Origin: an uncultured Gemmatimonadales bacterium
Lineage (GTDB): Bacteria > Gemmatimonadota > Gemmatimonadetes > Gemmatimonadales > Gemmatimonadaceae
NCBI GenBank assembly: GCA_963701965.1
Contig: OY969695.1
Coordinates: forward strand, 4,192,001-4,256,000
DNA: 64,000 bases
Direction: 5' to 3'
Shown here: positions 1-64,000 of the stretch, piece by piece
Numbering within the stretch: position 1 is the first letter of the stretch
Layout of the letters: the number at the start of each line of letters is the position of its first letter
Made by a program: the position numbers and the translations under genes
Notes under the pieces: model-generated
What the model saw: only the letters and a program-made list of their open reading frames with translations
Databases searched by the model: none
What the model was told of the DNA's origin: nothing

Positions 1-2338
1 CCAGGGTGGCCAACACCCACGTCGGCGCATCGGCGCGACTGACGCCGTAGAGCAGGCTGGCGAGGACGCGCGATACCAAAATGCCGCCCACTACGCCACC
101 CACGACACCGAATCCCACGAGGCGCATCCCCTGCTGCGCGACAATGCGCAGCGTCAGCGACGTCGGACTCCCCAGCGCCGCCCGGATCCCCAACTCGCGC
201 GTGCGCTGGGCTACGGCATAGCTCATCACGCCGTAGAGTCCCGCGACCGCGAGCACGAGCGCCACCAGCGCGAAGGTCCCGATGAGCGTGAGATAGAATC
301 GCGGCGTCCCCACGCTCGTCGCCATCACATCGGACATCGTCGAGACATCCGACACCGCGGCCACCGGATCCACCGAGTGGATGGCCGCGGTCACGGCCCG
401 CGTGACGGCGGCGGGGTCTCCCCGGGTCACGCGCAGCATGATCGGGTAGACGGTGTTGCTGGTGTCCATCTGAAAGTAGGAGTAGTACACCTCGGGGACC
501 GGCGGATCGATCGGCCCGGCGTTGGGGATGTCGCTGACCACACCGACGATGGTCGCGAACATGCTGTCACCCATGTAGAAGCGCTTCCCCACGGCATCCT
601 GATGCGGGAAATCGCGGCGGGCCAACGCCTCGTTGGCGACGACCGCGATCGGTACACCGGGACGATTGTCCTCGTCGGTGCGCGGGAGACGGCCCGCGAC
701 CAGCCGCTGGCCGGTAGCGCGAAAGAAGTCCGGCGTCGCCGTACGGTCGTCGACGAGCGGCTTGTGCTCCGGGTCGTCGTCGGGCTGTCCCTCGTATCGG
801 ATGTTGGAATTCGATCCCCAGTTGCGATACGGGACGTGGGAGATCGCGCCCACGTACTGCACGCCGGGCACGTGCGTGACTGCCGCGAGCATGGGCGTGA
901 GAAAGCGCCGGACGACCGCGCCGCTGGGATAGCGATCCGGCGAGACGGTCACCGTCAACGTCAGGAGCGGCCGCGGGTCGAATCCGGGATCCCGGCCTAC
1001 GAGCTTCTGGAATCCCCGCAGGACGAGACTGGCGCCGATGAGGAGCATCAACGACAACGCCACTTCGGCGATCACCAACCCCCCCAAGGCCCGATGATGG
1101 GCCGCCCCCGCGCCGCCGCCGCGGCCGCCGCGCAGGGCGTCCTGGGGGTCGACGCCGGCACTGTACCACGCCGGGAGCGCGCCGCAACACAAGGCCACGA
1201 GCGCGGCCAAGGAGAGCGCGAACACGACGATCCGCGCCTCGATGGCGAGACCGGTGAGCTGGGGCAGGCGGTCGCTGGCGAGCTTTCCGATCGTCATGAC
1301 GGTGAGCCACGCCAGACCGATTCCCAACACGCCGCCCGCGCCGGTGAGCACCGCGCTCTCGGCCAGCGCTGGCCGCATGACTGCCCACCGGCTGGCGCCC
1401 AACGCCGACCGCACCGCGATCTCGCGCTGACGGTGCACGCCGCGCGCCAGCAGCAGACTGCCCACGTTCGCCGAGGCGATCAACAGCACGGCGCACACGG
1501 CGCCGAACACGAGCAGGAGCGGCGTCCGCACGGTGGCCACGCTCTCGGCCTGGAGCGGCACGGCGCGGGCCGACTCGCCGCGCAGCTCGGGATGGATGGT
1601 GACCATGGCGTCGACCAGTGACCGCAACTCGGCGTTGGCGCTGGCCACCGTGGCGCCGGGCGCGAGGCGCCCCAACGCGTTCAGCCAATTGCTGCCGCGC
1701 CGGTCCCGTTCCTCCGGCGTGAACCGCATCGGGAGCCAGGCATCCCCGGTCAGCTCATAGTTGCCGGAAGGGATATGAAACCCCGGCGGCACGATGCCGA
1801 TCACCGTGGTTGGGACACCGTCGAGACGAACCACCCGGCCGACCACCCCGGGATCGGCGGCGAATCGTTTGCGCCACAACTCATCGCTGAGCACGACGAC
1901 GGGATTCTGTCCTTCGCTGTCGTCGGCGACGGTGACGAGGCGCCCATGCTCGGCGCGGGCGCCGAGCATGGCAAAGAGGTTGCCCGTCACCCGCCGCGTT
2001 TGGAGCTCGACGCCCTCCGTCGGCAGCGCCAGGAGTTTCGTGTCGTACCCAAAGGCCGCCAACCCGTCCAACTGGCGCACGCCGTGAGCCAGGTCGAGAT
2101 ATTTGGGCGCGGAGAACGGCCAGGTCTCGGACTGCGGGGCCGTCCTATAGACGGTGACCAAGCGGCCGGGCTCGCGGAACGGCAGCGGCCGCAAGAGCGC
2201 CTGATCAATGGCGCTGGCGATCGCCGTCGTCGCACCAAGCCCGAGGGTGAGACAGAGGATGGCGGACGCCGTCACAGTGGGGGCGCGGCGTAGCCGGCGC
2301 ACGGCATCCCGCAGGTCGTTGGACGAGAAGAGCGTCAC
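1..2338 (-). CDS. ABC transporter permease, ADOP/MacB-FtsX duplicated type; runs off left edge
   Basis: Not in the ORF track because there is no stop in the window. Manual translation from GTG 2338 gives MTLFSSNDLRDAVRRLRRAPTVTASAILCLTLGLGATTAIAS...LLRPLPFREPGRLV. The C-terminal part reads AVAGLYGVMSYAVAQRTRELGIRAALG, in the same frame at both ends. Confidence 0.9.
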   Translation of the reverse strand, partial: MTLFSSNDLRDAVRRLRRAPTVTASAILCLTLGLGATTAIASAIDQALLRPLPFREPGRLVTVYRTAPQSETWPFSAPKYLDLAHGVRQLDGLAAFGYDTKLLALPTEGVELQTRRVTGNLFAMLGARAEHGRLVTVADDSEGQNPVVVLSDELWRKRFAADPGVVGRVVRLDGVPTTVIGIVPPGFHIPSGNYELTGDAWLPMRFTPEERDRRGSNWLNALGRLAPGATVASANAELRSLVDAMVTIHPELRGESARAVPLQAESVATVRTPLLLVFGAVCAVLLIASANVGSLLLARGVHRQREIAVRSALGASRWAVMRPALAESAVLTGAGGVLGIGLAWLTVMTIGKLASDRLPQLTGLAIEARIVVFALSLAALVALCCGALPAWYSAGVDPQDALRGGRGGGAGAAHHRALGGLVIAEVALSLMLLIGASLVLRGFQKLVGRDPGFDPRPLLTLTVTVSPDRYPSGAVVRRFLTPMLAAVTHVPGVQYVGAISHVPYRNWGSNSNIRYEGQPDDDPEHKPLVDDRTATPDFFRATGQRLVAGRLPRTDEDNRPGVPIAVVANEALARRDFPHQDAVGKRFYMGDSMFATIVGVVSDIPNAGPIDPPVPEVYYSYFQMDTSNTVYPIMLRVTRGDPAAVTRAVTAAIHSVDPVAAVSDVSTMSDVMATSVGTPRFYLTLIGTFALVALVLAVAGLYGVMSYAVAQRTRELGIRAALGSPTSLTLRIVAQQGMRLVGFGVVGGVVGGILVSRVLASLLYGVSRADAPTWVLATL

Positions 2339-2396
2339 GGTCTCGGGGGGTCGGAGTCGCCCCTTGGACAGCGCGACCCGGCGAACAGTTTGCAGC

Positions 2397-4460
2397 CTAC
2401 CGGGGGAACGCCTCCGGCAGGCCACCATCGACCGTAATAATGTCCCCGGTCGTATACCGAAACCGGTCGCTGGCCAGGAGCGCCGCGAGATCGCCCACGG
2501 TCTCCGCCGGGATCAGCGAGACGCCCATGAGGTTGCGCCGGCGATAGGCGTCCAGCTGCTCCTCGGCCGATACCCCCCGGCCAGCCGCCCGCTGCCGCAC
2601 GAACTCCATGAACATCGGAGTCTCGATCTGATCGGCGTTGATGGCGTTGACGCGGATCCCGTCGGCGCCCAGCTCGACGGCCGCCACCCGCATCGCCTGG
2701 AGCAGCGCCGCCTTGCTCCCGCCGTACGCCGCGGCGTCGCGGCCGGGCACCACCGCGGCCTTGGAGACGGAGGCGACAATGGAACCGCCGAGACGTTGGC
2801 GGCGCATCACGGAGGCCGCACCCCCGATAGCGAGCACGGCGCCCAGATAGTGCACGTCGAGTTGCTGCTGGAGGTCCTCGCGCCGCATGTCCGTCACGCT
2901 GGCGAACCTCGGCGCGCGCCCGGCCGTGTAGAACAGGCAATCGACCCCGCCGAACGCGAAGATCGTCGCTCGCACGAGATCCGCAAGGCTCGCGTCGTCC
3001 CGCACGTCCACGCGCGCCGCGATCGCCCGCCCGGGAAACGCCGCGTTGATCTCCCCGGCCACGGCGTCGGCCGCCGATGCGTCCAGATCGGCCACGACCA
3101 CGTGCGCGCCCTCCCGGGCGAACGCGAGGGCGGCCGCCCGCCCGATGCCGCTCCCGCCCCCGATGATCGTCGCGACGTGGCGCGGCAGCAGCAACGCCGC
3201 GCGCTCCCGCGCGTCCTGCTCGTCGATCTTGCGCCGCTCGAGCGGCCAGTGCTCAAAGGTGAAGACGTCGGCTTCGGAGATGAACCGGAACGCATCGATG
3301 GCCTCGGCGTTGGCCATTGTCTCCAGCACGGCGCGGTAGCAGATATTGGCCGTCACCGCGCTCCGCTTGTCGCGGCCGGCGGTGATCATGCCGAGGCCGG
3401 GCGCCAACACCACCTTGGCCCAGTCCTCGAGCGGCCGTTCGCCGGCCGACGCGTGGCGGGCATGGTAGACCTCGTACTCCGCCCGTTGGCGACCGATCTG
3501 TTCCCGGACTCCCTCGGCCAATGCGTCCCGATCGACCGGCAGCCACACCGGAAGGCGCCCGGCGCGCAGGATATGCTCCGGCGTCGCCATCCCGCGTTGG
3601 GAGACCTCCGCGAGCTTCGGGTCCGCGAGCGCCGCGAGGATCTCGTCGGAGTCGTCGAAATGCAGGATCACGCGGCTCTCCGATCCCAGCGCGCCGCGCA
3701 CCACCGGTAGCACGTGCTCGGCGCGGCGTCGGCGAGCGTCGTTCGGCTCGGCCGGTTCGAATGCCACGCGTGGCGGCCGCTTGGTCGCCAGATACCGCTC
3801 GATGGTGTGCACGGCCCCCAGCAAGCGGGCGTAGCACGCGCGTGCGTCGTCCGCCCATACCACGATCCCGTGGTGCGCCAGCGCCAGCCCGACGACGCCC
3901 GGAGAAAGCTGGCCGACGAGTCCCGACACGACCTTGGCCAGCGGAAACCCCGGGCGCACATAGGGGACGTACACGATGTCACCGCCGAACAACTCGCCGA
4001 CGAGACGCTCGGCGAGCGGGTCGCTCACGTTCGTGAGGCTCATGGTCGCGACATCGTGCGTGTGCGCGATGACGCGGGCCGGGAGCAGGGAATGGAGCGG
4101 GGTCTCGACGCTCGGCGCCGGACCTTCCTCCAGCATCCCCGCCGCCATGAACCGCATCATGTCCGCGTCGAGCATGGCCTCCGTGGTCCCGAGCGCCGCC
4201 AACTTGGCGAGCGACAGGCGCGTGAAACCCTTGCGACCGATGGTCCGGAGATCGGTGCCGCTGCCTTTGACCAGCAGGGCATCGCCCACCTTGATCGATG
4301 TGTTCCCGCCGCCGGGCTGCACCAGCCGGGGTTCGCGGCCGATCAGGTTGGAGAGGTAGACCAGCTTGTCAAGCTCGTCGGCTCCGGGGGCGAGGCCATT
4401 CTGGCCATCGAGCCACCGATCTTCGATCGGCTCCGGCGTGAAAGGTGCTAATACAGCCAT
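2397..4460 (-). CDS. Bifunctional class II aldolase / short-chain dehydrogenase (RhaEW/YuxG-like)
   Basis: N-terminal GGGNTSIK, VKGSG and PSVETPLH...HTH aldolase motifs; C-terminal SDR with GGGSGIG and YGGSK. Confidence 0.9.
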   Translation of the reverse strand: MAVLAPFTPEPIEDRWLDGQNGLAPGADELDKLVYLSNLIGREPRLVQPGGGNTSIKVGDALLVKGSGTDLRTIGRKGFTRLSLAKLAALGTTEAMLDADMMRFMAAGMLEEGPAPSVETPLHSLLPARVIAHTHDVATMSLTNVSDPLAERLVGELFGGDIVYVPYVRPGFPLAKVVSGLVGQLSPGVVGLALAHHGIVVWADDARACYARLLGAVHTIERYLATKRPPRVAFEPAEPNDARRRRAEHVLPVVRGALGSESRVILHFDDSDEILAALADPKLAEVSQRGMATPEHILRAGRLPVWLPVDRDALAEGVREQIGRQRAEYEVYHARHASAGERPLEDWAKVVLAPGLGMITAGRDKRSAVTANICYRAVLETMANAEAIDAFRFISEADVFTFEHWPLERRKIDEQDARERAALLLPRHVATIIGGGSGIGRAAALAFAREGAHVVVADLDASAADAVAGEINAAFPGRAIAARVDVRDDASLADLVRATIFAFGGVDCLFYTAGRAPRFASVTDMRREDLQQQLDVHYLGAVLAIGGAASVMRRQRLGGSIVASVSKAAVVPGRDAAAYGGSKAALLQAMRVAAVELGADGIRVNAINADQIETPMFMEFVRQRAAGRGVSAEEQLDAYRRRNLMGVSLIPAETVGDLAALLASDRFRYTTGDIITVDGGLPEAFPR

Positions 4461-4551
4461 GAGGGGAAAGATGGGCCGGTCCCCGGCGGCGAGCGAGGCC
4501 GTTACCGTGGCGGGCGAGATCCGTCAGAAAGCAAGAGGCCCGGGAGGGCGT

Positions 4552-4818
4552 ATGATGCAGCCGTGGCAGGATGGACCACCAGATGAGGGAGGGAGGGACG
4601 GCCTCCCCGAGTCGGGCGAGCCGAGAGCCGAGCCGCCGGAGCCGGTGAGCGCGTTCTATTGCGTGCGCTGCGGCGGCACGCAGCCGCACACGCACGAACT
4701 GCCCGCCGCACGCGAGTGTCCGCACTGCACGGAGACGATCTCCGCATACGCGCACTGGTGCTGGAAGTGCGAGCGCCCCGTGCTCGCCCCGGAGCGCCCA
4801 AAGGCGACGAACGGATAG
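4552..4818 (+). CDS. Small zinc-ribbon protein (88 aa)
   Basis: GGAGG precedes ATG 4552. Contains CVRC, HTH, CPHC and CWKC motifs and fills the gap between neighbours. Confidence 0.6.
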   Translation: MMQPWQDGPPDEGGRDGLPESGEPRAEPPEPVSAFYCVRCGGTQPHTHELPAARECPHCTETISAYAHWCWKCERPVLAPERPKATNG

Positions 4819-4833
4819 AGCGACGCCCCGGGG

Positions 4834-6636
4834 CTAGAACCCGGGCGGCCGCTCGCCGACGACCGCGAATGCCCGCTCCATCGCGACGCCCGCTCGCCCC
4901 AGCAGGCCATCGTCGAACAGCCGGCCGATGAGTGTGACGCCATGCGGCACGCGCCGCGGCGGGGAAAAAGTCGGGAGAGGGTGGTGCGGGTCCGGCGCCC
5001 AATCGCTCCGCGCTTGCGAGACCTGAATGAAACCCGCCCGCAGCGTCAACGACGGATGACCCGTGAAATTCGAGATGACGAGCATCTCGTCGCGGAGCGA
5101 CGGCACGAGCAGGAGGTCGACCTGCGTGAAGATCCGCGCCATCTCCTGTGCGACGCGCCGGCGGAACCGGTCGGCCTGCACGAAGTCGACGGCCGAGAGG
5201 AACCGCGCTTCGCGGAACTGGTTGGGCCAGGCGTCGGGAACTTGGGCTTTGAGCTGGCGCACCTGACCGCTCAGCGTCAGCTCTTCGAACGCCGCGGCTG
5301 CCTCGGCGAACAGGATGAGATTGAGGGAGTCGTAGGGCCAGTCGGGTAAGGTCACTTCCGTCGGGACCATCCCGAGCGTCCGGACCGTGTCCAATGCCCC
5401 GCGATCGACGTCCGTGGCCGGGTCCTCATGCATCCATTTCGGGAAGTATCCGACGCGGAGACCCTTCACGCTCGCCGTCGCATCGAAGTCGAGCGCACTG
5501 GGAACCGAGGCGACGTCGCGCTCGTCGCGGCCACTGATGGCATTGAGCACCAGCATGGTGTCCTCGACGCCGCGGGCCATAGGGCCCAGCTTGTCGAGCG
5601 ACCAGCACAGCGTCATCGCCCCGGTGCGCGGGACGCGGCCGTACGTTGGGCGGAGGCCCGTCACGCCGCAGCGCATGCTCGGGCTCACGATGCTGCCACC
5701 GGTCTCGCTCCCGATGGAGAAGCCGACCAGTCCGGCCGCCGTCGCCGCGCCCGGCCCCGCGCTCGAGCCGGATGCGCCTTCCTCCAAAAGCCAGGGGTTC
5801 ACGGTCTGGCCGCCGAACCAGATGTCGTTGAGCGCCAGCGCACCCAGGCTCAGTTTCGCGACGAGGATCGCTCCCGCGGCGCGCAGGCGCTCCACGACCA
5901 CCGCGTCCGTGGTCGGGACGCGATCGCGAAAGGGCTCGGCGCCATAGGTCGTCGGAATGCCGGCGGTGTCCAGGAGATCCTTGCTGCCCCACGGAATCCC
6001 GTGCAACGGGCCGCGATACTTGCCCGCCGCGATCTCGGCATCCGCCTGCTTGGCTTGGGCGAGCGCGCTGTCGCGCGTCAGCGTGATCACGCAGCGGAGC
6101 TTGGGGTCGAAGCGCTGCAGTCGGTCGAGGTACAGCGTGGTGAGCCGCTCCGCGCTCAGCTGCCGGTGTTCGATCCACCGGGACAGGTGGGTCACGGGCG
6201 CGAAGGCGATGTCCTCGTCACTGGCCGGCAGCTGGCCCGGATCGTTGCTCCGCACAAACCGGTCGTGCGCCGGCCCCGCCGTACCGGTGAGGACGGGGTT
6301 CCATCGGGTAGCCGGCGAGACGGTGGCATCCAGTGACACCGTGCGCGGACCGACGCGCCGTTCGATCAGGGCGGCCATCGACTGCCGCCAGTTGGCCGCC
6401 GCCATGGCGCGCTCGTCGTCGCGCATGGCGACCTGGACGAGCTTTTCGGCCTCCACGAAGGTCTGGGGCGTGACGACCGGGCCGACTTCCGGCGCCGCGC
6501 CGAACGTCGGCGGCGAGCCGGGAGGCAGTGTCGAGGGTGTGGAGGACGCGGTGCCCTGATCCTGGCCGCGGCACGCCGCCGCCGCGGCCAGGAGCCCGAG
6601 GGGAGCGCGGATGAGGAACTGCCGGCGTGAGTTCAC
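4834..6636 (-). CDS. Amidase-signature family enzyme, probable Tat-exported lipoprotein
   Basis: GPLHGIPWGSKD, GASGSSAG and SETGGSI motifs. Likely start GTG 6636 gives SRRQFL (Tat) and LLAAAAAC. The ORF-track extension to 7704 is antisense to the permease. Confidence 0.9.
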   Translation of the reverse strand: MNSRRQFLIRAPLGLLAAAAACRGQDQGTASSTPSTLPPGSPPTFGAAPEVGPVVTPQTFVEAEKLVQVAMRDDERAMAAANWRQSMAALIERRVGPRTVSLDATVSPATRWNPVLTGTAGPAHDRFVRSNDPGQLPASDEDIAFAPVTHLSRWIEHRQLSAERLTTLYLDRLQRFDPKLRCVITLTRDSALAQAKQADAEIAAGKYRGPLHGIPWGSKDLLDTAGIPTTYGAEPFRDRVPTTDAVVVERLRAAGAILVAKLSLGALALNDIWFGGQTVNPWLLEEGASGSSAGPGAATAAGLVGFSIGSETGGSIVSPSMRCGVTGLRPTYGRVPRTGAMTLCWSLDKLGPMARGVEDTMLVLNAISGRDERDVASVPSALDFDATASVKGLRVGYFPKWMHEDPATDVDRGALDTVRTLGMVPTEVTLPDWPYDSLNLILFAEAAAAFEELTLSGQVRQLKAQVPDAWPNQFREARFLSAVDFVQADRFRRRVAQEMARIFTQVDLLLVPSLRDEMLVISNFTGHPSLTLRAGFIQVSQARSDWAPDPHHPLPTFSPPRRVPHGVTLIGRLFDDGLLGRAGVAMERAFAVVGERPPGF

Positions 6637-6687
6637 GGGCACAATGTGCAATTGCGGACTGGGGGCCGCCACTACAGAATCTCTGAG

Positions 6688-8130
6688 ATGGCATCCTCCA
6701 CGGAATTCAGCCGGGTCGAAGCCCGCAGCGCCGAGCTCAAACAGCAGTTGGGGCTTCGCGATCTGGTCCTGACCCAGATCCTCTATGTGGTCGGCCTCTC
6801 GTGGGTGGGCGCCGCGGCGAAGCTGGGGCACTCCCAGATTCCGTTCTGGCTGGGGGCGATGGCGCTCTTCTACCTGCCGCAGGCCGCCGTCGTCATCTAT
6901 TTGAGCCGCCGGTTCCCGCTCGAAGGCGGTCTCTATCAGTGGTCCAAGCTTGGCTTGAACAACGGGATCGCGTTCCTCGTCGCCTGGAATCTCTGGCTGT
7001 ACGCGATCGTCCTGCTCGGCGCGCTGGGACTCACGTTCGCCAACGCCATGATCTACGCCATCGGACCGAAGGCCCAGTGGCTCTCCGGGAACCCGGTGTA
7101 TATCGGCGCCGTCACCGGGACGCTCATGGGCGCGCTCATCGTGGTGTCGATCCTGGGGCTCGGCGTGAGCAAGTGGGTGCACAACATCGCCGGAATGCTC
7201 CTCATCGCGGCGTTTGGTCTCTTGCTCGTCCTTCCCGTGGTCAACGTGATCCGGGGTACGCTCCCCGCGTACCACCCGTTGGCGATGACGGCGCCCGCGA
7301 TGACGCTGCTCAACATCAACATCTTCGGGAAGCTGGCGGTAGGCGCCCTGTCGGGGTTCGAGTACGTCGCCATTCTCTCGGGCGAGGCCAAGGATGCGCG
7401 GCGCACGATCGGCCGCTCGGTCATGATCGCGGCACCGGTGATCGCGCTGATGTTCATCTTCGGCACGTCGGCGATCCAGGCGCTCGTGCCGATGGACCAG
7501 ATCGATCTGGTGGGGCCCATTCCGCAGGCCTTTCGTATCGGGCTGGGGTCGTCGGGATGGGTGGCCGTCCTGGTCCCACTGGCGGTCGCGGCGGCGAGCG
7601 CCCGCATCGTCGCCAACTCCAGTGTCCTGTTTACCGCCACCACGCGTATGCCCATGGTCGCGGGATGGGATGCGTTGATGCCGTCGTGGTTCGCGCGTCT
7701 GCATCCGCGGTATCGCACGCCGATCAACTCGATCTTCTTCATCGGGGTCTGCGCGCTCCTCTTCGCCGCGGCCTGTATGACGAATGTCGGAGAGCAGGAA
7801 GGATTTCAGCTGATCGACAACGCGGCCGGTATTTTCTACGGCCTCACGTATCTGGTGCTCTTCGCCGTGCCGCTCGTCGGGCTCCGGCGGGCGAGTGACG
7901 GGGAGCGGGTCCCCGTCCTGCTGCGCGTGCTGGCGCTGGCCGGATTCGCGACGACGCTGCTCTACGTCATTCTGTCCGTCCTACCGATTGTGGACGTGGC
8001 CAGCCGCTTCGTCTTCGCGCTCAAGATCAGCAGCTTGGTCATCGGCGCGAACGTGGTCGGGATCGCGCTCTATTGGCGGAGACGACTGGGGGCGGGGACC
8101 GTGCGGGTGCCGAGGCCGAGGAGGGCCTGA
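6688..8130 (+). CDS. APC-family amino acid permease
   Basis: About 12 hydrophobic segments; LKQQLGLRDL, P-EGGLYQW, GFEYVAILSGE and LHPRYRTP motifs. Confidence 0.9.
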   Translation: MASSTEFSRVEARSAELKQQLGLRDLVLTQILYVVGLSWVGAAAKLGHSQIPFWLGAMALFYLPQAAVVIYLSRRFPLEGGLYQWSKLGLNNGIAFLVAWNLWLYAIVLLGALGLTFANAMIYAIGPKAQWLSGNPVYIGAVTGTLMGALIVVSILGLGVSKWVHNIAGMLLIAAFGLLLVLPVVNVIRGTLPAYHPLAMTAPAMTLLNINIFGKLAVGALSGFEYVAILSGEAKDARRTIGRSVMIAAPVIALMFIFGTSAIQALVPMDQIDLVGPIPQAFRIGLGSSGWVAVLVPLAVAAASARIVANSSVLFTATTRMPMVAGWDALMPSWFARLHPRYRTPINSIFFIGVCALLFAAACMTNVGEQEGFQLIDNAAGIFYGLTYLVLFAVPLVGLRRASDGERVPVLLRVLALAGFATTLLYVILSVLPIVDVASRFVFALKISSLVIGANVVGIALYWRRRLGAGTVRVPRPRRA

Positions 8131-8136
8131 CCGCGC

Positions 8137-8718
8137 TTATCTGGGAACGAAACCGTTGGCCTTGAGCTCATCCGCCGACATCTCGACAACGTCGACATGC
8201 AACCGGATGGGCTGCAGGGGATTGTTGGTGGAGTCCTTGGGCACGGAGACGATCGCTTCCACGACGCTCATGCCCTTGAAGACCTGCCCATAGACCGTGT
8301 AGTGGCCGTCGAGCTTCGGCAGGCCCTGTTTGTTGACCACGATGTAGAACTGGCACCCCGCCGAGAGCTGGCCCGGATTGTCGTCGCGACCGGCGCCCAC
8401 AGCCCCGTACACGTGCTTCAGGTGTTCGTTGAATTCCGGCGCCAGCAGGTACGGCGACCCGCCGAACCCTTGCGGGGTGTCGGGACAGCCGGCCTGCGCC
8501 ACGAAGTTCTTGATGACCCGGTTGAACGTCAACGAGTCCCAGTAGTGGCTCGACGCCAACCGGATGAAGCTCGCTTTGTGCCGGGGCGTCTGGTCGCGGA
8601 GCAGGAACAGAATCTCGCCCTTGTCGGTCTGGATACGGCCGACTTGGTAGGTCTTGGCGGGCCGCGAGCCGGCGACCAAGGGGATGGTGAGCAAGACGGT
8701 CAGGAGGAGTCGGCGCAT
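8137..8718 (-). CDS. Cyclophilin-type peptidyl-prolyl isomerase, secreted
   Basis: FNRVIKNFVAQAG, QFYIV and LDGHYTVYGQVFKGM motifs; signal peptide from ATG 8718. Confidence 0.9.
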   Translation of the reverse strand: MRRLLLTVLLTIPLVAGSRPAKTYQVGRIQTDKGEILFLLRDQTPRHKASFIRLASSHYWDSLTFNRVIKNFVAQAGCPDTPQGFGGSPYLLAPEFNEHLKHVYGAVGAGRDDNPGQLSAGCQFYIVVNKQGLPKLDGHYTVYGQVFKGMSVVEAIVSVPKDSTNNPLQPIRLHVDVVEMSADELKANGFVPR

Positions 8719-8803
8719 GGGGACAATAATGCGGCTCGACTGTAGTCTGAGCCAGTAGGCGATCCCGGGGCGCGCCGGACCGGCGATTGCACTGGTCGGC
8801 CAC

Positions 8804-9658
8804 ATGGTGGTTGGGGGGTATCGGATCAACACGCTCGTGCGGAGTACGGCGCGTCACTTGTGGGCGCACGGTGTGCTCGGCCTCGGCGCGCAGACGGCGT
8901 ACTATTTCTTCTTTTCGCTCTTTCCCATTCTGTTGTTCTCGGCGCCGCTACTGAGCCTGGTAGGCGATCGGCGGCGGACGATGGAAGCGATCCTGACCCA
9001 GATCGCGCCGGTGGTGCCGAGCGAGGCGTACGCGCTCATTCAGAGCGTGCTGCAGGATGTGGTCTTCTCCTCGGGCGCGCCGGGCGTGATGTCGGTCGGC
9101 GCCCTGCTGGCCTTGTGGAGCGGCTCGAATGTCTTTTCGTCGCTCGCCGACGCGCTCAATCGGGCCTACGGCGTGCCCGAGCGCCGGCCTTTCTGGAAGG
9201 TGTCGCTCATCGCGATGGCGTTCGTGATCGGGGCCGGCGTCGCCATGATCGCCGCGACGATCCTCTTCGTGTTTGCCGAGCCCATCGTCCACGCGCTCGC
9301 CGACCTGCTCGGCCTGGGCGACGTCGGGGTCGCGCTGTGGTCGATCGTCCAAGTGGGGATCGCGATCGCCCTGGTCGTGGCGGTGGGCGCGGCGGTCTTC
9401 TACATCCTGCCCAGCGTCCGCCTGATGTGGCGCGAGGCGCTGCTCGGCTCCGTCGTCGCCACGGCACTGTGGATCGTCGTGACCGCCGGATTTCGCCTCT
9501 ATGTCGAGAACTTTTCGACATATAACCGGACGTATGGCACGATCGGTGGCGTCATCGTGCTCTTGACTTGGATGTACCTCTCGATGCTGGCCGTGCTCGT
9601 GGGTGGTGAATTCGCCGCGGAGATGCATGCCGGCACCGGACGCGTCGCGTCCGCCTGA
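8804..9658 (+). CDS. YihY/virulence factor BrkB family membrane protein
   Basis: AQTAYYFFFSLFP, ALNRAYG and YNRTYGTIGGVIVLLTWMY motifs. Confidence 0.9.
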   Translation: MVVGGYRINTLVRSTARHLWAHGVLGLGAQTAYYFFFSLFPILLFSAPLLSLVGDRRRTMEAILTQIAPVVPSEAYALIQSVLQDVVFSSGAPGVMSVGALLALWSGSNVFSSLADALNRAYGVPERRPFWKVSLIAMAFVIGAGVAMIAATILFVFAEPIVHALADLLGLGDVGVALWSIVQVGIAIALVVAVGAAVFYILPSVRLMWREALLGSVVATALWIVVTAGFRLYVENFSTYNRTYGTIGGVIVLLTWMYLSMLAVLVGGEFAAEMHAGTGRVASA

Positions 9659-9853
9659 GCCATTGCCTTCGCGCTATCGCTCCACGTCGAACGGGGCCCC
9701 TACGCCGCACTATTTCGTCGCGCAGACGGCGCGGACGTCTTCCGCGATGTGAATGGCGCGTTCGCGGATCTCTTGAACGCGGTCGACATCGCCGATGTCG
9801 TCGCTTTCCTGCGGACGCTGACCGACAGCGACGCTCAGGGATCGACGCGTTGA
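9659..9853 (+). pseudogene. Relic of a cytochrome c peroxidase/MauG-family gene (internally deleted)
   Basis: Start-less frame RGPYAALFRRADGADVFRDVNGAFADLLNAVDIADVVAFLRTLTD*. It resembles a mid-protein helix joined to the typical C-terminus of the family. Confidence 0.5.
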
Positions 9854-9962
9854 GATAGCGCTGCCGTCCGCCGGGCCCGGGCCGGCGCGGTCGGGTACCG
9901 GCCAGACGTAGACGCGCGTGGCGCCCGGCGGCACGCCGTCGTCGGCCCGATCGGCGCGCCCA
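9852..9962 (-). pseudogene. Relic of a multicopper oxidase (ceruloplasmin-like domain) gene
   Basis: ADRADDGVPPGATRVYVWPVPDRAGPGPADGS resembles the DDxVxPG-x-Y-x-W-x-VPERAGP segment that normally precedes W-x-YHSH. That Cu-ligand motif is absent. Confidence 0.6.
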
Positions 9963-10083
9963 GGTGCTCCCAGGCCGTCTCCCCTCCCCCCCCACCGTCT
10001 CCTGGGCGTCGTTGGTTGATCAAATGTCGCACGGAGCCCAGAATTCCGAGGCACGAATTCATTTGTCCTCGGAGGTCGTTCAG

Positions 10084-12252
10084 GTGAAGCGCGTACTCAT
10101 TCTCGCGGCGCTCTGCGCCACACCGGCTTTGGCGCAGGGCCCGGGTGACATCGCCCGCTGGAAGCAAGAGGCCCGGGCCGTCACGATCATCCGGGACGAT
10201 TGGGGCATCCCGCACATCTACGGGAAGACGGACGCCGACGCGGTGTTCGGCCTCTTGTACGCCCAGGCCGAGGACGACTTCAATCGCGTCGAGACGAACT
10301 ATATCAACGCGATGGGGCGCCTGTCCGAGGTCGAGGGCGAAGACGCCGTGTATCGCGATCTCCGGATGAAGCTGTTCATCGACCCGGACAGCATGAAGGC
10401 CAAGTACGAGACCAGTCCGCCGTGGCTCAAGAGCCTGATGAATGCCTACGCGGACGGGTTGAACTACTATTTGTATACTCATCCCCGCACGGTGCCGAGG
10501 CTCATCAAGCACTTCGAGCCGTGGATGGCCCTGACCTTCAGTGAAGGGAGCATTGGTGGCGATATCGAGCACGTGTCGCTGCGCCAGCTTGCGGCGTTCT
10601 ATGGCAGCGACTCCATGCCGCGTCTGCCGTCAGCCGAAGCGCCGAGATCCACCGAGGCGTCGGGATCAAATGGCATGGCCATCGCGCCATCGTTGACGGC
10701 GTCGCACCACGCGATGCTTCTCATCAACCCGCACACATCGTTCTTTTTCCGCGCCGAGGTGCAGGTCGTAAGTGATGAGGGCCTCGATGCGTATGGCGCG
10801 GTGACGTGGGGACAATTTTTCGTCTATCAGGGCTTCAACCCGCGCATCGGATGGATGCACACATCGAGCGCGGTGAACGATGTCAACGAGTACGCCGAGA
10901 CCGTCGTCAAGAATGGCGACAAGGTCTCCTATCGCTACGGGGGAGCGCTCCGGCCCATGACGGTCTCGACGGTCACGGTGCCGTACAAGACGTCCACCGG
11001 GATGGCCGAGCGGCGCTTCACGGTATATCGCACGCTCCATGGGCCCATCGTGCGCTGGGCCGACGGAAAGTGGGTCAGTGTCCGTTTGATGCAGGAGCCG
11101 GTGAAAGCGCTGACGCAGTCGTACTCGCGGACGAAGGCCCGCGATTACAAATCATTCCGTGAGTCCCTGGAGTTGCATACCAACTCCTCGAACAACACGA
11201 TCTTCGCCGACGCGGACGGTGACATCGCGTACTTCCATGCCAACTTCATTCCCCGGCGGGACGACAAGTTCGACTGGACGAAGCCCGTCGACGGGAGCGA
11301 TCCGGCTACCGAGTGGAAGGGGCTCTTGTCAGTCGATGAAAGCCCCCTTCTCTTGAATCCGTCCAACGGGTGGCTCTACAACAGCAACAACTCCCCGTGG
11401 TCGGCGGCCGGACCGAACAGTCCAAAGCAGGCGGACTATCCCAAGTACGTCGACGACGGCTACGAGACCGCGCGCGGGCTGCACGCGGTCCGCGTGTTGG
11501 AGCATGCGCGGCAGTTCACGTTGGACTCGTTGATGCACGCCGCGTACGACAGCTACCTCCCCGCGTTTCAGTTCATGATTCCATCCTTGGCCAAGGCGTG
11601 GGACGGCACCCGGTCGGACGATCCCATGCGCGCCAAGGTGGCGGATCAGGTCGCGCTGCTCCGGGCATGGGATCTCCGGTGGGGGACGACATTTATTCCG
11701 ACGACCCTGGCCGTGTATTGGGGAAACGAGCTGGCGCGCCGACTAGGACGAACGGGCGGGGAAGCCAGCGTCGAGTACTACGAGCACATCGCCAGTCAGG
11801 CGAGTGCCGCGGATCAGCTCCAGGCGTTGGCGGCCGCGTCTGACCGATTGACGGCGGACTTCGGAACCTGGCGGACGCCGTGGGGCGACGTGAATCGCTT
11901 CCAGCGGATCACCGACGACATCGCGCCGCACTTCGACGATGCGATGCCGAGCATTCCCGTGGGCTTCACCTACTCGCAGTGGGGATCGCTGGCGTCTTTT
12001 AGCGCTCGGACGTACCCGGGAACCAAGAAGATGTACGGGACGTCGGGCAATAGCTTCGTCGCCGTGGTGGAGTTCGGCGACAGCGTACGCGCCAAGGCCG
12101 TGACCGCGGGCGGTGAGAGCGGCGACCCGACCTCGCCGCACTTCAACGACGAGGCGCAGCGCTACAGCACGGGGAATCTACGCGACGTCTACTTCTACCG
12201 CGGGCAGCTCAAAGGCCACACGCAGCGGGAATACCATCCCGGCGACGCTTAG
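10084..12252 (+). CDS. Penicillin acylase family (Ntn hydrolase, S45), secreted
   Basis: GGAGG then GTG 10084 and a signal peptide. IIRDDWGIPHIYG, YAQAED, GSNG autoprocessing site, LLINPH and GGESGDPTSPHF motifs. Confidence 0.92.
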   Translation: MKRVLILAALCATPALAQGPGDIARWKQEARAVTIIRDDWGIPHIYGKTDADAVFGLLYAQAEDDFNRVETNYINAMGRLSEVEGEDAVYRDLRMKLFIDPDSMKAKYETSPPWLKSLMNAYADGLNYYLYTHPRTVPRLIKHFEPWMALTFSEGSIGGDIEHVSLRQLAAFYGSDSMPRLPSAEAPRSTEASGSNGMAIAPSLTASHHAMLLINPHTSFFFRAEVQVVSDEGLDAYGAVTWGQFFVYQGFNPRIGWMHTSSAVNDVNEYAETVVKNGDKVSYRYGGALRPMTVSTVTVPYKTSTGMAERRFTVYRTLHGPIVRWADGKWVSVRLMQEPVKALTQSYSRTKARDYKSFRESLELHTNSSNNTIFADADGDIAYFHANFIPRRDDKFDWTKPVDGSDPATEWKGLLSVDESPLLLNPSNGWLYNSNNSPWSAAGPNSPKQADYPKYVDDGYETARGLHAVRVLEHARQFTLDSLMHAAYDSYLPAFQFMIPSLAKAWDGTRSDDPMRAKVADQVALLRAWDLRWGTTFIPTTLAVYWGNELARRLGRTGGEASVEYYEHIASQASAADQLQALAAASDRLTADFGTWRTPWGDVNRFQRITDDIAPHFDDAMPSIPVGFTYSQWGSLASFSARTYPGTKKMYGTSGNSFVAVVEFGDSVRAKAVTAGGESGDPTSPHFNDEAQRYSTGNLRDVYFYRGQLKGHTQREYHPGDA

Positions 12253-13136
12253 GGCGACAGGTCCGGCGTGTAGCTGGTGACGAATTCGATGAACTTCGAG
12301 ACTTCGGTCATGTCCTTGCCGACGAACTCGATCGAGTGGGACGCCGTGCGCCGTACGACGGGCAGGTACGTCAGCATGTCGGCCGGGCGGTAGTTCTTGA
12401 ACGTGAGTCCCAGGCGGACGGGCGGTTTCACGACATACGGCCGGAGCTGCGCGCGGCGCTCGACTCCGGCCTTCACCTTGTCGTGGATCAACGCCTGGCC
12501 CGCCTGCGGAGTCATGGTCGCGGCGGCGTGAAACGAGATGGCGCGCTTGACTACGGCGCCTTCGATGTTGCCGAGGAGGCGTTGGGCTTCTCCCACCGCG
12601 ATGTCGTCGCCGGAAATCGCGACGACCGGCACCCCGAAACTCCCGGCGATCGCGGCGCTGATCCCCGACTCTGGCATTGGGACGCCGTTCAGGTCGACCT
12701 CCGCGAGCACGGCACTGGAGATCGTGTGCGCGCGCACGCCCGCGGGATTCGTGGTCGCGGCGTGATACCCGATGAAGACCACGGCGCCGAAGGTGGAGTC
12801 GATGCCTTCCATCATCTGGAGCGGCCGGGGCCACGAACGGATGATCGTCACGTCGGGCGGGAACTGGTCGATCAGGAGATTCTCGCCGTTTCCGTGCGAG
12901 TCACTCACCACGATCGTCGTGGCCCCGGCATCCTTGGCACCCTGAACGGCCGCCAAGGCCTCCGCGGTCATGAAGCCCCGGAAACGCTCGTACTCGAATC
13001 CCGGCGGCCCGAGTTGATCCGGCGTGACGACGCCGGTGATGCCTTCCATGTCGACCGAGATGTAGACCTTGAAGGGCCGCTGGGCGACCGCCGGTGTGGC
13101 CACGGCGAGCGCGAGGGCGATCTGGAGGTAGCGCAC
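12249..13136 (-). CDS. M55 family D-aminopeptidase (DppA-like), secreted
   Basis: VYISVDMEG, VSDSHG, GYHA and AHT motifs. Confidence 0.92.
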   Translation of the reverse strand: MRYLQIALALAVATPAVAQRPFKVYISVDMEGITGVVTPDQLGPPGFEYERFRGFMTAEALAAVQGAKDAGATTIVVSDSHGNGENLLIDQFPPDVTIIRSWPRPLQMMEGIDSTFGAVVFIGYHAATTNPAGVRAHTISSAVLAEVDLNGVPMPESGISAAIAGSFGVPVVAISGDDIAVGEAQRLLGNIEGAVVKRAISFHAAATMTPQAGQALIHDKVKAGVERRAQLRPYVVKPPVRLGLTFKNYRPADMLTYLPVVRRTASHSIEFVGKDMTEVSKFIEFVTSYTPDLSP

Positions 13137-13159
13137 GACGGCAACTTACCGTCCTTCTG

Positions 13160-14079
13160 GCTAGATGCCGTTGAAGCGTGTCGAACGGCTGATCCTGGTA
13201 CTTGGAGCTAAGACGATTGAGGGAGTAAAAGGCTGAATCAAACGAAGCATTGGACCACTCCGCGTGAAGCTGTCTCGCCAGATCCAATCGCGGGGCGCCA
13301 TAGATGCGTCCGCGTGTGCGGCACCTGGCACGAACCGACGCACGCCACGCTCGTCCCGAGCCTTGCTCGCGAACCGTGCCGACAAAATCGGCGCTATCGG
13401 ATGCCGGGTACCACTGCGCAAACAGCGTATCGCTAACTGGGCTCAACGACTCGCTTGTCAGGCTGCGCGCTGTGGGAGCGGCAGATCCTGTGTCGATATG
13501 CCGCTCTTGTGCCTGTGATCGGAGGGCGTCCGATCCGCTGAGAGGCACTAGCTGTATCGAGTCATGTGGTCGCCATTGCGAACAAACGCGCACACTGTCA
13601 GGAAATGCATTCCAGACTTCTTTCCAATCCCTGAGAGTTGCGGAGCTGACCGCGGTGCTGAACTTAGCTTTGCTGCTTGATGTGGATATGTCCCACAATC
13701 CGTGATCCCGACCTCCAATGGTCACATTGTCAGACACGATGCCGTTGCTCGTGACAAGTTCTCCCGCAAGAGAAATCGTACCTGTCCACCCTTGATTGAT
13801 TTCGCTGTTCGAATCGGGGTCCGCACCGGCGTGCGATACTCCCTCGAATGTCAGCAGCCAGGCGGAGTCACTCAACAATCGTTGTGCTCGAACTATGTCT
13901 CGCGCATTGCTGCGCGCACGTTCCAAGCCCCACGGATCGATACTCATTGCCGCGACTAGCAGGGCGATCGAAGTCAACACCACCGCGAAGTGTGTCGTCC
14001 GCAGGAGTGCCGCGTGGTCCCCTAACTCGCGCCTCGCTCGCTCATCTTCCTTTGCCAGTTGGGAGAATTCGTAGGTCAT
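13160..14079 (-). CDS. Hypothetical membrane-anchored protein in a lower-GC segment, probably 3'-truncated
   Basis: From ATG 14079 MTYEFSQLAKEDERARRELGD with one hydrophobic helix. Atypical codon usage; the frame runs into the M55 gene with no stop of its own until 12901. Confidence 0.45.
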
Positions 14080-14428
14080 CTGGTAGTAGATACCACAGCA
14101 ATGACAGCATGCGCGTGACTGCGCAAGTCGGCAGCACAATCTAGGCGATTCTAGTCAGCCCCGCAGAGTGGCCAACGACGACTATAGACCGAGTGACGTT
14201 GCTACACGTGTACCAAAGGGTCAAGAGCTCCTTTGCGACCGGCGAAGTTCAACGCGTTTTCCGAAACTGGATCACCAAAGAGGATTGATCGGTCGCGATG
14301 CGACTTGTAACGATCGATGACTGTGCGTACGTAATCGCCGAATGGGCGACTCGGACTTGTCGCCGCGAATGTCACTGAGGCCTGCATGTCGGGGCAAAAC
14401 GTACCCGTGCACCTTGTGTCAGATAGAG

Positions 14429-15610
14429 TCAGCGACTCGGCCACCCCGTCTGCGGGGCGCCCTTGGTGATCTTGAGCGCGTTCTCGAAGTAGACCTTCCT
14501 GAGCACGCTATCCGGGAGATCGATGCCGTACAGTTTCCAGAACGCATGGTACGGCCGGTAGTAGTCGAAGTACTCGTCCGCGGTCTCGAACACACGCCAG
14601 TAGTACGGATATTCCGACGGTTGGAACGAGTCTTTGCCGAACAGGATCCGATCCTGGTACTTGACGAAGAACGCGTGCGCGCCGCGCGGTTGGCGGCCGA
14701 TGTCGTAGAGGACGGCGCCGACCTCGGTGTATACGTTGGGCATCGCGTCGAGCATCGCGCCCAATGACGCCAGATCGTTGGCGTGCCATCCCATGTGGGC
14801 GGCGACGAAGGTCGTCTTCGGGTGTTTCCGGAACAGGTTGTCCCGCTCTGTCATCAATTCGACGAAGCTTGGGAACCGATCCTGCGGATACCGGCGTTCC
14901 GAAAAGAGCGACAGTTCCAGCCACCGCTCGTTGGTGTAGTCGATCGGCTGGAAGAACTCCTGCGGATCGGCCGTGTGGATGAAGACAGGAATGCCCAGCC
15001 GCGCGCACTCGTCCCAGATGGGATCCAGCTCGGCGTCATCGATCCGGAGCCGCGTCCCGTCCCGCTTCTTGATCGAGAGCCCGAGACTCTTGGAGATCTC
15101 GCCGACCCCAACCGCGCCCGCCGCGATGTCCGCGTCGAGTTGTTTGATGGCACGATCGGCCCATCCGGGGCCGACATCGCGAAAATCGATCCCGGCGAGC
15201 ACGCGCACGCGGTCCCGCATCTTGTCCGATCCGCGGACCGCGGTCAGCGCGCTGCGCAGCCGATCGCCGGAACGATTGTCGGCGGAGATCATGAGACGCA
15301 CGTTCAAGCTGTCCATCGCGGCGCCAAGCGTGGCGAGGCCATCGGCCGACGTGATGAGATCCTGCGGGTGGCCGTGAAAATCGATCGCCGGATACTTCGC
15401 CCTCTTGACCAGGTGGGCCGGCGTCACTAGCGTCGACTTCGGCCGGTAGTCCAGGATGCTCGGCGCCGGACTGCTTGGTGACTCGCAGTTGTGGGGACGG
15501 ACCTCGGTCGTCCCGGCCGGACAGGGGTCCGGGTTCGCGGTCTGCGCTGGTAGAGAGGGCGCGATGACCGCCATCACGACGATTGCGACGAGAGAGGGGA
15601 ACGAGTTCAT
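14429..15610 (-). CDS. Amidohydrolase_2 family metallo-hydrolase, secreted
   Basis: IDFHGH, PVFIHTADP, AAHMG and RILFGKD motifs; signal peptide from ATG 15610. Confidence 0.9.
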   Translation of the reverse strand: MNSFPSLVAIVVMAVIAPSLPAQTANPDPCPAGTTEVRPHNCESPSSPAPSILDYRPKSTLVTPAHLVKRAKYPAIDFHGHPQDLITSADGLATLGAAMDSLNVRLMISADNRSGDRLRSALTAVRGSDKMRDRVRVLAGIDFRDVGPGWADRAIKQLDADIAAGAVGVGEISKSLGLSIKKRDGTRLRIDDAELDPIWDECARLGIPVFIHTADPQEFFQPIDYTNERWLELSLFSERRYPQDRFPSFVELMTERDNLFRKHPKTTFVAAHMGWHANDLASLGAMLDAMPNVYTEVGAVLYDIGRQPRGAHAFFVKYQDRILFGKDSFQPSEYPYYWRVFETADEYFDYYRPYHAFWKLYGIDLPDSVLRKVYFENALKITKGAPQTGWPSR

Positions 15611-15641
15611 GACGATTCCCGGACGCCAAATTGAGGGAGCG

Positions 15642-16850
15642 ATGAGGGCGAGCGTGCCACCGGATTCTAATACGCGAGCCGGGGCCGAGCCGGTGGTCCG
15701 TCCCACCCGGCGCGCGCGCATCGCGTCACTCGATATCGTACGCGGCGCGGCGATGATCCTCATGGCGCTGGATCACGTGCGGGTCTACTCGGGCCAACCG
15801 GCGGGCGGACCGACTCCCGGCATCTTCTTTACCCGCTGGATCACCCATTTCGTGGCGCCGACGTTTCTCTTTCTCGCGGGGACGGGCGCCTATCTCCACG
15901 GTCAGTCACTCGGCGATCGCCGGGCCGCGGCGCGATTTCTCGTCACGCGCGGGCTCTGGCTCGTGCTGCTCGAGCTGACCGTCATTCGCGTGGCCTGGAC
16001 CTTCAACCTTGATTTCAGCCACTACCTGCTGGCCGGCGTCATCTGGATGATCGGTTGGTGCATGGTGTTGATGGCCGGCGTGATCTTCCTGCCCATGCGC
16101 GCCATCGCCGGCGTCGGCATCGCGATCATCGCGCTCCATAACATCACGGATTTCTTCCCGGTGGAGAACCCCGGCTGGTTGCTCCAGGTGCTGTACTACG
16201 GCGGGGTCGTTCATATCGGCGCGTCGGGTCCGCCACTCTACGTCCTGTTCGTCATCGTGCCGTGGATCGCGGTCATGATGGTCGGCTACGCGTTCGGCCC
16301 CGTGATGACCATGACCGTCGAACGCCGTCGAACACTCTGCCTGCGCCTCGGACTCCTGCTCTCGGCGCTCTTCGTCGTGTTGCGCGTGCTCGGCGTATAC
16401 GGCGACCCCCGCCCGTGGGCCACGCTCACCCAGCACCTCCCAAGCGCGCTCGCGTTCCTCGCCACCAATAAATACCCGGCGTCATTGGAGTTTCTGCTCA
16501 TGACCCTGGGCCCGATGTTCGTGGCCCTGGCGCTCGTCGAGACGTGGCGCGGCCGCTTCGCAGACGTGGTCTCGACATTCGGACGCGTGCCCTTCTTCTA
16601 CTATGTCCTTCACATCCCCACGATCCATCTCGCGGCGTGCATCGTCTCGGTCGTCCGCGAAGGTCACATCGATCCGTGGTTGTTCGGCAATCACCCGATG
16701 GCGCCCGGCCCGGCGCCCGACGGGTATATGTGGAGCCTCCCGCTGCTCTACCTCGTGTTCTTCATTTGCGTGACCGCGCTCTATCTCCCCTGCCGTTGGT
16801 ACGCGCGGGTGAAAGAGACGCGTCGTTCGGCTCTTTTGAGTTACTTGTAG
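15642..16850 (+). CDS. DUF1624 / HGSNAT-like membrane acyltransferase-family protein
   Basis: RIASLDIVRGAAMILMALDHVR, FFTRWITHF, KYPASL and FGRVPFFYYVLH motifs. Confidence 0.88.
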   Translation: MRASVPPDSNTRAGAEPVVRPTRRARIASLDIVRGAAMILMALDHVRVYSGQPAGGPTPGIFFTRWITHFVAPTFLFLAGTGAYLHGQSLGDRRAAARFLVTRGLWLVLLELTVIRVAWTFNLDFSHYLLAGVIWMIGWCMVLMAGVIFLPMRAIAGVGIAIIALHNITDFFPVENPGWLLQVLYYGGVVHIGASGPPLYVLFVIVPWIAVMMVGYAFGPVMTMTVERRRTLCLRLGLLLSALFVVLRVLGVYGDPRPWATLTQHLPSALAFLATNKYPASLEFLLMTLGPMFVALALVETWRGRFADVVSTFGRVPFFYYVLHIPTIHLAACIVSVVREGHIDPWLFGNHPMAPGPAPDGYMWSLPLLYLVFFICVTALYLPCRWYARVKETRRSALLSYL

Positions 16851-18079
16851 GGCCGCCGCTCCAAGACCCGGCGCAGCAGGAGTACGAACAGCAGAGCGCT
16901 GAATGCGGCGAGCGCATATTGCGTCCGCGACACTCCGGTGCCAAACGGGAACCAGATGCCGGGCACGTGGAGCATACTCAGCTCGCTGGCGAAGACCGCG
17001 ATCGCCAGGGACACGGCCGAGACTGCAGCGATCCCGCGATCCCGCTCTTGAGGGGCCCGCTGACGCACGCCCTGCACGACGATCAGCGTGTAGAGCGCGA
17101 CGAAGCCCAACCGGAGCGGCAAGACGATCGTGGCATTGTCGACGGCCTGCGCGATGACGTAGAGCGCGGTCAGCGCGCCGATCGCCGCCGGGATCCAAGC
17201 GGGCGCCCGCAGGCGGAACCACCGCCACCAGGTCATCGTCCACGCCCCCAGCACGAGCGGTGTCAAGAGGATGTTCGTGACGATGTTGAAATCCGGCGCG
17301 CTCTCGAACGGCAGCCAGAAGAAGACCGCCTGGTTGGCGCGCCGCATTGCGTAGAGCACGAGCGCCGCTACCAGCCAACGGTACGCGGACTCCGTGGGAT
17401 CGAACGCCAGCAGCACCAGCGCCACGATCGCCAACAGCAGAAACGCCACGCCCAGGGCGGCGTCAACGACGTACCCCGTGAACTTCTTGAGCCACTCCAG
17501 CTCGTAGTGGGCGGTGATCACGCCCTTCTGACCGAGGACGGGCGCGATGCGCATGCCGCCCGCGGTGGGCACCGCGCGCATCGTCGACGGCGCCGCCCAC
17601 ACCCGGACGGCGATCTCCGTGGGCGCGTCCGAAAGGACGACCATGAGCGGCCGCGTGTTGTACGCGACCGGCGTGCGACCCGAAAAATCTCCCGAACCGG
17701 CCACGCGGCGTCCGTCGACGAACAACTCGTAGGCGTCGTCGACCTCCAACGGCGCGGCGAGCGCCAGCGTATCACCGGGCGGCGCCGCTACCGCCAGGCG
17801 CAGACGGTACCACGCATACCCCGCGTACCCCGCGTGACCCCGCGCGCCCCACCCGCGGACATACCCTTCGAGGCCGACGTCGGGATCATGCGCGCCGGCG
17901 CCGGGCGTCAGATCGACGGTCTCCCACGCGCGGTCGTCGAAATCCCGTTCGGCCCAATGGCTGTCGTCACCAGTATGAAATCGCCACGGTCCGGTGAGAG
18001 GGACCGCGGCGCGCCCGACCGCGACGGGTTGGACGACGACGGATTGGACCACCAGGAGGAGCGAGGCGGCGAGTCGCAT
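16841..18079 (-). CDS. Galactose-binding-like (GH2 N-terminal type) domain fused to a multi-pass membrane domain
   Basis: LTGPWRFHTGDD..W...FDD.AW, GYAWYRL and VDDAYELFVDG, followed by about 7 hydrophobic helices and no cytoplasmic output domain. Confidence 0.75.
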   Translation of the reverse strand: MRLAASLLLVVQSVVVQPVAVGRAAVPLTGPWRFHTGDDSHWAERDFDDRAWETVDLTPGAGAHDPDVGLEGYVRGWGARGHAGYAGYAWYRLRLAVAAPPGDTLALAAPLEVDDAYELFVDGRRVAGSGDFSGRTPVAYNTRPLMVVLSDAPTEIAVRVWAAPSTMRAVPTAGGMRIAPVLGQKGVITAHYELEWLKKFTGYVVDAALGVAFLLLAIVALVLLAFDPTESAYRWLVAALVLYAMRRANQAVFFWLPFESAPDFNIVTNILLTPLVLGAWTMTWWRWFRLRAPAWIPAAIGALTALYVIAQAVDNATIVLPLRLGFVALYTLIVVQGVRQRAPQERDRGIAAVSAVSLAIAVFASELSMLHVPGIWFPFGTGVSRTQYALAAFSALLFVLLLRRVLERRPYK

Positions 18080-18154
18080 TTCGGACGTCCATTGTAAGCG
18101 ACACCATGACGGTTGCCACATCCAAGCGTCGCGGTTATCGTCGGTCCAAGATCG

Positions 18155-19420
18155 TCAACGGGCCACGAGATCACCGATCGGCCGCCACAGCTTGAACCCA
18201 TACGCGTCGGCGCGGCCGTCGATCGCCGGCACGTGGAGCGTGGCCGTGCCGCGCAGCCCGTCGGGTGTGCGCGTCCAAGTCTCTTCGAGCAACCGGACGC
18301 CGCGCTCATCGACGTAGCGGACCGTGAGCGCGGGACCGGCGAAGTCCAGCAGCGCGAACCCGCAGTATCCGATCGGCGTATTCCCGACACTCGACTGCTG
18401 CCGCGCGTCGAGGAACACCGGCTGCAGCGAGAGATCGACTTTCGTCTGCGGGGGCCCCAGCTCGACCGGCATGCCGCCATGCCCAATGCATCGCGCCCGG
18501 ACCGGTGTGCCTCCGCCAGGCGCCATCATCGCGTATCCGGCGAACCGGTGCTCGTGCCCCCAAAACCACAGGGCCACGCGGCTCAAGTATGGGGCGAGCG
18601 CGCGTCCGAGCGCCGGATACCCGTGCGCATCAAACGCCGTGAACCACTGGTGATGGCTCAAGAGGATCACCGGCCGCGTGTCCGTCGGGTCGGCGAAGAC
18701 CACGGTCTTGAGCCATCGTCGGACGGCGCGGGGAAGGGTCGTCTGGTCCTGACCCAGGACGTAGCGGAGCCCCGTCGTACATTCGTACCCGGTGTCGAGA
18801 CCCACGATGCGCCAATGCGCGTTCTCCAGGCAAAAATAGCTGGCCGGCTGCCGCAACGTCGCGAGCGCGAGATCGACATAGGCGTGCCCGCCGCTGTACA
18901 TCTCATGATTGCCGCACAGCGCATAGGACGGGAGCGCCCGCGACGCGTCGGTGCCGGGATCGGCCGAACCGCGCGGCCAGCAATCCGCCGGCAGGAAGTA
19001 ATCGGAAAATTCCTGGTGATCGCCCGAGTAGTACACGTCGCCCAGGTGGATCGTGATGGCCGCCTTGGCGTCGGCGATACCCTGGCCGACGGCGTACGCG
19101 CTCTCCGTGCCGGTCCCCCAGTCCGCCGCGAGTCCGATACGGGTCGTATCGTCCATCCGGTACACCCCGTGCGTCGCTCCCGCGTGGCCGGGGAACGGCA
19201 CCCGCGACTCGAACGTGTGCAGGAGAAACTGGGATCCCCAGGCGAGAATCGACTGCGACAAAAAGCCGATCCGGTCGCGCGCCGAAACGGGCGCGCCGGC
19301 AGCCAGTTGCTCTTGCGTCGTCCGCCACAACGACCCCGCTGCCGAGCGCGGGGTGCCGAGGACCTCGTGGGGTTGGCGGACCTTGCGCGACCTGCCGGGG
19401 CGTTCTTGATGGGGCGGCAT
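18155..19420 (-). CDS. Calcineurin-like metallophosphoesterase
   Basis: ADWGTG, HLGDVYY, GNHEMY, LSHH and WFWGHEH motifs. Confidence 0.9.
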   Translation of the reverse strand: MPPHQERPGRSRKVRQPHEVLGTPRSAAGSLWRTTQEQLAAGAPVSARDRIGFLSQSILAWGSQFLLHTFESRVPFPGHAGATHGVYRMDDTTRIGLAADWGTGTESAYAVGQGIADAKAAITIHLGDVYYSGDHQEFSDYFLPADCWPRGSADPGTDASRALPSYALCGNHEMYSGGHAYVDLALATLRQPASYFCLENAHWRIVGLDTGYECTTGLRYVLGQDQTTLPRAVRRWLKTVVFADPTDTRPVILLSHHQWFTAFDAHGYPALGRALAPYLSRVALWFWGHEHRFAGYAMMAPGGGTPVRARCIGHGGMPVELGPPQTKVDLSLQPVFLDARQQSSVGNTPIGYCGFALLDFAGPALTVRYVDERGVRLLEETWTRTPDGLRGTATLHVPAIDGRADAYGFKLWRPIGDLVAR

Positions 19421-19438
19421 GCCCCATCATAGCACGGC

Positions 19439-19879
19439 TCACGCCGCTTCGGCTATCTCCTTGATCTGCACGAGGATCGTGTCGCCGCCGGCGACCGTGT
19501 GCTCATACCGGGTCGCGCCGTTGCCGACCGTCGTGAAGTCTCCGATCACCATGGAGAGCTCGGTCCCGTCGTTGGTGGTCGCCAGCTCGCAAGTCGCCGT
19601 GAGATGGTTGGCTGGCACATTCGCGAGGTCCGAGCTCGGGTCGAACATGGTATAGCGGAGCAACCGGTTGGGCTGCACGTCCACCAGACGTCCCACGACG
19701 TAGACAACCCCGTCGGCGGCGCCCCGCCAGTCGAAGGAGCCGCCGGCCCGCCAATCGGTCACGATCTCGCAGCCGAACATGTAGCGTTTGGTGTAATCCG
19801 ATTGCGTCAGGACGTTCCAGACGGTCGACGCGGGCGCCTGAATCCGCACCGATTGCCGCACAAATTGAGGGATGGGCAT
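19439..19879 (-). CDS. SRPBCC/AHSA1 domain protein
   Basis: VRIQAPASTVWNVLT...YMFGCEIVTDW; likely ATG at 19879. Confidence 0.85.
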   Translation of the reverse strand: MPIPQFVRQSVRIQAPASTVWNVLTQSDYTKRYMFGCEIVTDWRAGGSFDWRGAADGVVYVVGRLVDVQPNRLLRYTMFDPSSDLANVPANHLTATCELATTNDGTELSMVIGDFTTVGNGATRYEHTVAGGDTILVQIKEIAEAA

Positions 19880-20711
19880 GGGAAGAAAGGATAAGGCCGC
19901 GGATCGCGAAGGATTGGAGAAACGCGACAGGGCAGTTCGCGCCGTGCTGCGGCCAACGGATGCCCCGATTCGTCTCACTCACGTTCCGCCTGCCGAGGAT
20001 CTCCGGCCCTACGTCGCGCTCTATTGGATCGTCGAGTGGGACGCGCGCGACCCGTACGTGCAAGAGACGCTGCCGCATCCCTGCGTGCACCTGGTGGTGC
20101 AGGGGCATCAGGGACTCGCGTACGGTGTCGTCAAAGGCAAATTCTCGATCGTGCTCCAGGGTCGGAGTCGCGCGTTCGGCATCAAGTTCCGTCCGGGCGG
20201 GTTCTATCCATTCCTGCGCGGGCCGCTGTCCCGGCTCACCAATCGCACGGAGCCTGTGAGCGCGTTCTTCGACGTCAATGCCGCGGCGCGCTTCACTGGC
20301 GCACCGGATGTGGCGTCGGCCGAGCATCTGCTGCGCGGCGCCCGGCCGCGACGCGCCGCCGCGGCGGAGACCGCCGGCCAGATTGCCGAAGCCATCGCCG
20401 ACGACCGCACGCTCACGACGGTTGACGGCGTGGCGACGCGGTTCGACGTGCCGACGCGGGCGCTGCAGCGGATGTTTTCCCGGTACATCGGTGTGAGCCC
20501 CAAGTGGGTCATCAACCGGTATCGGCTCCACGAAGTCGTCGAGCGGTTGACGCGCGGCGAGACGGTCGATTGGGCGCGCCTGGCGGCGGACCTCGGGTAC
20601 TTCGACCAGGCGCATCTTATTCGCGACTTCAAGGCCGTCGTCGGCCAGACTCCGGGAGCCTACGAGCGCCAACGCGTAGTTGGCATACCGAAAAACGGCG
20701 TGTCGCGGTAG
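19878..20711 (+). CDS. AraC-family transcriptional regulator (DUF6597-type N-terminus); start uncertain
   Basis: YWIVEWD, LPHPCVHL, RALQRMFSRYIGVSPKWV and GYFDQAHLIRDFK motifs. Confidence 0.9.
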   Translation: MGRKDKAADREGLEKRDRAVRAVLRPTDAPIRLTHVPPAEDLRPYVALYWIVEWDARDPYVQETLPHPCVHLVVQGHQGLAYGVVKGKFSIVLQGRSRAFGIKFRPGGFYPFLRGPLSRLTNRTEPVSAFFDVNAAARFTGAPDVASAEHLLRGARPRRAAAAETAGQIAEAIADDRTLTTVDGVATRFDVPTRALQRMFSRYIGVSPKWVINRYRLHEVVERLTRGETVDWARLAADLGYFDQAHLIRDFKAVVGQTPGAYERQRVVGIPKNGVSR

Positions 20712-20722
20712 ACTCCTGCCCC

Positions 20723-22208
20723 ATGCGCCGGCCCTCGTTGTTGATCGCCACCGCGCTCTTTGCCGGTGCGCCCGCCCCATCGCCCGGACAGGCGTCGGTC
20801 GCGGCGCTCGACTCGGCCGTCCGGCGCACGATGGCCCGCGAGCGCGTCGTGGGCGCGTCGGTGCTGGTGGCCCGCGGTGGTGCCGTCATTCTCCATCGCG
20901 GCTACGGATTGGCCGATCTCGGACTTCGGGCGCCGGCCCGCGACGAAACGGTGTACCACGTGGTCGGTCCGATGCTGCCGTTGACGGGGATCGCCGTGCT
21001 GCAACAGGTGGAGCGCGGCCGGCTGTCGCTCGACGATGACATCGCGACGTACGTGCCGGAGTTCCCAATGCAGGGACACCACGTCACGATTCGCCAGCTC
21101 CTCAATCACACGTCAGGGATCGTCGACTACCACTACCTCGGCGACCCGATCGAGGCCACGAGCCGCGCAACCCAAGGCCCTCGACGAAGTCGTGGCGCTG
21201 TACGCCGGCAAGCGCTGGGTCAATGAGCCCGGCGCCAAGTGGGATTGGTCCATCTCCGGGTTCTCCCTCCTGGTGACGATCGTCGAGCGCGTCACCGGCC
21301 AATCGTTTCCCGACTACGTACGCGAACACATTATCGCTCCGGCCGGCGTGCGGTCGACGACCTACTGCGACGAGGAAGCGGTCGTTCCTGACCTGGCCCA
21401 CGCCTACCGCAAGAAGAACGGCGGCTACGCGCCGGCCAACGAGTCGGACATGGCGTACAACGCCGACCTCCGGTTCTGCAGCACGGTCGCGGACATCTAC
21501 GCGCTGTGGACCGCGATCCGGGAGAAGCACCTCGTGAGCGCCGAGACCTGGACCCGCATGACGACGGCGGAAGGCGCGGCGGCGCACATGAACCCGCGCG
21601 ACCCGCAAGCGCAGTATGGATTCGCCGTCACCATCAATCACGAAGACGATCACCGCCGCATTGGCCAACACGGGTCGCTCCTCGGCTACAGTGGCAGCCT
21701 GTATGAGTTTCCGGACGACCATCTGACGATCGTCGTCCTGACCAACACCGAGGACCAGAACGCCTACGCCATCACGCGCAATGTCGCCCGCGTGGCCCTG
21801 GGACTGCCGCCGCTGCCGGCGACTGCCGTCCTGCCGGATCCGACCCTCGCCGACACGCCAGTCGACTCCGCGGAACGCCGGCGGCTCGCCGGCACGTTCG
21901 TCCTCAAACTCGACCGGCTGACGCCGGGATTGCACGACTCGTTCGCCCAATACCGCCGGACCTATCGCGTGTTCGATGAGAACGGCCGGCTCATGATCGA
22001 GCCCCTCGGCGAGGCGCCGCGGCGGCTGCTCAAGCAACCCGATGGCAGCTTCGCCACCCGCTCGACGCCGCGCGATCGCATCGCGTTCGTCGTCGCCGAT
22101 GGCCGAGTGACCGGCATGCGAATGGACTCCCAGGCCTACGGGGTGCCCCTCTCCGGCGATCGGGTCGGCAATGGCGACCCGTCCACTTTCCACGACCAAC
22201 TCCACTAA
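20723..22208 (+). CDS. Beta-lactamase/serine hydrolase fold protein with substituted catalytic motifs; +1 frameshift near 21167
   Basis: Two ORF halves join as ...TIRQLLNHTSGI...EATSR/QPKALDEV...EPGAKWDWS. SxxK and YxN are replaced. Confidence 0.85.
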
Positions 22209-22209
22209 C

Positions 22210-23634
22210 ATGCGCACGGCGTACCAGTTCCTCGTCGCGCTCCTGCCGACGGTCATGTCCGCGCAGACGGTGACCCTGTCGCCGGAAGTGCGGAAGTACG
22301 TCACCGTCGACGCACCGGTGGTCGCCATTCAACATGTGCGCATCATCGACGGCACCGGCGCTCCGGCCCGCGCGGACCAGACGGTCGTGATCGAGGGGGG
22401 TCGCATCGTGGATGTCGGCGACGCCGGGGCGGTGACCGTGCCTGCCGGCGCCAAGGTGCTCGACCTCCCGGATCATACGGTGATGCCGGGATTGGTCATG
22501 GTGCACGAGCACATGTTCTACCCGACCGGCGGCGTGTCGCTCTACAACGAGCATGGCTACAGCTTCCCGCGACTCTATCTGGCGGGCGGCGCCACGACGA
22601 TCCGGACCGCCGGCAGCATGGAGCCGTACACGGACCTCAACGTCAAGCACATGATCGACACCGGCGCCGTGCCCGGCCCGGCAATGGACGTGACGGGGCC
22701 CTATCTCGAGGGGCCCGGACTGTCGCTGTATCAGGTCCACGCCCTGACGTCGCCGGAGGATGCGACGGAGATGGTCCGCTACTGGGCAGATCACGGCGCC
22801 ACGTCGTTCAAGATGTACATGAACATCACCCGCGCCGAGATGTCCGCCGTGCTCGCCGAGGCACACCGGCGGGGGCTCAAGGCCACCGGGCATCTGTGCT
22901 CCGTGACGTTTCGCGAAGCGGCGACGCTGGGCATCGACAACTTGGAGCACGGGTTGGTAGTGTCCACCGACTTCGTGCGGGACAAACAGCCCGACGTCTG
23001 CCCCAAATCCAAGGTCGTCACCGCCTCGATCGCCGCGCTCGACATCGCCGGCGACTCGGCCACCGCGCTCATTCGCTATCTCGTCGCCCGGCACGTGGCC
23101 CTCACGTCGACATTGGCGATCTTCGAGACGTTCGCGCCGCACCGGCCCACGATCTACCCGCGCGCGCTCGAGGCGATGACCGCCGAGGCGCGCGCCTCCT
23201 ATCTCCAAGGGCGCGCCCGGATCGGCGAGGATACGTCGACCCTGTGGACGGTGCTGCTGCGCAAGGAAATGCAGTTCGAGCGCGCGTTCGCAACCGCCGG
23301 CGGATTACTGCTCGCGGGGTCCGATCCCACCGGCTACGGTGGCGTTGTCCCCGGCTACTCGAACCAACGGCAGATCGAGCTCCTGGTCGAGAGCGGGTTC
23401 ACGCCCGTCGAGGCGATCCATATCGCGACGCTGAACGGCGCCCAGTATCTGCATCTCGCCGATCGGGTCGGGTCGATCGCCAAGGGTAAGCGGGCCGATC
23501 TCCTCATCGTGCGCGGCGATCCAACCGCGCGCATCGCGGACATCGAGAACGCGGAGTTGGTGTTCAAGGACGGCATCGGGTACGACTCGCAGAAGCTCTT
23601 TGAGTCAGCGCGGGGCACCGTCGGCTTGCACTGA
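22210..23634 (+). CDS. Amidohydrolase (imidazolonepropionase-like), secreted
   Basis: IIDGTG, PGLVMVHEH, TGHLC, LEHG, AGSD and GSIAKGKRADL motifs. Confidence 0.9.
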   Translation: MRTAYQFLVALLPTVMSAQTVTLSPEVRKYVTVDAPVVAIQHVRIIDGTGAPARADQTVVIEGGRIVDVGDAGAVTVPAGAKVLDLPDHTVMPGLVMVHEHMFYPTGGVSLYNEHGYSFPRLYLAGGATTIRTAGSMEPYTDLNVKHMIDTGAVPGPAMDVTGPYLEGPGLSLYQVHALTSPEDATEMVRYWADHGATSFKMYMNITRAEMSAVLAEAHRRGLKATGHLCSVTFREAATLGIDNLEHGLVVSTDFVRDKQPDVCPKSKVVTASIAALDIAGDSATALIRYLVARHVALTSTLAIFETFAPHRPTIYPRALEAMTAEARASYLQGRARIGEDTSTLWTVLLRKEMQFERAFATAGGLLLAGSDPTGYGGVVPGYSNQRQIELLVESGFTPVEAIHIATLNGAQYLHLADRVGSIAKGKRADLLIVRGDPTARIADIENAELVFKDGIGYDSQKLFESARGTVGLH

Positions 23635-25008
23635 TCCGCCCAGGATCTCCCAGCAGCGGGCCCACGCCTCGAGACCCTCGTGCAGGCGATGGATGCGGAA
23701 GAACTCATTCGGCGCGTGGTAGTCTTCGTCGGCCGTGGAGAACGAGAAGAATACCGTCGCCACGCCCATGTGCCGATCGAACAGCTCGGCGATCGGTACC
23801 GTGCCGCCCATGCGCACGATCGCCGGCGGCACGCCGTACACGGCGCGCAACGCCTCGCCGGCCGCCCGCAACGCGTAGTGGTCCACGGGGATGTGCGCCG
23901 GCCGAGCGCCATGATCGCCCGGCACGATCGAGAGCCGCGTGCCCGGCGGCACCTGCGCCTCGAGGTGCCGCGCCACGAGCCCCACCACCTCGGCCGGATC
24001 CTGATCCGGCACCAGCCGGCAGGTGATCTTGGCGTGGGCCTCGCTCGGGATCACGGTCTTGTGTCCCGGCCCTGAGTACCCGCCCCACATCCCGTTGACT
24101 TCGATCGTCGGTCGCGTCCACTGGCGCTCCAGGGTCGTGTATCCGGGCTCGCCGAACGCTGCCGGCGCGCCGACCTGTGCCAGATAAGCGCGCTCGTCGA
24201 ACGGCAGCGCCGCGATTGCTGCGCGTTCGTCGGCGCTGAGCGCGCGTACGCGATCGTAGAAGCCGGCGACGGCGATGCGTCCTTCGGGCGTGTGAAGCGT
24301 GGCGATGAGGCGCGCCAGCGCGTGCAGCGCGTTGGCCACGCCACCGCCGTGGCGACCCGAGTGCAGATCCTTGGACGCCCCCGTGAGCGTGATCTCGAGC
24401 CCCGCCAGCCCGCGGCTGGCGACGGTCAGCGATGGCTCGTCGACCCGCCACATCGCGCCATCCGCCGACAAGACGACATCGGCGGCGAGCAAGGCCGCAT
24501 TGTCCCGGATGAACGCGTCGAGGCTCGGACTCCCGATCTCTTCCTCGCCTTCGAACAGGCATTTGACGTTGAGGGGCAGGCCGCCAGTCGTCGCGAAGAA
24601 CGCCTCGGCGACTTTGATCGGGATCACCATCGGGGCCTTGTCATCGGACACGCCGCGGCCGTACAGTCGCCCATCGCGCACGGTGGGCGTCCACGGTGGA
24701 CTGTGCCACCGCTCCAGGGGATCGGGCGGCTGCACGTCGTAGTGGCCGTACACGAGCACCGTCGGCCGCCCCGGCGCGCCCCGCCATTCCGCGTAGACGA
24801 CCGGGTTGCCGGCCGTCGGGATCGTGCGGGTCGTGAAGGGTCCGGCGCTGGTGACCGCCGCGGCCACCCAGCGCGCCGCGTTCTCCACATCGGCGGCGTG
24901 CGCGGGATCGGTGCTGACGCTGGGAATGGCGGCGAACTCGATCACCTCGGCCAGGATGCGTTCGTGGTGCGCCCGGAGATGCGCGAGCACGCGCGCGATC
25001 GTCGTCAC
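23605..25008 (-). CDS. M20 family dipeptidase
   Basis: YGHYDVQP, GRGVSDDK, EGEEEIGS, DLHSG and HAPNE motifs. Confidence 0.92.
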   Translation of the reverse strand: MTTIARVLAHLRAHHERILAEVIEFAAIPSVSTDPAHAADVENAARWVAAAVTSAGPFTTRTIPTAGNPVVYAEWRGAPGRPTVLVYGHYDVQPPDPLERWHSPPWTPTVRDGRLYGRGVSDDKAPMVIPIKVAEAFFATTGGLPLNVKCLFEGEEEIGSPSLDAFIRDNAALLAADVVLSADGAMWRVDEPSLTVASRGLAGLEITLTGASKDLHSGRHGGGVANALHALARLIATLHTPEGRIAVAGFYDRVRALSADERAAIAALPFDERAYLAQVGAPAAFGEPGYTTLERQWTRPTIEVNGMWGGYSGPGHKTVIPSEAHAKITCRLVPDQDPAEVVGLVARHLEAQVPPGTRLSIVPGDHGARPAHIPVDHYALRAAGEALRAVYGVPPAIVRMGGTVPIAELFDRHMGVATVFFSFSTADEDYHAPNEFFRIHRLHEGLEAWARCWEILGGSVQADGAPR

Positions 25009-25767
25009 TTGCCGCCGTCGATCGACAGGACCTGGCCGGTGATCCAGTTGGCATCGGCGGAGGCGAAGAAGAGCACGCCGTAGGCAATGTCATCAGGAGT
25101 GCCGAGGCGCCGGAGCGCGATGCCGTCGAGGAGCGCGCGTTGGCCATCGGCCCCATACGACTCCCACTGCCGCTCGGTCGTCGGGTTGGACCGCACGAAT
25201 CCCGGAGCGATGGCGTTGACGGTGATGCCCCAGGGCCCGAGCTCGTGGGCCAGCTGCCGTGTGAGGCCGATCTGCGCGGCCTTGGCCAATGCGTAGGCCT
25301 GGATGCCGGTGAGGCTGATCCCGAGTCCCGCGCCGCTCGAGAATGTTGACGATCCGCCCGCGGCGCGCCGCCTTCATGCCTGGCGCGACCGCTTGCGCGC
25401 AGTAGAACGCGGCGCTCACGTTGACGTCGAAGATGCGCTGCCACTCCTCCGGCGTGACGTCTTCGAGCGGCCGCCCCACCTGACCCAAGACCCCTCCGGC
25501 GTTGTTCACCAGGACATCGACGCGGCCCGTCGCCGCCGCCGCGTCGGCGACAAAGGTCTGGATGGCGAGGGGGTCGCGCACATCGGCGGCGCGTACCGAG
25601 CAGATGCCGCCGGCGGCGACCGCGAGGCGCGCCGTCTCGCGCAGCTCGTCTTCGAGCACGTCGCAAGCCCACACGCGCGCGCCGCGTTGCGCGAACGCCA
25701 GGCTGATGGCGCGTCCGAACCCGTGGGCGGCGCCGGTGACCAGGATTGTCTGGTCTTGAAACATCAT
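25005..25767 (-). CDS. SDR oxidoreductase; apparent frameshift at ~25342
   Basis: VTGAAHGFG and LVNNAGG, then after removing one base IVNISSGAG...IQAYALAK...VNAIAPG. ATGA overlap with the upstream gene. Confidence 0.9.
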
Positions 25768-26780
25768 GGGACGTGAGACTCGGCGAGCGCGGCCAGGGTA
25801 TCGAGCGAGAGGGGACGGACGCCGTTCTCCACGTCGTGGATCAACGCGACGAGGCGGGCCGTGAGCGGTGTGGCGACGCCCTCTTCCTGAGCCAGGGTCA
25901 CGACAATGCCGAGTTGGGCATCCACCTCCGTCCGACGCTGCCGGACCGCCAGATCGCGCCAGATGCCACTGTGCGATTTGGCCGAACGCCGATTGTGGGC
26001 CACCAGCGCATCGAGCGAGCGGGCCGCGGCCCCGACCGGTGCCATTGGCAAGTACGCCGCCGGCTCGAATCCATCGAACCCCTCGAGCGCGACAGCGCGC
26101 GCGCAGGCCACCGCGAGTATCTCGCGGACCAACGCGATGTAGAGTCCGCGATACTGGGGCATGGCCAGCGCATCGGCGATGGACTCGTTGGTGAGCGCCG
26201 TGGCGAACAACATCGCGCCGTAGGCCTCTTTGCCCCACAGGTAACCCCAAATGTTCGGTGTGACGGTCGCGCGGCTGTCGAAATCGCGCCACGCATCACG
26301 GATCGCCGTCGCCCGCGTCGTGATGCGCCAATCGATCTCACCGACCACCACCGCGCCCCGGCCGCCATAGTGAATGATGCCGGGTTCCAGATAATCGGCG
26401 CCGAAGTTGACGAACGCGCCCACGGTGCGTTCGTGCCCGACGATGGCGGCGATGGCTAGCTCATTGAGTCCGTTCTGCGCCGAAATCACGCAGCCGTTGG
26501 CGGTCAGGTGCGGGGCGAGCGCGCGCACGGCGGTTTCGGTGTGGTGCGCTTTGGTCGCCAGGATGATCGTGTCCCAGTGCCCAGTCAGGGCGTCGGGCGT
26601 GAATGCTGGCGCGCGCACGGTGAACGTCGACAACGGGCCCGTGATGCGTAAGCCCCGGCGCCCGATCGCCGCGACATGCTCGGCCACCGTATCGACGAAC
26701 GTCACGTCGTGGCCCGCGCGCGCCAGATGCGCGCCCATGGTGCCGCCGATAGCGCCGGCGCCCCAAACGAGAGACCGCAT
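25764..26780 (-). CDS. Ketopantoate reductase (PanE/ApbA) family
   Basis: GAGAIG, LATKA, SAQNGL, WGKE and SGIWRDL...RTEVD motifs. Confidence 0.9.
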   Translation of the reverse strand: MRSLVWGAGAIGGTMGAHLARAGHDVTFVDTVAEHVAAIGRRGLRITGPLSTFTVRAPAFTPDALTGHWDTIILATKAHHTETAVRALAPHLTANGCVISAQNGLNELAIAAIVGHERTVGAFVNFGADYLEPGIIHYGGRGAVVVGEIDWRITTRATAIRDAWRDFDSRATVTPNIWGYLWGKEAYGAMLFATALTNESIADALAMPQYRGLYIALVREILAVACARAVALEGFDGFEPAAYLPMAPVGAAARSLDALVAHNRRSAKSHSGIWRDLAVRQRRTEVDAQLGIVVTLAQEEGVATPLTARLVALIHDVENGVRPLSLDTLAALAESHVP

Positions 26781-26795
26781 CGTTGGTGCGCGTCC

Positions 26796-27515
26796 CTACG
26801 ACGCGTCGCCCCAGCCGCTCACCAGCAGCGCCCGCGTCTCGTCGACCGCGACCCGCCACAGCGCGGCGGTGTCCTCGTCGGATCGTTGATAGAGGCCGCC
26901 GTAGTTGCCGTCGCCAATGTACTGGCGGAGCGCGACTGGATCGAGGGTCCGCACCCGCGCCAGATCGACCATCGGTCGCTGGACCGCGGGCACCGCGACC
27001 GCCGGCAGCCGTGTCCAGGGAAAGTTCTCCATCCACGACCCGTGAGACGCTACGGGATCGATCTCCTGCACCTTGGCCCACGTGCGCGGCGCGTTCCACC
27101 AGTTGTGAAAGACCACGCGGCAGTCCGGGTGATCGGCGGCCCACTCCTGGGCAAAGGGTTGGGCGGCGCTGTTGCCGCCATGTCCGTTGACCATCAGAAT
27201 GCGGCGAAAACCGCTATGCGCCAGACCATCGAGGATGTCGCGGACGACGCGCAGGTGGGTGTCCACGCGGAGGGAGATGGACCCGGGGAAGGCCCGGAAG
27301 TACGGCGTGACGCCGTAGGCCACGACGGGAAACACCGGGATGCCCAGTGGCTCGGCGGCCTCCGCGGCGACCCGCTCCGGGAGGATGCAGTCGACGGTCA
27401 GGCGCAAAAAGCTGTGCTGTTCCGTGCTCCCGAGGGGCAGCACCGCGCGGTCGTCCCGCCGGAGGTACTCCTCGACCTGCATCCAGTTCATGTCGCCAAT
27501 GCGCACGGCCCTCAA
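26796..27515 (-). CDS. Creatininase family protein (start may be GTG 27506)
   Basis: LPLGSTEQH, VNGHGGN and HGSWME motifs. Confidence 0.9.
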   Translation of the reverse strand: MRAVRIGDMNWMQVEEYLRRDDRAVLPLGSTEQHSFLRLTVDCILPERVAAEAAEPLGIPVFPVVAYGVTPYFRAFPGSISLRVDTHLRVVRDILDGLAHSGFRRILMVNGHGGNSAAQPFAQEWAADHPDCRVVFHNWWNAPRTWAKVQEIDPVASHGSWMENFPWTRLPAVAVPAVQRPMVDLARVRTLDPVALRQYIGDGNYGGLYQRSDEDTAALWRVAVDETRALLVSGWGDAS

Positions 27516-27568
27516 TTTACCCGGGGAGGGGTGCTAGCGCCCGCCCGTACGCGGGGGTATTCTCGCGC

Positions 27569-29638
27569 ATGTTCCGCTACGGCTTCCTGCTTCTGATCGT
27601 GGCCACTGCCGCGTGTACCCGGCACGCCAATGCCCCCTCGCTCGTCGGCGACTGGGATGCCTATATCGCCGACGGGTCGGTCGCGCATCCCGGGTTCGAG
27701 GGTTGGCGGCGCCGGGGGTTCGCGCACTTCGCCACGAGCGACGCGGGGCCGGTCGGCTCGATCCGCCGGCGCACTGGCGAGCCGATCCTCGAGGTTATCG
27801 GGGTCGCGGTGCGCGCCGACTCGGTGATCTTGAACAGTGGTCCGGCGTCACTCGCGGCCGCTTGGCACGGCGACACCCTGACCGGCGTAATGCTGGCCGG
27901 TGGTGTGCCGCAGGGCCAGCGCCTGCGGCTCGTCCGCCGCGCCACGCCGTTCGTGGTCGAGCAGCCGTACCCGCTGTGGCCGGGTCCCGTATCGGACTCG
28001 CAGTATGCGGTCACCGAAGACACGCTCGTCTTCATGAAGACCCGGGATGGGGCGCGGCTCGCGAGCTACATCGCCCGCCCGGTCGGCCCAGGACCGTTCG
28101 GCGTGGTGCTCCAGCGCACGCCATACACGCGGATTCTGCATCCGGCGGGCCGGTATTGGGCGTCGCGGGGTTACATCTTCGTCGCCCAGCACGTGCGCGG
28201 CCGCGACGTGTCGGACGGCAACAACTTTGGCGACTACGACACCAATGTGCTGGACGGTTACGACGCCGTCGAGTGGGCGGCGCGGTTGCCCGGCGCCAAT
28301 GGGCGGGTGGGGTTGATCGGCCATTCCGACGAGGGGCGGCTCGCGTGGTACGCGGCCGTGAGCGCTCCGCCGCATCTCGCGGCCATCGCGCCGTCGGCGG
28401 CCTCCGGCGATCCCTGGCGCATCGTGCCGTACGAGGACATGGTGTTTTCCCCGATCAATGTGGCGTGGGCCTGTCTGATGCGCGCCCGCACCCTGGAGAA
28501 CATCAACGATCTCGATGTCGGCCCCGCGCTCGAGCACCTGCCGCTCTCCGCGTTACCGCGCGAACTCGGCTGCGGGGACGTGCCGCTCTGGGATCGGTGG
28601 ATCGCGCATCCCACCCTCAATGCCTATTGGCGCGCCCACGCGGTGACCACGAACATCGCCAAGATGCGGGCGCCCGTGCTGCAGATCTCGGGGTGGTACG
28701 ATGACTCTCGCGGGCCGATCGACTATACGAATGCGTTGAACAAGGTGCCGGGGCATCCCGCCATCCGCCTGGTCATGGGACCGGGCGCGCACAAAGGGGT
28801 CGATTACGTGACCGGCACGTTTGGGCCCGAATCGCGTGTCGACACGCGGCGGCTCCAACTCCGGTGGTTCGACCACTATCTGCTGGGGAAGGACAACGGT
28901 GTCGATCGGGAGCCGCCGGTCGACGTGTTCGTGTTCGGTAACGACAAGTGGCGGCAGGAAGCGGCGTGGCCGCTGGCCCGCGCCGTGCCGACGAATTGGT
29001 ACCTGACGTCCGGCGGCCGGGCGAACACGAGCACGGGCGACGGCGTGCTCGACACGGTGGCGCCGACCGCCGCCGCCGTTGCGGCCGACACGTTCACGTA
29101 CGACCCCGCGCACCCGACGCCCTTTCTCATCGATTCGCGCGAGCTCGAGACGTCGTTGAATGAAGACTACGCGGCGCTCAACGCCAGACGCGCCGACGCG
29201 TTGGTGTTCACGTCGCGGCCGTTCACGAAGCCGGTCGAGGTGACCGGGCCAATGTCGGCGACGCTGTGGGCGGCGACGGACGCCAAGGACACGGACTGGA
29301 ACGTCATGTTGCTCGACGTGTTTCCCGACGGGCATGCCGAGCGGGTGCAGGACGGCGTGGCGCGGGCGCGATTTCGGCGGGGGTTCGATCACGCCGAGTT
29401 GCTGACGCCGGGCAGCGTCGAGCGGTACGACATCGATCTCTGGTTCACGTCCCGCGTGTTCGAGCCCGGGCATCGCGTGCGGGTGGCCGTTTCGTCGGCA
29501 TTGTTCCCGAAGTACGATCGTAACCTCAATACCGGCGGTAACAACGAGCGCGACAGCACGTTCGTGGTTGCGCATCAACGGATCGTGCATGACGCGGCCC
29601 ACCCGTCGCACGTGGTGCTCCCGGTGATTCCGCGCTAG
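27569..29638 (+). CDS. CocE/NonD (S15) family hydrolase, probable lipoprotein with an extra N-terminal domain
   Basis: LIVATAAC lipobox-like segment; MKTRDGARL, LQRTPY, VRGR, GHSDEG, GWYD, TFTYDP and FPKYDRNLNTG motifs. Confidence 0.9.
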   Translation: MFRYGFLLLIVATAACTRHANAPSLVGDWDAYIADGSVAHPGFEGWRRRGFAHFATSDAGPVGSIRRRTGEPILEVIGVAVRADSVILNSGPASLAAAWHGDTLTGVMLAGGVPQGQRLRLVRRATPFVVEQPYPLWPGPVSDSQYAVTEDTLVFMKTRDGARLASYIARPVGPGPFGVVLQRTPYTRILHPAGRYWASRGYIFVAQHVRGRDVSDGNNFGDYDTNVLDGYDAVEWAARLPGANGRVGLIGHSDEGRLAWYAAVSAPPHLAAIAPSAASGDPWRIVPYEDMVFSPINVAWACLMRARTLENINDLDVGPALEHLPLSALPRELGCGDVPLWDRWIAHPTLNAYWRAHAVTTNIAKMRAPVLQISGWYDDSRGPIDYTNALNKVPGHPAIRLVMGPGAHKGVDYVTGTFGPESRVDTRRLQLRWFDHYLLGKDNGVDREPPVDVFVFGNDKWRQEAAWPLARAVPTNWYLTSGGRANTSTGDGVLDTVAPTAAAVAADTFTYDPAHPTPFLIDSRELETSLNEDYAALNARRADALVFTSRPFTKPVEVTGPMSATLWAATDAKDTDWNVMLLDVFPDGHAERVQDGVARARFRRGFDHAELLTPGSVERYDIDLWFTSRVFEPGHRVRVAVSSALFPKYDRNLNTGGNNERDSTFVVAHQRIVHDAAHPSHVVLPVIPR

Positions 29639-29673
29639 TATCCCACCATCTCCATCGGCTCAGGGAGGTTCGT

Positions 29674-29934
29674 ATGTGGCGATATGGATTGTCCGCAGTG
29701 GCAATGTTCGCTTTCACGGTATCCGCGGGCGCTCAGCAGTCGGCCCCACCGGCGCCTCAGACTCCGACGTCACCGGAAGCCCTGTACGTGATCGACGGGA
29801 CGATCGTGTACATCCAAAGCCCGGCACAGGCCGCAGAGGTTTCTGTACCGGCCCAGGCGCTGGGTTTCTACGTCATTGACGGGACGATCGTGTTTCCGAT
29901 CGTAGTTCCGGAGCCGCCGAAGTCATCGCCGTAA
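29674..29934 (+). CDS. Small secreted protein with two YVIDGTIV repeats
   Basis: GGAGG RBS and a signal peptide ending ASAGA; ALYVIDGTIVY and GFYVIDGTIVF repeats. Confidence 0.65.
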   Translation: MWRYGLSAVAMFAFTVSAGAQQSAPPAPQTPTSPEALYVIDGTIVYIQSPAQAAEVSVPAQALGFYVIDGTIVFPIVVPEPPKSSP

Positions 29935-29938
29935 CGCG

Positions 29939-30202
29939 TTATCGGCGCAGGATCCAGGTCAACACGATCGCGGCGACGGTGGGCACAGCGAAAATGACGG
30001 CGTGGATGCGCAACTCTTCCATCGCCGGGTAGCCCGCGCGAAAGACCCCGACGTACCAGTCAATGATACAGAACACGAGCCACGCCGCGACGAACAGGTA
30101 GGCGGCGTTGGCCCGTGTCGCGCCATGGACGATGACAGGCGCGAGCTCGACCGTCGCGCCGAGGGCGACCAAGCCAATGAGGATGACGATCGCGGTGCGC
30201 AT
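29939..30202 (-). CDS. Small three-helix membrane protein
   Basis: 87 aa with three hydrophobic segments and a W.GV..AGY...EEL pattern. Confidence 0.7.
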   Translation of the reverse strand: MRTAIVILIGLVALGATVELAPVIVHGATRANAAYLFVAAWLVFCIIDWYVGVFRAGYPAMEELRIHAVIFAVPTVAAIVLTWILRR

Positions 30203-30406
30203 GGCGTAGGCTAGCGGCGCCGAAGGTCGGCAACAATGCCTGCCACGAGGCCGACGAGCACGAGCAGTGCCGCCGCGGCCAGCGCGATCAGTACGCGGTT
30301 CGCGTTCTCCATGACGAACGCGCCGTGCCGTGTATGGAACCCATTGAACGTGGCGACCGCGGCTGGCAGCGCGAGCACCTCGCCGCCGGCACGATCGGGT
30401 AGGGAA

Positions 30407-31174
30407 TTATGGACACGTGATCAACCAATCGGCGACGATCCACGCGGCACCCACCGCGGCCAGGTTGTACGCGTTCCCGCCCCAGGACACGTGGTCGTGA
30501 GGAGCGGCGATGATGAGCGGCGCCAGTACCAGTGCGCTAAAGACCAGGAGCATGATCCCGAGAAGTCGCGCCGCCAGGGCGTCGAGCACCCCCGAGACGA
30601 TCCCTAGACCGGCGAGCACGAACGCGATCCCCGTGAGAATCGTCCAGAAGCTCCCTCCCAGGGGCATCCACGCCGGAACCATCGGTGCGACATCCTGTAC
30701 GCCGGTCAGGTGCGCGAGGCCGAACGTGATCGTGCACAGTCCAAACGTCCATCGCGCGATGCGGGCTGCTCGCGGCGACCATGTCCCCGGCTGGGCCAGC
30801 GACGTATACACGATCGCGGCGGCGACGACCAGAATGAGCTGCTCGCCGACCTGGCCGAGCACCCCAATGTAAACGTTGATCTTGCGTCCCAGGAAGTGCG
30901 GCGCCGTGTAGAACCTCGGGAATGACGCAACGCCAAAGGCGCCGTAAATGATCGCCAGGGTCACGGCGCCGAATCGGCCCGTTCGGCGCGACAGCAGCGC
31001 CGCGCCGCCGGCGATCAGGCCGACGGCGGCAATGTACGCCATGACCGTCACGCCGGGAATGTGGTCGCCGAACGCCTGGATGGGTTAATGCGCCGGCTCG
31101 AACTCGCCCCAGACGAGGTCCATGATGCCGGCGGCGATCGAGGCGATGCCCAGTACATATATGCCGATGTCCAT
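30407..31174 (-). CDS. DoxX-like membrane protein with an in-frame TAA at 31085-31087
   Basis: MDIGIYVLGIASIAAGIMDLVWGEFEPAH*PIQAFGDHIPG continues in frame into the 214-aa ORF containing FGLAH...VPAWMP. Confidence 0.8.
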
Positions 31175-31217
31175 GCGCGACCCTAATGACCGACCCCGCC
31201 GCGGTCAAGAGGTGCGG

Positions 31218-31310
31218 CGCGACGCCAAGCACGGTCGCCAGGTCGCGATCAAGGTGTTGCATTCCGAGCTCGCCATGTCGCTCGGCCGCGAGCCCTTCCG
31301 CCGGGATCTT
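31218..31310 (+). pseudogene. Relic of a Hanks-type Ser/Thr kinase N-lobe
   Basis: RDAKHGRQVAIKVLHSELAMSLGREPFRRD resembles kinase subdomain II-III; nothing else of the kinase remains. Confidence 0.65.
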
Positions 31311-31329
31311 GGGGGCCGGGGGCGCCTGA

Positions 31330-32241
31330 TCAGCGGTTCGCGGTGAGGCCGGCGAGTGGTAGCATCCACACGTTGCCGTGGCCGTTGTCCCACAGCGTCA
31401 GGCGCGCGACGTCGCGTTGTGCTTGTTCGCGCGATCGCGGGAACGTGACGGGTATACTGCGGTTGCTCGAGAAATAGAGCGTGTGTTGGTCCGGACTCAA
31501 TCGAGCTTCGTTGTCATCGATGCCGGAGGCATCATCGCCGGCGTACTGAAGCGGCGTCACCGGTCCCCAGTCAGCGCCCTGCTTGTGCACGATGAACAGG
31601 TGCTCGTGCGAGTCTGGCGGCACGCGTCGGCCGGAGCTACTGAACACGAGAAACGACTCATCCGGCGCGATCTCGGGATCGACGTCGCCCTGGGTGCCAT
31701 CGCTGAACGGGAGCGGGGTGGCCCCCTGATATGTGCCGCGGTCGTTCTGCGATCGATACAGTCGGAACGTCGTGCCGGTGGCGGTCTTGTCGATCACGAA
31801 GAAGTAGATGCTGCCATCGCGGGCGACGGTCGGCTTGTATACCCGGTTACTGATATTCACCGCGTCGGGTAACCGCACCGGCTCACTCCAGCCGCCGGAT
31901 ACGCGGTTCACGCGCCAGAAGCCGGCGATCTTGTCGCGGCGGGAGACGAAGACCAGAAACGACCCATCGGGCGCCATCGCCGGCTGCATGTCTGACCATT
32001 GTCCCGAAAAGGGCGCGATGGTCGGCGGCGACCAGTGGTCTCCGACGCGGTGCGATTCGAGGATGACGCTCCACCCGGCGCCGGCGCGCGTGAAGTACAT
32101 CGCGCGCCCGTCGGGGGTGAACGCCGGCGATCCGGTGCTCGCTATCCCCGACACTACGCCCGGCGCAAAGATGGTCGGTGCGGGCGGCTGAGCCGCGGCG
32201 GTCGCGGTAGTGAGGACCAGCACGGCCAAGGTGCATCTCAT
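31330..32241 (-). CDS. PD40/TolB-like beta-propeller protein, secreted (copy 2)
   Basis: ATG 32241 with a signal peptide; IFAPGVVS, PAFTPDG, PFSGQWSD, APDESFLVFSS and SPDQHTLYFSSNR motifs. Confidence 0.88.
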   Translation of the reverse strand: MRCTLAVLVLTTATAAAQPPAPTIFAPGVVSGIASTGSPAFTPDGRAMYFTRAGAGWSVILESHRVGDHWSPPTIAPFSGQWSDMQPAMAPDGSFLVFVSRRDKIAGFWRVNRVSGGWSEPVRLPDAVNISNRVYKPTVARDGSIYFFVIDKTATGTTFRLYRSQNDRGTYQGATPLPFSDGTQGDVDPEIAPDESFLVFSSSGRRVPPDSHEHLFIVHKQGADWGPVTPLQYAGDDASGIDDNEARLSPDQHTLYFSSNRSIPVTFPRSREQAQRDVARLTLWDNGHGNVWMLPLAGLTANR

Positions 32242-33229
32242 GGGACGGTGCATGCTCCCCGCGGGCGAGGGGGTATCGAGTCTTTGAGAACTGGCGCCAG
32301 GTCCACCCGCCAGAATGTTGGCGAGGCTGTTGTTCCAACTCTGGAGCTTGTCGACGGCCACCGGCGAGCCCGGCGGACCCGTAACCAGTCGCTCGCTGCC
32401 AAAGAACAGCGTATGGCCATCGGGAGCCAGGTGCGCTTCGTACTCGCCCACGGGGCTGTTGATCGTAGTGCCGAGTGACATAGGAGTTCCCCAGGTGCCG
32501 TTTCGGCGGAATACGACGAAGAGATCGAGATCGCGCTCCGCCGCGGGAGGACGGTTCGAGGAGAAGACGGCGAACGATTCGTCGGGCGCGACCGAGGCGT
32601 CGACGTTGCCCCATTGATCGTCGCTGAATGGGAGGCGCTCCGGTGTCTGGAATGTGCCGTTGGCGAATTGAGCCCGGAAGAGCTGGAACTTGCCCCCTTC
32701 CGTGGGAGGCTTCATGAAGTAGATGCTGCCATCAGCGACGACGCTGGGGCTGAACACCGCGCTCGAGCCGTTGATGACATTCCGGGAGCCGAACGGGGGT
32801 ACTCCACCCCGAGCCTTTGCGGTCGACCCGCCACAGGTTGCCGCCGCGCGCGGGACGTATCGCCCCACTGTAGTTGCCCGCGACGGCTGTGCCGCCCTCG
32901 GTGGCAGGGCGGTTCGATGCGAAGACCAGGTACGATCCGTCCGGGGCCATCGCCGCCTCGAGATCGCGCCAGCGGCCGGAGAAGGGGGCCACGACCGGTG
33001 CACTCCAGCGGCCGTGCTCGAATCGCGACGTCATGATCACGTCGTCGGGTCCGTTGCCGACCGTGTAGTAGACGGTCCGACAGTCCGGGGTGAACGCGGG
33101 TGTGAGGTCGATGGCGCCGCTGGAAATGACACCCGGTGCGAAGATCTCGGGTGTTTGCCCTTGGGCGATTGATCCGGTCGCGGCGAATGCGGCGAATGCG
33201 AGGCTGGCTCCCGTGTAGCGACATGTCAT
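32238..33229 (-). CDS. PD40/TolB-like beta-propeller protein, secreted (copy 1); apparent frameshifts at ~32780 and ~32314
   Basis: Three frames join into one paralog: EIFAPGVISSG...PVRLP/DVINGSS...SLAN/IWRVDL..., ending in an ATGA overlap with copy 2. Confidence 0.82.
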
Positions 33230-33327
33230 GGGGCACGAACCTATGGAGCGGTCTCTGGCATCGACAGCGCGAGACCATGACGATGCAGGCAACGCGCGCA
33301 ATCGTGCAGCGAGTGGCGCTTGTGCGG

Positions 33328-33858
33328 CTAAAGGGGCGCCGCTGGCGCATGGAGCACCCAGTGGAGCGCCGCGAGCGCGGTGAGGTCGAGGAAGAACCCG
33401 AACGAGAAGGGGAACGCGATGACCTCGAGGCCCGCGTGCGGATGGAGTTTGGCCACCCCACGGCTCGCCCAAGGCAATACGGCCAGCGCGATCACGAATG
33501 AGACGCAGAAATGCGCGAGACTGAGACTGCCCGGCGCCCACGAGAGGTCTTCGACGTCAATGCCCTGGCGCGCGACGATGCCGGCCGTCATCGCCGTCCA
33601 GGACAGGAGCTCGAGCGGCAGGGCGCGGAGCCAGACCGCCTTTTTGCGCGCGCCGGTGGGGCGCGGCGCCATACGAAGTCCCAGAGCGAAATACCGGCGA
33701 ACCCCGTCCGAAACGTGCTCGTGGCCACGCATTAGTGGACAGGTCCCATCGATCATCACGTACGTCATCGCCGCGGGGCCCGCCGCCTCCACGGTGATCC
33801 GTGACCCAAGGTCCCCAGAGCGCACGGACCCGTTGCAGAAAAGACAGATCGAATACAC
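33328..33858 (-). CDS. Hypothetical membrane protein (start uncertain)
   Basis: Three hydrophobic segments in the C-terminal ~130 aa; fills the gap between neighbours. Confidence 0.4.
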   Translation of the reverse strand: MYSICLFCNGSVRSGDLGSRITVEAAGPAAMTYVMIDGTCPLMRGHEHVSDGVRRYFALGLRMAPRPTGARKKAVWLRALPLELLSWTAMTAGIVARQGIDVEDLSWAPGSLSLAHFCVSFVIALAVLPWASRGVAKLHPHAGLEVIAFPFSFGFFLDLTALAALHWVLHAPAAPL

Positions 33859-34037
33859 GGCTACCGTACCGTTTTAGGGGCGCGACATGAACGCCACGAT
33901 AGGTACGCTCGGGCTCGCTGTCAACGCGACAAAGTGCCGCTATATTGTCGGGGTCGCCAATGTGGAGGGCGGGGGGCTAGGTGGCAACTCGATCACCATA
34001 CGCGCCAGTCGGCGGCCAGGGAGCCTAGTTGCCGTAG

Positions 34038-34616
34038 ATGGACTCCGAGTTCGAGTCACTTTTGCGGTGCGTCGATGGCGCGCAACCAGGTGCGGCGGAC
34101 AGGTTGTTCGCCATCTGCTACGCCGAGCTACACCGCCTCGCCGAGCACAATCTGTGGCGCTCCGGATCGACGGTCACCCTGGGGCCGACCACGCTGCTCC
34201 ACGAGGCGTACCTCAACATCGTCGGCCGCGCCGATGTCGCCTTTGCGGACCGACCCCGTTTTCTCAACTACGCCTCCCGGGCGATGCGTGGCCTGATCAT
34301 CGACTACGCCCGCCGCCGGCGCACGAGGAAGTGCGGACGGCAGTTCGAGATCACGCTGGCGACCGACGAGGAGCTCCCCGCTCATCCCGACCACGGCGCG
34401 GAGGATTTGGTCCGCCTCGGAGAAGCGCTCGACGAGTTGTCCACATTGGAGCCGGCGCTGGCGCAACTCGTCGACCTCCACTTCTTCTGTGGTTTCTCGT
34501 TCACCGAAATCGCCACCATGCGGCACGTCTCGGATCGCACCGTCCAGCGGGATTGGCGGAAGGCGCGACTACTGTTGCACCAGGCCTTGCTCGATGAGGA
34601 AAGCCCCGGGGGCTAG
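34038..34616 (+). CDS. ECF sigma factor of the kinase-associated TIGR02999 (ECF43-like) type
   Basis: YAELHRLA, TLGPTTLLHEAYL, RAMRGLIIDYAR, VDLHFF.G and RTVQRDWRKAR motifs. Confidence 0.92.
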   Translation: MDSEFESLLRCVDGAQPGAADRLFAICYAELHRLAEHNLWRSGSTVTLGPTTLLHEAYLNIVGRADVAFADRPRFLNYASRAMRGLIIDYARRRRTRKCGRQFEITLATDEELPAHPDHGAEDLVRLGEALDELSTLEPALAQLVDLHFFCGFSFTEIATMRHVSDRTVQRDWRKARLLLHQALLDEESPGG

Positions 34617-37216
34617 CGTGCCGTCGCGCCGAGGCGCGCCAGCCGCTCCTCGGCTTGCCGCAGGCGAGGGTGCGCCGCGCCGGCGCCAAACCGGAGCGCC
34701 GCGACGGCATGGGTCAGCGCGGCGCGCGCCGCGAGCGTGTCGCCGACGGCCAGTCGGGTGCGCGCCTCGAGCAGGTCGGCTTCGCCCGCGTATGCGCTGC
34801 GCGAGTCGGTCAGCGAATCCACGGACGCCACGGCTCGCGCGGCGCGTATGAAGCCGAGCGCGTCGGCCGTGTCCGACGGCGGCGTAGTTTCCGCGGCCAG
34901 GATGAGGGCCGAGCGAAAGACGCGCCGTTTCTTGCCATCGAAGTAGCCGTGCGATCTCAGCACGTCGACCACCCGCTCGTGTGCGGTGGCGCTGTCGCCG
35001 GACGCCAAAGCCATCCACGCGTCGAGAAAGCGATCGTCGACCACCTGATCGTCCGTGCTCCTGAGCGCGGGATTGCTGACCAACGGACGGAACCGGGTCA
35101 TCGTCCCGCGCGCCAGATCCCTGGCGCCACCACGGATCTGCGCCTGGGCGAGGCCGAACAGGGCCCGTCCTTGCCAGTATGCGTTGTGGGTCTGAGCCGC
35201 CTGACCCGCCAGGACCGCGAAGTACTTCGCCGCGGAATCGAAGTGCGCATTGAACAAAGCCGTGTGCGCATAATGAATGAGTGCCTGCTCCGGCAGGTGG
35301 CCGGCTGGATCGCTCCGTGTCGTCCGTTCGATCACGTCGTGCAAGAGGCGCTCGGCTTCCGCGGTCTCGCCCAGGCGAACGTACGTGACCGCCATGTCGT
35401 GCTCGATGATGCCGCGCGTCAGCGTTTCGCCACGGCCCGTCGAGTCCATCAGCGCGCCCGCCCGTCGATACAACGCGATCGCGTCGCGCGGGTGCCCATC
35501 GAGATCGAGTGACGTGGCCAAGGTCGACAGAAGCCCCACGAACGTCAGGTCCGTCGTGTCCGCCGACATCTGACGTATCGCGACCGCTCGCCGGGCGGCG
35601 TCGACGGCGCGGTGGGGATCGCCGGCCTCGGCTTCCAGGTCGGAGAGCGACTGCAGGCAGGTTGCTTCAACCGGCGCATCCGGCGCCGCGTGAAGGATCG
35701 CATCGGCCGCGCGCAGCGTCCGCCGCGCCTCGTCGTACCGCCCCACGCCCCGGAGGGCGGACGCCTGATGGCAACGGATCTCGGCCAGATCCGGATAGCC
35801 GCCGGCGACCGCGATCGACTCGGCGCGCGCGAGGAGCGTGTGTTGCGTCGTGTTGTCGCCCAGATCGCCGTACTGCGCGGACAGCTGGACGAGCAGGGCC
35901 GCGACCAGGCGCGAGTCGCCGACGTATTGACCTTCGAGCGCGACGCGGCTCCGATCGAGGATTTCGCGCATCGTGAGCGGCCGGTCGCCCAGCTCGGACA
36001 TGAGGAGCGACTGAAATTCGATGAGCGCGTTGGCGCGCCGGGTCGCGAATATCGCCGCATCGCGCTCGCGCTGTGCGGTATGCATCTGCGCCACCGAAAA
36101 CACCGTCGCCGCCAGGAGCGCGGCGCCGATGCCAGTCGCCAAGGCGACACCGGCGCGGTGGCGGCGAACAAACTTGCCCATCCGGTACGCGATCGAGTCG
36201 GGACGTGCGCCGACCGGTTCGTGGGCCAGATACCGGCGCAGGTCGTCGGCGAAAGCCTCCACCGTCTGATACCGTTCGCTCGGGTCCTGTCGCAGAGCCT
36301 TGAGGAGCACCGTGTCGAGATCGCCAAGGTCGAGCGATGGCGGTGCGGTGTCGCGTGGGGGAAGTCGGCCGGCGAGCAGCGCATGCAGCAGCAGGCCGAG
36401 CGCGTAGACATCCGTTGCCGTGGTAATGGCGTCGCCGTGCAGCTGCTCGGGCGCCGCGAATTGCGGCGTCAAGGGGCCGGATCCCTCGCGCGTGAGGGCC
36501 CCCATATCGCTCGCCGGGTCGGCGTCGATCAGCTTGGCGATGCCGAAGTCCAGCAGTTTCACGACGCCGTCAGGCGTGACCAGGATGTTCGACGGCTTGA
36601 GGTCGCGGTGGACGATGAGGTGCGCGTGCGCGTGTCCGACCGCGTCGAGGACCTGGAGCAGGAGGCCAATGCGGCCGTCCGACGACACCGCGTGAGTCGT
36701 GGCGAACGTGTCGATGCGTTCGCCGTCAATGTGCTCCAGGACGAGATACGGCTGCCCGCTCGGACTGACGCCGGCATCGAGGAGCCGCGCGATACCCGGG
36801 TGCGCCAGGCGGGCGAGCAGTGAGCCTTCGCGCCGGAACCGCGCTTGCCCGGCGGCACTGGACAGGGCCACGTTCAGGAGCTTGACGGCCGCGAATCCCT
36901 CGAATTGGCCGTCGGTGCGCCGCGCGAGCCAGACGGACCCCATCCCGCCTTGGCCGAGGAGTCGTTCGAGGGTGTAGGGTCCGAGTTGGACGCCGGCGAA
37001 TGATCCGTCCAGCGTCGGTGTGAACGGCTCGGCCAGAAACCCGCGTCGGTCGGCCGCCTCCTCACCGGACAGGAGCGACGTCAGCTCCTCCGCGACGGCC
37101 GGGGTGCGCTGGCGCAGGTCAGCGAGCCATGAGGCGCGCTCGTCGGGTGTCAGCTCCAGCGCGCGGTCCAGCAGCGGTTCGAGTACGCGCCACCGGTCGC
37201 GATCCATGATGGCCAT
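34613..37216 (-). CDS. Membrane Ser/Thr protein kinase with TPR-like C-terminus
   Basis: GQGGMGSV, AAVK, HRDLKPSN, DFG, FAAPEQ and DVYALG motifs; a TM helix then helical repeats; GGAG RBS before ATG 37216. Confidence 0.95.
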   Translation of the reverse strand: MAIMDRDRWRVLEPLLDRALELTPDERASWLADLRQRTPAVAEELTSLLSGEEAADRRGFLAEPFTPTLDGSFAGVQLGPYTLERLLGQGGMGSVWLARRTDGQFEGFAAVKLLNVALSSAAGQARFRREGSLLARLAHPGIARLLDAGVSPSGQPYLVLEHIDGERIDTFATTHAVSSDGRIGLLLQVLDAVGHAHAHLIVHRDLKPSNILVTPDGVVKLLDFGIAKLIDADPASDMGALTREGSGPLTPQFAAPEQLHGDAITTATDVYALGLLLHALLAGRLPPRDTAPPSLDLGDLDTVLLKALRQDPSERYQTVEAFADDLRRYLAHEPVGARPDSIAYRMGKFVRRHRAGVALATGIGAALLAATVFSVAQMHTAQRERDAAIFATRRANALIEFQSLLMSELGDRPLTMREILDRSRVALEGQYVGDSRLVAALLVQLSAQYGDLGDNTTQHTLLARAESIAVAGGYPDLAEIRCHQASALRGVGRYDEARRTLRAADAILHAAPDAPVEATCLQSLSDLEAEAGDPHRAVDAARRAVAIRQMSADTTDLTFVGLLSTLATSLDLDGHPRDAIALYRRAGALMDSTGRGETLTRGIIEHDMAVTYVRLGETAEAERLLHDVIERTTRSDPAGHLPEQALIHYAHTALFNAHFDSAAKYFAVLAGQAAQTHNAYWQGRALFGLAQAQIRGGARDLARGTMTRFRPLVSNPALRSTDDQVVDDRFLDAWMALASGDSATAHERVVDVLRSHGYFDGKKRRVFRSALILAAETTPPSDTADALGFIRAARAVASVDSLTDSRSAYAGEADLLEARTRLAVGDTLAARAALTHAVAALRFGAGAAHPRLRQAEERLARLGATAR

Positions 37217-37359
37217 GGACGGATCTCCCAAAGGACCGTACACGATACTCGGCCGGTCGGCGCGGTGCCAGCCGATCGGCCCACATAACGCGTGTCGGGT
37301 TTGCCCGCTGGATTTCGATCTCCTATGCGAGGGCCATTCCCGGCATAAGGAGCGCACGC

Positions 37360-38763
37360 GTGAGGACGATCTCGTTCGGCTCGGTCCGTCGACCCTGGAG
37401 TGCTTCCGCGGTCGTCGCAGTCCTGTGGGCGGTCGTTGGGGCCTGCACTGACGGCACGGCGCCGCCGTCCAGCGTCGCCCGTTCGAGCGATGTCGCTGGG
37501 GGGGCCGTCCACCGCTCGACGCTCGCGCAAACGGTGCGCGCGTTGGCCGCGGGACGTGGCGTGGTGCCGCTCCCTCCGGCGCCGCGGGTCCGACCCGCGT
37601 TGTCGGTTCTGGGGCAGGCGTTGGCGTTCGACAAGGTCTTGAGCGGCAACCGCAACATCGCCTGTATGACGTGTCATTTGCCGGCCTTCGAGACTGGTGA
37701 CGGGCGGAGCCTGCCCATTGGCACGGGAGGACGAAATCTCGGTCCGGCGCGTGTGCTCGCGAGCGGCTTGATCATTCCACGGAATGCGCCGCCTCTCTTC
37801 AACCTGCACGCGCTACCAGCGTTGTTCTGGGACGGCAGGGTCTCACGGGACGCCGCGGGGCAATACCACACGCCCGCGGGTGCTCAGCTCACCCCCGACA
37901 TGACCCGGGTGTTCGAGTTCGGCGCGGTATCGGCGCAAGGGCTCTTCCCGGTGGTGAATCGGCTCGAGATGCGCGGCATGAAGGGAAATGAGCTGGCGGC
38001 GATCCCGGACAGCAACAACCCCGCCATCTGGCGCGCGGCCATGCGGCGGCTCATGCAGAATCCCCGCTATCGCGAGATGTTCCGCGACGCCTATCCGGGG
38101 ACGCGCGTCGAGAGCATGAACTTCGCCTATGCGACCAATGCCATCGCGGGCTTCTTCATCGACAGGCTGACGATGAACCGCACGCCGTGGGATCGCTTCC
38201 TCGCCGGTGACGACAATGCGCTGTCGACCGATCAACTCCTGGGCGCGCAGAATTTCATGACGCTCAAGTGCTCCATTTGCCACAACGGCGCGACATTCAG
38301 CGACGGCCAGTTTCACGACGTGGCGCTCGCGCAATTCGGGCCGGGCGAGGGGGTAGCACCGAATCCGCTGGATGACTTCGGCCGGTTCAACGTCACGGGC
38401 GATCCGGGGGACAAGTACCGGTTCCGCACGACGCCGCTGCGGAATGTCGAGCTCACGGGGCCATATGGTCACGCGGGGCAGTTCAAGAAACTGAAGGACT
38501 TCATTGGGCACTACAGCCAGTCGGACGTTCAGCTCCGCAACTACGATCCAACGCAGATCGACCGGATCCTGTTCGGCACGCTCCTGAACAACACCAATGC
38601 GGTGCTGGCGCAACGCGATACGCTCCTCAACGGCGTCGTCATTCCGGACAGCACGGTGGCCCGTCTCACGACGTACATGAATGCTCTGACCGATGCGCGC
38701 GCGCGCGATCTCCGGTCGCTCGCCCCCGCGCGCGTCCCGAGCGGGCTGCCGGTGGATCGATGA
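37360..38763 (+). CDS. Diheme cytochrome c peroxidase / MauG superfamily lipoprotein
   Basis: VVGAC lipobox; LSGNRNIACMTCH, RNAPPLFN, FWDGR, CSICH and FRTTPLRNV motifs. Confidence 0.92.
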   Translation: MRTISFGSVRRPWSASAVVAVLWAVVGACTDGTAPPSSVARSSDVAGGAVHRSTLAQTVRALAAGRGVVPLPPAPRVRPALSVLGQALAFDKVLSGNRNIACMTCHLPAFETGDGRSLPIGTGGRNLGPARVLASGLIIPRNAPPLFNLHALPALFWDGRVSRDAAGQYHTPAGAQLTPDMTRVFEFGAVSAQGLFPVVNRLEMRGMKGNELAAIPDSNNPAIWRAAMRRLMQNPRYREMFRDAYPGTRVESMNFAYATNAIAGFFIDRLTMNRTPWDRFLAGDDNALSTDQLLGAQNFMTLKCSICHNGATFSDGQFHDVALAQFGPGEGVAPNPLDDFGRFNVTGDPGDKYRFRTTPLRNVELTGPYGHAGQFKKLKDFIGHYSQSDVQLRNYDPTQIDRILFGTLLNNTNAVLAQRDTLLNGVVIPDSTVARLTTYMNALTDARARDLRSLAPARVPSGLPVDR

Positions 38764-38772
38764 GCGCGCCCG

Positions 38773-39300
38773 CTACGCCACGCCCCTCGCGATCACGAAC
38801 GCGCCCAGCCCCAGGAGCATCATGCCAGCTACCCGGGCCACGAGCGCCGGGCGGGGCGCCAGCCGCTCCATCGTGATCGCTAGCGTCACGCCGGCCATGG
38901 CGGTGACGTTCATCAGGCCCGCGACGAGTAGCACCGCCATGTAACCGGCGCAGCACAGCGCGCACTGCACACCGGCGCGCAGACCATAGGCGAGCGGCCC
39001 ACCCGCCGGCGCGACCCGGCAACGCGCGAGCTGCCGCGTCTTCCAGGCAGTGAGCTGCAGGCCGCCGGCGAGCGCGAAGACGATACCCACGGCCACCGGC
39101 GACAGCCGCGCCGCCCAGGACAATGCGTCGCTCAGTCCAGCGACGATCCCCCATGCCGTCCAGACGCCGAGGTATCCCGCGGCCACGAGCGCCCAACCGC
39201 GGCGGCGATCCCGCCGGTACCGCGCCAGGAGCGCCACGAGCGCCGGGGCCATCATCGCCGGCATCATCGCCACGGACATCGTCACGCCCATCGCGGCCAT
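38773..39300 (-). CDS. DUF2182 metal-binding membrane protein-like (short, possibly 5'-degenerate)
   Basis: AMM.P, GYLGVW, AGGLQLTAWK...L.RCR, C..CC...M and G.MN...M....ER motifs. Confidence 0.75.
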   Translation of the reverse strand: MAAMGVTMSVAMMPAMMAPALVALLARYRRDRRRGWALVAAGYLGVWTAWGIVAGLSDALSWAARLSPVAVGIVFALAGGLQLTAWKTRQLARCRVAPAGGPLAYGLRAGVQCALCCAGYMAVLLVAGLMNVTAMAGVTLAITMERLAPRPALVARVAGMMLLGLGAFVIARGVA

Positions 39301-39333
39301 CCCCCTGGCATATTCACTCCGACGCGATTATTG

Positions 39334-39351
39334 TTCTACCAACAGGTTGAA
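39334..39351. promoter_or_regulatory. Putative ArsR operator, imperfect palindrome TTCTACC-AACA-GGTTGAA
   Basis: 6 of 7 bp inverted repeat, 10 nt upstream of the ArsR ATG, between divergent genes. Confidence 0.65.
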
Positions 39352-39361
39352 TATATTCCCA

Positions 39362-39697
39362 ATGGGCGGTCCACAGCAACTCGACGATGTCTACGGCGCG
39401 ATCGCCGATCCCACGCGTCGCGCGATCCTGTCCGCGCTCACGGGCGGCGACCTCAAGGTCGGCAGCTTGGCCGCGCGGTTCCCGATCTCGTTCAATGGCG
39501 TGTCCAAGCACGTGAAGGTCCTGGAGCGCGCCGGCCTCGTTGAGCGCCGGGTTCAGGGCCGCGAACACTGGCTGCGCATTCGGCCGGCGCCGCTGCGCGA
39601 GGCCGCGCAGTGGCTCGACCACTACCGGGCGTTCTGGGACACGCGACTGGACGCGTTGGAGACGATGCTCGTCGCCAACAAGCGCGGGCGCAAATGA
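39362..39697 (+). CDS. ArsR/SmtB family transcriptional regulator
   Basis: AIADPTRRAIL, VSKHVKVLERAGLV and GRE motifs. Confidence 0.92.
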   Translation: MGGPQQLDDVYGAIADPTRRAILSALTGGDLKVGSLAARFPISFNGVSKHVKVLERAGLVERRVQGREHWLRIRPAPLREAAQWLDHYRAFWDTRLDALETMLVANKRGRK

Positions 39698-40140
39698 CCG
39701 GCGCCGGTGCCACTGCCGACGCGGTCGTCGTGCGGCGCGTGCTGCCCGCCTGCCGCGAGCGGGTGTTCGCCGCCTGGCTCGATCCGGCCAGCTTGGCGCG
39801 ATGGATGCGGCCGGGCAACATGACGGACTCCATCGTCGAAGTCGATCCGCGCGTCGGCGGCACGTTTCGCATCACGATGATGCGCGGGTCCGACGGTGTC
39901 GAGCACCGGGGCGAGTACCTGGCGATCGATCCGCCGTCCCGGTTGTCGTTCACCTGGATCTCCACGAATACCGACCACACGCCCTCGGTCGTGACCATCG
40001 AACTGCATGCGCGGGGAGACGAGACGGAGCTCGTGCTCACGCACCGGCGTCTGCCGGCCGCCCGGATGGAATCCCATCGAAAGGGCTGGACCGATATTCT
40101 GCAGCTGCTCGACGGCGTCCTGGGCGCGGCGTCAGTGTGA
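39694..40140 (+). CDS. SRPBCC/AHSA1 domain protein
   Basis: ATGA overlap with ArsR; RERVFAAWLDP, DPRVGG.F, RLSFTW and HRKGW motifs. Confidence 0.9.
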   Translation: MTGAGATADAVVVRRVLPACRERVFAAWLDPASLARWMRPGNMTDSIVEVDPRVGGTFRITMMRGSDGVEHRGEYLAIDPPSRLSFTWISTNTDHTPSVVTIELHARGDETELVLTHRRLPAARMESHRKGWTDILQLLDGVLGAASV

Positions 40141-40950
40141 ACGCGCGACCGCATCACGAGCGTGTGGCGATCGTAACCGGCGGTGGCCGGGGGATTGGCC
40201 GATCCATCGTGCTCGGTCTGGCGCGAGCCGGCGTTCACGTCCTCGCGACCGCGGCGCGCGAGCGCGGCGAGATCGAGGCCGTCGCCCGGGAAGCGGAAGA
40301 GGGCGATGCCAGGGCGAGCGTGATACCCCATCTGGCCGATGTGACGCAGGCGAGCGACTGCGAGCGCCTCGTTGACGCGGCCATCCAGCGTTTTGGCCGC
40401 CTGGACATTCTCGTGAACAATGCCGCCCGCGGCATGAAGTATGTGAACGAGGCGTTCATGACCGAGCCCACCCGTTTCTGGGAGATCTCCCCGGAGACGT
40501 GGCGGCTGCTCGTGGACACGAACGTCAACGGCACGTTTCTGATGGCCCGCGCGGCCGTGCCCGCGATGAGAGGAGTGGGCTGGGGACGCATCATCAACAT
40601 CTCCGTGAGCCGCGACACCATGCGCCGGCGCGGATTCTCGCCATACGGCCCGTCGAAGGCGGCGCTGGAATCGGCGACGGTCATTCTGGTCGCAGGACCT
40701 GGCCGGCACCGGTGTGACTGTCAACAGCCTGTTGCCCGGCGGGGCCACCCGCACCGGCATGCTGCCGAACGTGGTCTCCGACGAACTCCAGTCGAAATTG
40801 TTGGATCCCGACATCATGGTTCCGCCACTCATCTGGCTGATTTCGACTGACGCCGATGATGTCACGGGCAAGCGCTTCGTCGCGACGAAATGGCGCTCCG
40901 ACCTCCCGGGCAGGGAAGCCGCCGAAGCCGCGGCCGAACCCGCCGGCTGA
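40137..40950 (+). CDS. SDR oxidoreductase; apparent frameshift at ~40684
   Basis: VTGGGRGIG, LVNNAA and YGPSK; removing one T gives TVIWSQDLAGTGVTVNSLLPGG. Confidence 0.88.
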
Positions 40951-40961
40951 GGGTAGGCAGC

Positions 40962-40990
40962 AAAACGGCGCGCCGTGCGAGGCGCGCCGT
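40962..40990 (-). terminator. Intrinsic terminator between convergent genes
   Basis: 10-bp stem ACGGCGCGCC/GGCGCGCCGT, 6-nt loop, short T run on the minus strand. Confidence 0.7.
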
Positions 40991-41027
40991 CCATACCACG
41001 ACCAGCGAGCGACCGACGCGATGGGCG

Positions 41028-42251
41028 TCAGCGCAATGACTTGAACGCCGAGCGGAGATCGGTGACGAGGAGTTGCGGCTGCTCCCAAGCCGCGAAGTGG
41101 CCACCCCGGTCGACCTTGTTGTAGAAGATGAGTTTAGGGTACGCGCGTTCCGTCCAACTGCGCGGGGCCTCATAGAGCTCATCTGGAAACGCGGTGACGG
41201 CGACCGGGATAGGGACATGCTTCGGCGCAAAGAACGCGAGCTTGCTCTCCCAGTAGAGACGCGCCGACGAGATCGTCGTGTTCGTCAGCCAGTAGAGCGT
41301 GGCGTTGTCGAGGATGTCGTCCCGGGTGAGCCCCTCCGGCTTCCCGTCGAAGACGCGCGCCATGAGCGCGTAACTGACCGCGTCGTGGTCGATCATCCAC
41401 GCGGCCATCCCGACCGGCGAATCCCCGATCCCGTAGATAGTCTGCGGACGGTTCGCCATCTCCGTGGCGTAGCCCAGTCCGTGCGTGTAGAAAGCGTTGA
41501 TCTGATCGTACGCATGCTTCTCGTCGGCCGACAAGTTGGCGGGCGGCGGACCTCCGGACGCCAGCGCCTTGGCCACGTCGTCGGGCACGGTCGCCGGCAT
41601 GTTGGTATGAATGGCGATCAACTCCGGCGCCCCAAGCAGCGCCATCTGCTCCGTGACCGCGTTCCCCCAGTCGCCGCCTTGCGCCACGAATCGGGTGTAT
41701 CCCAGGCGCTTCATTAATACGACCCACGCCCGGGCGATGCGGATGGGATCCCAACCCGTCGTGGTCGGTTTTCCCGAAAACCCGTAGCCCGGAAGGGAAG
41801 GAATGACGACATCGAACGCGTCCGCCGCATTCCCGCCGTGCGCCGTGGGATGCGTCAGCGGATCAATGATCTTGAGCTGCTCGATGATCGACCCGGGCCA
41901 CCCGTGCGTGACGATCATCGGCAACGCGTTCTTTTCCTTCGAGCGTACATGAATGAAATGAATGTCGACGCCGTCGATGGTCGTGACGAATTGCGGCAAG
42001 GCATTGAGCCGCGCTTCGACCTTGCGCCAGTCGTACTGCGTGGCCCAATACTGCGCCAGCTTTTGTATCGTCGCGAGCTGGACGCCTTGCGATCCATCGG
42101 CCACAATCTCCCGATCCGGCCAGCGGGTCGCCGCGATGCGGCGCTTCATGTCGGCGAGCGTCTCGTCCGGAAAATGGACGTGAAATGGGCGGATCGCTTC
42201 CGGGCCCGTGTCCGACTTCGTGGACTGGGTTTCCATTTGTGTCTGCGGCAT
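41028..42251 (-). CDS. Epoxide hydrolase (microsomal EH / EHN type)
   Basis: IRPFHV, THGWPGS, PSLPGYGFS, QGGDWG and GGHFAAWEQP motifs. Confidence 0.95.
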   Translation of the reverse strand: MPQTQMETQSTKSDTGPEAIRPFHVHFPDETLADMKRRIAATRWPDREIVADGSQGVQLATIQKLAQYWATQYDWRKVEARLNALPQFVTTIDGVDIHFIHVRSKEKNALPMIVTHGWPGSIIEQLKIIDPLTHPTAHGGNAADAFDVVIPSLPGYGFSGKPTTTGWDPIRIARAWVVLMKRLGYTRFVAQGGDWGNAVTEQMALLGAPELIAIHTNMPATVPDDVAKALASGGPPPANLSADEKHAYDQINAFYTHGLGYATEMANRPQTIYGIGDSPVGMAAWMIDHDAVSYALMARVFDGKPEGLTRDDILDNATLYWLTNTTISSARLYWESKLAFFAPKHVPIPVAVTAFPDELYEAPRSWTERAYPKLIFYNKVDRGGHFAAWEQPQLLVTDLRSAFKSLR

Positions 42252-42367
42252 GGCGATCGTTTCCCCTATTCTCGAGTCGCCACGAGGTTATGCCAATACT
42301 CGCACCGTTGCCATGATCCCTTCGTACCATTGTGACCGGGCCCAGCCGGCGCGCTCAACAGTGTGGT

Positions 42368-42383
42368 TGGCACGCAGGTTGAT
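42368..42383 (+). promoter_or_regulatory. Possible sigma54 -24/-12 promoter
   Basis: TGGCACG-CAGG-TTGAT versus consensus TGGCACG-N4-TTGCW; the -12 C is replaced by A. Lies upstream of the VOC gene. Confidence 0.4.
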
Positions 42384-42429
42384 CTAGGAGGCGCAATTTA
42401 TCCGACACCCAGGTCGAAGGAGAGACACC

Positions 42430-42807
42430 ATGCTCAACCGTTCAAATCCGATGGCTACGATTCCTGTGAAGGACATGGCAGCCGCGAAGCGATTCTACGA
42501 AGGGACGCTCGGGCTATCCCAAGTCGACGATACGATGGGCGCGATCACGTACAAAGGCGGCGACGCGAAGCTCATGGTGTACCAATCGGAATTCGCCGGG
42601 AGCAACAAGGCGACCGCGGCGACCTGGCAGGTGGGCAAGGAAGTCGACGCGATCGCTCGCGATCTTGCCGCCAAAGGTGTGCCCTTCGAGCACTATGACG
42701 ATATCCCGGATCTGCGGCGCGAAGGGGACGTGCACATCGCCGGCGACTTGAGAATGGCGTGGTTCAAAGACCCGACCGGCAATATCCTGGCGATCGTCAG
42801 CGGGTGA
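42430..42807 (+). CDS. VOC/glyoxalase family protein
   Basis: AAGGAG RBS; AKRFYEGTLGL and AWFKDPTGNIL motifs. Confidence 0.9.
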   Translation: MLNRSNPMATIPVKDMAAAKRFYEGTLGLSQVDDTMGAITYKGGDAKLMVYQSEFAGSNKATAATWQVGKEVDAIARDLAAKGVPFEHYDDIPDLRREGDVHIAGDLRMAWFKDPTGNILAIVSG

Positions 42808-43090
42808 TCGCTCGACGGAGACGCCTCGCACCCGCTGGCAGTGCGGTAACCGTGCCGGAGCGTGTCACGAGACCGACGTCCGCCTCGGTAGACTCACGCC
42901 CACCGGTCTCAGCGGCTCTTCACGACTCTCTTATGCGCACCGCGTGCCTCTTCATGCGCACTTCATGACCGACTCGAGATATTTCCTGTCATGAGCAACG
43001 ACACCTTCCCGATGGACTGGAGCGAACGGCTCGTCCGTTGGACTGCGGCATTCGTGGAGAGCGTCCGTCGTGCGGCTGACCACAAGACGA

Positions 43091-43327
43091 CTACACCAGT
43101 GGAGCATGGCGCGCGCTACGTGGGGATGACGAGCGATCCGGAGCTCCATCCGCACTAGTTGGACACAACCGGCGCGATGACCTGAGACGGCGCCTGGCGC
43201 GGACGAGAGTCAACGCGCGCGCCAGGTCGTCCGCTTCGCGGGGATCGAGTTGGACAGGACTCAGGGTACGGAGTACGACGAACAGCGCGAGACCGACGAT
43301 GACGACCGGTGGGATCCACCACAGCAT
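43091..43327 (-). CDS. Possible small single-pass membrane protein
   Basis: MLWWIPPVVIVGLALFVVLRTL hydrophobic N-terminus; no family recognised. Confidence 0.3.
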   Translation of the reverse strand: MLWWIPPVVIVGLALFVVLRTLSPVQLDPREADDLARALTLVRARRRLRSSRRLCPTSADGAPDRSSSPRSARHAPLV

Positions 43328-43443
43328 CGCATCGGTGAGCACACTGGCTGGCATGCCGCCAGTTTATCGCGTGCTCCATGAACAAGTCATGAACGCGATC
43401 GTCGCGCGCGTGAAGGATTCGTGAATCCGCGCGTCCTGTCAGG

Positions 43444-43857
43444 TCATTCGACGAACCGACGGACCTCGACATGCCCTCCGTACTTCCAATGCGGACACGT
43501 CGCCGCCACTCGATCGGCATCGGCGTCGCTCGGGGCCCGAACGATGAACATGCCCGTGATCTCGCCGGGCCCGATCAATCGTCCCCCCCGATCGACTCCC
43601 ACGCTATCGGCCCACCGTGCATACTCGTGGATCCGCTCCTCCATATGGCCCGGCGGTGGCAGGCGATACGTGGAGTCCTGGTGCAGGAGGAAGACGTAGG
43701 GACTGCCTTTCTGCGCCGACCAGTTGTGGACGAAGAGCAGCACGAGCGCGGCGGCGAGGGGGGCCAACAGCCACATCGCCGATCGTCGCCGAGGCCGGAT
43801 TTCGCCAGCTTGGATCAAGGCCCGCACCACGCGGTCCTCGAGAGGGACGTGTGTCAT
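43444..43857 (-). CDS. Putative anti-sigma factor: short N-terminus, TM helix, YCII-like C-terminal domain
   Basis: ATGA-coupled to the ECF sigma. TM helix WLLAPLAAALVLLFV; C-terminus GMFIVRA...A...A..CPH...GG.VEVR. Confidence 0.7.
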   Translation of the reverse strand: MTHVPLEDRVVRALIQAGEIRPRRRSAMWLLAPLAAALVLLFVHNWSAQKGSPYVFLLHQDSTYRLPPPGHMEERIHEYARWADSVGVDRGGRLIGPGEITGMFIVRAPSDADADRVAATCPHWKYGGHVEVRRFVE

Positions 43858-44363
43858 GGTAGCAATCCCCGGAGCAGGCTCCGAGCGCGGTTGAGTTGGC
43901 TTTTTGATGTCCCGACGACAATGCCCAGCATGCCGGCGATCTCTTCGTGAGTGTAACCGTGGACGTCGTGCAGGACGAAGATGTCGCGCGCACCCTCCGG
44001 TAATCCGGCGATGGCGCGTTCGAGATCCAACGCGTCATCGGTGACGACGCCGTTGGGCGCGATCGCGTCGTCTACGGGTGCTTCCACGATGCGCCACGCC
44101 GTGCGAATACGTTCGCGCCGCACGTTGACCAGAAAGCCGCAGAGCCACGAGCGCAGCGTCGATTCGGCGCGGAACGTGGAGAGCGCCCGAACCGCCCGCA
44201 GCCAACTCTCCTGAACCAGATCCTCGGCTTCGCCGGCGTCGCCACCCGCGAGGCGAAGCGCCAGCGCATACAGCGCTGGCGTATGGATGCGATACAGCGA
44301 TCGAAACGCGTCCTCGCCGCGCGACCGTAAGAACTGCCGGACGAGCGCGAGGTCGTCGTTCAC
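43854..44363 (-). CDS. ECF sigma-70 factor (copy A)
   Basis: AEDLVQESW, FRAESTLRSWL and LHDVHGYTHEEIAGMLGIVVGTSKSQLNRAR motifs; GTGA overlap with the upstream gene. Confidence 0.93.
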   Translation of the reverse strand: MNDDLALVRQFLRSRGEDAFRSLYRIHTPALYALALRLAGGDAGEAEDLVQESWLRAVRALSTFRAESTLRSWLCGFLVNVRRERIRTAWRIVEAPVDDAIAPNGVVTDDALDLERAIAGLPEGARDIFVLHDVHGYTHEEIAGMLGIVVGTSKSQLNRARSLLRGLLP

Positions 44364-44959
44364 CGGGCGGGCGTGGGGTCGATCCAATCGCGAGCGACAA
44401 TGACGAGCGCCGAGCTCGGCGTCGCTGGATCGAGCACCATGGGGATGCTACCGTCGGACGATGGCACCAGTCCCATGTCCGCGGTGCGCATGCCCGGGTA
44501 GAAGACCATGACGTGCGGCAGCCACTTGCCGATCACGGTCCCATCGGGATTGGGCAACCGCTGGGCGGACGACAACATGAACACGAGCGCCGGGCGCGAA
44601 GGCGTCCGGAAGCGACCGGCGGCCCTCCCGTCCGCTATGGCGCGGGCGATGTCGGCATTCGAGCGGCCCGCCAGACGCTGCTCGACCCGAAAGCGCTCCA
44701 CGGCCAGGATGGTGGTATCGGCCTCGGCGTCACCGCACTCCGGTTCCAGTGACGTCTCCACGCTCCGAATGACCATGCACGCCTCGCCGGAATGACCGGG
44801 CTCGGCGACGACATAGTGGTTGTCGGCGAGCACATAGATCCGGGCGTCCTTCGCAACCGCCGGCGGCGCCGCGCTTCGGGCGAGCCGGATTTCGTCATTG
44901 CGCGACTGGGCCGCGGCGATGACGGGAACCAATAGGGCTACTGATAGAAGTATACGCAT
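44360..44959 (-). CDS. Secreted protein of unknown function (paralog of 45733-46444)
   Basis: Signal peptide; EIRLARSAAP, G.ACMV.RS, PEC, FMLSS and PHVMVF motifs. Confidence 0.8.
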   Translation of the reverse strand: MRILLSVALLVPVIAAAQSRNDEIRLARSAAPPAVAKDARIYVLADNHYVVAEPGHSGEACMVIRSVETSLEPECGDAEADTTILAVERFRVEQRLAGRSNADIARAIADGRAAGRFRTPSRPALVFMLSSAQRLPNPDGTVIGKWLPHVMVFYPGMRTADMGLVPSSDGSIPMVLDPATPSSALVIVARDWIDPTPAR

Positions 44960-44965
44960 ATCCAT

Positions 44966-44992
44966 GAGTGAAGGAAGCGGCACTTAAGGTTG
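44966..44992 (-). promoter_or_regulatory. ECF-type promoter CAACCTT-N14-TCACTC
   Basis: One of three identically spaced copies; ATG 44959 follows after 6 nt with no RBS. Confidence 0.75.
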
Positions 44993-45010
44993 TAGGGCCT
45001 ACGAGTCGTG

Positions 45011-45553
45011 TCACGGCAGCGATTCCCGAAGTAGGCGCCGGGCGCGGTTGAGTTGGCTTTTGGATGTCCCGACGACGATGCCGAGCATTTCGGCGATCTC
45101 CTCATGGGTGTATCCCTCGACGTCATGCAGGACGAAGACGTCGCGCGTTCCCTCGGGTAACCCGGCGATAGCGCGCTCGAGATCCGGCGCGTCGCCGGTG
45201 ACCCCGTGGAGCACGATCGGTTCGTCCGCGGGCCTCTCCACGGTCCGCCACGCCGTCCTCAGTCGCTCGCGCCGCACGCTGACCACAAAACGGGTGAGCC
45301 ACGAGTGCAGAGTCGATTCGGCGTGGAACGTGGAGAGCACGCGAACGGCGCTCAGCCAACTCTCCTGGACCAAGACCTCCGCCTCGCCCGCGTCGCCATC
45401 GGCCAGACGAAGCGCCAGCGCGTAGAGCGCTGGCGTGTGGATGCGATAGAGCGACCGAAAGGCGTCCTCTCCGCGGGAGCGTAAGAAGTGCTGGACGAGC
45501 GCGAGATCGTCGCTCCCACTGACGCGGGCCGGGTGCGGTTGTGGTGTAGGCAC
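45011..45553 (-). CDS. ECF sigma-70 factor (copy B, close paralog of copy A)
   Basis: Shares DDLALV.xFLRSRGEDAFRSLYRIHTPALYALALRLA and GYTHEEIA.MLGIVVGTSKSQLNRAR with copy A; likely GTG start at 45553. Confidence 0.92.
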   Translation of the reverse strand: MPTPQPHPARVSGSDDLALVQHFLRSRGEDAFRSLYRIHTPALYALALRLADGDAGEAEVLVQESWLSAVRVLSTFHAESTLHSWLTRFVVSVRRERLRTAWRTVERPADEPIVLHGVTGDAPDLERAIAGLPEGTRDVFVLHDVEGYTHEEIAEMLGIVVGTSKSQLNRARRLLRESLP

Positions 45554-45559
45554 ATACGT

Positions 45560-45586
45560 TAGTGAAGGAACCGGCCCAAAAGGTTG
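45560..45586 (-). promoter_or_regulatory. ECF-type promoter CAACCTT-N14-TCACTA
   Basis: Second copy; in-frame GTG 45553 follows after 6 nt. Confidence 0.75.
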
Positions 45587-45647
45587 GAAGGCCCGCCGGC
45601 GGAGGCGGTGCATGGCGGGGGACCGCCCCTGACGTCAACGACTCCTC

Positions 45648-45674
45648 CAACCTTTTGTCGGTCGCGCGTCACTC
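45648..45674 (+). promoter_or_regulatory. ECF-type promoter CAACCTT-N14-TCACTC
   Basis: Third copy, divergent, upstream of the secreted protein-SusC-SusD unit. Confidence 0.75.
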
Positions 45675-45732
45675 AGTGTGATAGACCCAGCACCAGAATG
45701 CTATCACGGATACTTCTCTGAGGAGACGGGTG

Positions 45733-46444
45733 ATGCCACGAAGGATCACAGGGTCGATCGTGTGGACACGCGTCGCCACGGTCGCGGCCCTGGGACTCGC
45801 GCAATCATCGCACGCCCAAAGCGCCGCGACCCCGTATCCCCGCATGGCGCCTATTGGGCAATACCTGATGGATCGCACGGCGGAGATTGCCCTGGCCAAG
45901 AGCGCCGCCCCCGCGTCGGTATCGGATAAAGCCCAAATCCTGGTGCTCGGACCGAAGGGCTACGAGACCGCGATCGAAGGGACCAACGGCTTCGTCTGCC
46001 TCGTCGAGCGATCGTGGCAGGCCGATTTCGACGACCCGGAGTTCTGGAATCCCAAGATTCGAGGCGCCGGGTGCTTCAACCCTGCCGCCGCACGCTCCGT
46101 CGTACCGGCGAAGGTGAAACGGCAGCAGATGATCCTGGCGGGACTGTCCAAGGCGCAGGTGATGGACAGTATCAAGGCCGCATTGGATCGGGGAACCCTG
46201 GTGGCACCCGCACCCGGCGCGATGTGCTACATGATGTCCAAAGTCGCGTACCTGAACGATCACGGCGACATGGCCCATTCTGATGTTCTTCCTCCCGCTC
46301 ACCGACGACAAAGTCTGGCCCGCGAGCGGGCCGACGCCGCCGTTCTTTGTCGATCAAAATCCGGTGGACCGCGTCACCACCCTCATCATCCCGACCGGCC
46401 ATTGGTCGGACGGCGCCCCGGCGTCGACTGGCGCGAAGGGATAA
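45733..46444 (+). CDS. Secreted protein of unknown function; apparent frameshift at ~46278
   Basis: GAGGAG RBS and signal peptide; EIALAKSAAP, GTNGFVCLVERSW and AMCYMMSK. Removing one T gives HLMFFLP...IPTGHWSDG...TAA 46444. Confidence 0.82.
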
Positions 46445-46488
46445 CCGGGATCCGCAGGACAGGCACCTTCAACCTTTCGGAGGCACAC

Positions 46489-49488
46489 GTGACGACAGTA
46501 TTTGTGCGAAGAGTGTGGCGAACGGCACTCACCATCGGTCTAGTAGCGCTGGGGAGCGCCGCGTCGACGGCAGCCCAGGCCCAGGGTACGCCGCGTCGTC
46601 TCACAGGGCATGTCATCGAGGCCGACGGGAAATCCCCCGTCCCGGCGGCGAGTGTCCGGGTCGGCAACAGTACCATCGGAAGTTTGACGACGGACAGTGG
46701 CACGTTCTCGCTCCGCGTGCCGGACGGCGCGCTGACGTTGACGGTCCGACGGATCGGCTATACGAGCAATACCGTGTCGGTCGCCGCCGATCAGAATGAT
46801 GTGACCATCTCGCTTACGCGCGACATCCTCAAGCTCGATGCCGAAGTGATCACCGGAGTGGCCACGACGATCTCGTCGAAGAACTCGGCGAATGACGTCG
46901 CGGTACTCAACGCGGATCAGATCAACCAGGTCCCCTCACCGACGATCGAGAACGCCCTGCAGGGCAAGATCGCGGGCGCCGTGATTCAGCAGAACAACGG
47001 TGGCGCCCCCGGTGGCGGCATGCAAGTCCAGATCCGCGGCGTCACGTCGATCAACTCCGATGCCTCGCCGCTGTACGTGGTCGACGGCGTGATCCTGAAC
47101 AACCAGACGATGAATAGTGGCGCGAACGCTGTGACCCAGTCAGCGAGCGTCATGCCCAAACAGTCGAGCCAGGACAACAGCGCGAACCGCATCGCCGATC
47201 TGAACCCGGACGACATCGAGACGATCGAGGTGTTGAAGGGGGCGTCGGCGGCCGCGATCTACGGGTCGAAGGCCGCATCGGGTGTCATCGTGATCACGAC
47301 GAAGAAGGGCCTCCCCGGCGCGCCGCAGTGGGATCTGTCGGGACAGGCCGGCACATACACGCCGTCGAACACGCTCCAGATGCGTACGTTCCCCACCTAT
47401 CAGAGCGCGAACGCGTGGTATATGAAGGACTTTCGCAGTCCGACGCCCTTGCCCTTGAGCATGTACGCCGGCAATCAAGACTATCAGAACCAGCTCTTCG
47501 GCGGCGGCCAGCTCTCGGGTCAGGGCGATCTGAGCGTCCGCGGCGCGAACAACAACACGAACTACTATGCGTCATTGCACGATCAGTACGACAATGGGAT
47601 CATGCTCGGTACTAGCTACAACAAGCAAGCGGCCCGGACGAACCTGACCGAGACGTTCTCTCCCGCGCTCACCGTCTCGACGAACCTGTACGTTCAGCAC
47701 TCGGTCACCACCCGCGGCATCACCGGCAATGACAACGTCGGGGTCAGCCCGTACAACATCTTTTCGGTGACGCCGCAATTCGTCAAACTGAATTCGTTCT
47801 CGCAGAATACGTGGGCTAATAATCCGTTCGGATTCGGCAATCCGTTTGCCGACGCCGCAGAGATTCAGACGCCGTCGGACGTCAATCGCTTCATTGGCGG
47901 CGGCACCGCGAACTTGCAGCTGTTCCACAGCGACCGGCAGGACCTGCGCCTGTCGCTGATCGCGGGGGTCGACCTGACCGGCGAGCACGACATCAACTAT
48001 GCGCCGCCCGATCTCGAGCTCGAGCAGCACCAGTCGCTGCCGGGCACGTCGAACCTGAGCAATGTGAATACCACGTACTACAACTACTCGATCAGCCTGA
48101 TCCATCACTTCACGGGGCTCTCGTTCCTCGACGCCACGACGTCGATCGGCGAATCGCAGGATCGGCGTACGGTCGACAACCCGAACCTCGTTGGACAAAG
48201 CCTTCCGCCCGGGATTGTCAGTCCGACCGCCGGACAGGTACAGACGACGTTCGAGAACAGAACCGATACGAAGACAATGACACTCTACGCGCAGGAACAG
48301 CTGCTCACGCTATCCCAGCGGCTATCCCTCACGGCCGGCGTGACGGCGGATCGCAACTCGAACAACGGCAACTTCTCGGCCTACTATCTGTATCCGAAGT
48401 TCGCCGCATCGTTCCGGATCCCGCAGTTCGTGGGCTTCATCAATGACGTCAAGCTCCGCTCGGCATACGGTCAGTCGGGCACGGCGCCGACATACGGATT
48501 CAACTACGCCAGCAACTCGAGTTGCGCGCCCGCCCTGAACACATCCCAGGCGCTGCTCTGCGGCTATACGGCGCCCAACGTCAATCTGAACGACCCGCAC
48601 ATCACGCCCGAAAAGAGCACCGAGACCGAGGCGGGAATCGACATCACCGCGTTCAAGTCGCGGGCGCAGTTCTCCGGTACGGTCTACAACAAGCAAATCT
48701 CTAACCTCGTGCTGTTCACGGCACCGGCGCAGGCGACCGGCTTGAGCCAGATCATCCTGAACGGTGGGCAATTCACCAATCAGGGCATCGAGCTCTCGCT
48801 CCAGATGTCCCCGATCGCCAACCCGCGAGGGCTCACCTGGATCTCGAACGCGACGTTCTACCGCAACTACAGCCGCGTGGACGCGCTCCCGTTTGGACCG
48901 TTCGTCGCGGGGTCCGGGTTCGGTGGGGGGTTTGGGGAGAACGAAGTTCGGGTCGGGCGTTCCGTAACGCAGATCGTCGATCCGGGTATCAAGAACGCGG
49001 ATAGCAGCGTGAAGCAGATCGGCGATGCGCAACCGTCCAATGTGATGAGCTTTTCGCAGCAGCTCTCGTTTGGTCGTCTGCATCTCTCCGGCGTGCTGGA
49101 TTGGTATGTCGGTGGGAGCGTCGCCAATTTGACCAACGCCTACTTCGATACGCGGCTCCTTCTGCTGGCCGATACGGCCGCGTCTCTGGCGCGCGCGAAT
49201 GCGCCGCCGACTCAGCACCCGTACATCGAATCCGCGCGGTTCGTCAAGCTCCGCGAGGTTCGGCTGAGCTATGATGTGCCCGATCGGTGGGTGCGTACGA
49301 TCGGAGCGGGACGGCTCCGCACCATGCGCATCGACCTGTCGGGTCGCAACCTCATATCCAGCTTCCCCTATTCCGGACTTGATCCGGAAGTGTCGAACTT
49401 CGGCAATAGCCAGATCTCACGCGGGCAAGACGTCACGCCGTATCCGCCTGCCAGAAGCTTCTTCTTCGGCGTCGACCTAGGGCTCTGA
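46489..49488 (+). CDS. SusC/RagA-family TonB-dependent outer membrane transporter
   Basis: GGAGG then GTG 46489; CarboxypepD-like N-domain; ALQGKIAG, PLYVVDGV and DLNPDDIETIEVLKGASAAAIYGSKAASGVIVITTKKG; C-terminus YPPARSFFFGVDLGL. Confidence 0.95.
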   Translation: MTTVFVRRVWRTALTIGLVALGSAASTAAQAQGTPRRLTGHVIEADGKSPVPAASVRVGNSTIGSLTTDSGTFSLRVPDGALTLTVRRIGYTSNTVSVAADQNDVTISLTRDILKLDAEVITGVATTISSKNSANDVAVLNADQINQVPSPTIENALQGKIAGAVIQQNNGGAPGGGMQVQIRGVTSINSDASPLYVVDGVILNNQTMNSGANAVTQSASVMPKQSSQDNSANRIADLNPDDIETIEVLKGASAAAIYGSKAASGVIVITTKKGLPGAPQWDLSGQAGTYTPSNTLQMRTFPTYQSANAWYMKDFRSPTPLPLSMYAGNQDYQNQLFGGGQLSGQGDLSVRGANNNTNYYASLHDQYDNGIMLGTSYNKQAARTNLTETFSPALTVSTNLYVQHSVTTRGITGNDNVGVSPYNIFSVTPQFVKLNSFSQNTWANNPFGFGNPFADAAEIQTPSDVNRFIGGGTANLQLFHSDRQDLRLSLIAGVDLTGEHDINYAPPDLELEQHQSLPGTSNLSNVNTTYYNYSISLIHHFTGLSFLDATTSIGESQDRRTVDNPNLVGQSLPPGIVSPTAGQVQTTFENRTDTKTMTLYAQEQLLTLSQRLSLTAGVTADRNSNNGNFSAYYLYPKFAASFRIPQFVGFINDVKLRSAYGQSGTAPTYGFNYASNSSCAPALNTSQALLCGYTAPNVNLNDPHITPEKSTETEAGIDITAFKSRAQFSGTVYNKQISNLVLFTAPAQATGLSQIILNGGQFTNQGIELSLQMSPIANPRGLTWISNATFYRNYSRVDALPFGPFVAGSGFGGGFGENEVRVGRSVTQIVDPGIKNADSSVKQIGDAQPSNVMSFSQQLSFGRLHLSGVLDWYVGGSVANLTNAYFDTRLLLLADTAASLARANAPPTQHPYIESARFVKLREVRLSYDVPDRWVRTIGAGRLRTMRIDLSGRNLISSFPYSGLDPEVSNFGNSQISRGQDVTPYPPARSFFFGVDLGL

Positions 49489-49490
49489 CC

Positions 49491-50978
49491 ATGACACTCT
49501 CTTCACACGCTCATCGCATCGCCACGCTCGGCATCATCGCGAGCCTGGCCGGTTTCGCCGGTGCGTGCAACACGAACCCGGTGGCGAATCTCAATCAGGT
49601 CGAGGCGGGCACATCGCCCTCCGGGTATCAAGCGCGCTTCCTCGGCATGCTGTACTTCCAGCGGCAAGACTTCGGGGATCGCGTCATCATGTTTAGCGCG
49701 TTCTCTCGGGACGGCGGTAATTTCACGACGACGGAAAAACGGTTCATCACCGAATGGCTCGGCGACGGAGCGGGCATCGAGGACGGCACGTTCTTCGGGG
49801 GCTCCAGCGAGGAATCCCAGCTGTCGTCGATCCGCCAGTCGGAGCAAATCCTTGCCGATCTGCCGAAAGCCGTGCCGGCGTATTCGGCAAGCGACATCGC
49901 CAAGTGGAAAGGGCTGATCTACACGATCGATGCCCTCGGGTATATGAACGTCGCGGTGCCCCACGACACGGTCGGATTCCCTATGGCGTCGGCAACAACG
50001 ACGACGCCGTCGATTCAGACGCCGATCCTGTGCACAAAGAACGTCTGGCAGCAGATCGTCGCGCTACTGGACTCGGGGTTCACGCAACTCAACGCCGATC
50101 AGAGTCCGGGACTACCGATCACGCTGCCGCCGGGATTCTCACTGGTCAGTGCCCAGGCGAGCCCGAGCACGAAGATCGGTTCGTTCGCGGCGCTCAATCG
50201 CGCCCTGGCCGCGCGCGCCAACCTCGAGCTGGCCTACGCGATCGCGCGGTCGCCAGGTGGAACGCCGCCGACCCCGACATCGCCCGGGGCTCCGGATCAT
50301 GCGGCACTGATCCGCGCCGACAGCGCGCTGCACGCGTCGGCGCTGTACTCGGCAACGAATCTGGCGCCGCCTGCCGCCGGTGCATTCAACAATGCGCTCG
50401 CGGTCTACCAGGATTTCTCGGGCCAGTCCGGCGATCTCCCGAATTTGTTCCTGCAACAATACCAAACGACGTTCTACATCCTCAACGAGGCGATGGCCGA
50501 CATCGATCCGGCCGATAAACGGTTAGTGAAAATCATACCCGCCGCCGGGCCGGCTGGTACCCCGTTCTCCTCGGTGGCCTCGGCGAACACGATTGGGATG
50601 TATCCCTCGGCGGACAGTCATATGCCGATCATCCGTAACGAGGAGCTCAACCTCTTCGAGGCGCAGATTCGACTCGGACTGGGTGATATCCCCGGTGCGA
50701 TCAATGCGATCAATGCGGTGCGGGTGCAGGTCGGCGGATTGCCGGCCCTGTCGGCGGCCGGACAGACCTACGTGTCCGTGCGCAATCAGATTCTCAAAGA
50801 GCTCCGGGCGTCGACGATCGGCGAGACGAATGGCGATCGGGTCGCCGCCATCCGGGACTACGGCTTGCCCGCCCTCGCGGACACGACGTGGGGCAAGGTC
50901 GACACCCACGCCACGGTCATGACGCTCGCTGCCAATGATGTGGAGGGGCGCGCGAGTTCGAATTACACCTGTCACTAA
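49491..50978 (+). CDS. SusD/RagB-family nutrient-binding lipoprotein
   Basis: FAGAC lipobox; PIIRNEELNLFEAQ, AINAINAVR and ILKELR...GDR motifs; directly follows SusC. Confidence 0.88.
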   Translation: MTLSSHAHRIATLGIIASLAGFAGACNTNPVANLNQVEAGTSPSGYQARFLGMLYFQRQDFGDRVIMFSAFSRDGGNFTTTEKRFITEWLGDGAGIEDGTFFGGSSEESQLSSIRQSEQILADLPKAVPAYSASDIAKWKGLIYTIDALGYMNVAVPHDTVGFPMASATTTTPSIQTPILCTKNVWQQIVALLDSGFTQLNADQSPGLPITLPPGFSLVSAQASPSTKIGSFAALNRALAARANLELAYAIARSPGGTPPTPTSPGAPDHAALIRADSALHASALYSATNLAPPAAGAFNNALAVYQDFSGQSGDLPNLFLQQYQTTFYILNEAMADIDPADKRLVKIIPAAGPAGTPFSSVASANTIGMYPSADSHMPIIRNEELNLFEAQIRLGLGDIPGAINAINAVRVQVGGLPALSAAGQTYVSVRNQILKELRASTIGETNGDRVAAIRDYGLPALADTTWGKVDTHATVMTLAANDVEGRASSNYTCH

Positions 50979-51012
50979 CCCGCCGGAATCGTCCCGGCGC
51001 GACACGACACAC

Positions 51013-51050
51013 CACAACGGCCCTGGGTCTCTCCGACCAGGGCCGTTGTG
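51013..51050. terminator. Strong hairpin between convergent susD-like and SDR genes
   Basis: Perfect 14-bp stem CACAACGGCCCTGG/CCAGGGCCGTTGTG with a 10-nt loop. Confidence 0.75.
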
Positions 51051-51064
51051 CTTCACCACGAGGG

Positions 51065-51787
51065 CTACCACCGGCCCGTGTGCGCGCCGGCGTCCACGTG
51101 GAGCACCTCCCCCGTCACCTGACTCGCTTCCGTCAGATACACTACCGCCTCGGCGATATCCTGTACGTCGGCGATTTGGCCCATGGGGGAGAGGGTCTTG
51201 AGGAACTCCTTGGGATCGTCCTTGTGCAGCGGCGTATCGACCATCCCGGGCGCAACCGCATTCACACGAATGCCTGCCTTGGCGTATTCCAGCGCCAGAC
51301 TGCGCGTGATGGCTTCCAGGCCGCCTTTCGTAATCATCGCCACGGACGCGTTCATCCCGACGATCGGGTTGACGACCATGGATGTCGTAATGCTCACGAT
51401 ACTGCCACCGGACCCCTGGGCCACCATTTGCTTGATGGCCAGTTGACTGATGTAGATAAACCCCTCGAGGTTCGTGGCAACCAACGCGGCGAAGTCCTCG
51501 GCGGTGTAGTCGGTAAACGGCTTGGTGACGAAGATGCCCGCATTGTTGACCAGGGCGTCGATCGATCCGAACCGGCGGATAGCGGTGTCGGCAATCCTGG
51601 CTGCGGTCGCGGCCTCACCGATGTCGCCATCGACCAGCGCCAGCCGATCGGATGGCGCGAACGTTTGCGATTTAGTCAGCGTGCGTGAGTTCGCGACAAG
51701 GTTGTAGTCGCGATCCAGAAATGCCCGCACCACCGCGGCGCCGATGCCCTGCGACGCTCCGGTGACGATAACGGTCTTTGGCTTCAC
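51065..51787 (-). CDS. SDR oxidoreductase (atypical, lacks the Tyr of YxxxK)
   Basis: VTGASQGIG, LVNNAG, ASVAMITKGG and VNAVAPG motifs. Confidence 0.9.
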   Translation of the reverse strand: MKPKTVIVTGASQGIGAAVVRAFLDRDYNLVANSRTLTKSQTFAPSDRLALVDGDIGEAATAARIADTAIRRFGSIDALVNNAGIFVTKPFTDYTAEDFAALVATNLEGFIYISQLAIKQMVAQGSGGSIVSITTSMVVNPIVGMNASVAMITKGGLEAITRSLALEYAKAGIRVNAVAPGMVDTPLHKDDPKEFLKTLSPMGQIADVQDIAEAVVYLTEASQVTGEVLHVDAGAHTGRW

Positions 51788-51803
51788 ATCGACTCCATAG
51801 GAT

Positions 51804-52271
51804 TTACCTCGAATTCACCTCGAAAATGACCTCCAGCTCGACGGGGGTGCCAAGCGGAAGACTCGCGACGCCATAGACCAAGCGGCACGGGCTCTTGTCT
51901 GGTCCGAACACATCGCGCAGGAGCTCCGACGCCGCGTCAGCGACCTTGGGTTGATCGCGGACGTCGCCCGACGTGGCGACCGATACGCCGAGTCGGACGA
52001 TCCGGGTGACGCGGTCGAGCGATCCCAGGTGCTGCCTCGCGACGGCGAGAACGTTGAGCGCCGCGAGGTACGCCGCCTGGCGGGCCGCGTCCACATCGAG
52101 CTCGGCGCCGAGGCGGCCCGTGAACTTGGCCTGGCGGCCTTCCGTCGGGAGCATCCCGCTCAGAAAGAGCAGGTTGCCGGTCTGTACGGCTTCGACATAG
52201 GTGCCGAATGGCTCAGGCGGCTTCGGGAGCGTCAGCCCCAGCTCCTTTAATCGCTCCTCGGCATCGTTCAT
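51804..52271 (-). CDS. RidA/YjgF family protein
   Basis: GNLLFLSGMLP, VADAASELL..VFG and GVASLPLGTPVELE motifs. Confidence 0.9.
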   Translation of the reverse strand: MNDAEERLKELGLTLPKPPEPFGTYVEAVQTGNLLFLSGMLPTEGRQAKFTGRLGAELDVDAARQAAYLAALNVLAVARQHLGSLDRVTRIVRLGVSVATSGDVRDQPKVADAASELLRDVFGPDKSPCRLVYGVASLPLGTPVELEVIFEVNSR

Positions 52272-52307
52272 GTGCGCAACGTGCGCGGGGCACGGAATCC
52301 CAAACCA

Positions 52308-52347
52308 CTACACGATAGTATCGGCGGGCACTGATACTAAAGTATGG
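52308..52347. promoter_or_regulatory. Two GATACYAWMGTRYRG boxes in opposite orientation in a divergent promoter region
   Basis: 52308-52322 on the minus strand reads GATACTATCGTGTAG; 52333-52347 on the plus strand reads GATACTAAAGTATGG. A third copy is at 55075. Confidence 0.6.
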
Positions 52348-52405
52348 TCCGTCTTCGCCGCGGCCGGGCGTATTCTAATGTTGGCGGCATTGTCCTGGGG
52401 GCCTG

Positions 52406-54070
52406 GTGGACATGGAACTGAGCGGTGGTGAATCAGGGATGTTTTCGAGCGCGTCCATGCTCAACATCCTCAAGCTGATTTTCGCCGGCGCCCCTCTCGC
52501 CGAGGTACTGAGCATCATCGTGCGATTGGTGGAAGCGCAAGGCGATGGCATGTTGAACACCATCTTTCTTCTCGACAAGGATGGAAAAGGGGTCCGCTGC
52601 GCCACGGCGCCAAGCCTTCCCGGATTCATCCCCGCGGTAGGTCGCATTCCGGTCGGCCAGCAATGCGCGTCGTGTGGGACGGCGATTTATCGCCGGGCGC
52701 CGGTCTACGCGACCGACATCATGACGGATCCCCTCTGGGACGACTACCGTCACCTGCTGGTGCCGTTTGGTCTCCGCGCGGTCTGGGCACGGCCTCTCTT
52801 GTCGAGCGAAGGGAAAGTGCTCGGTACCTTCGCCACCTATTACCGCGACGTGCGGAGCCCGAGCCCGACCGACCTGCGGCTGATCGAAAATGCCAGTCAC
52901 ATTGCTGGCATCGCGATCGAGCGCCATCTATATGAGGAACAGCTGTCGCGCAGTGAGACGTTTCTGGCCGAGGCCCAACGTCTCAGCTCCACCGGCAGCT
53001 TTTGTTGGAAAACGGGGACCGACGAAATCACCTGGTCGGACGAGGTCTATCGCATCTTCGAGTTCGATCGCGATACGCCCGTGACGGTCGAACGGATCGC
53101 CGATCGCATCCATCCTGCGGATCTGCCGGAGTTCAGACAGCAGGTCGAGCGATTCCGCCGGGACGGCGGCGATATGGTCTACGACCACCGACTCGAGATG
53201 GCCGATCGCTCGGTCAAATATCTGCACCTTGTCGCCCATGGGACCCGCAACGACCGTGGGCATTGGGAGTATGTCGGCGCGATCCAGGATTTCACGCAGC
53301 GCCGCCTGTCGGAGCAAGCGCTCAGCAAGGTCCAATCGGAGCTGGCCCACGTGGCCAGGGTGACGAGCCTTGGACTGCTGACGGCATCGATCGCGCATGA
53401 AGTGAACCAGCCGTTGTCGGGCATCATCACCAATGCCTCGACTGGCCTCAGAATGCTGGCCGCGGATCCGCCGAACGTCGACGGCGCCCGCGACACCCTG
53501 CGGCGCACGCTGCGCGATGGCAACCGCGCGTCCGATGTGATCACCCGATTGCGGGCGCTGTTCAGCAAGAAGGAGACGACGGTCGAATTGGTGGATGTGA
53601 ACGAGGCGATTCGCGAGGTGGTGGCGTTGTCGTTGAGCAACCTGCACCGGGACCGGGTCACCCTGCGGTTGGAGCTCGCCGACCGCCTTCCCTCGGTGAC
53701 GGGCGACCGCGTCCAGCTGCAGCAGGTCATCCTCAACCTGCTCCTCAATGCCGCCGATGCGATGTCCCAGGTCGACGATCGCCCAAGGGACCTGACGATC
53801 AGAACCGCGGGAGAGGAAGGCGATCAGGTGCGCGTCACGGTGCGGGATACGGGGATAGGTATCGCCTCCCACGATCTCGAGCGGCTGTTCGAGGCGTTCT
53901 ACACGACGAAAACCGACGGGATGGGGATGGGGCTGTCCGTGAGTCGGGCCATTATCGAGCAGCACTGCGGCCGCATGTGGGCGACGCCCAATGACGGCCC
54001 GGGTGCCACGTTTGGTTTGTCTCTGCCGACCGCGATGTCCGCACTCCCGCCGGAGTATTGTGATGATTGA
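52406..54070 (+). CDS. Cytoplasmic GAF-PAS sensor histidine kinase (NodV/FixL-like); start uncertain
   Basis: GAF (SCGTA), PAS (IHPAD), ASIAHEVNQPL H-box, QQVILNLLLNA, DTGIG, FYTTK and GMGL motifs. Confidence 0.93.
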   Translation: MDMELSGGESGMFSSASMLNILKLIFAGAPLAEVLSIIVRLVEAQGDGMLNTIFLLDKDGKGVRCATAPSLPGFIPAVGRIPVGQQCASCGTAIYRRAPVYATDIMTDPLWDDYRHLLVPFGLRAVWARPLLSSEGKVLGTFATYYRDVRSPSPTDLRLIENASHIAGIAIERHLYEEQLSRSETFLAEAQRLSSTGSFCWKTGTDEITWSDEVYRIFEFDRDTPVTVERIADRIHPADLPEFRQQVERFRRDGGDMVYDHRLEMADRSVKYLHLVAHGTRNDRGHWEYVGAIQDFTQRRLSEQALSKVQSELAHVARVTSLGLLTASIAHEVNQPLSGIITNASTGLRMLAADPPNVDGARDTLRRTLRDGNRASDVITRLRALFSKKETTVELVDVNEAIREVVALSLSNLHRDRVTLRLELADRLPSVTGDRVQLQQVILNLLLNAADAMSQVDDRPRDLTIRTAGEEGDQVRVTVRDTGIGIASHDLERLFEAFYTTKTDGMGMGLSVSRAIIEQHCGRMWATPNDGPGATFGLSLPTAMSALPPEYCDD

Positions 54071-54434
54071 CCCGTCGGTCGCAACACTGATCACCGTCGT
54101 CGATGACGACGAGTCCGTGCGCGAGTCGCTGCCGGAATTGCTGCAGCAATACGGCTTTGCGACGCAGGCCTTCGCGTCAGCCGAGGCGTTCCTGGCGTCG
54201 GAATATGTCGACCGGACCCAGTGTCTCATTCTCGACATCGCCATGCCGCGTATGACCGGGCCGGCGCTCCAGCGGGAGCTCGTGCGGCGCCGGCAAGCCA
54301 TGCCGATCGTTTTCATCACGGCGCATGCCGATTTTCCCGCGCTCTCGGATGCAGACGCCGCGCGCTGCCTGCTCAAGCCATTCAGCGAGGCGTCCTTGCT
54401 GGACGCGGTCAACGCCGCGTTACGTGCGAGCTGA
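54063..54434 (+). CDS. Single-domain response regulator
   Basis: VVDDDESVR, LDIAMP, FITAH and LLKPF motifs. Confidence 0.9.
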   Translation: MIDPSVATLITVVDDDESVRESLPELLQQYGFATQAFASAEAFLASEYVDRTQCLILDIAMPRMTGPALQRELVRRRQAMPIVFITAHADFPALSDADAARCLLKPFSEASLLDAVNAALRAS

Positions 54435-54446
54435 TCCCCAAGACCA

Positions 54447-55076
54447 ATGCCACACGCCACGCCGATCGTGTTCGTCGTCAATGACGATGTCTCGGTGCGC
54501 GAGTCGCTCGAAGCGCTGATCCGATGCGCCGGCTGGAAAGTCGAGACATTCGCGTCCGCCGGAGCGTTTCTCGCCCGCGCCCGTGTCAATGTGCCGAACT
54601 GCCTGGTCCTCAATGTCTCGCTGCCGGACATCAGTGGCCTCGACCTCCAGACGTGCGTCGCCGGCCATCGCCTCGAGACCCCCATCATCTTCATTACAGG
54701 GCACGGCGACGTGCCGATGACCGTCCGGGCAATGAAGGCTGGGGCGATCGAGTTCCTGACCAAGCCGTTCGGCGATGAGGTATTGCTCGACGCGATCCGG
54801 GTGTGTGTCGAGCGCAGTCGCGGCGCGCTGGAGGAGGAGGCGGGACGACGAGCGCTGCGCGCCTGCTACGGCGCGCTGACGAGTCGCGAGCGGGAGGTCA
54901 TGACTCTGGTCGTCTCGGGCCTCATGAACAAACAGATCGCCCTCGAGCTCGGCATCAGTGAGATCACGGTGAAGTGGCACCGGGGAAGCGTGATGCGAAA
55001 GATGAAGGCGGACTCTCTCGCCGACTTGGTGCGCAGGGCCGCGGCACTCGACATCGCCCTCGTCACACCCGAGTGA
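54447..55076 (+). CDS. FixJ/NodW/StyR-type response regulator (REC + LuxR HTH)
   Basis: FITGHGDVPMTVRAMKAGA, LTKPF and LTSREREV...NKQIA..LGISEITVK motifs. Two expected Asp residues read as Asn (see findings). Confidence 0.92.
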   Translation: MPHATPIVFVVNDDVSVRESLEALIRCAGWKVETFASAGAFLARARVNVPNCLVLNVSLPDISGLDLQTCVAGHRLETPIIFITGHGDVPMTVRAMKAGAIEFLTKPFGDEVLLDAIRVCVERSRGALEEEAGRRALRACYGALTSREREVMTLVVSGLMNKQIALELGISEITVKWHRGSVMRKMKADSLADLVRRAAALDIALVTPE

Positions 55077-55089
55077 TACCAACGTACAG
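55075..55089 (+). promoter_or_regulatory. Third GATACYAWMGTRYRG box, upstream of the catalase-like gene
   Basis: GATACCAACGTACAG. Confidence 0.55.
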
Positions 55090-55124
55090 TAGCCTCGCGG
55101 TGGCGTGCCGCTTTAGTTCTGCTC

Positions 55125-56150
55125 ATGATTATGAAGCAATGCATCCTGCCCGCCCTTCTCGTGGCGATGCCTGCGTTGTCGCAGGCGCCGGCGACGCCGG
55201 CGAAAAGTCTCCCGCAGCATATTGCCGATGACTTCATCGCGTTAGCCGAGGGCGCCCACCCCGGCTATCGCATCGCGCACGCCAAGGGCATCGTCGTGAC
55301 GGGGACGTTCACGCCCGCGCCCGGCGCGACGTCGCTGAGCCGCGCGCCTCACCTCTCGGTGGCATCTACCCCGGTCGTCGCCCGCTATTCGAACGCCAGC
55401 GGCCTGCCGACCGTCGCCGACAACGATCCCCACGCGACGATCCGCGGTCTCGCGCTGCGCTTCCAGTTGCCGAACGGCGCTTTCACGGACATCGTCGCGA
55501 ACTCGCACAACGGCTTCGCCGTCGGTACCGGCGAAGACTTCGCCGCATTCCTCGACGCGGTACTCGCCACCAAGCCCGATAGCAAGCACCCATCGCCGAT
55601 CGAGGCATTCCTCGGCGCCCATCCGGCCGCCCGGAGGTTCGTGACCGACCCCGCGCCGGTGCCGGTCAGCTATGGCTCGGAGGAGTACTATGGCAACGAC
55701 GCGTTCATCTTCGTCAACGCGCAAAACGTGAAACAGGCCGGCCGCTACCGGCTTGTCCCTGTCGGCGGCGCAAAACACCTGGACTCGGCCGCCGCGGCCA
55801 AGGTGCCGGCCAACTACCTCGAAGACGAGATCGCGCGCCGGCTGGCGAAGGAGCCGATCAAGATTCGCGTGCTCGTGCAACTCCCAGGGGCGGGCGACCC
55901 GACGTCTGATGCCTCGGTGGTCTGGCCGGACGACCGCAAGCTCGTGGAGCTTGGCGTCGTCACGCTCACGACTGTCGCTCCGGACAACGCCGAGACGCAG
56001 CGGAAGCTCCAATTCAATCCGGTCTACCTGTGTGATGGGGTTCAGCTTTCCGATGACCCATTGCCGGCGCTTCGGTCCGCCGTGTACGCGTTGTCGGTCC
56101 AACACCGCGTGAACGTGACGGTGGCCAAACCTTCAACGAAAGGGGAATGA
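55125..56150 (+). CDS. Catalase-related peroxidase (SrpA-like), secreted
   Basis: HPGYRIAHAKG, ARYS, RGLALRF and SDDP...RSAVY..S motifs; signal peptide. Confidence 0.9.
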   Translation: MIMKQCILPALLVAMPALSQAPATPAKSLPQHIADDFIALAEGAHPGYRIAHAKGIVVTGTFTPAPGATSLSRAPHLSVASTPVVARYSNASGLPTVADNDPHATIRGLALRFQLPNGAFTDIVANSHNGFAVGTGEDFAAFLDAVLATKPDSKHPSPIEAFLGAHPAARRFVTDPAPVPVSYGSEEYYGNDAFIFVNAQNVKQAGRYRLVPVGGAKHLDSAAAAKVPANYLEDEIARRLAKEPIKIRVLVQLPGAGDPTSDASVVWPDDRKLVELGVVTLTTVAPDNAETQRKLQFNPVYLCDGVQLSDDPLPALRSAVYALSVQHRVNVTVAKPSTKGE

Positions 56151-56154
56151 TCCC

Positions 56155-57000
56155 ATGGGCATCGCCATTGCGCGCGAATCAGGGAACGTCGTCACCGTGG
56201 GACGCGAGAACTCCACCCCGATCGACCTGTACTACGAAGATCACGGCACCGGCAAGCCCGTGATTCTGATCCATGGTTATCCGCTGAGCGGCGCGTCATG
56301 GGAAAAGCAGGTGCCGGCGCTGCTGGCCGCGGGCCACCGCGTCATTACCTACGATCGCCGCGGCTTCGGGAAATCGAGCCAACCAACGGTTGGTTACGAC
56401 TACGACACGTTCGCCGACGACTTGCGCATGCTCATCACCCAGCTGGACCTGAGCGACGTGGCACTCGTGGGTTTCTCCATGGGTGGCGGCGAAGTCGCCC
56501 GCTACCTCGGCAAGTACGGCTCGGACGGAGTGCGCCGAGCCGGCATCATCGCCGGCGTGACGCCGTATTTGCTCGAGAGCGTGCCGCAGGCCGTCTTCGA
56601 CGGCCTCGAAGCCGCGGCCACCGCCGACCGGTACGCGTTCTTCTCGGAATTCTTCAAGAACTTCTATAACACCGACGTTCTGCTGGGGAAGCGCGTCAGC
56701 CCGGAGGCGGTGCAGGCGAGCATGGCGGTCGCGAGCCGAAGCTCGGCGTTCGCGACGACGGCTTGTATCCGGACGTGGTATACGGATTTTCGTGCGGATC
56801 TGGCGCGGGTCGACATCCCGGCACTCATCATGCACGGTGACCAGGATCGGATTGTGCCGATCGCCGTCGCTGGCGCCAAGAGCGCCCAGCTCATCAAGGG
56901 TGCAAAGTACGTGGTCGTCAAGGACGGCCCCCACAATATCGCGTGGACTCATGCGGACGTCGTCAACCCCGAGCTGGTCGCCTTCCTGAGCGGAGACTGA
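56155..57000 (+). CDS. Alpha/beta hydrolase, non-heme haloperoxidase/perhydrolase type
   Basis: YYEDHGTG, IHGYPL, YDRRGFG, GFSMG, HGDQD and GPH motifs. Confidence 0.92.
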   Translation: MGIAIARESGNVVTVGRENSTPIDLYYEDHGTGKPVILIHGYPLSGASWEKQVPALLAAGHRVITYDRRGFGKSSQPTVGYDYDTFADDLRMLITQLDLSDVALVGFSMGGGEVARYLGKYGSDGVRRAGIIAGVTPYLLESVPQAVFDGLEAAATADRYAFFSEFFKNFYNTDVLLGKRVSPEAVQASMAVASRSSAFATTACIRTWYTDFRADLARVDIPALIMHGDQDRIVPIAVAGAKSAQLIKGAKYVVVKDGPHNIAWTHADVVNPELVAFLSGD

Positions 57001-57007
57001 GGGATTC

Positions 57008-57985
57008 ATGTCGCACCACTACTCGGGTCCTGACTTCGGCTTCCCGCACGGGGACGCTCGTCTCGATTTCACCGATCTCTATGCGTTCCCCAAGCCGGAC
57101 GATGCCGCGAAATCGATCCTGATCATGAATGTGCACCCGTCGGTCGGCGTGAATCCAACGGGTCCGACGACACCAGTGCCGTTCGCGCCCGAGGCCCTGT
57201 ACGAGCTCAGGATCGACTTGGACGGCAATGCGGTCCCCGATCTTACGTACCAGATCCGTTTCTCAGCCTCCAACGACGGAACACAGATCGGGACCGTACG
57301 CCGCATCACCGGCGCTCTGGCGGCCGGGGCCAGCGACGCCGGCGCGGTGATTGTCGCGCGGGCCCCCGTGTCGACGGGATCGGAGTCGCACGTGACGAAA
57401 TCCGGCGATTACCGGTTCTTCGCCGGATGGCGGAGCGATCCGTTCTTCTTCGATGTCGAGGGTGCGCTCAGCCAGCATTTCACCGGTGCGGATTTCTTCG
57501 GTGACAAGGACATTTGTGGCATCGTCCTGGAGGTCCCGAATGCCGACCTCGGGTCGGGTCCCGTCGGAGTATGGGCTCGCACGTTGGTGAGTGACGCAGG
57601 GAAATGGGTGTAAGTAGACCGCGGGGCTCGGCCCCAACAGGAACCCTTTCTCGCCGGCGATGAGAAGGCGGCCTACCTCGCGGGCGAGCCGGCGGACGAT
57701 GCGCGCTTCGTCGCCGTGTTCGCGCACTCTTTGGAACACTCGGGTGGGCGCACCCCGGAGGACGCGACCCGCGTAGCCCGCACGCTGCTGCCCGACATCC
57801 CGACCTATGATCCCAAGCGTCCGGCTTCGTTTCCCAACAACGGTCGGAGCCTCACCGACGATGTCGTGGACGTGTTCTTTGCGATCTTCTCCAACGGAAA
57901 AGTGACGCGCGACGAGGTCGGGCCGCACACGGACTTGCTCAGCACGTTCCCGTATCTCGGGCCGCCGCACATACCGGTCCGCTAA
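57008..57985 (+). CDS. DUF4331-like protein with an in-frame TAA at 57611-57613
   Basis: MSHH...DFTDLYAF, RSDPFFFD, KWV*VDRGARP, LLPDI and NNGRSLTDDV, all in one frame to TAA 57985. Confidence 0.8.
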
Positions 57986-58021
57986 AGCCGGGCAACTCTA
58001 GTGAGCGCGGCCGTTCTCGGG

Positions 58022-59023
58022 TCAACACTCTTTCGCGTCGACAAACGGCATCATCCGGCGGAGTCTCTTGCCGATGCGCTCGATCGGATGCTCCACGTCG
58101 CGCGAACGCCAGTCGGTGAAGCTTACGCGTCCGCTCTCATTTTCAGCCATCCAACGCCGGGCAAACGCGCCACTCTGGATGTCGGCCAAGAGCGCCCGCA
58201 TGACGGCACGCGTCTCGTCGCCGACGATGCGCGGCCCCGCGGTGTAGTCACCGTATTCGGCGGTGTCCGATACCGAGTATCGCATGTAGCTGAGGCCCCC
58301 CTGGTACATGAGATCGACGATGAGCTTGAGCTCGTGGAGGCACTCGAAGTAGGCGATTTCGGGCTGATAGCCGGCGTCGACGAGGGTCTCGAAGCCGGCT
58401 TTGACCAATGCGGCCACGCCGCCACAGAGTACGGCCTGCTCGCCGAACAGATCGGTCTCGGTTTCCTCGGCGAACGTCGTCTCGATCACACCGGCGCGCG
58501 TGCACCCGATGCCCTTGGCATAGGCCAGAGCGTCTCTCAGGGCCTGACCGGACGCGTCCTGATGCACGGCGACGAGCGCGGGCACCCCGCCGCCCTGCAC
58601 GAACACTTCGCGGACGCGGTGTCCGGGCGCCTTGGGCGCGACCATGCTCACGTCGACGCCGTCCGGTGCCGCGATCTGGCCGTACCGGACGCTGAACCCG
58701 TGGGCGAACATCAACGTCTTGCCGGGCGCGAGCGCGGGCGCGACCTCGGCGTCATAGAGGCTCCGCTGGCTGTGGTCCGGCGCGAGGATCATAATGAGCT
58801 GCGCCTCGCGCGCCGCCTCGCCCGCGGACAAGACGCGGAGTCCCTGGTCGGTCGCTCTCCGTCGGCTCGCTGACGCGACCGGGAGACCGACGCGGACATC
58901 GAGGCCGTTATCCCGCAGGTTGAGGGCGTGGGCATGCCCCTGGCTGCCGTACCCGATGATGGCAATCGGCCGGCCAGCGAGTCGGTTCAGGTCGGCTTGG
59001 GGCTCGTAGTAAAGTGTCGCCAT
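58022..59023 (-). CDS. ilvC: Ketol-acid reductoisomerase
   Basis: [40 protein letters not shown] and SDTAEYG motifs. Confidence 0.97.
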
Positions 59024-59027
59024 TGCC

Positions 59028-59552
59028 TTAGTAGCCCACCCCGTCGGCTTGGGCCGCCCAAGAGCGATCCGTTCGGATCGTCAGTGCGGTCCCTCGCAGC
59101 ATGGTGATACGACCGGTTCGGATCATCTCGGTGATCCCGATCGGGCGCACGAGCCCCACGAACCGTTCGATCGCCTCCGGTGTGTCGGTCAGCTCGAGCA
59201 CGGCGCTCGCCGTCCCGATGTCGACGATCCGCGCGCGGTGCGCGGTGGCGAGCGCGATCAGTGGGGCGCGCGTCGCCGCGGTGGCGTGCACCTTGATGAG
59301 TAGCGTCTCGCGATCGACGGTCGTGTCCTGGGTCACGTCCTGCACATTCAGCACCTCGATTAATCGGTTGAGCTGCTTGACGACCTGCGCCACGTCGGCA
59401 TCGACGACGAGAGTCAAGCGACTGACATCGGGGATCCCGCATGGACCGACGGTGAGGCTGGCAATGTTGTAGCCCCTCCGGCGAAAGAGACTCACGATGC
59501 GGTGCAGCACCCCGGGGTGATCCCGGACCAGCGCGATTATGGTGTGAACCAT
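59028..59552 (-). CDS. ilvN: Acetolactate synthase small subunit
   Basis: ATG 59552; [33 protein letters not shown] and RTG motifs. Confidence 0.95.
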
Positions 59553-59562
59553 GGGGATCGTC

Positions 59563-61297
59563 CTAGGCGTCCTGGCCGACGCCGACCAGCATCTCGCCGA
59601 GGCTTTTGCCCTGGGGGACGATGGGGAAGACATTCACGGCGCGTTCGACGCGGAAATCGATGACGACCACGCCGTCGTGCGCCCATGATTCCCCGATCGC
59701 GGCGTCGACATGCTCCGGACGCTCGACCGTGAGCCCCCGCACGCCATACGCCTGGGCCAGTTGGGCGAAGTCCGGCCCCGACAAGAGCGTTCCACTGTAC
59801 CGCTTGTTCTCGAACAACTCCTGCCACTGCCGGACCATCCCGAGACAGCCGTTGTTGATCACGGCGATTTTGACGTTGCGAATGCCTTCTTGGACCATCG
59901 TGGCCAGTTCCTGATTGGTCATCTGGAACCCGCCATCGCCGACAATGACCCACACCGTCTCCTCGGGATGGGCGATGGCCACGCCGAGGGCGGCTGGCAC
60001 CGCGAATCCCATCGTCCCGGCGCCGCCCGATGTGATGTGCGTGCGCGGCCGACGCCACTCCAGCAGTTGGGCAGCCCACATTCTGGTGCTGGCCAACATC
60101 GGTGACCACGCGATAGTCTCCGCGCGCGTCGAACGCGCGGTTGAGGGCCGCGTAGACGTCTTGCGGCATCAACGCCGGCGTTGCGGGCCGGGTGACGACT
60201 TGATGACGTCCCTGATATCGGGACTGGAGCTGCCGGATGTACGCGAGCCAGTGGGATACGTCGCCCGGTGGCGTCCCGTCAAGGAGCGCCAGCATGGCGC
60301 GCAGCACACGGCGCGCGTCCCCGACGATAGGGAGCGCGGTGCGCACGTTCTTGCCGATCTCCGACGGATCGATATCGACGTGGATGATGTGGGCGTGCGG
60401 GGCAAACTTGGCGGCGTTGCCGGTGACGCGATCGTCGAACCGGCCGCCGATATTCAACAGAATGTCACAGGCCTGGATCGCCCGGTTCACGTGGACCCAG
60501 CCGTGCATGCCGGGCATTCCGAGATTGAGCGCGTGATCCTCCGGGAATGCCCCGAGTCCGTGAAGTGTGGTAATGACCGGGATCCCGGTCTGCTCGGCGA
60601 GCGCCCGGAGCTCGTCCGCGGCGCCACTCTGGATCACACCGTTCCCAGCCATGATGAGCGGCCGCTCGGCCCGACGAATACAATCGACGGCGGCGCGGAT
60701 CGCCATCGGGTCGGGGTCGTACAATGGTGCATATCCGGGCAAGTCCACGGGCCAATGCCATTGCGGGACAGCGCGCGCCTGCTGCGCATCCTTCGTTACG
60801 TCGATCAGCACCGGACCGGCTCGGCCGGTCGTCGCCAGATGGAACGCTTCCCGGAAGACCGCCGGCAGATCGTCGGCGCGCCTCACGAGATAATTGTGCT
60901 TGGTGATGGGAACCGTGATCCCCGTGATGTCGGTCTCCTGAAAAGCGTCGCTGCCCAGCACGGCGCTCGATACCTGGCCAGTGATCGCGACGAGTGGTGT
61001 CGAATCCATCCACGCATCAGAGATCGCGGTCACCAGGTTCGTCGCGCCGGGTCCGCTGGTCGCGACGCACACGCCGGGCCGGCCGGTGGCGCGCGCGTAC
61101 CCCTCGGCGGCGTGGCCGGCGCCTTGCTCGTGGCGACACAGCACGTGGTGCAACCGGTCGCGAAAGTCGTACATCGCGTGATAGAACGGCATGATCGCGC
61201 CGCCCGGCACGCCGAACATCACCGTGACCCCTTCGCGGACGAGGGCTTCGCACATGATCTGCGCACCAGTGCGCGTGTCAGGCATGGGGGAGTGCAT
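59563..61297 (-). CDS. ilvB: Acetolactate synthase large subunit; apparent frameshift at ~60081
   Basis: RHEQGAGHAAEGYAR and TSGPGATN; removing one base restores DVGQHQMWAAQ; then GDGGFQM...NNG. Confidence 0.95.
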
Positions 61298-61314
61298 GAG
61301 AAGTCGTGAGGGTA

Positions 61315-61344
61315 AAAACGAAAACCCCTCCCGCGAGGGAGGGG
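61315..61344 (-). terminator. Attenuator terminator of the ilv operon
   Basis: CCCCTCCC-TCGC-GGGAGGGG followed by TTTTCGTTTTT, between the leader ORF and ilvB. Confidence 0.9.
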
Positions 61345-61374
61345 TGGTGGTGTCGAGTCGATCGCTGCCGATCG

Positions 61375-61458
61375 CTAACCCATCGTCCTCCCACGCGCCG
61401 ATACTCCCCCGTTAATGAGGAGGACTACGAGAATGAGGAAGAGGGTGGCGGGCAGCAT
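61375..61458 (-). CDS. ilv operon leader peptide (27 aa, MLPATLFLILVVLLINGGVSARGRTMG)
   Basis: LFLILVVLLI run has 9 of 10 Leu/Ile/Val codons; lies directly upstream of the terminator. Confidence 0.88.
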   Translation of the reverse strand: MLPATLFLILVVLLINGGVSARGRTMG

Positions 61459-61466
61459 CTCGAACG

Positions 61467-61495
61467 AACTTTGCATCACGCTTCGCGTCTGTCAA
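61467..61495 (-). promoter_or_regulatory. Sigma70-type promoter of the ilv leader
   Basis: Perfect TTGACA at 61495-61490 and a weak -10 (CAAAGT/AAAGTT) 16-17 nt downstream, just before the leader ATG. Confidence 0.6.
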
Positions 61496-61589
61496 CGTGG
61501 AGTGCACCACCGGGCGATGCTCGACAGACCGCGCGCGAGCCGGCACGTTTGGTGCGCCTGGAGAGGCGCCCATTTCCTGGAGACCCGAC

Positions 61590-62229
61590 ATGTCCAAGCT
61601 GCGCCTGCGTATCTCGATGTCCTTCGACGGCTACACGTCGGGACCCGACCAGAGTCCCAAAGCGCCGCTGGGCGTCGGGGGCGAGCGGCTCCACGAGTGG
61701 GTCTTTGTCCTGCGCGTCTGGAGGGAGGCCCATGGCAAGACCGGGGGCGAGGACAACGAGAGCTCGCGGGTGGTCGAGGCCGAGCTCGCGAACATCGGCG
61801 CGACGATCATGGGGCGCCACATGTTCGGGGGTCACCCCGGCGGAATGGGACGCCAACAAGCCGTGGAACGGCTGGTGGGGGCAGAACCCGCCCTTCCATC
61901 ACCCGGTGTTCGTGCTCACGCACCACGAGCGCGCGCCGCTCACGATGGACGGCGGCACGACTTTTCATTTCGTGACGAACGGGATCGAGTCGGCGCTCGA
62001 CCAGGCGCGCCGCGCCGCGGGCGGCAAGGACGTCGCGCTCGCCGGCGGCGCCACGATCTGCCAGCAATATCTCCAGGCCGGTCTCGTGGACGAGATGCTC
62101 ATCCACCAGGCCCCCATTGTCCTCGGCTCCGGTGAACGGCTCTTCGAAGGGGTGAACGACCTCCATGGCCTCCACCTCGTCGAGACCGTCGCCGCGCCCA
62201 ACGTGACGCATTTTAAGTTCCTCAAGTAG
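61590..62229 (+). CDS. Dihydrofolate reductase / RibD C-terminal family protein; apparent frameshift at ~61844
   Basis: ISMSFDGY, GERLHEW and IMGRHMF; after the shift GWWGQNPPFHHPVFVLTH, AGGA and GSGERLF. Confidence 0.9.
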
Positions 62230-62235
62230 GCGTGC

Positions 62236-63444
62236 TCACCGCACCTCGATCGGCGCCGTCCAGCGAAACGGCCCCCATGCCATCGTGAGCGCGCCACGCG
62301 CCTTGCTGCTGGAGGCAACGGAAATCGTGAACTTCTCGACCGGCGTCGCGAGCGTCTCGGTCTTCATGGGCGCCAGCCCTAAGTCCTGCGCGCCATCGTA
62401 CTCGGTGCCCCACTGCCCGGTCTGTCGGTTGACGATCACGTCGGCGCCATTCACGCGCGGCACGGTCCACAATGTGTAAGTCCCCGCGGGGACTCGCAGG
62501 CCCGCGAACGTCAGGGGAGCCGATGTCGTGAACTGCGTGGCCGCGTTGGCCCCCGTGCGCCACACGTGGTCGTACGGGAGGATGTTGCCCAGCAGCACGC
62601 GCCCGCGTGCCAGGGGACGGCCATAGTCAATGGTGAAGGTCGCATCGCCGATACTGGCGCGAACGGTGTCCCGCACACTCAGCTGCGTCACGCCGCTTTT
62701 CGCCTCGGCAGCCTCGAACCGCGCGGCAGCGGCCCGGACGTCGGGCGGTGTGGTGAGTCGGCTCACATCCACCTTGTACGTCGTCCGCGCGCCCGAGTAA
62801 CCGAGCATGCGGTCGGCGGAGTCGAAGCGCGCCTCTCCGGTTCCGGCCAGCCAGTCGTGCTCGATCTCCGCCCTGCCGCCCGGCAACAGTCGCACCACGC
62901 CATGATGCAGCGGAAACCGGTCGAACTCCCGATCAATGTAAAATTGGCGCATCTGCTCCGTGTCGCCCAATGTTCGCTTCGACCCCTCGGCGCGCTTCAA
63001 AGCCGCGGCGAAGTAGAGCTCATACAGGCTATACATCTGCGGGAGATGCGCCATGGCGGTGGCGCCTCCAGTGGCGAACGTGCGCTGTATCGTGCCCGTG
63101 CCATCACGTTTTGTGATGTGCACGGAATCCCGTGTCACGTCGGCGACGACGCGACGCTGCCGTTGATTCGCCGGCTCGCTCGGCGTGTAGATCTGCATGA
63201 CGAGGTGCCGGATGCCGCCGTCTGGCCCGAGCGCCAATTCGGTGTGACGGACCCGCACCCGCGGGAACCGGTCGACTTCATCGCTGGTCTCGGTGTTGCC
63301 GGCGCGCGTGACGCTCTCGACCGAGATGGTGTCGTTGCCGAGTTGCGTGAGGAACCCGTAGCGTTCAACAGGGCCGGTGGGGCCGCAACCCAGGAGCAGC
63401 AGCGAGGCGACCACGCCGGTGGCGCCAAAGAGGGGCACGTTCAT
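62236..63444 (-). CDS. DUF2911-domain lipoprotein
   Basis: LLLGC lipobox from ATG 63444; C-terminus IDYGRP..RGR...VWRTGANAAT, AGTYTLWTVP and QWGTEYD. Confidence 0.85.
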   Translation of the reverse strand: MNVPLFGATGVVASLLLLGCGPTGPVERYGFLTQLGNDTISVESVTRAGNTETSDEVDRFPRVRVRHTELALGPDGGIRHLVMQIYTPSEPANQRQRRVVADVTRDSVHITKRDGTGTIQRTFATGGATAMAHLPQMYSLYELYFAAALKRAEGSKRTLGDTEQMRQFYIDREFDRFPLHHGVVRLLPGGRAEIEHDWLAGTGEARFDSADRMLGYSGARTTYKVDVSRLTTPPDVRAAAARFEAAEAKSGVTQLSVRDTVRASIGDATFTIDYGRPLARGRVLLGNILPYDHVWRTGANAATQFTTSAPLTFAGLRVPAGTYTLWTVPRVNGADVIVNRQTGQWGTEYDGAQDLGLAPMKTETLATPVEKFTISVASSSKARGALTMAWGPFRWTAPIEVR

Positions 63445-63488
63445 GCTGCACGTTAGGGCCGGTTGCCGGGGCAGGTATTGGACAAATC

Positions 63489-63544
63489 GGGCCTGCCCAC
63501 GAGGGCCTGCCCACGAGGGCCTGCCCACGAGGGCCTGCCCACGA
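63489..63544. repeat. Perfect tandem repeat, 4 x GGGCCTGCCCACGA (14 bp)
   Basis: Read directly from the sequence; intergenic. Confidence 0.95.
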
Positions 63545-63553
63545 CTTTGTCGC

Positions 63554-64000
63554 TCAGTCCGTGCGGAGCGCCTCGGTCGGCGCCGCCATGACCGCGTCGC
63601 GCGCGGGAACGTAGACGGCCGCGGCTGCCACAATGACCACGAACAGGGGCACGGCGCCGAATGTGAGTCCGTCCATGGGGCTCACCGAGTACAGCAAGCC
63701 TGCCATCACCCGCATCAGCGCGAACGCCGCGCCGAGACCGACGCCAATGCCGAGGCCGACCGTCAGTGCGAACTCGCGGCCGACGAGCGCCAGGATAGTG
63801 GCGCGATTGCCGCCCAGCGCCATGCGGATACCAATCTCGCGGCGGCGTTGGCCCACCCAGTACGCAATCGTGCCGTAGACACCGACCGCCGCGAGGATGA
63901 GGGCAGTCGAGGCGAACGTGGTCAGGAGGAGCATGGCCAGACGGCGGCGCGCCAACGAATCGCGCAGCCGGTGCTCCATGGTGCTGACATCGTACGCGGG
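63554..64000 (-). CDS. ABC transporter permease (ADOP/FtsX type), C-terminal part; runs off right edge
   Basis: LAAVGVYGTIAYWVGQRRREIGIRMALG, LYSVSPMD and ALRTD motifs. Confidence 0.9.
   Translation of the reverse strand, partial: PAYDVSTMEHRLRDSLARRRLAMLLLTTFASTALILAAVGVYGTIAYWVGQRRREIGIRMALGGNRATILALVGREFALTVGLGIGVGLGAAFALMRVMAGLLYSVSPMDGLTFGAVPLFVVIVAAAAVYVPARDAVMAAPTEALRTD

Follow-up and report, generated by a model that had tools for sequence, protein, structure and literature searches.

A conserved three-gene module in Gemmatimonadota joins a predicted secreted protein, an ECF sigma factor, and a candidate anti-sigma factor with a predicted periplasmic YCII domain

The genes at 43444..50978 of the window (the 64-kb stretch of GCA_963701965.1 analyzed here, from a 5.1-Mb genome) contain a conserved core of three: a predicted secreted protein of a family we call X, an ECF sigma factor, and a membrane protein that ends in a YCII domain (TM-YCII). 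We consider it probable that these genes form a conserved module in which TM-YCII is the likely anti-sigma factor, its YCII domain is a predicted periplasmic sensor, and the promoter is likely autoregulated. An earlier, sequence-only reading had placed four ORFs on the minus strand, all of which translate, and the overlaps it saw between X1 and sigma A (GTGA) and between sigma A and TM-YCII (ATGA) are borne out. Its proposal of an autoregulated ECF factor co-transcribed with a single-pass anti-sigma candidate bearing an extracytoplasmic YCII domain is supported, and the papers searched contained no earlier description of this architecture. It had also called the regulon self-contained, which is wrong because a second complete copy of the module, with three more strong promoter sites, lies elsewhere in the same genome; one of these sites is upstream of a DGPF-ECF42 operon.

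Table 1. Features of the module and its neighbors in the window
Feature	Position	Strand	Basis or remark
Anti-sigma candidate TM-YCII, 137 aa	43444..43857	-	translation, topology, profile and fold search
ECF sigma A, 169 aa	43854..44363	-	conserved copy, coupled to anti-sigma candidate
X1, predicted secreted, 199 aa	44360..44959	-	translation; no Pfam or fold match
Promoter site of X1-sigma A-TM-YCII, degenerate	44965..44995	-	CAACC-N16-TCACTCA, 10.4 bits
ECF sigma B, 180 aa	45011..45553	-	local tandem duplicate
Promoter site of sigma B, strong	45559..45589	-	32.0 bits
Promoter site of X2, strong	45645..45675	+	28.3 bits
X2, second X subfamily	45733..46444	+	frameshift near 46278-46280
SusC/RagA TonB-dependent transporter	46489..49488	+	44 nt behind X2; accessory
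SusD-like lipoprotein	49491..50978	+	accessory

The core emerges from a comparison with 40 loci in other genomes of the same phylum, which are kin of the source genome. TM-YCII directly follows the sigma gene in all 39 loci with a TM-YCII match, and X was found in 35 of the 40, two of the five loci without it being contig ends. The only recurrent neighbors outside the core are Ser/Thr kinases (16 loci) and ABC permeases (14 loci), which we take as common background. Pfam searches of genes that flank the loci or are led by the motif, 124 in all (115 of the 226 called neighbors and 9 others), revealed no theme, and the flanking genes gave no hint of a signal. A metagenome scan returned seven short contigs, a genome scan with a single protein gave only partial YCII matches, and one Atlas cluster is mostly Acidobacteriota, judged from seven members with known phylum.

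Hydropathy and charge, on which the topology call is based, predict that TM-YCII spans the membrane once, with its N-terminus inside and the YCII domain outside. The transmembrane helix covers approximately residues 26-45 (a helix at 31-50 in the structure model). Its hydropathy is 2.0 in the window protein, 30 of 38 homologues exceed 1.6, and 37 of the 38 carry more net positive charge before the hydrophobic segment than behind it. The C-terminal part (residues 52-137) is a DGPF-type YCII domain. The window protein scores 15.3 against Pfam YCII, below the cut-off of 24, and its identity follows instead from a paralogue that passes at 28.2, from a profile match to PA1349 (1s7i; E 2.3e-9), and from fold comparison with the same protein (Z 10.4, rmsd 2.7, 85 aligned residues), with a second fold match at Z 8.6 when the domain was compared with the YCII/DGPF family (PA1349/HI0828). 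The domain thus belongs to the ferredoxin-like YCII/DGPF family (PF03795). Two traits of that family, the DGPF hairpin and a soluble stand-alone form, were not found: the domain is fused to a membrane helix, close homologues have lost the motif hairpin, and distant ones carry a degenerate form of it. Relative to close homologues, the window protein also has a shorter N-terminus and five fewer residues in the YCII domain.

Across the phylum loci, the promoter motif of the module is CAACC-N16-CACTCA. The -10 element CACTCA is unusual. Three of the four exact matches to CAACC-N16-TCACT in the genome lie upstream of sigma B, X1, and X2, so the claim that three transcription units share one promoter motif stands as far as the motif itself goes, but the X1 site is weak, scoring below the 11 bits that 40 genome sites exceed, and SusC lacks one of its own (best score -9.5 bits) and would share the motif only if transcribed through X2. 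The X1 ATG lies 5 nt behind its site, and the transcript is likely leaderless; transcription from the sigma B promoter may extend across the entire minus-strand cluster. The sequence CAACCTTT just 5' of SusC was rejected as a promoter, its -10 partner being missing. A matrix from 34 foreign sites picked out five own-genome sites above 18 bits, each in one of the two module loci, where shuffled matrices gave 1.3, and 22 of 38 genomes with TM-YCII contain the exact pattern versus 2 of 20 without, but because the matrix sites were chosen by a pattern seeded from the window, both counts are partly circular. In same-genus genomes outside the training set, 14 sites exceed 15 bits, of which 13 are upstream of an X, sigma, or DGPF/ECF42 gene. 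This placement supports the idea that X genes are targets of the ECF factor, and the putative regulon consists mostly of X genes and DGPF/ECF42.

The X family has near-invariant residues E25, C63, R67, P75, C77, M130, S132, H151, and M153 (numbered as in P0110, which starts two residues before X1). Among 102 members, no Pfam family was common to more than one; Foldseek returned no match at E<=0.001, the best Z was 3.6 on a model with pLDDT 92, the best PDB sequence match had an E of 0.3, and in the Atlas X falls only in unnamed clusters, misses that do not prove a new fold. X2 had been taken as a clear paralog of X1. The two are homologous (E 8e-12), but they are just 29% identical over 137 aa, and X2 shares more identity, 50-58%, with three further paralogues in the genome. 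Nor is X2 an intact ORF: its frame shifts, with the unshifted frame continuing into SusC, which is possibly an assembly error or a pseudogene, and two sequencing runs (shares 0.07 and 0.05) left the site uncovered by reads. Two intact X paralogues in the genome lack a strong site, and this, like the wide occurrence of X outside the module, speaks against the proposed module. An in-frame DGPF-X ORF in two genomes of the genus was discarded as evidence of a fusion, since X retains its own Met and signal peptide, and we read it as a lost stop codon.

How X is distributed bears on its role. YCII anti-sigmas and X together accompany three separate sigma clades, a single origin of which is rejected (p-AU 0.0004), and the clade of the window sigma stands apart in the tree (29 rows, support 100/98); X also adjoins soluble DGPF/ECF42 genes. 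A tentative extension of the module would see in YCII/DGPF and X a portable periplasmic sensing and detoxifying pair, placed under three unrelated ECF lineages with different anti-sigma heads and, in soluble form, with ECF42. The same associations, together with the translational coupling of X to sigma, would suit a less likely arrangement in which X is a periplasmic sensor partner, a co-receptor or a protector for which RseB is the model, that binds YCII, senses the signal, and controls sigma release. What X would sense might be a metal, for instance, or a change in redox state at its Met/His/Cys site, and strand order alone suggests that M130, H151, and M153 could sit together. However, same-genus genomes carry up to nine X genes for two or three modules, many of them as solitary genes behind the motif, an arrangement in line with an effector, and many X genes are far from any TM-YCII, with only 45 of 113 tabulated X rows near a TM-YCII-like match and X widespread without the module. 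Copper, suggested by the Met/His residues, was rejected, as copper genes were not enriched (4 of 57 loci against a 3.3% background, with queries drawn from the same loci). We consider this sensor-partner role for X unlikely.

TM-YCII, as the anti-sigma candidate, has a short cytoplasmic part, a single helix (residues 6-16, LEDRV) that resembles helix 4 of class I anti-sigmas (ASDI), the helix that contacts sigma-2 according to the accessible part of PMC7406223. The bundle of helices 1-3 is missing in the window protein, whose structure model has one helix before the membrane, and is present only in relatives bearing a zf-HC2 domain. That cytoplasmic part, of less than 30 aa, together with closest folds that include enzymes such as TftG and ClcF and the description of YCII genes as sigma targets in ECF42 (PMC7826278, in the part available), would also suit a YCII enzyme or binding protein that is anchored in the membrane and just happens to be co-transcribed, with sigma controlled otherwise. 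Against this stand the conservation of the helix positions L6, R9, and L14 (61, 58, and 58 of 64, respectively), the invariable +1 position coupled to the ECF gene, as in class I systems, and the longer relatives, also behind ECF genes, in which a zf-HC2 anti-sigma domain precedes TM-YCII (27.9 bits, cut-off 22.2) and thereby supports the anti-sigma reading. The LExRV helix aligns with the corresponding helix of one such zinc-finger-type relative, P0409, and in one Atlas cluster zf-HC2 reaches 69% and YCII 73%; an NCBIfam anti-sigma match of the window protein is marginal (E 0.097). We regard a merely co-transcribed YCII protein as very unlikely and retain TM-YCII as the anti-sigma candidate.

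The sequence-only reading had further made two working sigma factors and a SusCD pair integral to the system, with TonB-dependent uptake as its main output. Both sigma factors are ECF (group 4) factors: their only domains are sigma-2 and sigma-4, with PF04542 and PF08281 above cut-off in each and TIGR02937 scores of 74 and 67 bits (cut-off 42.9). They are 81% identical with a dN/dS of 0.19, which favors two functional copies, but sigma B deviates at the conserved sigma-2 positions D48, R56, G76, and N80, where 22-27 of 27 homologues match sigma A. The duplicated unit comprises the promoter, the start of X1, and sigma, without X or the anti-sigma gene. The tandem arrangement recurs in none of the 40 phylum loci, and in three same-genus genomes each close sigma copy has its own TM-YCII, which speaks against the duplication as part of the core. 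Sigma B is a recent local duplicate, likely in decay; the boldest reading of the locus would have it titrate the anti-sigma factor as a decoy, its sigma-2 being damaged but its sigma-4 intact.

SusC passes TIGR04056 (428 bits, cut-off 368), and SusD, which had no Pfam or NCBIfam match, is named for where it lies, for an N-terminus like that of a lipoprotein, and for paralogues that follow other SusC genes. In favor of an integral SusCD, the pair flanks both own-genome copies of the module (among 16 SusC-like places in 5.1 Mb), X-SusC-SusD adjoins the module in two same-genus genomes, a motif site in one other family heads an operon ending in SusCD, and no terminator-like site was found between X2 and SusC on the coding strand. 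Yet SusC occurs in 1 of the 40 phylum loci, the SusCs beside the two own-genome copies are only 38-44% identical, the sites near X-SusCD in the two genus islands are directed away, toward ECF42, and in 29 further SusC loci neither X nor a site scoring over 13 bits lies within ~1.5 kb. A two-sigma system built around TonB-dependent uptake is thus highly improbable, and we place SusCD outside the core as a genus-level passenger or accessory, possibly transcribed by read-through from the X2 promoter.

Among known systems, the three-gene module most resembles those with class I anti-sigmas (SigK-RskA, RpoE-RseA, SigW-RsiW), sharing the order of sigma followed by a single-pass membrane protein, a cytoplasmic helix that may correspond to helix 4, zf-HC2 in relatives, and a conserved upstream bipartite motif. 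It differs in carrying a DGPF-type YCII domain on the outside, in having X as a constant member of the operon, and in that the window clade retains only the helix-4-like segment; short motif searches found no YCII-like row in the accessible part of the ASDI table of PMC7406223. With ECF42, the module shares the tie between an ECF factor and a DGPF-type YCII domain (best homologue PA1349) and, in the genus, ECF42-DGPF operons under the module motif with X genes beside them. ECF42 is described in the available part of PMC7826278 and its supplement as having a 200-aa TPR extension, a soluble YCII protein at -1, no anti-sigma factor, and a TGTCGAT/CGTC promoter, whereas sigma A (169 aa) and sigma B (180 aa) end after sigma-4 without a TPR extension and the module's YCII domain is membrane tethered at +1, lacks the DGPF motif, and is paired with CAACC-N16-CACTCA. 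FecI-like, ECF10-derived cell-surface signaling likewise sets an ECF gene beside a TonB-dependent SusC/SusD pair, but here Pfam finds no FecR or STN and no signaling extension on SusC, and the SusCD link is not conserved.

The nearest classified neighbors are probably ECF272 and the ungrouped subgroup ECFs7, which has Gemmatimonas members; own-genome sigmas branching close to the clade have downstream genes that resemble, matched by eye, the ECF272s9 and ECFs7 anti-sigmas. As far as the group descriptions were available, ECF272 combines RskA-like anti-sigmas with DUF4097 at +2 and a TTTAAACCTTT / CG(A|T)CTAA promoter, and the module lacks all three. In the same descriptions, ECF266 has similar promoter elements (TGCAACA and ACTCT) and a single-pass +1 protein proposed as a new type of anti-sigma factor, but it is clostridial with a beta-propeller sensor whereas the module's +1 protein has a YCII fold, and ECF21 shares GCAACC at -35 but has CGTCT at -10. 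Of the 157 groups of the 2021 classification, none whose description was available has this anti-sigma factor or promoter, and the three-gene module is a candidate for a new ECF group.

We propose that at rest the short cytoplasmic helix of TM-YCII likely covers sigma region 2, by analogy with ASDI helix 4. Sigma would be freed when a small periplasmic molecule, most probably an organic compound that is reactive or toxic, binds the YCII domain, and the release would come about by regulated proteolysis or a conformational change; of the steps in this mechanism, the signal is the least secure. Once free, sigma would drive its own operon, additional X genes, and, in the genus, DGPF-ECF42 operons. 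X is likely the effector, which would bind or convert the inducer at a Cys/His/Met/Glu/Arg site and so end the response.

ECF anti-sigmas with new sensor domains are common, so the module does not represent a new kind of regulation. Fusion of YCII to an anti-sigma factor would nevertheless make the domain a sensor that a reporter can read out, and three genes with a 31-bp promoter could be moved to a laboratory host for inducer screening. YCII/DGPF proteins accompany ECF42, among the largest ECF groups, where their role is merely proposed in the accessible part of PMC8999054. The module also points to a large secreted family, X, without a structural match, and to a candidate new ECF group with a CACTCA -10 element in an abundant, mostly uncultured phylum. 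Should YCII/DGPF and X prove to be a portable pair, X would have a new fold and act as an enzyme or bind metal, and the membrane-bound form would give direct access to the ligands of DGPF proteins.

What is constant at this locus is a core of three genes, encoding the predicted secreted protein X, an ECF sigma factor and TM-YCII, the candidate anti-sigma factor. Searched with a TM-protein profile, 100 of the 401 genomes from the phylum gave matches (E<=1e-5), many of the weak ones being partial YCII matches. Around the best, mostly full-length, matches we took 40 loci; TM-YCII was recovered at 39, each time with an ECF sigma gene immediately before it, and X at 35, two of the misses being contig ends, while gene clustering of the fetched loci gave no other specific neighbour. 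In a proximity count of 80 TM-YCII and 113 X matches, subsets of larger match lists, X lay within 2.5 kb of 33/40 full-length versus 11/40 partial TM-YCII matches, and 45 of the 113 X genes were near TM-YCII. The genome itself (G000) holds a second complete copy, and three of four same-genus genomes carry two or three, every sigma paired with its own TM-YCII. Named homologues belong to Gemmatimonadaceae and Gemmatimonadales, which makes Gemmatimonadota the likely phylum of the genome; among 50%-identity representatives the TM-YCII profile found 1,433 proteins at E<=1e-10, some share of them plain YCII.

Features of the locus and of related loci (bare positions, window; C1, contig of G000; L, loci fetched around matches)
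Feature	Position	Strand	Remark
TM-YCII	43444..43857	-	anti-sigma candidate
Sigma A	43854..44363	-	
X1	44360..44959	-	
Sigma B	45011..45553	-	
X2	45733..46444	+	frame shift near 46278-46280
SusC	46489..49488	+	
SusD	49491..50978	+	
X1 start; close orthologue	44959-44965; L151:6604-6640		start codon 5 nt after -10 element
ECF-like gene, Ser/Thr kinase	34104-37216		a different ECF-like gene; kinase labelled by eye; similar pairs at L150 and L154, divergent from the X operon
Second module copy (L001)	G000:C1:720294-728579 (720-729 kb)		truncated DGPF gene, ECF42, sigma C, TM-YCII, X3; SusD and frameshifted SusC divergent from these; three strong motif sites
Stand-alone X genes	G000:C1:2194929-2195603, 4472958-4473641		no strong motif site
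X fragment	G000:C1:1658457-1658774		immediately after DGPF-ECF42 pair
In-frame DGPF-X ORFs	L147:16878-17957; L148:1-885		degenerate DGPF gene; X keeps own Met and signal peptide
Distant X homologue	L092:2923-4648		Rhizobium megaplasmid; Cys, Met, His motifs kept
Motif-led operon	L069:748-8848		LytTR-like regulator, secreted protein, carbonic anhydrase, small secreted protein, SusCD; convergent with module

The structure model of X is confident (pLDDT 91.7), yet fold and PDB sequence searches gave no solved-fold match, and no Pfam family matched. Across 87 sequences, conservation reaches 97% or more at E25, C63, R67, P75, C77, M130, S132, H151 and M153, and Q20 is preceded by Ala, likely marking the signal-peptide cut. 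From strand order, C63 and C77 could form a cross-strand disulfide and M130, H151 and M153 one common site; copper genes showed no enrichment near X at the loci examined. X accompanies YCII anti-sigmas in three well-supported sigma clades, a single origin of which is rejected (p-AU 0.0004), and it also adjoins soluble DGPF/ECF42 genes; X and YCII thus stay together more constantly than either stays with one type of sigma. The two further ECF clades (L082, L097-L099, L104 and L081, L100-L102) differ in the head of TM-YCII, zf-HC2 in one and non-zinc in the other, and seven scanned loci from them lack the module motif. The in-frame DGPF-X ORFs represent either a lost stop or a true fusion. At the Rhizobium locus, the gene pair ahead of the X homologue is presumably ArsR-like and SRPBCC-like, and no ECF gene is among the ORFs listed around it.

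In the TM-YCII model (pLDDT 86.5), residues 6-16 form one helix, residues 31-50 a second, long one, and residues 52-137 a compact domain. This domain is YCII-like, as had been proposed: it matches PA1349 in profile (E 2.3e-9) and structure (Z 10.4, rmsd 2.7, 85 aligned), with HI0828 and ClcF next, and the top Foldseek rows for TM-YCII are TftG and ClcF. Hydropathy (30/38 homologues) and the positive-inside rule (37/38) predict an extracytoplasmic YCII domain. We lean toward a mechanism in which the cytoplasmic helix would hold the sigma, a periplasmic small molecule would bind the YCII domain and free it, and the freed sigma would induce X, which would remove the inducer. Gene order, coupling, fold and motif placement are observed; the nature of the signal is the weakest step of the proposed mechanism. 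X might instead be a co-sensor that binds the YCII domain, which we think rather improbable. That TM-YCII is merely a co-transcribed enzyme seems very doubtful beside the conservation of the cytoplasmic helix (L6 in 61/64, R9 in 58/64 and L14 in 58/64 rows), its alignment with the matching helix in a relative of the zinc-finger type, and the occurrence of zf-HC2 + TM + YCII relatives behind ECF genes; counting against the anti-sigma reading are the absence of helices 1-3 and a weak NCBIfam anti-sigma match (E 0.097). PMC7406223 gives helix 4 as the main sigma-2 contact of the class I anti-sigma domain (ASDI).

The four minus-strand ORFs translate as the sequence-only reading had them, with GTGA and ATGA overlaps, and SusC passes the SusC/RagA model, whereas SusD has no library match and owes its name to position and paralogues. 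X1 and X2 are paralogues, but distant ones (29% identity over 137 aa). X2 is not the intact ORF it was taken for, its first frame continuing into SusC; since 6/67 G000 genes tested with foreign homologues are apparently frameshifted, an assembly error is plausible here and may explain other broken ORFs. The site lies outside the coverage of the two public read runs. Sigma A and sigma B contain regions 2 and 4 and nothing else, and are indeed duplicates (81% identity), although no near-identical tandem sigma occurs at any of the 40 phylum loci. The sigma B and X1 promoter regions agree at 24/35 non-motif positions (31 foreign sites: mean 12.6, maximum 18), the start of sigma B looks like the X1 start fused to the junction of X1 and sigma, and the end of sigma B repeats the opening bases of the TM-YCII gene; sigma B therefore probably arose by duplication of promoter-X-sigma, with later loss of X and the anti-sigma. 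It fits nine close homologues worse at differing sites (5 times better, versus 21 for sigma A), is changed at D48, R56, G76 and N80 of region 2, and has a branch four times longer (0.21 versus 0.054). Sigma B is likely decaying, a grade we put no higher because pairwise dN/dS is still 0.19; a decoy or altered-specificity factor is possible.

SusCD was likewise read as part of the system, and it does neighbour both own-genome copies (in a genome with 16 SusC-like places), two genomes of the same genus have X-SusC-SusD next to the module, a motif site at one locus of another family heads an operon with SusCD at its end, and the X2-SusC gap holds no terminator-like site. However, SusC occurs at only 1/40 phylum loci, the SusC types of the two copies differ (38-44% identity), the site near X-SusCD in the genus islands is oriented toward ECF42 and away from X-SusCD, and none of 29 other SusC loci has X or a strong site within ~1.5 kb. 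We consider it highly unlikely that both sigmas and SusCD are integral to the switch, and regard SusCD as a passenger at the level of the genus that may have been captured under the promoter of X2 in this genome.

CAACC-N16-TCACT has four exact matches in the whole genome, three at this locus. A matrix from 34 sites of foreign loci, chosen by a pattern seeded from the window, gave five own-genome sites >18 bits, where ten column-shuffled matrices gave 1.3 on average; the five precede sigma B, X2, the second sigma, the second-copy X and a DGPF-ECF42 operon. The motif proposed for all three transcription units is strong ahead of sigma B and X2 but reaches only 10.4 bits ahead of X1, and SusC has none. 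The exact pattern occurs in 22/38 genomes with TM-YCII versus 2/20 without, and 31 times versus five for the reversed control, counts that are partly circular and from related genomes. In ten same-genus regions outside training, 13/14 sites >15 bits precede X, sigma or DGPF/ECF42, the remaining one being intragenic; of eight distal exact-pattern sites, two are followed by X genes and one by a TM-YCII fragment, and the last five lead to other genes or to nothing clear. These placements point to a small regulon, made up of the operon, further X genes and, within this genus, DGPF-ECF42. Two islands (L147 and L148; G437:C15 and G524:C18) hold several X, two or three ECF42, DGPF genes, the module and X-SusC-SusD, and the motif ahead of DGPF-ECF42 there suggests a sigma cascade. 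In X1, sigma B and a close orthologue the start codon follows so closely on the -10 element that these genes look leaderless, unlike most homologues (leaders of ~25-50 nt).

In its proposed mode of action the module resembles a switch made of an ECF sigma and a class I anti-sigma, although its TM-YCII here lacks a full ASDI. Its sigma clade (29 sigmas, support 100/98) is separate from own-genome sigmas with ECF272s9/ECFs7-type partners, matched by eye, and the module falls outside ECF42, ECF272 and ECF266 as defined. In its accessible part, the PMC7826278 supplement mentions YCII for ECF42 and ECF38s4 and no other group, at position -1, its closest promoter descriptions are those of ECF266 and ECF21, and 'CACT' is absent from its text, Tables S1 and S4 standing outside the comparison. 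In the ASDI table of PMC7406223, as far as accessible, YCII is not used as a label, and neither the 11 Gemmatimonadetes rows nor the motif-search matches include a YCII-like entry; a full-text literature search, whose reach excludes most subscription papers, returned no description of a YCII anti-sigma. The module sigma is therefore probably an unclassified ECF group, set apart from known groups by their descriptions. With the module, ligand sensing by YCII/DGPF proteins becomes open to experiment and is linked to a family of secreted proteins that has no known fold.

Follow-up and report, generated by a model that had tools for sequence, protein, structure and literature searches.

Three copies of a likely target promoter of an ECF sigma factor clade at a Gemmatimonadota locus

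Results

Three bipartite sites in a 64,000-nucleotide stretch of DNA from an uncultured Gemmatimonadales bacterium (contig OY969695.1, positions 4,192,001 to 4,256,000; hereafter the window) are likely to be conserved, autoregulatory copies of the target promoter of a clade of ECF sigma factors of the Gemmatimonadota. The best explanation, with a probability of roughly 0.85, is that this conserved clade promoter is read here by the sigma factor sig2 and by its paralogue at C1:726.7 kb. The minus strand of the locus carries, in order, sig1, hypA, sig2 and a gene for a small membrane protein, and the plus strand carries hypB and a susC/susD-like pair; the named relatives are Gemmatimonadota. The features are listed below by position in the window.

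43444..43857, minus strand: predicted anti-sigma factor, ATGA-coupled to sig2, 137 aa
43854..44363, minus strand: sig2, intact ECF sigma factor with sigma-2 and sigma-4, 169 aa
44360..44959, minus strand: hypA, 199 aa, its stop overlapping the sig2 start (GTGA)
44959, minus strand: predicted +1 of P1, identical to the A of the hypA ATG
44965..44994, minus strand: P1, predicted ECF promoter (-35 at 44994-44988, -10 at 44971-44965)
45011..45553, minus strand: sig1, ECF sigma factor, 81% identical duplicate of sig2
45559..45588, minus strand: P2, predicted ECF promoter whose +1 would be 45553, the G of the sig1 GTG
45646..45675, plus strand: P3, predicted ECF promoter pointing away from P2, whose +1 would be 45681
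45733..46444, plus strand: hypB, distant hypA paralogue (29%), with a frame change near 46275
46489..50978, plus strand: susC/susD-like pair following hypB and preceded by a separate SD; susC over the cut-off, susD by position only

Three sites with a fixed spacer

The preliminary description of this DNA had reported three CAACCTT-N14-TCACT sites, and all were verified in the sequence, coordinates and spacers included. They are the only exact matches in the 5,116,566-base genome, all lie in the window less than 700 bases apart, and a genome scan with spacers of 11–13 and 15–18 instead of 14 gave no match. Word counts predict about 0.035 exact matches genome-wide, an expectation that is circular on its own, as the pattern was drawn from the same three sites, and the independent test is that of other genomes. 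With up to two mismatches the window contained four matches against 1.30 expected, a number reached by 4 of 100 shuffles. The conserved element is longer than the one first described, having T(C/G)CAACC at the front and a final A after CACTN. Matrix scores were 33.0 for P3, which is followed by a 52-nt leader with GAGGAG ahead of hypB, 25.6 for P2 and 14.2 for P1, the lowest of the three. The P1 level is matched by 30 genome sites, and the assignment of P1 leans on its position and on orthologues. A fourth CAACCTTT, ahead of susC, was rejected as a promoter for want of a matching -10.

The motif accompanies a sigma factor clade across genomes

Sigma factor loci were gathered from 41 relatives and 251 genomes of the phylum; 103 fetched loci and five own regions gave 95 rows after identical duplicates had been merged. 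A Gibbs (de novo) motif search was run on 30 upstream regions from related loci, none of them from the window's genome, and 20 of 25 starts converged on T(C/G)CAACCnTT...GnCACTnA, with an information content of 24.3 against 11.9–12.5 in four shuffles. In summary form the motif is T(C/G)CAACC-16 bp-NCACT(C/A)A. A matrix score of at least 15 was obtained upstream of 29 of the 34 core sigma factor genes (30 being training rows), 17 of 27 held-out sister genes, 0 of 34 outgroup genes and 0 of 95 in-gene controls, counts that come from related genomes, are not independent and are to be read as consistency and not as significance. Absence of the motif upstream of orthologous sigma factor genes had been named in advance as grounds for refutation; the motif was found there across genomes, the held-out sisters included. 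The outgroup genes retain the CAACC -35 but with an ordinary C(A/G)TC -10. Core and sister sigma factors form one clade of 61 rows (support 98/95); a careful tree breaks the 34/27 split of the quick tree by moving L054 and L055 into a 36-row clade, and the counts keep the original labels. Among the affected rows, L004 and L062 are cut off by the end of their contig, L004 being mis-sliced as well, L044 and L048 are probably misplaced and L030 is frameshifted; the outgroup row L017 comes from an unpublished genome (G012), and no claim depends on it alone. Three reverse-strand matches proved to be promoters of divergent partners, one at this locus and two in G157, which has the same back-to-back pair. 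The motif has the make-up of an ECF target promoter: it is bipartite, its spacer measures 16 bp, and orthologous sigma operons have it conserved ahead of them.

It is scarcely credible that P1–P3 are functionless remnants left behind by local duplication. The DNA of sig1 and sig2 is 82% identical and P1 and P2 have part of the spacer in common, as relics might, but across the sampled families it is the boxes and not the spacer that are conserved, which contradicts such a reading.

In the window's genome all five sites scoring at least 18 fall at the two loci of the sigma clade. Column-shuffled matrices gave 2–7 genome sites at this threshold and none at 22 or more, and only the top four sites (at least 22) clearly exceed chance. 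At 15 or more the real matrix gave 24 sites and the shuffled ones 18–36; a genome-wide regulon was rejected, since the real matrix yields no more sites than shuffled matrices once the score drops under about 20. When hyp genes were found independently of sigma factor genes, the motif preceded 7 of 9 beside a clade sigma factor gene (two of them those of this window) and 0 of 23 elsewhere. The genome-wide scan that had been proposed for defining the regulon therefore delivered two loci and no genome-wide set, and the predicted regulon is local.

Register of the promoter and probable leaderless starts

Passages of Todor 2020 (PMC7776599) give the general ECF consensus as TGTAACC-16..18-CGTCTAA and put the TSS either at -1 or at +1 relative to the base of the -10 that is flipped out. 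Promoters of the related Arg76 sigma factors have C(A/G)TC-N-N-A in the same columns as the clade -10, and by these shared columns the clade element reads N at -13, C at -12, A at -11, C at -10, T at -9 and A at -7, behind a 16-bp spacer. This register places 44959, 45553 and 45681 on the '-1' option of those passages. The predicted +1 column holds A in 14 and G in 4 of the 21 core promoters without a start codon there (18/21 purine; background A, 17%), and pyrimidine-purine steps peak at it (13/21; 9 and 10 in the two upstream columns). In-frame starts lie 0–7 nt from this column in 27 of 55 clade promoters (55 of the 61 clade rows were kept for the count), 11 of them exactly on it, compared with 1/55 and 4/55 in control windows.

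ATG 44959 and GTG 45553 are indeed, as reported earlier, in frame and 6 nt past TCACTN, without an SD-like word. The further claim that the promoters correct the starts of the open reading frame track is supported as well, 44959 fitting the N-termini of homologues and the ATG column of orthologues. The track's starts, GTG 44983, ATG 44965 (in frame, directly adjoining the P1 -10) and ATG 45613, were rejected; each falls within or ahead of a promoter and lacks an SD. GTG 45553 shares bases with an out-of-frame ATG at 45555, and a leader peptide of sig1 beginning at this ATG was likewise rejected, as it would start 2 nt before the predicted +1 and run for 67 codons. Four hypA orthologues, all from one genus, have an ATG in the same column as 44959; leaders are longer in 16 of the 21 hypA genes of the core set. 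A length of 199 aa is the commonest among hypA homologues (17/48), many of the closest of which begin MR. From these starts, the hypA and sig1 mRNAs are likely to be leaderless and that of hypB leadered. Of 2,252 ORFs in a crude set, 105 have a TANNNT ending 6 nt ahead of the first ATG, against 2–24 at offsets 0–4 and 10–19 and an SD peak of 113; leaderless genes thus look common in this genome, which would make the leaderless starts here ordinary.

An improbable alternative is that the promoters are real but transcription starts 1–3 nt further downstream, which would leave ATG 44959 and GTG 45553 outside the mRNA and make the leaderless call wrong. Glu84 activity (Asn84 data, Dataset S3 of PMC7776599, in a comparison without mean rows for CA, AA, AC and AG) is 0.33 for CG versus 0.02–0.04 for CC, GC and TC, which would favour C at -13 and a one-base shift, and starts in the sister clade are scattered over columns 35–40. 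This argument is limited by position 84 being Glu in only 59 of 118 close homologues. Against a shifted register, columns 36 and 37 show no preference for A (7/21 and 3/21), five hypA genes and one YCII gene (in G003) have their ATG exactly on the +1 column, and the outgroup promoters pin the register through the common -10 C and -7 A.

sig2 and its duplicate sig1

Both sigma factors belong to the ECF family (group 4), matching Pfam regions r2 and r4 and TIGR02937 over the cut-off, with no r3 match. sig2 retains the clade residues. sig1 carries the changes D48V, R56S, R71H, C75T, G76R, N80S and A125T, each found in 0 of the 118 closest homologues (the numbering matches E. coli RpoE); near-invariant sigma-2 residues are among those altered. 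It has accumulated 20 derived amino-acid changes against 6 in sig2 (synonymous changes, 20 versus 13), with an overall dN/dS of 0.19 for the pair, and no anti-sigma gene lies behind it. In relatives the start of the sigma factor gene is coupled either to the end of hypA (an in-frame GTGA at 17/26 junctions) or to an upstream ORF of 10–17 codons; at sig1 the GTGA site reads GGGA, so that no in-frame start other than GTG 45553 is left close to the promoter. sig1 is therefore likely to be a decaying duplicate, and the cognate sigma factors of P1–P3 are most likely sig2 and the paralogue at C1:726.7 kb. The preliminary description had called the motif the target promoter of the local sigma factors; this holds in that the motif tracks the clade across genomes, with another -10 in the outgroup, and needs amending in that sig1 looks degenerate.

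We consider it unlikely that sig1 has changed its job, either by acquiring a new -10 specificity or as a decoy that binds the anti-sigma factor and amplifies the response. Its frame is open, its dN/dS against sig2 resembles that of other pairs, it still stands behind a strong promoter, 13 of the 20 derived changes fall in residues 40–95 with only 3 in sigma-4, and G76R is the outgroup state that accompanies -11 T. However, the complete absence of the seven changes from the closest homologues and the loss of the anti-sigma gene argue for decay, and the nearest relative of sig1 is sig2 itself (81%; next 72%), the altered form not being seen conserved.

At loci where the sigma factor gene comes first (G000 C1:726617-726705; L040, L065, L026, L025; L007, L008, L009, L011), an out-of-frame ORF of 10–17 codons is often present in place of hypA, with a GTGA overlap with the sigma start; in one family these ORFs have 12 codons and are Arg-rich. 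Such short upstream ORFs are possibly a translational control of the ECF sigma factor.

Predicted anti-sigma factor and neighbouring genes

The gene immediately behind sig2 (+1) has the features of an anti-sigma gene: it is coupled to sig2 and its product has one membrane helix, assigned from hydrophobicity and from the model. The polypeptide consists of a short N-terminal helix, the hydrophobic helix and a YCII-like C-terminal domain. Pfam YCII was matched in 26 of 26 predicted anti-sigma factors at E values up to 0.1, the window's own match being under the Pfam cut-off (15.3 versus 24 bits); a profile search matched PDB 1s7i (E 6.8e-9), with ClcF, TftG and YciI-like folds just below significance. 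Its 171 homologues are mostly unnamed or hypothetical, and most sister-clade sigma factors are paired with a different outer domain. A complex prediction for sig2 and this protein scored 0.59 against 0.00 for the best of three controls, and is rated weak: of 157 solved pairs 116 reach the mark, as do 2 of 215 mismatched ones, but scores from the mark up to 0.60 include only 18 of the solved pairs and both of the mismatched. Runs agreed in at least 93% of contacts, with a partner pLDDT of at least 69. At 137 aa the protein lacks about 15 N-terminal residues relative to close orthologues (150–160 aa), which may weaken sigma binding.

The N-terminus of hypA, read from the sequence, is signal-peptide-like. 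The protein had no match in Pfam, NCBIfam or the PDB sequences, and no named neighbour in the Atlas; a Foldseek search gave no match at E 0.001, and the best VIA Z was 2.9, results that do not establish a new fold. Its model is confident (pLDDT 89.7), and Cys75 and His149 are invariant. The 1252-aa ORF at 45733-49488 is likely to be hypB and susC joined where the reading frame shifts near 46275, whether through an assembly error or a real break; the hypB stop would be TAA 46442-46444 and the susC start GTG 46489. Read-through from P3 into the susC/susD-like pair is possible.

Recognition of the -10 element

Sites were placed by the -35, the -10 C and the -7 A only. For sigma factors with Gly, Ala or Ser at 76 and Arg83, -11 was A in 36 of 36 uniquely placed sites (48 rows), and for those with Arg76 it was T in 23 of 23 (32 rows). 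An independent metagenome set gave -11 A in 4/5 (9 rows) and -11 T in 29/29 (50 rows) for the same two classes, and GT stood at all nine placed sites from the 14 remaining metagenome rows. CA was also read in five of nine other genome rows, and neither residue rule is therefore strict. The published code, in passages of PMC7776599, ties -11 A to an acidic residue 56; this residue is Arg in 118 of 118 close homologues. A sigma factor of a pPATH hrp cluster (HrpL by gene order and an adjacent hrp box) has Glu56, Gly76, Asn80 and Arg83. These alignments offer the lead that a CAC -10 tracks Gly76 and Arg83 rather than an acidic residue 56, two distant lineages representing two events. If correct, the Gly76 and Arg83 reading would be a missing rule in the ECF recognition code, and residues 76 and 83 versus -12/-11 would be a cheap test of it. 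Upstream motifs of related ECF sigma factors (L105–L184) sort by subfamily, with TATC, CATC, CGTC and TGTC variants of the -10, and would serve directly for studying how sigma factors and promoters covary.

It is very improbable that the motif is read by a factor other than the adjacent sigma factor, such as sigma-70, an unrelated ECF sigma factor or a repressor. The CAACC -35 is common to the outgroup ECF sigma factors, so that cross-talk could occur, but the -10 switches together with the sigma clade and its region 2.4 residues, the motif is missing at hyp genes away from sigma factor genes, and it is bipartite with a fixed spacing. In addition, a search of 43–47 kb for a sigma-70 consensus site found none.

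Comparison with known systems

Systems of this kind are well known, and what the present one adds is modest, namely the anti-sigma architecture and the recognition rule. With the autoregulated ECF/anti-sigma modules described in passages of PMC7776599 it shares the AACC core of the -35, the 16-bp spacer, -10 C, -9 T and -7 A, a purine at the predicted +1, a small local regulon and probably leaderless targets, whereas -12 and -11 are C and A in place of the consensus G and T. ECF32 (HrpL) has the same CAC-N-N-A -10, and the clade has a -10 of its CCAC type. However, the GGAAC -35, the +1/+2 kinase and regulator and the T3SS context of that group are absent here; the clade is 29% identical to the pPATH HrpL, with Arg56 instead of Glu56, and HrpL is under two-component and sigma-54 control with T3SS targets, in place of an anti-sigma factor. 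According to passages of PMC7826278 (Text S2), ECF39, ECF21, ECF37, ECF51 and ECF128 have CAACC-containing -35 elements like the clade, ECF39 and ECF21 being described with an anti-sigma factor at +1, but their -10 elements are CGTC, CGTCT, CGTT, GCGTGTC or GGCGTC, in contrast to CACT. A CGTC-type -10, shared by ECF39 and the other CAACC groups, does not fit, with A at -11 in 36 of 36 uniquely placed sites of sigma factors that have Gly, Ala or Ser at 76 and Arg83.

In ECF42 and ECF38s4 (YCII gene at -1, in passages of PMC7826278) a YCII-family protein also adjoins the ECF sigma factor, whereas in the present module the +1 gene encodes the YCII domain in one polypeptide with a preceding hydrophobic helix; the sigma factors (169–180 aa) lack the C-terminal TPR extension of about 200 aa of ECF42. 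The pair CnrH-CnrY (ECF291, class II anti-sigma) has the same short cytoplasmic anti-sigma part followed by one membrane helix; the CnrY profile matched with a non-significant E of 0.45, the sensor is fused here and separate there (CnrX), and no metal-efflux genes were seen among the scanned neighbours. The parts of the Casas-Pastor 2021 text covered (PMC7826278) contain CACT 0, YCII 3 and Gemmatimonad 5 times; the YCII mentions include passages on ECF38 and ECF42, and Gemmatimonadetes appear in ECF19, 25, 41, 56 and 248. None of these passages describes a module like the present one, and the group is apparently undescribed. A literature search on Gemmatimonadota ECF promoters, leaderless mRNAs and YCII anti-sigma factors, which extended to passages of PMC10783764, PMC7406223 and PMC9678800, found nothing on the module, although it may be present in published tables or in Datasets S1 and S2 of Todor 2020, and found no TSS study for Gemmatimonadota.

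A wider reading, which we put forward tentatively and would rather doubt than accept, is that this is an unclassified Gemmatimonadota ECF group with a new type of anti-sigma factor, sensing through a periplasmic YCII fold, that its HrpL-like CAC arose independently, that Gly76 with Arg83, and not an acidic residue 56, is a general -11 T to A switch, and that sig1 is possibly a young decoy.

Proposed mechanism

From the observed motif, fixed spacing, co-occurrence with the clade and gene order we infer the following for the conserved clade promoter. sig2 would be held by the co-translated membrane protein encoded behind it and released upon a signal at the outer YCII-like domain. Free sig2 would then fire P1, giving hypA-sig2-anti-sigma mRNA in a positive feedback, P2, giving sig1 and reading on into the operon, and P3, giving hypB. 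Transcription would begin 5 nt past the last A of the -10, and translation of sig2 would depend on its coupling to the end of hypA. The inducing stress is a guess from topology, envelope or small-molecule. The locus offers a ready promoter, regulon and predicted anti-sigma factor for a widespread soil phylum, and possibly an orthogonal sigma-promoter pair for synthetic circuits. It also brings together in one circuit two families so far uncharacterised, one of membrane proteins with a YCII domain and one of predicted secreted proteins that had no fold match.

Second locus and minor observations

A second locus of the same kind, with a sigma factor, a membrane protein and a hyp gene, lies at C1:726.7 kb. 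The motif stands ahead of its sigma factor gene and hyp gene and, in weaker form, ahead of a YCII gene and of a TPR-extended sigma factor gene that we take to be ECF42-like. The motif precedes a YCII gene at G000 C1:724971 and at L025:967, and in G000, where the YCII gene has an internal stop, the gene for the presumed ECF42-like sigma factor comes next, an order suggesting a sigma cascade. Upstream of a sigma-free hyp paralogue (G000, upstream of C1:4473557) is a palindrome, TGCAACCGGTTGCA, which may be a repressor operator. Elsewhere in the window (34613-38763), a gene for a Ser/Thr kinase with TPRs is divergent from one for a MauG-type di-haem peroxidase.
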